Origin: Promethearchaeota archaeon
Lineage (GTDB): Archaea; Asgardarchaeota; Thorarchaeia; Thorarchaeales; Thorarchaeaceae
Reading direction: 5' to 3'
Length of the DNA stretch: 22,604 nucleotides
Assembly: GCA_014728035.1 (NCBI GenBank)
Contig: WJMJ01000109.1
Location: 1-22,604, forward strand
Shown here: positions 1 to 22,604 of the stretch, one piece after another
Layout: every line of letters starts with the position of its first letter
Position numbering within the stretch: position 1 is the stretch's first letter
The notes under the pieces: model-generated
Seen by the model: only the letters and a program-made list of their open reading frames with translations
Told to the model about the DNA's origin: nothing
The model's database searches: none
Position numbers and translations under genes: made by a program

Positions 1-158
1 ATAACAAACCTGAACTTAAGACTGATATTCCATGGGCTGCAGATGTAGAACAATCAACATTCTCGTACAGAAATGGTGTATTAGAAATACGAATTACAAA
101 AGCAGAAGATGCAGAAAAAAGTTCAGATGTTAGAGAAGTATATCTGGACCAAGGATGA
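1..158 (+). CDS. Small heat shock protein (Hsp20/alpha-crystallin family), C-terminal fragment, 5'-truncated
   Basis: Not in the ORF track. Frame 3 reads ...NKPELKTDIPWAADVEQSTFSYRNGVLEIRITKAEDAEKSSDVREVYLDQG* (TGA 156-158). YRNGVLEI matches the Hsp20 'Y.NGVL.I' motif, and the terminal VYL resembles the IXI/V motif. Hsp20 directly upstream of cdc48 is a common archaeal arrangement. Confidence 0.85.
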   Translation, partial: NKPELKTDIPWAADVEQSTFSYRNGVLEIRITKAEDAEKSSDVREVYLDQG

Positions 159-182
159 TTATTATTTAGGATAGAATCAACA

Positions 183-190
183 AAGGAGGA
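183..190 (+). promoter_or_regulatory. Shine-Dalgarno site for cdc48
   Basis: AAGGAGGA ends 6 nt before ATG 197. Confidence 0.75.
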
Positions 191-196
191 TAGTAT

Positions 197-2386
197 ATGT
201 CAGATAAAGCAAGACGGCTAAAAGTAGCCGCAGCGATGCCTAAAGACCAAGGTCGCGGCATCGTACGATTGAATTCACAAGTACGACGGGAATTGAACAT
301 CAGAAGTGGAGATTACGTTCAATTGAAAGGTCAGAAGACAACCGTCGCAATTGCCTGGCCTGGTCTTCAAGAAGATGAAGTACTAGACATGGTTCGAATG
401 GACGGACTGATCCGAAATAATGCGGGAGTACGACTTGGTGAAGCAATTGAGGTCAGTAAGATTGACCTTCAAACTGCTTCTCGAGTAACCATCGCCCCAA
501 GTCAGAAAGTTCGATTTCAACCAGGTTTTGAACGCTATATTCACCAGCAATTATTGAATAAACCTATTTCACATGGTGATACAATTGTTATCGCTTCAAT
601 TGGACAGGGTTTGCAGTTCATTGCAACTGCAGTGTCACCTAATAAACACGCAAAAATTGGACCACACACAAAGTTAGAGGTTTTAAATGAACCAGCATCA
701 CCTGAAGATATTTCGGTTCCTCAAGTCACTTACGAAGATATCGGTGGCCTTGGAAAGGAATTGACTAAGATTCGGGAGATGGTTGAATTACCAATGAAAT
801 CTCCTGACCTCTTCAAACGATTAGGAATTTCACCGCCAAAAGGTGTATTGCTAATGGGTCCACCAGGAACTGGTAAGACCTTGATTGCAAAGGCAGTAGC
901 AAATGAGTCTGGAGCTAATTTCAAGGTCATTAATGGACCAGAAATTATGTCCAAGTTCTATGGTGAATCTGAAGGGAAACTAAGAGAAGTATTTGAAGAA
1001 GCTGAAAAGAACGCTCCCAGTATTATATTCATAGATGAGTTAGATAGTATTGCACCAAAACGAGCTGAAGTGACTGGTGAAGTAGAACGAAGAGTAGTCG
1101 CCCAATTATTGTCGTTAATGGACGGTTTAGCAGGTCGTGGACAGGTAATTGTCATTGGTGCTACAAATCGGCCTGATGACGTTGATGAAGCACTAAGAAG
1201 GCCTGGAAGATTTGATCGTGAACTAGTAATTGGAGTTCCAGACAAAAAGGGGCGATTAGAGATTCTTCAAATTCATACTAGAGCTATGCCTCTTGACGAA
1301 GAAGTTGACCTAGAGAAGCTTTCAGGTGTAACTCATGGATTTGTAGGAGCTGATCTTGCATCTCTAGCACGTGAAGCAGCTATGCAAGCTCTGAGGCGTG
1401 CTTTACCTCATGTAGACCCCGAAACAGGAGATATCCCTCAAGACATTCTCAGCGACCTTTACGTTACACAAAGCGATTTTGAAACCGCAATGTCAGAGAT
1501 TTCTCCATCAGCACTCCGCGAGTTTCTTGTTGAGAAACCAAACGTGCAATGGGATGATGTTGGAGGACTTGAGAAAGTAAAAGGCAATCTTCGAGAAGCT
1601 GTTGAAGCTCCACTAAGACACCCTGAAGTCTTTGAAGAGATGGGAATCCGATCACCAAAAGGTGTACTCTTGTTCGGCCCCCCTGGTACAGGTAAGACAC
1701 TTCTTGCAAAAGCAGTAGCAACTGAAAGTGAAGCTAACTTCATCTCAGTTCGTGGACCTGAAGTGTTCAACAAGTACGTGGGAGAGTCTGAGAAAGCTAT
1801 TCGTGATGTATTCAAAAAAGCAAGACAAACCGCACCCTGTATCCTCTTCTTTGATGAAATAGATGCAATAATGGGAATGCGTGGTCACGGTGATGATACT
1901 GGTGTGAGTCAGAGAATTGTCAACCAATTCTTGGCCGAGCTTGATGGAATGCAGAGCCTACAGAATGTTTTGGTCATTGGCGCAACCAATCGCGCAGACA
2001 TGCTTGACCCTGCAGTACTCAGACCCGGTCGATTTGACTCTGTTGTCTATGTACCTCCACCCGATGTCAAAGCGCGTGAAGCAATTCTTAAGGTACATAC
2101 AGAAGACATGCCACTTGATGATGCTGTTTCACTAGCGAAGCTTGCAGAGATGACTGAGGGATTCTCAGGTGCAGATATTGAGAATCTAGTCCGAGAAGCT
2201 GCAATGGCAGCGGTTAGAACTGATTGGAAACCTCGACCAGTAGAGATGGAGCACTTTGAAGCAGCTCTGAAGGAGGTTCGTCCCTCAATATCCGAGGGTG
2301 ACGCAGAGAAATATTCAGCGATGGCTGAACGAGTTCTTAGAAGGAGCCCTGGTAAGAGTACCAAAGACTTACCAGGATATGTATAG
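197..2386 (+). CDS. cdc48: CDC48/VCP/p97 (VAT) family AAA+ ATPase
   Basis: N-domain (GRGIVRL...[11 protein letters not shown]), D1 'YEDIGGL', two Walker A GPPGTGKT, Walker B IIFIDE and ILFFDE, two RPGRFD Arg-finger motifs, C-terminal GYV. Confidence 0.97.
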
Positions 2387-2394
2387 ATACAATA

Positions 2395-2429
2395 GAAGTC
2401 GGAGTTTTTCCGACCTTCTTCCTTTTTTT
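2395..2429 (+). terminator. Stem-loop plus T-tract terminator after cdc48
   Basis: GTCGGA(2398-2403)-GTTTT-TCCGAC(2409-2414), followed by CTTCTTCC and T7 (2423-2429). Confidence 0.7.
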
Positions 2430-2550
2430 AAAAAATCAGATTATTCAAAATTCTAGATTCAAGTGTCTTATTCATTTCTTTTGCCTGACACGAATAGGAA
2501 TATATGCAGCAGAATACAGTCAAGAACAATGTTCCTAGGAGGCTTGCTTC

Positions 2551-5040
2551 ATGCCACATCGCTGGATTGTCAATCTATGTCCCTTTCTTCACTTTAACAA
2601 TGCTGGAACTCATAATTATGAACATAATATCAGTATAGTTTCATGGAATGTAAAGAGTATACTTGACTATCTCGATGTTGATTCTGAACACAAATTTTGT
2701 CTAGGTCAGGTTACTTTGTTTGAAGGATTCAAACGACTCTTTCCAAATTATTGGGATGTTTTACACCAGCGCATATTAGAAGGACGTATAGAATTGGTGG
2801 GCGGGACATATGTACTTCCTGATCTTATAATTCCGAATGGTGAATCCACTGTACGACAATTTTTGGTAGGTCGAAAGTATTACAGAAGTGAATTTGGAGT
2901 TGAACCAAAGACTGGTTGGGCAATTGATGCATCCGGTCATTTTTCACAACTTCCACAGGTACTGCGTCAATGTGGTATGGACTCGTATGTTTTTTGGAGA
3001 GGAATGCCCTATGATTCTCCATCTGAGTTCGAATGGATTGGGTGTGATGGTAGTCGAGTAAATGCAATCTGGCTGTCAAATGGCTTCAGTCAAGCTGCAT
3101 GGTTATCTGAGAATACTCGTGAAGCATTTGGAAATTTACTGAATAGTATCGAAATCACTAGAAACAGAAGTATTTCAAAAAATGTATTCCTTCCAGTTGG
3201 TGGTGATATGGTTCCTCCACCACCTCATTTGTCTGATTTGGTATCTCAGTGGAATGATGCATTCCCCGATATGCGGATGGTTATTGTTACCCCACACGAA
3301 TTCATTGAGAAGATAAAATCCGTACAAAGCAAACTTCCAACCATATCTGGTCCGCTGATCTCTGGCAGATTTGCACCGACTCGCTCAGGAGGTTTAAGTA
3401 GTCGAGTTCGTTTGAAAATTAGTAGTCGAAAACTTGAGATTCTACTCTACTTGGTTGAATTGTATTCTTCAATGATTAATGACCAATCTATTACTGTTGA
3501 TTTAGAAAATCTATGGAGAGTATTGCTTTTCAATCATGACCACAATATAATTCGTGGAACTATTGCTGACGAACCATATCAACTTGCTATGAGAAGATTC
3601 GGTCAGGCTATTGAACATGCAGAAGATATGCTTGAACGAGCAATTGAAACATTGTCTACTAGAATTGGACATGAATCCCGACACTATTCATTTGTTGTAT
3701 TCAATCCTCTTCCTTGGGTCCGAACTGATACCGTCCGAATCCCAATAGATAGTACTGGCGTAGAAACTGAATACTTTGAGATACAGAATGTTTCAGGTGA
3801 GAGTATTCCTTACCAAATTCTAGGAGATAATCCTGAAGGCTCTCCCATTGAAGTTGTATTCACAGCGAGTGATATGCCAAGCTTGGGTCATCGGGTATAT
3901 ACTGTTGTACCCTCCGAAGAAAAACCAGAATTTGAAACTTGTATAAAAAGTGGGAAAGATTGGATCGAATCTGAAAAATTCCTAATTGAATTTGATGAGT
4001 TTAACGGTGCAATCACACGTATTTTCGATAAAGTCAATTCTATCGAACTAATCCGATCTGATGGCAATTATATCACGATGGAGAGTGATGTTGGTGATCT
4101 ACATCGTTATGAAGAGTCAACTTGTGTGTCTGAAAAGTCTAAGATTACTACACTTCGATATCCCGCACAAGTAAAGGTCATAGAAGAGGGACCTGTTCGA
4201 ACGGTTATGGAAATTGAGGGTGAAATTCAAGGGTCATATCGTACTCAAAGGGTAACTTTGAGTTCGGGAGTTGACCGAATAGATTGTGAAACTATATTGG
4301 ATTACAAAGGACAGGATAAACGAGTTCGTGTTCATTTTCCATTGACCGTGTTTTCAGATACGGTTAGAGTTGGGTCTCAGTTTGGTAGTGAAATTAGGCA
4401 TGCTATTCCCTATTCTTCCGCAGATTGGGCAGAATCTGATACTGGAACGTTTTCAGCTTTGGATTGGGTTGACTGTCAAGGCCCTAATCATGGATTGGGA
4501 TTGGCGGCTTATGGTCTGCATGAATATCAGTTCATCGATGGAATATTATCCGTAACGCTTCTGAGAAGTGTGGATCATTTATCTAGAGGGCTTGACGATG
4601 ATGTGGTCGAGACCGAACTAGCTCTTGAAAATGGACGTTACTCCTTTAAATTATCACTTCTTCCACATATTAGGTCTTGGAAGGATTCAAGAGTTTGGCG
4701 TCGTTCCAGTGAAATTCTGTATCCATTCATTGGTTATCCACTTGACACCGCAGAAGGTGAACTACTGGCGGAACATAGCGCTTTCCAAATTGAAGGTGTT
4801 GCTCTCGCACTCTCTTGTTACAAACCAACCAACACTCCAAATGAATTCATTGTTCGCGTTTTCGAGCTTGAGGGAACGAGTGGAAAAGCTACGATATCTT
4901 TTCATCGAGATCTTGAGACGGTTACTCTTGTAGATCTTTGTGAGAGTGAGATTGGAGAACTATCTTGTAGTGGTAATTCTCTTGAATTAGAGGTTGATAG
5001 CTATTCTATCATAACATTAAAGATATGCTTCCAAGCTTGA
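2551..5040 (+). CDS. Glycoside hydrolase family 38 (class II alpha-mannosidase-like), with atypical active-site motifs
   Basis: GH38 hallmarks: EGRIELVGGTYV.PD..IPNGES..RQF..GRKY...EFG, WAIDASGH (nucleophile Asp), QLPQVL, F.W.G.DGS.V, VVFNPLPW.R, GPVR, L..TLLRS. GGAGG RBS at 2539-2543. Confidence 0.9.
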   Translation: MPHRWIVNLCPFLHFNNAGTHNYEHNISIVSWNVKSILDYLDVDSEHKFCLGQVTLFEGFKRLFPNYWDVLHQRILEGRIELVGGTYVLPDLIIPNGESTVRQFLVGRKYYRSEFGVEPKTGWAIDASGHFSQLPQVLRQCGMDSYVFWRGMPYDSPSEFEWIGCDGSRVNAIWLSNGFSQAAWLSENTREAFGNLLNSIEITRNRSISKNVFLPVGGDMVPPPPHLSDLVSQWNDAFPDMRMVIVTPHEFIEKIKSVQSKLPTISGPLISGRFAPTRSGGLSSRVRLKISSRKLEILLYLVELYSSMINDQSITVDLENLWRVLLFNHDHNIIRGTIADEPYQLAMRRFGQAIEHAEDMLERAIETLSTRIGHESRHYSFVVFNPLPWVRTDTVRIPIDSTGVETEYFEIQNVSGESIPYQILGDNPEGSPIEVVFTASDMPSLGHRVYTVVPSEEKPEFETCIKSGKDWIESEKFLIEFDEFNGAITRIFDKVNSIELIRSDGNYITMESDVGDLHRYEESTCVSEKSKITTLRYPAQVKVIEEGPVRTVMEIEGEIQGSYRTQRVTLSSGVDRIDCETILDYKGQDKRVRVHFPLTVFSDTVRVGSQFGSEIRHAIPYSSADWAESDTGTFSALDWVDCQGPNHGLGLAAYGLHEYQFIDGILSVTLLRSVDHLSRGLDDDVVETELALENGRYSFKLSLLPHIRSWKDSRVWRRSSEILYPFIGYPLDTAEGELLAEHSAFQIEGVALALSCYKPTNTPNEFIVRVFELEGTSGKATISFHRDLETVTLVDLCESEIGELSCSGNSLELEVDSYSIITLKICFQA

Positions 5041-5130
5041 TTTGGTAGGGATTCAGTCCCGATAATCTTTTGAATGGTGATTCTTCAGGATATTCAACAA
5101 ATAGCTAATACTCATCGTGAGGAACAAAAA

Positions 5131-6021
5131 ATGAGCGATTTCTACCCAATATCTCCCTTGGTTGGCATCACCAATACCAGCTACGGGGCGCAAGCTGGAG
5201 TCATGGATGAGAAATGGGCATGTAGAGTTGTACGTGGTAAGAAGATTATCACCGAAAAGACCATGCCTGATTTGTCATTGGACAATTTCGTTGGAGTGAT
5301 TTATGGTCACATTCGTGTTGAAGGATTAAGTCGTCATTCAGTTGCTCGATGTGCTGGACGACTAATGCAATTTTCCCGAAAGTATCAAACAGCTGGAATT
5401 TGTCCAAATTTTGAAATACCTGATTTAGTTAGGGACAGTGAAGACGGTGAAGAATATATTGCTGCTACGCCATCTTCTACTGTAGAACCTGAATCTGGGG
5501 GATCCACTCAGGCTGTACCAGAAGATGAAGAAATCGTTATAGAATCTGCACATATTGGGTCTTTGCCAAATGTGGTTCCAATCGTCGGGAATAAACTTTG
5601 GGCAAAGAGTGTAGAATCGCATGCCATAATTCTGAATGAGACAATTGCTTATGCTGGTGATTTAGGGCCGGAACATCTCGATGCTATGATTACACGTATT
5701 GCTAATGCGATGTTAAAACAATGGATAGATCCCAGTGATCCTCACCAAGTGGTGACCAAGTTCTGTCAAATGATACAAGGCTGTTCCAAAGAGAGTCAAC
5801 TACCAAAAACAGGTGTTGGAAAATTAACAGTTGAAACAGGAAAATGTGAAGTTCTCTGGATGGCTCGTGAATTGGACCCTGATGCTGACCGATTTCCAGC
5901 AGGATATCCTTGTGCATTTCACGAATTACTTGCTGAGAAGGTTGCAGAGATAGCGGGTCTTGAAATCAATGTCAATACATCATCAATTGGCTGTACTGTA
6001 GACCTGAAACTTCCTGATTAA
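5131..6021 (+). CDS. Hypothetical two-domain protein with a putative C-terminal V4R/HNOB/Bet3-superfamily-like Cys3 domain
   Basis: Start moved to ATG 5131 (GAGG upstream). N-domain, then an acidic Ser/Thr/Glu linker, then a C-domain 'LTVETGKCEV...GYPCAFH...GCTVDL' with V4R-like Cys spacing. The ORF is solid; the fold is inferred. Confidence 0.55.
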   Translation: MSDFYPISPLVGITNTSYGAQAGVMDEKWACRVVRGKKIITEKTMPDLSLDNFVGVIYGHIRVEGLSRHSVARCAGRLMQFSRKYQTAGICPNFEIPDLVRDSEDGEEYIAATPSSTVEPESGGSTQAVPEDEEIVIESAHIGSLPNVVPIVGNKLWAKSVESHAIILNETIAYAGDLGPEHLDAMITRIANAMLKQWIDPSDPHQVVTKFCQMIQGCSKESQLPKTGVGKLTVETGKCEVLWMARELDPDADRFPAGYPCAFHELLAEKVAEIAGLEINVNTSSIGCTVDLKLPD

Positions 6022-6119
6022 ATTCGGTTGATTATATCGACGACAATCTTAAATCCGCCTGTACGATTCAGTTAGTCTGAGTAGGGTCATAGTATCTTGA
6101 CTCGTAAAGGTGAATACAA

Positions 6120-6401
6120 ATGTCGTATCTTACCATGCGTGAATATGTTCGCTCAGGACCAGTTTGTTTTGGAGCGATACTCGTGATTGCAGGTGCAATC
6201 TTAGCTTTGCTTCCTTCAATTGACGCTGCATATGATTTTGTACCAGGAATGACAACAATCATAGGTGCTGTCGTAGCAGTTGTTGGTTTGGTTCTGATTC
6301 TTATTGGATTCTTCTTCACATCGAAGAAGCGTGATTCGGTCCTTAGACCTGTTGATACCAAATCAGATGATACCCCACCCGCACCTCCTCCACCAGACTA
6401 A
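6120..6401 (+). CDS. Small 2-TM membrane protein with C-terminal polyproline tail
   Basis: AGGTGA RBS upstream. Two hydrophobic helices (VCFGAILVIAGAILALL; IIGAVVAVVGLVLILIGFFF), a KKR stop-transfer, and tail DTPPAPPPPD. Confidence 0.75.
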   Translation: MSYLTMREYVRSGPVCFGAILVIAGAILALLPSIDAAYDFVPGMTTIIGAVVAVVGLVLILIGFFFTSKKRDSVLRPVDTKSDDTPPAPPPPD

Positions 6402-6432
6402 TCTCTGAGTTGATGCAGTTAAAAATAAAAAT

Positions 6433-6482
6433 TCCAGGACCTGTATTTTTCAGGTCCTTGGAGTAACTTTTCTTCTTTTTTC
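6433..6482 (+). terminator. Stem-loop plus T-tract terminator
   Basis: AGGACCTG(6436-6443)-TATTTTT-CAGGTCCT(6451-6458), extendable by TCC/GGA, followed by TTTTCTTCTTTTTT. An upstream A-tract suggests it could act on both strands. Confidence 0.7.
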
Positions 6483-6583
6483 CTCATTGTTTTTGCCAAT
6501 TCTGCTTGATGTACCTGCTAGTAATGCTAATATGCGGGGAATACGAAAAAACTAGTAACAGACCTATTGGATGGGAATGGTCA

Positions 6584-6874
6584 ATGACAGTACTTGAGTA
6601 TAAAGATTCAAAATTTCACGAGGCACAAGGTCAGGGTTCTACTGAAATCATCTTGAAAGTTGATGATTCTGCTAAGAAGCTTATACTGACTATCCCTAGT
6701 GGAGTAAGCCTGATTCAGCGAAGAGCTGCAGAAAGAAACGCACGATCAATACAGAAGTCTGGTTTTCAGACGGCTCGGCAAGGACGCATCGGAAAAGGAT
6801 ACGAACTTGTTGTAGAAGGTCATGGTGGAGGACTTCCAGATCGTTTGAAGCATTCACCACGCGAGGTATACTGA
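6584..6874 (+). CDS. 96-aa hypothetical protein; putative divergent single gelsolin-like domain
   Basis: Start moved from TTG 6506 to ATG 6584 (MTVLEYKD). Its core aligns without gaps to the gelsolin domain of the 11406 gene (see findings). Confidence 0.55.
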   Translation: MTVLEYKDSKFHEAQGQGSTEIILKVDDSAKKLILTIPSGVSLIQRRAAERNARSIQKSGFQTARQGRIGKGYELVVEGHGGGLPDRLKHSPREVY

Positions 6875-6892
6875 GTGGGCAAATCTGCCCAC
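6875..6892 (+). terminator. Hairpin immediately after the stop codon (terminator or RNA-stability element)
   Basis: GTGGGCA-AATC-TGCCCAC is a perfect 7-bp stem. Only a weak T-rich stretch follows. Confidence 0.45.
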
Positions 6893-6963
6893 CAGAAATC
6901 TATTTCTTATTCGGAAGACTAAAGGTCATCCGAATCAATTAATTTCATGGAGGTTTGTAAACC

Positions 6964-8742
6964 ATGTCCGATGAGGAAACCAGACGAATCATAGAAGAAG
7001 CCACCAATGAATCGTTGCGGGAATCATTCACCGCAGCTGGTAGAAAATTTGAAGAAGCAGCTGAATTACTTGAACAAAAAGGCGATTATGACCAAGCCAC
7101 GAAAGTTTTTGCTCAAGCTGGTGAAGCCTATGAAAAGGCTGCATCACGTTATCGAGAATCCAAGAGTTTCAAGAATGCAGCTCTCAATATGTGTATGGCT
7201 GGCGATGTTTATTCAGAAATTGCTGAACCTGCAAAGGCAATACAATCTTATGAGCAAGCAGCTGAAGATCTGATTGGTGCATCAGGTGAATATTTGATGT
7301 GGGGTGAAGATTCAGAAACTGCAAAAGGAACCGCATTAGCTGTTCTATCCAGTATGATCTACCTTATGATTGGCAAAGAAGCTGAAGCATTTTACAAAGC
7401 ACGAACTTTTGCTGCTGAAAATGCATCAAAACTCAGGTTCCCGGGTGTTATCCGTCTAAGTCAAATTCCACAGATGCTTGAAAGTGCTTTGCAGTCACTT
7501 GATCTTGAAGCTTTTGCTAATGCTGAAACAGCTGCTGTAACAGAATTGAAATCAGCTCTAGCAAATGCCAAAGCCCAAGACTTTGTAAAATATGTAGACA
7601 AGGGTCTTGATATGGTCCGGCAGATGCTCCGTTCAAAATTGAAAGTACCAAAGATTTCTGCTACATTGGATTTACCCGTTGACATGACATTTTCTGAACA
7701 GTTTCCTCTTAAGGTTATTATCAAGAATACTGGTGAAGGTGAAGCACTTTCTCCCAAAGCATCATGGGAATTAGATGAAGACTTGGTTATCGTTTCTGGC
7801 GAGAAAGACAAGTCGATGCCTATACTGCCTGCAGGAGAAACAATGGTGATGGAGCTTATTGCCAAGGCTGGACAAGAGCTTGAAGGTATGAAGGAATATT
7901 CTGTAATGGTTAGAGGTTCATATCAAGACAAGCTAAAGACCGAGTATTCTCTTCAGGCAGGACCCGGAACTCTTGTTCTTAAAGATTTCAAAGAGTCCGA
8001 AAAATTACTTCACGACCTAGATATAACTGGTGGACGCGTAGGATTACTTTCATCATCAATTGATGAGTCTGAACTAGAGAAAGAGCCGTTGATTCGGATA
8101 GCTAGTGGTCTTCAGAATATTCTCCAAAAAGCAAGAAAAGAGATAGAATCTTCTGAAATCGAGACTGGAAAAGCTAGAATCAAAGTAGTCAATGAAACTG
8201 TAGACCTGATGGATGAGGTTGTAGGTGATGATTCACTTGGTGATAAATTACAAATCGCACGTGAAACCTCAAAGAAGGAATATGCCTTGTCCAATATCAT
8301 TCCTCTAAAAGAAAAGATTCATGAAGCTATTGCTCAGGCACAGACCTCTTTGGATGGTATGATTTCAGAATCAATTAGAGAGTGGGATGCTCGAGCTGAG
8401 AAGAAGAAAAGTTTGGCTGAAAAGGTTTCAGGAGCTCAGTCTAAAGCTAGGGAGATAGTTGGGACCTTAGAGGAAATCCACAAGAAAATACCAAAAGCTT
8501 CAGATACAACAGACCCAGAGCTTGCCACACTACGAACAAAGATTAGGACTTCACTTGATCAAGCGATTTCTCATCTTCGAGACCTCAAATCAACTATTGA
8601 AAGTGTAGCTGAAGATGATGTCCTGAATATTGGCGAGAGACCTACTACTCCTGAGAAAGTGAAGGTAGCTAGGGACTCTCTTGAAAAGGTGAAATCCGAA
8701 ATTAATACAATCCTAGAAACAAAGAAGTCCGAGCTTGAATAG
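6964..8742 (+). CDS. Multidomain protein: alpha-SNAP/TPR-like solenoid, CARDB/Ig-like beta-sandwich, and coiled-coil/helical bundle
   Basis: GGAGGT RBS at 6949-6954. The N-terminus has SNAP/TPR-type 'A...FEEAAE....GDYDQA...F.QAGEAYEKAA..Y...KSFKNAA....AGDVY.......AIQSYEQAA' helical repeats. The middle has the CARDB-like 'F.LKVIIKNTGEGEA...LPAGET......YSV.VRGSYQD'. The C-terminus is heptad-rich. No TM helix. Confidence 0.7.
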   Translation: MSDEETRRIIEEATNESLRESFTAAGRKFEEAAELLEQKGDYDQATKVFAQAGEAYEKAASRYRESKSFKNAALNMCMAGDVYSEIAEPAKAIQSYEQAAEDLIGASGEYLMWGEDSETAKGTALAVLSSMIYLMIGKEAEAFYKARTFAAENASKLRFPGVIRLSQIPQMLESALQSLDLEAFANAETAAVTELKSALANAKAQDFVKYVDKGLDMVRQMLRSKLKVPKISATLDLPVDMTFSEQFPLKVIIKNTGEGEALSPKASWELDEDLVIVSGEKDKSMPILPAGETMVMELIAKAGQELEGMKEYSVMVRGSYQDKLKTEYSLQAGPGTLVLKDFKESEKLLHDLDITGGRVGLLSSSIDESELEKEPLIRIASGLQNILQKARKEIESSEIETGKARIKVVNETVDLMDEVVGDDSLGDKLQIARETSKKEYALSNIIPLKEKIHEAIAQAQTSLDGMISESIREWDARAEKKKSLAEKVSGAQSKAREIVGTLEEIHKKIPKASDTTDPELATLRTKIRTSLDQAISHLRDLKSTIESVAEDDVLNIGERPTTPEKVKVARDSLEKVKSEINTILETKKSELE

Positions 8743-8743
8743 C

Positions 8744-9949
8744 TCAGACTCTCTTTTTCTCCATGAACCGTTCAAGTCGGTTCATGGCCTCTTCTATCAT
8801 ATCTGGTGGTGGTAAGAAGACACTCCGGAAGTGACTCGCACCATATGTTTTGCAGAAACCTGAACCTGGAACAAATACCACACCAGTATTATTCAACACA
8901 TCTAAAACAAATTCAGTATCGTCATTCCATCTCTCTTTCAATTCAATTCTAGGCATGATATAGAATGCAGCTTGGGGAAGACGTGTTGAAATCGAGTCTA
9001 TCTCATTTAGTCTCTTGTAAATGAGGTCTCTACGAACTCGAAGTTTTTTCATCATACCGGGTAGATGTGCACCGTCACTTCTTAGAGCAGCTGCTGCCGC
9101 CATCTGAGCAGGTGCGTTAGTGCATATCCTAATTCGAGATTGTCGAACCATTGCGTCCCTAAGTGGTTCTAATTCTCCTTTCTGATCATGGAAATAGACA
9201 TAGCCAATTCTCCACCCTGGTGCAATGTACACCTTACTTATCCCATTAAAACCTACTACAGGGATGTCTTTTGCAACTTTAACCATTGGAGTTTGATCTT
9301 TGTCATACGTTAGTTGATCATATATCTCATCGGTTATCAATGGGAGCTCGAATTCTCCTGCAATATCTGCAATTTGTTTCAGGATTTTCTCATCATATAC
9401 TGCACCCGTTGGATTATTTGGATTGATAACAAGAATTCCAACTGTCTTATCTGTTATCTTTTTTCTCAAATCCTCCACATCCGGTCCCCAATCTTCCTCT
9501 TCAATTGTGCGATAAGTAACTGGACGACCTCCAAAGAAGTTGATATATGATATATAGGGGGGGTATGCTGGACCCGGAACCAAAAACTCTGAATCATTAC
9601 TTACTATAGCCCCTGCAAGAAATTGAATTGCTTCTGAAACACCAGTTGTTATAATTATGCGATCTGGGTCCACATAGATGTCATTTACAATCCTTTCTTT
9701 TTCTGCAGCTGCTTGACGGGTTTCATCCAATCCTTCTGACGGGGAATACCCGTTTATTCCTTGTTGAGCTGCTTCGCATAGAGCAGAAATCATAAAATCT
9801 GGAGTACTCCAATCGTATTTGTTGGGGTCTCCGATATTTAGATAGAGTGGTGATTCTCCTTTCTCTCTCTGATACCTTTTAGCAGCAACAACAATGTCTC
9901 TGATAGCATATCTGAGATCAGCTGCTCTACTAGTTATTGGTAATTTCAT
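8744..9949 (-). CDS. PLP-dependent aminotransferase class I/II, alanine aminotransferase (AlaA/AlaT)-like
   Basis: LRYAIRD, LNIGDP, GYSPSEG, ITTGVSEAI, INPNNPTGAVY, DEIYD, NGISKVY..PGWRIGY (PLP Lys), VPGSGF...HFR. ATG 9949 (MKLPITSR) is preferred as the start. Confidence 0.92.
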   Translation of the reverse strand: MKLPITSRAADLRYAIRDIVVAAKRYQREKGESPLYLNIGDPNKYDWSTPDFMISALCEAAQQGINGYSPSEGLDETRQAAAEKERIVNDIYVDPDRIIITTGVSEAIQFLAGAIVSNDSEFLVPGPAYPPYISYINFFGGRPVTYRTIEEEDWGPDVEDLRKKITDKTVGILVINPNNPTGAVYDEKILKQIADIAGEFELPLITDEIYDQLTYDKDQTPMVKVAKDIPVVGFNGISKVYIAPGWRIGYVYFHDQKGELEPLRDAMVRQSRIRICTNAPAQMAAAAALRSDGAHLPGMMKKLRVRRDLIYKRLNEIDSISTRLPQAAFYIMPRIELKERWNDDTEFVLDVLNNTGVVFVPGSGFCKTYGASHFRSVFLPPPDMIEEAMNRLERFMEKKRV

Positions 9950-10037
9950 ACGTATGACCAAGGGATGGTCGGGCAAATCAACTATTTACGGTTTGTGGAA
10001 TCAAATAAAATTGGAGAAATAGAATAGGAGAAACAAT

Positions 10038-10427
10038 CTATTTACCTAGAAGTGCTCCTACTTCTCTAGCATATTTTCTCATCTGGGTTACTGCAAGACC
10101 CATTGAGGTCAAATCTCTTGCTGCTCCCATAAGCAGGAACTCTCCCGCTTGCGAAAGCACAGCAAATCCTCGTTTGCCTCTTACGGTAACTTCGAATAAT
10201 TCATCTAGGTCAAGTCGTCCAGCAGCCATTTCTCCTGTCGCTAATAGTGCAGCACTTACCGCAGCCATAAGGTCTGGGTCAGTATCTGAATCTTCCGTTG
10301 CAAAATATGCGAGTTTAACACCCTGTTTTGTGATTACAGCAATAGCATCCAAATCTGCATAATTTGTCAGACCCATTAGAAGTTCAACTAATTCACGTTC
10401 TTTCTGGGGATCTAATTGTGATGACAT
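10038..10427 (-). CDS. Roadblock/LC7 (MglB-like) domain protein
   Basis: 129 aa with the roadblock pattern 'L..L......AIAVITKQG..LA........D.MAAVSAALLA.GE.....L....L.EV.VRG..G........GE.LL......MGL'. GGAG-rich RBS upstream. Confidence 0.9.
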   Translation of the reverse strand: MSSQLDPQKERELVELLMGLTNYADLDAIAVITKQGVKLAYFATEDSDTDPDLMAAVSAALLATGEMAAGRLDLDELFEVTVRGKRGFAVLSQAGEFLLMGAARDLTSMGLAVTQMRKYAREVGALLGK

Positions 10428-10458
10428 CTCCTTCTCTCCTCAAGAATATATCGTAGTC

Positions 10459-11406
10459 TTATTTGGCTACGAGTTTCTTCTTATCGCTTTTTCCTTCTTC
10501 TTCTCCTTCCAATGAAGCATCGTCAACTTCAGAACGGAAGAAGGTAATGAGGTCTCCAAGCCGTTCCTTCATTTCTTGCTTGATTGGGCTTAATATAGCA
10601 TCAGGAGTTCCCTTTAAAAGTTCAATTCCAAGAACTCGACCATCTTTTACGATTACACGTGGTACGAATCCTTCTGCCATAAATGTTCCCTCTGGTGGGT
10701 CTTTGACCTTTTCGAACTTGTGTTCTATTTTGGTTTGGCCAAAAACTGAGATAGTATGTTCTGCCACAGTAAATAGCTCGTTGTATACGATTAGCAGCTC
10801 TCGCCTGTATCCTTCAGGTGGATCAGTTTCCTCTAGTTCTTTGATCATTGATTGAATTTCTGATGATGATACTGAGGTTGTAGATGTTTTTGCAGTTGCA
10901 GCTGAGCTTGATGCGGTCGAAGCTGAGCTTGATGCAGGTGGAGGAGACCTACTCTCTGATTTCGGCACTGGTGGTGCTGTTTTAGCAGAACTTGAAGCTG
11001 CTGATGGTTTTGATTTTGGCTTAGGCTTAGGAGGGGGTGTTGAAGTTTCAGTTTTTTCTGTTTTGGGTTTTGGAGGGGTTCTTGATTCTGGAGGAGTTGG
11101 ATCTCCTGGTTTCAATACTGGTGTAGCTGCAGTCGTACCATCTAAAGCAGTAAAGAATGTGGGAGGCTCCTCGCCTTCATCAAGAGGTCGCACTTTAAAG
11201 TGAAAACCGTACTCTGTACGTAAATTAGTAGCTACTCTCGCACCAATGAATTTCTTTCGCACCCCTGCTTGACTACCTTTCCACAAGTAAATGCTCTTGG
11301 TTTCGTCATCAACTACACAGACAACCTTGGTGGAATCCAAACTGTCCTTATCCATCTCAACTTCTTGAAGTGTACCATCTTCAGATACTTCATAGCCCCG
11401 TACCAT
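10459..11406 (-). CDS. Gelsolin-like domain protein, 1DGelX-type architecture (gelsolin domain, low-complexity linker, C-terminal domain X)
   Basis: The N-terminal 'LDSTKVVCVVDDETKSIYLWKGSQAGVRKKFIGARVATNL...DEGEEPPTFF' matches the gelsolin consensus (L.S.....LD....IY.W.G.......A...A..l....EG.E...F). A P/S/T/A/K linker and a globular 'PPEGYRRELLIV..ELF...PRVIVKDGRVLGIELL' domain follow. Alternative start GTG 11415. Confidence 0.82.
   Translation of the reverse strand: MVRGYEVSEDGTLQEVEMDKDSLDSTKVVCVVDDETKSIYLWKGSQAGVRKKFIGARVATNLRTEYGFHFKVRPLDEGEEPPTFFTALDGTTAATPVLKPGDPTPPESRTPPKPKTEKTETSTPPPKPKPKSKPSAASSSAKTAPPVPKSESRSPPPASSSASTASSSAATAKTSTTSVSSSEIQSMIKELEETDPPEGYRRELLIVYNELFTVAEHTISVFGQTKIEHKFEKVKDPPEGTFMAEGFVPRVIVKDGRVLGIELLKGTPDAILSPIKQEMKERLGDLITFFRSEVDDASLEGEEEGKSDKKKLVAK
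10900..10935. repeat. 15-bp direct repeat with 21-bp period in the gelsolin-protein linker
   Basis: AGCTGAGCTTGATGC at 10900-10914 and 10921-10935, encoding ASSSAST/ASSSAAT. Confidence 0.8.
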
Positions 11407-11689
11407 TTCAATCACTACGTATTATCTTGTCCCTTGAACCAATCTTTTCATAGGTTAGATATTTCTAAATCATGAAACATCATTTACCTTGTCTAGCTGG
11501 TCTGTATATCCAACACCGTTTTATCCCTTATGACGGTATATTTAGCTTTGTGTGTTGGATACCTATTAAATATGATATGATTATGTGTTATAGAGTCCTA
11601 TTCCAAATAAATAAAGAGTGTATCTAGTGTTATTATTTGGCCAAAATACGCTTATCTATTCCTTACATGAATTGGAAGTGGAGAGATCT

Positions 11690-12859
11690 ATGAACGAAAA
11701 TGCAGATGCCATGGCATTCTATGAACAACAAATTTCGGAAACGAAATCTCTAAAGATATGGGAAATAATCCTTGGATTCACTATATCTACTGTTCTCATG
11801 ATTGGATCGACTTGGGGATTAGTCTATCTTCTCTATGTCTTTAATCAGGTAAGCATAGATCTTTCTAGAATTATTCCATACACAACCTGGATGGTGCTAG
11901 GCTCAATAGGTGCTACTCTTGTAGCGGTCCTTGTTGGAATTCTAATTCTTTATTATCCTCGTTCGATTTCACTGCCTTTGAAGATTCATAGTTTTCTCAA
12001 AAGAAAAACAGGCGAATACTTCCTATGTCCAGATGTTTCGAACCAATCACTCTCCAAGATATTTAGAAGATCGTTGTATGGTTCCGTTCTAGTGACTGGA
12101 ATTGCATTAACTATCATGAGTATTGACATGCTTGTGGTTGTAGAATCTGCAGATATCATGATGTTTGGAATTTTCGTTCTCATTCTTTGTACTGCTTTGT
12201 TACCATTAATCTTGATGCAATTCTATTATGCTCCTTGGCTCATTAAGGATGCAGGATTATTCCACCTTGATGTGCGAGATAGGTCACTTAGTAACGTTGG
12301 AGATGATTTAGAAGATATCCTTGAGTTTGTCGCAGGTGTTGATATCGTTTTAGTCTGGTTAGAATTGACTATTAATACGGGATTTTCAGCTCCTTGGATT
12401 CCGGTATTTGTGATACTGGTACCTCTCGGACCCCTTCTTTCTATTGTGATCAACTTCACGCTGATTTTTTCTGTTATTCAGAAACGAGCAAGCTCTAAGG
12501 TCGTTCAACTCTTACTTGAAACGTATAATGTACCTGATATGGTTGAGAATTCTCAATATATCCGAAACCGGGTTTTGGCTCTTGTTGATCGAAGGCTTCT
12601 TGCAGATGATGCTGTGGAGGTCTATGAATCGAAAATTGGTTCCCATATCAGAGGTCCGGACTTGTTGGCATCATTTTCTGACGAATATTCTGAGTTGATT
12701 CTACCTGAATTGCCTAGTGATGAGGACATTGATGGAGTTATCCGAAAAATGCGTGAGCATCATGAATCTGAAATGATAGAATCTTCTGATGTTGGAGCAC
12801 GTCAATTGAAATCTACAAAATCTGAAGATAATGAATTAGAAATGGAACCTGACCAGTAA
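11690..12859 (+). CDS. Hypothetical ~6-TM membrane protein with acidic C-terminal tail
   Basis: ATG 11690 preceded by GGAG. About six hydrophobic segments, a PWLIKDAGL loop and an Asp/Glu-rich tail. No family recognised. Confidence 0.75.
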   Translation: MNENADAMAFYEQQISETKSLKIWEIILGFTISTVLMIGSTWGLVYLLYVFNQVSIDLSRIIPYTTWMVLGSIGATLVAVLVGILILYYPRSISLPLKIHSFLKRKTGEYFLCPDVSNQSLSKIFRRSLYGSVLVTGIALTIMSIDMLVVVESADIMMFGIFVLILCTALLPLILMQFYYAPWLIKDAGLFHLDVRDRSLSNVGDDLEDILEFVAGVDIVLVWLELTINTGFSAPWIPVFVILVPLGPLLSIVINFTLIFSVIQKRASSKVVQLLLETYNVPDMVENSQYIRNRVLALVDRRLLADDAVEVYESKIGSHIRGPDLLASFSDEYSELILPELPSDEDIDGVIRKMREHHESEMIESSDVGARQLKSTKSEDNELEMEPDQ

Positions 12860-12862
12860 TTT

Positions 12863-12887
12863 TTAGAAAGCTATCTATCCTTTCTAA
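12863..12887. terminator. Inverted repeat between convergent stop codons (possible bidirectional terminator)
   Basis: TTAGAAAG(12863-12870)-9 nt-CTTTCTAA(12880-12887), located between stops at 12859 and 12893. Confidence 0.5.
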
Positions 12888-12892
12888 GGATA

Positions 12893-13945
12893 TTATGGCT
12901 CTAGCACTTGTAGTTGCCCTTCTCGAATTTTGAAATATATCTCCTTTCCAATCAATCCCTCGATCATATCCAATTCGTTTTCAACCGAAGCTAAAACTCT
13001 TTGTTCCCCAACTTCTATCACCAATCTTATGTTACCTACTTGGGGTGTTACCGTAACTAATGTTCCTTTTGTCATCTCCGGCTTTTCTGTAATCGATACT
13101 ACTACATCTTCGGGTTTTACTGAAAGAAGGACTTCAGATGTATCAATTTTCCTATCTAATTGGAATTTTAGACCATAGAACTCAATTTCACTTCCTGTTC
13201 TACAAGTAGAAACTACAGAGGCTTTAATGACATTTCCAAATCCAATGAATTTGGCAATAAAGTCACTTGCTGGATGCTCATACAATTCATTTGGAGTCCC
13301 AACCTGAACTACTATGCCATCATTTAGTACAGCAATTCTATCTGAAATTGCGAATGCTTCTTGTTGGCTGTGAGTTACAAATATTGTGGTTATTTTCAGA
13401 CTTTGTTGGATTTTACGTAGTTCAAATTGTAATTTCTCTCGAAGCTGTGGATCTAATGCGGAGAATGGTTCATCTAATAGAAGCAGCTTAGGATTTCGTG
13501 CTAGTGCTCTAGCTAGAGCAACACGTTGAGCTTCTCCTCCACTAATCTCATTGATATTGCGATGTAGCAACGTTTCAATTCCGAGCATTCTTGCTAATTC
13601 TTCTACACGTTTGATAATTCTGGGTCTTGGTTGGTTGGCCATTTCTAATGAGAACGCTATGTTCTGAAACACATTCATATTTGGAAACAGCGCTATTGAT
13701 TGGAATACCATTCCGATGTTCCTATCTCTTGGTGGAATACCTTTTACACTACGATTATCAAAAAGGAGGTCTCCTTCTGTAATTGGAATGAATCCTGCTA
13801 CCATTCGAAGCGTTGTAGTTTTTCCAGAACCACTTGGACCGAGAAGTGTCAATAGTTCTCCTTCTTTTACAGTTAGATTAATGGGTCCAATCCGAGTTCC
13901 ATCATCGAACTCCCTACTAAGGTGCTTAAGTTCTACTTTTACCAT
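12893..13945 (-). CDS. thiQ: ABC transporter ATP-binding subunit (thiamine import, ThiQ role; PotA/FbpC-like with TOBE domain)
   Basis: Walker A GPSGSGKT, Q-loop MVFQ, signature ISGGEAQR, Walker B LLLDEPFSALD, VTH. Abuts the permease gene; thiamine specificity is from context. Confidence 0.85.
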   Translation of the reverse strand: MVKVELKHLSREFDDGTRIGPINLTVKEGELLTLLGPSGSGKTTTLRMVAGFIPITEGDLLFDNRSVKGIPPRDRNIGMVFQSIALFPNMNVFQNIAFSLEMANQPRPRIIKRVEELARMLGIETLLHRNINEISGGEAQRVALARALARNPKLLLLDEPFSALDPQLREKLQFELRKIQQSLKITTIFVTHSQQEAFAISDRIAVLNDGIVVQVGTPNELYEHPASDFIAKFIGFGNVIKASVVSTCRTGSEIEFYGLKFQLDRKIDTSEVLLSVKPEDVVVSITEKPEMTKGTLVTVTPQVGNIRLVIEVGEQRVLASVENELDMIEGLIGKEIYFKIREGQLQVLEP

Positions 13946-15592
13946 TCAGAGCATTCCTCCAGTGTTCTCTGTTGACATGTGCTCGATTATCAGAAATGCA
14001 AAAAAGCAAAATACTACCAGTATTAGCGCAGCTGCTCCAGCTTCTACAAATTTACGTACTCCTAATAATTGATATATAAGAACTGAAAGTGTGATATTTT
14101 GTGGAAGTGCGATAAATAGAGTTGCTGACATCTCTCCAATTGCCATAGCAAATGCAAATACACCACCAACAAGAATTCCCGGGGCCAATAGCGGAAGTTC
14201 TACATAGAATAATTTTTGCAATCGGGATGCTCCTAGTACTTCTGCTTGATCTAATAAATGCTGGTCAATATTTTGCAATGCGATCTCTATTGCTCTAACA
14301 GTGAATGGAAGTCCAATTATTGTTTGAGCTATTATGATAATCACCCAAGGGTTGCTACTGAAACCCAATGGAACAGCAATCATAAGCATAAGGCCGTAAG
14401 CAACTGTAATTGATGATATTCCTAGTGGTAGGAGGGTCATAAGAGACGATAGTGATGGCAGTGATTTCTCTTTGCTTCTCTGAGCATAGGCTAATGGTAA
14501 TCCCAAGATTATTGCCAACAATGTGGCTAGACCACCGTAATATAGACTGTTCAGAAGTGGTATTAGTCCACCTCCTTGACCCATTACAAACAAATTTTCA
14601 AATCCTCGTGTAGTGAAGCTACTTGTGGTCGGATCATAGATTGATGCACGCCCAAGAGATAAGATTGGTCCTGCTATTAGTATTATCAATAGTATCAGAT
14701 AGAGAACAGAAGAGATTCTTTCTTTGGGTGTGAGCTGTCCAATTCTAACTCGTCTAATCGCTCGTGTTTCCCCAGAATTTCTTTGAGTGTTTGTTGTAAG
14801 TCTAACATATGATAAAGCCAAGGCCATGGTGATTATTATCTGAACAAGAACAAGTGTACTAGCTTCACCATAATCGAAATTTCGGAAAGCATTCCAAATC
14901 TGAACTTCCATTGTCATGGTTCCTCTATTTCCTAAAGCCAGTACTATGGGAAATGACATGAAACAGAATAGAAATACCAACATCCCCGAAGCCATAATTG
15001 ATGTTTTAATGTGAGGTAGAAACACATGACGGAACTTCTGCATTTTCGAAGCTCCAAGAATATCCGCACTTTCTTCCAAGTCTGGATTCAGACGTTCCAA
15101 TGATGAGGAAACCATCAATATTACTAGAGGTATATTATAGAAAACGTGTGCTAGAAGAATCCCTGATACTCCATATGCAAGATTGATGATTGATGAGTTG
15201 CTACCTGTAATTAGCATGAAGAATGAATCGAAAAATCCGTAAGGTCCGAACACCTGAATGAATCCTACAACCACAGCAATCGGAGGTAGCACAAAAGGCA
15301 CCACGATTGCTGCTCGAACCAACCATCTTCCTCTGAAATCTATTCTAGCAATAAGAAATGCACCAGGCAATCCCACAACAATTGTGATTATTGTGCTAAT
15401 GAGAGCTTGGATTATTGTAAAGGAAAAAGTCTTCTGCGTAATAGGTGATGTTACCACTGCTAGAAATTCAGTTCCCGATTCTGAAGAGAGTCCCCTAATT
15501 ACAACTGAAATGACTGGATAGACTATGAAAGTTAGTAGTATGATAAATGGAATACCAACTACTATGTACTTCGGAATTTGCTTCCAATCCAT
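13946..15592 (-). CDS. thiP: Thiamine ABC transporter permease (two EAA-loop halves)
   Basis: FT..QA..ST......GLPGA, PFVLP, LAHVFYNIP, LEESADILGAS and DQAEVLGAS EAA loops, F.FCF.SF, GE.SAT. Confidence 0.88.
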   Translation of the reverse strand: MDWKQIPKYIVVGIPFIILLTFIVYPVISVVIRGLSSESGTEFLAVVTSPITQKTFSFTIIQALISTIITIVVGLPGAFLIARIDFRGRWLVRAAIVVPFVLPPIAVVVGFIQVFGPYGFFDSFFMLITGSNSSIINLAYGVSGILLAHVFYNIPLVILMVSSSLERLNPDLEESADILGASKMQKFRHVFLPHIKTSIMASGMLVFLFCFMSFPIVLALGNRGTMTMEVQIWNAFRNFDYGEASTLVLVQIIITMALALSYVRLTTNTQRNSGETRAIRRVRIGQLTPKERISSVLYLILLIILIAGPILSLGRASIYDPTTSSFTTRGFENLFVMGQGGGLIPLLNSLYYGGLATLLAIILGLPLAYAQRSKEKSLPSLSSLMTLLPLGISSITVAYGLMLMIAVPLGFSSNPWVIIIIAQTIIGLPFTVRAIEIALQNIDQHLLDQAEVLGASRLQKLFYVELPLLAPGILVGGVFAFAMAIGEMSATLFIALPQNITLSVLIYQLLGVRKFVEAGAAALILVVFCFFAFLIIEHMSTENTGGML

Positions 15593-15602
15593 TGAATCAC
15601 AT

Positions 15603-16721
15603 CTATGCCATTATAAGATCCCACTCATCTAACCATTCTGTAAGGTTAGCTGCAATCTCTGAAGAGGGTAATAACGCATTTAGTAGGGAAACATCATCTG
15701 GATGCAATGCGTATGCAAATGCGTCATCCAGAGTCACTTCATTATTTGCTGGGAACATCCATTGATTTAGACCAACATATTGTTGAACTTGAGCGGATAG
15801 GCAGTAATCAACGAATAATTTTGCTAATTCTTGATTCGGTCCATCCTTAACTAGCCCAATTCCCTCTATTTGCATCCATGCATAATCTTGGTCATTGTAG
15901 TGCATTGGTGCAACTGCTACATTTGGCTCTTCTCCGGAATAGTATGAAGAATAAGCTGGGTCAGTTCCATAACTGACTAACATATTCCTCTCACTGGATT
16001 CATACCATATTGTCCATGCTTCAGTCCATCCAGCTTGCACATCAACATCGTCTTTTACTGCATTCCACCAGTCTTTCCAATCTGTTTCGAGTATTTTTTC
16101 ATAAATTGCTATTTGGCCGAGGAGGAATGCCAAGCCCGGACTACTTTGGTGGGGATTTTCAGTAACGAGAGAGGAAGCAAAAAAATCAGTTGCCAAATTG
16201 GTAAAAGTAAAGTTATCAAGTTCGGGATGTGAAGTTGTATTGAGGTAATCCATTTCGTATATTATTGAAACTAGACCTAAATCGAATGGTATCACATGAT
16301 GGTCTGAATCCAATGCTGAAACTACTTCTTCATCGATCAGGTTCAGATTTGGAGATGAATAAGGCTCAAGTACCGACTTTGCTGCATCTTGTAGAATAAG
16401 GATATTATCGATTCCTATCACAACATCAGCTTGAGGATTTTCTTGTTCTGCTACTAATCTTGAAACTATTCCGTTCGCATCAGTGGGAAGACGAATAATT
16501 TCAACTTCGATGCCATGTTCTCTTTCAAATGGTCCAAATACCGTATCATCTATGGTTTCTGGATTGTCCCCCCATAGCATGAAACTGTCATATGTGTATA
16601 CTTTCAAGCTTGGTTTAGGGTATGTGAGAATCGCAAAAGATGCGATAGCGATAGTTGAAACAAGAATAATAGCTATGATGATTGTCTTTGGGTTTCTTCT
16701 GGTTGGATATATTTCAGACAT
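15603..16721 (-). CDS. thiB: Thiamine ABC transporter substrate-binding protein (TbpA/ThiB), N-terminally membrane-anchored
   Basis: TbpA motifs VYTYDSF, ADVVIGIDN, SSPGLAFL, GW.EAW, VSY.T.PAY, QIEG, QWMFPAN. N-terminal TM helix with no lipobox Cys. Confidence 0.9.
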   Translation of the reverse strand: MSEIYPTRRNPKTIIIAIILVSTIAIASFAILTYPKPSLKVYTYDSFMLWGDNPETIDDTVFGPFEREHGIEVEIIRLPTDANGIVSRLVAEQENPQADVVIGIDNILILQDAAKSVLEPYSSPNLNLIDEEVVSALDSDHHVIPFDLGLVSIIYEMDYLNTTSHPELDNFTFTNLATDFFASSLVTENPHQSSPGLAFLLGQIAIYEKILETDWKDWWNAVKDDVDVQAGWTEAWTIWYESSERNMLVSYGTDPAYSSYYSGEEPNVAVAPMHYNDQDYAWMQIEGIGLVKDGPNQELAKLFVDYCLSAQVQQYVGLNQWMFPANNEVTLDDAFAYALHPDDVSLLNALLPSSEIAANLTEWLDEWDLIMA

Positions 16722-16742
16722 TATCAATCACTTTATATCTTT

Positions 16743-16781
16743 GTTATACAACTCGGTTATAGAGCATACCCCATTAAATAT
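16743..16781. promoter_or_regulatory. Divergent thiB/thiR promoter region with candidate ThiR operator
   Basis: Imperfect palindrome TACAAC-TCG-GTTATA (16747-16761), a second GTTATA half-site (16743-16748) and TATA-like TTAAATAT (16774-16781) within a 78-bp intergenic gap. Confidence 0.6.
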
Positions 16782-16799
16782 GTCTCGGAGTGGTGTGAA

Positions 16800-17723
16800 G
16801 TGAGACCTCCTTGTGAACTGGTTCAAAAAGAATATCTACCACTGGTTAGAGCGAAAGTGGCACAACTATTACATGATCAAGACTTATCTCAGACTGAAAT
16901 TGCATCTAAATTAGATATTACCCAAGCCGCAGTCAGTAAGTATTTGCGAGAGGCTGACCCACCAAAATCAAATCAATTACAAGTCAAACGAATATCTGAA
17001 CGCATCGCTCACCGATTACTTTCTCCCTCTTATCGTCCCTCTGAAATTCTTTACGAACTATGTTCAGCATGCATGTTATCGAGAGTGAGTTCAGAAATCT
17101 GTCAAAGACATACGACTATTGTTCCAATATTGGCTGAGAATAATTGTCAGATTTGTTCTGACCTATTAAGTGGAAGAAACACGATTTTCACATCACGGAC
17201 CAAAATCGTTCAAGATATGCATCAAGCCTTGAAACTAATTGAGGAATCTGTAGTTTTTCCAAATTTCATGCCAGAAGTGAGACCTAATCTTGTAGTGTGC
17301 GAAGATAGTTCAACAACGCCCCAGGATGTTCTGGCTGTCCCAGGGCGAATATCACTAGTTCATGGAAAAGCGAGAGCTCTAATGCAACCGCAATTTGGAG
17401 CATCGCAGCACACTGCTGAAATTCTTCTATGGGCAAAAGAAACATGGCGTTATCCAAGAGCTTGTCTCTCTTTAAGAGGGCAAGATGATTTGGTTCAAAC
17501 TGCTGATACTTCTGGATTCAATGTTGTTGTACTTGACAATGCATGTATAGAAGCAAGTGAGATAATAAAGCAGGCCAAAGAATTCGAGGTTAATACAGAT
17601 TCCCATCTCGCCATAAGTGTTCCTGGAGGAATAGGAATAGAACCAATTCTTTACACCTTTGGGCCATCCGCAGTAAGTCTTGTGAAGCGAGTTATCACCA
17701 TGGCTGATTTTCTTGAAAAATAG
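16800..17723 (+). CDS. thiR: ThiR transcriptional regulator (XRE-type HTH fused to a ThiN thiamine-phosphate-synthase-like domain)
   Basis: MRPPCE.....LP.VRA.VA..L....LSQTEIASKLDITQAAVSKYL HTH, a Cys-rich linker (CSAC, ICQRH, CQIC), and ThiN motifs PEVR.N, VPGRI, FGAS.H.A, GG.GIEP..Y.FG. GTG start with a GGAG/GGTG RBS. Divergent from thiBPQ. Confidence 0.88.
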   Translation: MRPPCELVQKEYLPLVRAKVAQLLHDQDLSQTEIASKLDITQAAVSKYLREADPPKSNQLQVKRISERIAHRLLSPSYRPSEILYELCSACMLSRVSSEICQRHTTIVPILAENNCQICSDLLSGRNTIFTSRTKIVQDMHQALKLIEESVVFPNFMPEVRPNLVVCEDSSTTPQDVLAVPGRISLVHGKARALMQPQFGASQHTAEILLWAKETWRYPRACLSLRGQDDLVQTADTSGFNVVVLDNACIEASEIIKQAKEFEVNTDSHLAISVPGGIGIEPILYTFGPSAVSLVKRVITMADFLEK

Positions 17724-17785
17724 TGTGTGTTACTCAAGCTTATGAATATACTAGATAGAGTATCTTCTACCAACAAACGAGAGAG

Positions 17786-18643
17786 ATGTATGTCATGCTC
17801 AAAATCAGAAATGGAAGACTTGAAGATTGTGTAGACCTTCTCACTGTCTATATGGGTACTCATTGGGAGAAAGGACTAACTACAGTAGAAGAAGTGAAAG
17901 ACCTTCATAGAGGATCTAATTTCTTTCGATGGGGTTGGCTTGTTGCGGAAATTGACAATCGTGTTGTTGGAGAGATTATATTCCGAACTGAGAGAAATCC
18001 TAGAACAGGAAAATTAGGGCTTATCCGTGATATTGGTGTCGATGTCAGATATCAGAAGCAGTCTGTTGGAAAAGCTCTTACGAGAGCTGCTGAAGAAATA
18101 CTTCGGGAGAAGGAAGTTAGTAGGATAATTGCTGATTCACCACCTGAGGCATACAATTTCTGGATGAAAATCAATTATTTTTCCCGCGGAGAGCTTGTAC
18201 GAATACAGTGTAATCCAAAGGATGTTCCTTCACGACGGTCTCGAATTGTCAAGACCTGTGAAGTAAATGATCTTCAGTCAATGCCAAGAAGTATGCGTTT
18301 CTCAAATATTTCTCATCCTGGTTTGTTGGTTGATACTGCATCATCAATAATTGATGGAAAGAAAAAGGGAAGTATTTTGAGATTCACCACAGATGATGAG
18401 TGTATTGGATTTGGAGCTATAATATCAAATAATGGGTCCGGGTCGGAATTTATTGCTGATGTCACCCCTTCTGGAGAAGACTATGCAGACTTAATTATTG
18501 CAAAAACTGCAAAATTTGCTTCAAAATGGAAGAGTAAAAATGTTGCAAGCCGAATTCCCAAAGACCAACTCTCCAGATTTATGGAGGTTACCGATTGGTC
18601 TTTGGAAACTGACAGACAGATTCCTGTCACTCGGCTTATGTGA
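17786..18643 (+). CDS. GNAT family N-acetyltransferase with an additional C-terminal domain
   Basis: LVAEIDNRVVG, acetyl-CoA motif A 'IGVDVRYQKQSVGKAL', motif B 'AYNFWMKINY'. The C-terminal half may be a degenerate second GNAT fold. Confidence 0.85.
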   Translation: MYVMLKIRNGRLEDCVDLLTVYMGTHWEKGLTTVEEVKDLHRGSNFFRWGWLVAEIDNRVVGEIIFRTERNPRTGKLGLIRDIGVDVRYQKQSVGKALTRAAEEILREKEVSRIIADSPPEAYNFWMKINYFSRGELVRIQCNPKDVPSRRSRIVKTCEVNDLQSMPRSMRFSNISHPGLLVDTASSIIDGKKKGSILRFTTDDECIGFGAIISNNGSGSEFIADVTPSGEDYADLIIAKTAKFASKWKSKNVASRIPKDQLSRFMEVTDWSLETDRQIPVTRLM

Positions 18644-18645
18644 TT

Positions 18646-20235
18646 CTATTCTTCAGGTATCCCCACAATAAATGGCATTACCCAATTTAGTGCTATGAGA
18701 GATAGACCTACCGCCCATACACTTCCCATATTGAAATGCCAGATTGCAACTGGAATTGTAGTTACTCCGAGAACCAAGAACATTGCAGCTGTTACTAACA
18801 GGAAGAGAAGATCTGCAATGATAACTGGTTGCAAAGGCTGGCCGCTTTTCTTCCTAGTTATTGGTATTGCAATAGCAATTGCAAGCAATCCAATCAAGCT
18901 AATGACTTCTTCAATTCGAATGCTAGCAAAACCATATGAATTCTCTAATTCAGCTGTTAGGTTTTCTGGTGTTAACACTACTACTTTGATATCGTGTTCC
19001 CACTTTGAGTAGAGCGCGGTATCAATAAAGAAGGTATATTCTCCATTATTTTCAGTTATGTTTACAGAAATATTTGACAATCCTGTAACTAACACATTAT
19101 CAACATACACTGATAGGTTCACGGTTTCCCATGTTGAATTGATATGAATTGTAAAGGCAACGTATCCTACAACAATATCATCATCTGGCGAAATAAATTC
19201 AATCAATGGAATACCATGATTGTCAATGATTAGAATTTGTTCCGCTTCCCATGTATGACCAAAACCATCGTCAGCTATTAGAGTGATTTCATGTTCACCT
19301 TCACTGTAGAGTGTAGTATCGATTATAATCTCACTATTACCTTCTGATACAGATAAGCTGTCTACATCGGGAGCAAGAACTCCATCAACATAAGCTGACA
19401 CTGAAACAGTACTATATGGAGTGAAGACCTTTATTGGAATTGATGCATTTCCTGCAATAGTTTCGTAATTTGCCAAGTTTCTGAAAGTAATTCTCACATG
19501 GTCAAGAAATGTGTAAATACGATAAGCTGTATCTATCAGTCCTTCATCAGTTATTGCCTTGACAGTAATGTTGTGATCTCCGTTCTCATATGCAGTACCA
19601 TTGATGGTATAATTATTTGTTCCTCCAGCCTTTGGAGTGTTATTATACTCTTCAATTATTTCTCCATCAACAAAGATGGTCACATTAATTTCATCGTAAT
19701 CGGTAGTTATGTTTACCATCAAATCTGTAAGCCCAATAATTTGGTCTTCTGTATCTGGAGCAATTATCTGAACTGCAGGTGGACCATGATTGTTCACTTC
19801 ATAGAATGCAGTCACAGACTCTCTCTGGAGAATACCTGTGTGATTCTCCTCAAATAATAGCGTGAAATTTAGTAATCCTTCACTCAAGCTTGTTGTGTTC
19901 ACAGTTATATTTTGAAGGCCTGTGGTCACAACAGTGTTGTTATGATCGGGATGTATTTCCCCATCGACAAGGAGAGTGAAATTGAGGTCCCCATTATCTG
20001 ATGTGATATTCAAAGTTAGGTTGAATGTACCAGAAACTTCTGAGTTGTCAACTGGACTCTGTAGATTGATCGTTATGTTATCAGAATCGTATGCAGCAGG
20101 CATAACTAATGGTGTATTTGCCTGAATCCTACTTTCCTGTGTGTTTTCTGTTGTTGCGAAGGGTTGGACCTGGAATGCTCCTGCAAGTAATATGGATAGG
20201 AGCAAGAGTAGTATCACACTATTTCGTTTATTCAT
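18646..20235 (-). CDS. Secreted, C-terminally membrane-anchored Ig-like repeat (Big-type) surface glycoprotein
   Basis: Signal peptide MNKRNSVILLLLLSILLAGA. Four ~95-aa repeats (I...SP......G...........V...VDG.........IDT..YSEG.H.I.V.A). About 20 N-x-S/T sequons. Three C-terminal TM helices. Confidence 0.8.
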   Translation of the reverse strand: MNKRNSVILLLLLSILLAGAFQVQPFATTENTQESRIQANTPLVMPAAYDSDNITINLQSPVDNSEVSGTFNLTLNITSDNGDLNFTLLVDGEIHPDHNNTVVTTGLQNITVNTTSLSEGLLNFTLLFEENHTGILQRESVTAFYEVNNHGPPAVQIIAPDTEDQIIGLTDLMVNITTDYDEINVTIFVDGEIIEEYNNTPKAGGTNNYTINGTAYENGDHNITVKAITDEGLIDTAYRIYTFLDHVRITFRNLANYETIAGNASIPIKVFTPYSTVSVSAYVDGVLAPDVDSLSVSEGNSEIIIDTTLYSEGEHEITLIADDGFGHTWEAEQILIIDNHGIPLIEFISPDDDIVVGYVAFTIHINSTWETVNLSVYVDNVLVTGLSNISVNITENNGEYTFFIDTALYSKWEHDIKVVVLTPENLTAELENSYGFASIRIEEVISLIGLLAIAIAIPITRKKSGQPLQPVIIADLLFLLVTAAMFLVLGVTTIPVAIWHFNMGSVWAVGLSLIALNWVMPFIVGIPEE

Positions 20236-20298
20236 TCTGCAGCCTTCCTGATACCCAATATCCTGTCTCGGGCGGATGGGCTCCGAGAGCGAAGCGAG

Positions 20299-20308
20299 TT
20301 TTTAAAGC
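20299..20308 (-). promoter_or_regulatory. TATA box for the Ig-repeat surface protein gene
   Basis: The minus strand reads GCTTTAAAAA about 65-70 nt upstream of ATG 20235. Confidence 0.5.
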
Positions 20309-20422
20309 TAGCGCCCTATCAAAATTCGTACTCATAACAATTTAGATTTCGCGATAGTGTCAATTCAAGTCCCTTATATCTCACGGTGCACTTGTAGAAT
20401 TCGCACTCCTGAGGATTTGAAC

Positions 20423-22604
20423 ATGACAATAGATGAACGTGGGACCACTGTGAAAATTTGGTCACCCTCAGAAGATCTTTCCGAACGTGTTCGTTTGTTG
20501 AGAGAGCACTTCTATTCGTTTCACAAGAGAAAAGTGACTAACGAACCTTTTGCATTCACTACTGGCATGACATGGGATGAACTTTATTCTTACCATGATT
20601 GGGCCAATGAACCTGCTTTATACCAGTTCCTTCCATCAATAGAACAGACTCTAAAAGCGATGGCTATTCAAGTAGATTTGCCTGAGGACTTTTGGAGTTA
20701 TCATTTACCTATGCGTCGTGCAATCTTCTTTCGTGAAGTCATGACTTCCTATATGCCAATTGAGATAATTGATGGCGAACTCATTGTTGGTTTTCACTTC
20801 AACACCGCGCTTTCCCGATGCTTAACTAAATCCGAAGCTAGATTTCGAGAGAAGTCCATGAACCGATGGTTCAAGGATGCAACTAGGTTAAACGATGCGG
20901 GAATCGGAACAGCTGCGAGTGTTCCTGGCCATCTAATTCCGAACTATGCAAAGGCACTCAGGATTGGTTTAGAAGGGCTTGTTAATGAATACCAGCAGTT
21001 GCTTGAGGATGTCATATCTGATGAGCATCGTGAATTCGTCGAGGCACTGATTGTTAGCCTGAAGACTGCAGATATACTAAGCAAGCGCTATGCGGAAAAA
21101 GCAAAGAAACTTGCAGAAGCAGAGTCTAATCCTGTAAGAAAAGACGAGCTAGAAAAGGTAGCAGCTATCTGCTCACGTGTTCCATGGAAACCTCCTGAAA
21201 CTTTTTGGGAAGCACTCCAAGCACTCTGGATAATTCATATGCTAGTTATGGCAGCAGAATCATATCCTGGTGCTGGTCTTTCTCATGGTCGCTGGGATCA
21301 ATATCTCTATCCATATTACAAACGAGATTTGGAATCTGGAACTATAACTCGAAGCTTCGCCAAAGAACTACTTCATTGTTATTGGATAAAACATAATTAT
21401 GTCTATGATTTTCAAGGTCGCCTTGGGATAAATCAAGGGATAAACTCGAGCTTTGGGCAACTTATGACACTCAGTGGATGTGGTCCTAATGGAGAAGACC
21501 TGACCAATGAGCTAACTTGGCTTGCATTAGAAGTCATCGAAGAAATGAATCTTCTCGAACCTAAACCAAATGTTCGGATTCATCGTAATACTCCTCAGGA
21601 CTTTCTAATTAGGGTGTCTGAAATAATAGCCAATGCTCAGGGCTCTCCATTCTTGTTAAACTTTGATGAACACAGTATTGAAGGATTGGTCTGGCAGGGT
21701 GTTCCACGAGACGAAGCATGGGATTATGGTATTGTGGGCTGTCTTGAAAACACTATGCAAGGTAATGATCGGTCTGATACTGTTGATGTAAATATCAATC
21801 TTGCAAAAGCAATCGAATTAGCTCTAAACGATGGCAGAGATTTCCAGACTGGTGAACAATTGGGAGTTAACACTGGAGATCCAAGAAGTTTTCATTCATT
21901 GGAAGATTTGTTGTCTGCTGTCAAAAAGCAACTTGATACTCTCGTGAAATTATTGGTTAAAACTGGGAATGCAGCTGACACCATACGTGCAAAATACCAA
22001 CCAACACCTTATCTTAGTGCTTTAATGGATGGATGTGCTGAACGTGGAAAAGATGTGAACCAAGGTGGAACTGACTATAACTTCAACACAATGGAAGGAA
22101 TGGGAATTGCAACCCTTGCGGATTCGGTTGCAGCAATAAAAAAATTCGTCTTTGATCAGAAACGTATATCGATGTCTGAATTGCTTGAAGCACTCCATGC
22201 TAATTATGAAGGATTTGAGGAGATACGTCAACTACTCAGAAATAAAGCACCAAAATTTGGAAATGATGATGATTATGTGGATGATATAGCAAGAGAACTA
22301 TCAATGCATTGGGCAAAAGAGGTGTTCAAATATAGAAACGACTTCACAGGGCGCCATTATCGGGCTGGATATTTGAGCTGGAATTACTACATCCCTCTTG
22401 CTCCTCTCACTGCTGCCACCCCTGATGGAAGGCGCAGGGGCGAATATCTCTCAGGGGGTGTTGGTGCGGTTCAAGGGATGGATTCTAAAGGCCCTACTGC
22501 ATCAATTCGTTCTGTTGGAAAGTTGGGTTTGGAAACAGTCCCTAATGGTGCATCTCATACAATCACAATCAGTCCTTCTATGGTCCGGTCTCCAGAACAT
22601 ATCG
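20423..22604 (+). CDS. Glycyl radical enzyme (PFL-like family, single-Cys GCxE type), 3'-truncated by window end
   Basis: Absent from the ORF track because it has no stop in the window. The frame from ATG 20423 gives MTIDERG..., IIDGELIVG, GHLIPNYAKALRIG, GRWDQYLYPYY, QLMTLSG...DLTNELT, EPKPNVR, DYGIVGCLE (Cys codon 21740-21742), PKFGNDDDYVD, ATPDGRR.GEYLS, QGMD..GPTA. The Gly-radical RVxG motif would lie beyond the window. Confidence 0.92.
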   Translation, partial: MTIDERGTTVKIWSPSEDLSERVRLLREHFYSFHKRKVTNEPFAFTTGMTWDELYSYHDWANEPALYQFLPSIEQTLKAMAIQVDLPEDFWSYHLPMRRAIFFREVMTSYMPIEIIDGELIVGFHFNTALSRCLTKSEARFREKSMNRWFKDATRLNDAGIGTAASVPGHLIPNYAKALRIGLEGLVNEYQQLLEDVISDEHREFVEALIVSLKTADILSKRYAEKAKKLAEAESNPVRKDELEKVAAICSRVPWKPPETFWEALQALWIIHMLVMAAESYPGAGLSHGRWDQYLYPYYKRDLESGTITRSFAKELLHCYWIKHNYVYDFQGRLGINQGINSSFGQLMTLSGCGPNGEDLTNELTWLALEVIEEMNLLEPKPNVRIHRNTPQDFLIRVSEIIANAQGSPFLLNFDEHSIEGLVWQGVPRDEAWDYGIVGCLENTMQGNDRSDTVDVNINLAKAIELALNDGRDFQTGEQLGVNTGDPRSFHSLEDLLSAVKKQLDTLVKLLVKTGNAADTIRAKYQPTPYLSALMDGCAERGKDVNQGGTDYNFNTMEGMGIATLADSVAAIKKFVFDQKRISMSELLEALHANYEGFEEIRQLLRNKAPKFGNDDDYVDDIARELSMHWAKEVFKYRNDFTGRHYRAGYLSWNYYIPLAPLTAATPDGRRRGEYLSGGVGAVQGMDSKGPTASIRSVGKLGLETVPNGASHTITISPSMVRSPEHI

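Follow-up and report, generated by a model that had tools for sequence, protein, structure and literature searches.

A 96-residue thorarchaeal protein probably represents a very divergent family of gelsolin-like domains in Asgard archaea

The 22,604-nucleotide window analyzed here (contig WJMJ01000109.1, positions 1 to 22,604) stems from a thorarchaeal genome of the Asgard archaea, assembled to 4.33 Mb in 173 contigs. It contains, on its plus strand, a gene for a protein of 96 amino acids (6584..6874, from the ATG at 6584 to the TGA at 6874) that matches neither Pfam (E ≤ 1) nor NCBIfam. A preliminary description, starting from an alignment with a gelsolin encoded in the same window, had proposed that the protein is a divergent member of the gelsolin/cofilin superfamily. 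This raises the question of what kind of domain the gene encodes, how widely it occurs, and whether it has anything to do with archaeal actin.

The gene is real, strongly conserved and under purifying selection. A word-indexed search returned 84 homologues with 52-96% identity, almost all of exactly 96 amino acids and starting with M-T-x-L-E-Y; the named sources among them are all metagenome-assembled genomes of Thorarchaeota or “Promethearchaeota”. Mean column identity in the orthologue alignment is 74%, and each pairwise comparison among four thorarchaeal orthologues has more synonymous than non-synonymous codon differences. A longer reading from TTG 6506 (122 amino acids) was dropped, because the orthologues have 96 residues and begin with the ATG. 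Immediately downstream of the stop codon, a 7-bp inverted repeat with a 4-nt loop precedes a T-rich stretch (6875..6892, plus strand). Read from the sequence, it is a possible transcript end of the gene; it is not in the output of the terminator scan. A second short GC-rich inverted repeat, with a T-run, lies at 6436-6458, after the gene for an upstream membrane protein. With GC-rich inverted repeats on both sides, the gene may be a transcription unit of its own.

The alignment that had drawn attention to the protein exists. It pairs residues 22-56 of the 96-residue protein with residues 31-65 of the protein encoded at 10459-11415 on the minus strand, without gaps and with 8 identities in 35 positions, exactly those that had been given; the dipeptide S-T immediately precedes it in both proteins, and T-I-P faces W-K-G. 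Taken alone, the alignment is not above chance and is a real but mere hint, because its BLOSUM62 score of 28 is often reached by shuffles (142 of 300 against the whole partner, 46 of 300 against the partner's first 100 residues) and because BLASTP finds no alignment between the 96-residue protein and this gelsolin at E ≤ 100. The best sub-segment, 17 residues from the S-T onwards with a score of 39, was reached by 7 of 300 and 1 of 300 shuffles, respectively, which makes this core of the alignment marginal and suggestive only. The “later EG” that both proteins were said to share lies outside the ungapped register and needs a gap of about 7-9 residues, equivalent to the segment described as a basic Gly-rich insert. 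That segment, in turn, is neither loose nor incidental: few parts of the family are as well conserved, and the models give it as a small beta-hairpin. The initial observation was therefore sound for the open reading frame and the alignment, and not for the significance of the 35-residue match, the register of the EG and the nature of the insert.

The partner is truly a gelsolin. Its N-terminal 100 residues match thorarchaeal ProGel (7c2f_B) with E 4.9e-16 in phmmer; Pfam Gelsolin scores it only with E 0.6. Its orthologues begin at the ATG at 11406, so that the gene extends over 10459..11406 on the minus strand. The product has an N-terminal gelsolin domain, a Pro/Ser-rich linker and a domain X, the layout that has been described as 1DGelX (Akil et al., 2020; PMC7444086).

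Structure prediction takes the argument beyond this hint. AlphaFold2 models were obtained from an alignment of 41 orthologues (model 1, pLDDT 82, pTM 0.65) and from a more diverse alignment of 53 sequences with 27-80% identity to the query (model 2, pLDDT 78). Both have the same secondary structure: four strands lead into a long helix, after which come a small hairpin, a fifth strand and a short helix. The ESM Atlas model of the thorarchaeal cluster superposes with TM 0.82/0.84. According to DSSP assignments in both models, conservation and the profile alignment described below, the four N-terminal strands (residues 2-7, 10-13, 23-27 and 32-36; 6587..6691, plus strand, as for all elements of the gene) hold the near-invariant L4, F11 and D27 as well as the T-I-P strand that takes the place of W-x-G in gelsolins. 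The long helix (residues 43-59; 6710..6760) carries the signature R47 (85%), A49, E50, R51 (98%), A53, I56 (87%) and K58. It is followed by a Gly/Arg hairpin (residues 60-72; 6761..6799; G60 100%, R68 89%, G70 98%, G72 75%), whose strands are residues 61-63 and 67-69 in model 2, and which has no counterpart in ProGel. By models and conservation, the remainder (6803..6871) consists of the last strand (residues 74-78), a Gly-rich turn, a short helix with P85-x-x-L88 and a tail; residues 81-96 have pLDDT values of 56-61, and this low-confidence tail is conserved within Thorarchaeota.

The models have the defining features of a gelsolin domain, a mixed sheet of five to six strands between a long helix and a short C-terminal helix, and no other family matches them better. 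In a Foldseek search of the PDB, the top match is thorarchaeal ProGel (7c2f_B, E 1.8e-3, probability 1.00, TM 0.59/0.64), and ranks 2-32 are all gelsolin-family domains, from gelsolin, villin, adseverin, CapG, severin or fragmin. VIA-align also ranks thorarchaeal ProGel first; the next ranks of both programs are gelsolin, ADF-H and Sec23/24 gelsolin-like domains. A shape search of the Atlas returned archaeal clusters partly annotated as gelsolin (TM 0.62-0.69), and then eukaryotic cofilin and gelsolin. An Alba/IF3-C-like or other nucleic-acid-binding fold does not occur among the listed structural matches, and the candidate of an Alba/IF3-C-like nucleic-acid binder was discarded on this ground.

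At the sequence level, the link to gelsolins emerges only when profiles are compared with profiles. We used a gelsolin profile (A3) made from the orthologues of ProGel, the N-termini of 1DGelX proteins and the two halves of this genome's 2DGel, and a profile (A4) of the family of the 96-residue protein across Asgard lineages. Their hhalign comparison covers 49-51 columns with P 7-9e-4, a probability of 22-27% and a score of 23.5, and reproduces the register of the initial alignment exactly. Column shuffling of the gelsolin profile, a lenient control, gave scores of 10.2 ± 2.0 with a maximum of 17.3, and none of 100 shuffled profiles reached 23.5; the reversed gelsolin profile scores 11. The same register was found from three non-overlapping subfamilies, the stand-alone (P 1.2e-3), the N-terminally fused (P 5.6e-4) and the C-terminally fused forms (P 5.1e-3), with probabilities of 7-30% over all family and subfamily runs. 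In this register, A49, A53 and I56 take the positions of the conserved G, A and L in the helix of ProGel, and T36-I37-P38 stands opposite W-R-G, so that the W-x-G motif is missing. For the C-terminally fused, coiled-coil subfamily the alignment spans 71 columns, leaves the Gly/Arg hairpin opposite a gap of 9 residues in ProGel, and pairs P85 (87%) and L88 (94%) with the invariant P and the conserved F of the gelsolin “EG-EP-x-x-F” end. G79 aligns with the gelsolin C-terminal G in one subfamily's comparison, and both Glu of E-G-x-E-P-x-x-F are missing. Finally, a language-model search connects the protein with an archaeal cluster at a feature score of 0.94 (205 of 256 features shared); 28% of the members of this cluster carry PF00626.

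Searches of profiles against single sequences are silent. Pfam Gelsolin, Cofilin_ADF and DUF7904 have no match in 53 domain members (E ≤ 10) and are not among the families listed for 82 full-length relatives, and the family HMMs A1 and A4 find only chance-level matches among PDB sequences (a natterin-like protein with E 1.4, Sap1 with E 0.35), with 7c2f, the ProGel structure, not among them. Because profile-to-sequence searches find no gelsolin, we consider the sequence case for homology to gelsolin domains consistent but weak. The suspicion that standard HMMs miss such proteins has been borne out, with Pfam and NCBIfam silent on the 96-residue protein and no Pfam Gelsolin, Cofilin_ADF or DUF7904 match for its relatives.

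Could the likeness to gelsolin then be a matter of convergence or a modelling artefact, so that the protein would be a small alpha/beta domain of other descent, such as a basic protein that binds nucleic acids or a ligand? The lack of HMM support, hhalign probabilities below 30%, an initial alignment that is not significant alone, and a net charge of about +5 (from the sequence) with an arginine-rich helix would all fit. However, the same fold comes from two independent alignments and from the ESM model, about 25-30 consecutive top structural matches belong to one superfamily and are headed by a thorarchaeal protein, and inspection by eye, hhalign and three disjoint subfamilies have all led to the same register. 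Moreover, the language-model neighbours carry PF00626, and the nucleic-acid-binding folds Alba and IF3-C are absent from the listed matches. We therefore regard convergence or artefact as very improbable. Together, the predicted fold and the profile-profile register support the earlier interpretation: the 96-residue protein is probably one small domain of gelsolin/cofilin fold, from a family very divergent from ProGel, 1DGelX and 2DGel. This assessment covers the fold and the assignment to the family, and not actin binding.

How far does the family extend? An exhaustive profile search over 1.84 billion cluster representatives returned 94 proteins at E ≤ 1e-3, and all named members are Asgard (Thor, Heimdall, Hod, Odin, “Ranarchaeia” and Promethearchaeota). 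Weak, repeated matches in the representative search, to a mollusc protein and to a repeat protein of 1419 aa, look spurious, because they are made of many sub-threshold stretches. Among 151 Asgard genomes sampled evenly from the phylum, 132 (about 87%) have a family match at E ≤ 1e-5; so do 72 of the 77 high-quality genomes and 47 of the 53 genera in this sample, usually with one to three copies. Thorarchaeal genomes typically carry two, one from each of two subfamilies. In the source genome, the second copy is P0194 (about 106 aa if counted from the likely ATG; contig C46, L008:1441-1791, plus strand), which belongs to a distinct thorarchaeal subfamily; its gene lies 44 nt after a gene for a 228-aa zinc-ribbon protein and precedes a gene for a PAS/GAF-type sensor.

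The domain occurs in three architectures, so that “stand-alone”, the term used for the 96-residue protein at the outset, is right for this protein and describes just one of three forms for the family. Stand-alone members have about 95-125 aa. In 31 representatives, the domain is C-terminal to 150-400 residues of coiled coil, and Pfam detects only coiled-coil families there. In 23 others it is N-terminal; a low-complexity linker rich in Pro and Glu comes next, and then either a conserved, strand-rich tail domain of about 70 aa or a helical tail. The tail domain common to N-terminally fused members consists of a helix, three or four strands and a helix, and lies within the C-terminal ~85 aa of P0108, P0116, P0132, P0134, P0137, P0151, P0154, P0164, P0168, P0171 and P0177; P0120, P0125, P0163 and P0173 have a different, Trp-rich helical tail. 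Identity of the tail domain with domain X of 1DGelX was rejected, because hhalign gave P 0.26. The fusions to coiled coils or Pro-rich linkers resemble cytoskeletal cross-linkers and 1DGelX.

What holds the family together is a signature of its own, consisting of L4, F11, D27, R47 (85%), R51 (98%), I56, G60 (100%), R68 (89%), G70 (98%), P85 (87%) and L88 (94%). The three positions after L88 vary across the family (L/T/K, Q/R/H and D/S/E), so that a WH2-like motif in the tail (L-K-H-S) would at best be peculiar to Thorarchaeota. W-x-G is lost, with the gelsolin Trp and Gly kept at no column family-wide; instead, the family has an exposed Arg47/Arg51 stripe on the helix, the Gly/Arg hairpin and the P-x-x-L end. 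Judging by helical periodicity, R47, R51, R54 and K58 should lie on the exposed face of the long helix, and A49, A53 and I56 should point toward the sheet. With its exposed Arg/Lys stripe, the most conserved surface of the family would thus coincide with the one through which this fold canonically binds its partners, enlarged by the hairpin with R68 and G70. The acidic pair at the strand start and the helix start, where gelsolins have their Ca2+ sites, is not conserved apart from D27.

Published gelsolin architectures of Thorarchaeota are ProGel, 1DGelX and 2DGel (PMC7444086). The source genome encodes all three, and the 96-residue protein is none of them. The closest comparison is with ProGel (PDB 7C2F; PMC7444086), from the same phylum and likewise a stand-alone protein of one domain, about 90-96 aa long. 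Both share the strand-strand-helix register, with A49/A53/I56 on G/A/L and, in the alignment of one subfamily, a conserved C-terminal Pro. ProGel is known to lack type I and type II Ca2+ sites (PMC7444086), and such sites are not recognizable in the sequence of the 96-residue protein. In contrast, sequence identity is only ~17%, without a BLAST or HMM link, and T-I-P replaces the W-x-G of ProGel, that is, the DWG motif by which Akil et al. tied ProGel to gelsolins (PMC7444086). Also different from ProGel are the conserved 9-residue Gly/Arg hairpin that the family adds after the helix and the arginine-rich exposed helix face. The 96-residue protein is not a ProGel orthologue, because the genome has its own true ProGel, a different gene on another contig. 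1DGelX (PMC7444086) is encoded 3.6 kb away, and some family members have an analogous layout, with an N-terminal domain, a Pro/Glu-rich linker and a small C-terminal domain. However, the tail domain of such members has no similarity to domain X, and the 96-residue protein has neither linker nor second domain.

Similarities to ADF-H/cofilin domains (PF00241) are more limited. Like cofilins, which have W-P there, thorarchaeal orthologues end the strand before the long helix with a Pro, and both have basic residues where this helix begins. However, the Pro is conserved at only 47% family-wide and the conserved Trp is absent, structural scores are below those of gelsolin domains, there is no Cofilin_ADF HMM match, and the 96-residue protein lacks the extra ADF-H helices; it is not a member of the ADF-H family. 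The gelsolin-like domains of Sec23 and Sec24 in COPII differ in that they are embedded in large coat proteins and match much more weakly, and the 96-residue protein has no other Sec23/24 domain.

If the fold is that of gelsolin, is the function also? Genomic context bears on this question. In thorarchaeal loci, the gene is part of a conserved same-strand block, in which genes for Cdc48, sometimes GH38, a protein of ~290 aa, a membrane protein of 91-93 aa, the 96-residue protein and a protein of 591-592 aa with a SNAP/TPR-like N-terminus follow one another in this order. The ~290-aa protein (here 5131..6021, plus strand) has no Pfam or NCBIfam match; its gene occupies the same position in all thorarchaeal loci, and its orthologues start at the second Met. 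The upstream neighbour in the window (6120..6401, plus strand) encodes a 93-aa membrane protein with two helices and a polyproline end. Its orthologues have a conserved position directly upstream in four thorarchaeal loci and all end with 5-7 Pro followed by (R)D. The membrane protein has a K-K-(K)-R-D-S-V-L segment and is conserved in sequence as well as in position. The gene for the 591-592-aa protein is directly downstream of the 96-residue gene in all thorarchaeal loci. In the window (6964..8742, plus strand), its 592-aa product has an N-terminal SNAP/TPR-like solenoid (Pfam SNAP, E 5.5e-8, 33 bits against a cut-off of 25), and the remaining ~500 residues have sub-threshold Pfam matches only.

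Past an aminotransferase gene, on the opposite strand, follow the gene for 1DGelX and, 31 nt downstream of it, a Roadblock/LC7 gene (10038..10427, minus strand; Pfam Robl_LC7, E 2e-10). The pair is found here and in two of the three other thorarchaeal lineages that we looked up (it is present in loci L009, L010 and L011); the more divergent third lineage has a heliorhodopsin gene instead. Outside Thorarchaeota, one Heimdall family member is encoded directly downstream of a 563-aa gelsolin with PF00626, and the other seven of the eight contexts contain, by Pfam, nothing cytoskeletal and no gelsolin nearby. Two gelsolin-linked contexts in nine are more than we would expect by chance where a genome has a handful of gelsolin genes, in a sample that is small and not independent. 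We count the gelsolin neighbours, the confinement of named family members to Asgard archaea, their presence in most of the sampled genomes and the fusions to coiled coils or Pro-rich linkers in favour of a link to the actin system, and the strongly charged exposed face of the long helix, the seven contexts without a gelsolin and the heliorhodopsin in place of 1DGelX against a role as actin regulator.

This charge, and the neighbourhood, leave room for another job. Whether or not it is homologous to gelsolin, the domain might use its conserved Arg47/Arg51/Arg68 surface to bind a partner other than actin. Candidates would be the products of two co-conserved thorarchaeal neighbours (the membrane protein with the polyproline tail and the SNAP/TPR-like protein of 592 aa), anionic lipids or a trafficking/GTPase module. 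It would then parallel the gelsolin-fold domains of Sec23/24, which do not bind actin. In Thorarchaeota, the tightest and most persistent synteny is indeed with the genes for the ~290-aa, the 91-aa membrane and the 591-aa SNAP-like proteins, and not with the gelsolin gene, which is lost from the locus in one lineage. Cdc48 lies upstream in these loci, charged residues or Gly, rather than hydrophobic ones, occupy the near-invariant positions, and Arf-family GTPase genes flank three remote family members. However, the best structural matches are actin-binding gelsolin domains and not Sec23/24, and the SNAP-like synteny is confined to Thorarchaeota and does not occur in other Asgard lineages. The Arf GTPase neighbours mean little, because Arf-like GTPases are so numerous in Asgard genomes. 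Nor is the basic helix decisive, since cofilin likewise uses basic residues of its long helix to contact actin. On balance, we think a function unconnected with actin unlikely.

Binding to membranes or filaments without Ca2+, a possibility raised in the preliminary description, is still conjecture. Archaeal actin is the partner that we tentatively favour. The long-helix face would dock on it like that of ProGel and cofilin, and would do so independently of Ca2+, because the Ca2+ ligands of gelsolin are not recognizable and ProGel, too, is without them. The stand-alone 96-residue form would act as a monomer- or filament-side binder, and the coiled-coil-fused forms would be dimers that cross-link or tether filaments. 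A wider reading, which we put forward with still more reserve, is that the family constitutes a fourth gelsolin/cofilin branch across Asgard archaea, binding actin without Ca2+ via its arginine-rich helix, with the coiled-coil members as cross-linkers or tethers and, in Thorarchaeota, an actin-membrane link involving the polyproline-tailed membrane protein. The same reserve applies to the accompanying idea that the family is new, in the sense of being absent from every published inventory of Asgard actin regulators. In the searchable literature (main texts), we found no description of it, and the structure-based Asgard surveys among these texts mention gelsolin only in citations and in lists of known Asgard actin regulators. 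A recent count of Asgard gelsolins relies on InterPro annotation (PMC13716822).

Inventories based on annotation are incomplete, because a family present in ~87% of the sampled Asgard genomes escapes Pfam and NCBIfam. Moreover, the family illustrates how strongly the gelsolin/cofilin scaffold may have diversified before eukaryotes arose, with the loss of W-x-G, a new hairpin and fusions to coiled coils. If its members do bind actin, they would be a new class of regulators or cross-linkers in Asgard archaea. If they do not, they would provide a prokaryotic case of the fold being used otherwise, as in Sec23/24.

The actin gene of the same genome, outside the window (contig C103, L005:1025-1105, minus strand), has a peculiarity of its own. 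It contains an in-frame insertion of 30 nt with a TAA, exactly between the conserved C-terminal T-F-Q and M-W-V-S. Excision of the 30 nt restores the actin sequence of a same-genus genome and of six other relatives, none of which has the insertion. It could be an assembly artefact. Alternatively, it resembles an archaeal bulge-helix-bulge intron: the region is predicted to fold strongly (-30.8 kcal/mol, z -4.6), and the flanking exon sequences pair with each other, with a 4-bp helix between two bulges that contain the junctions.
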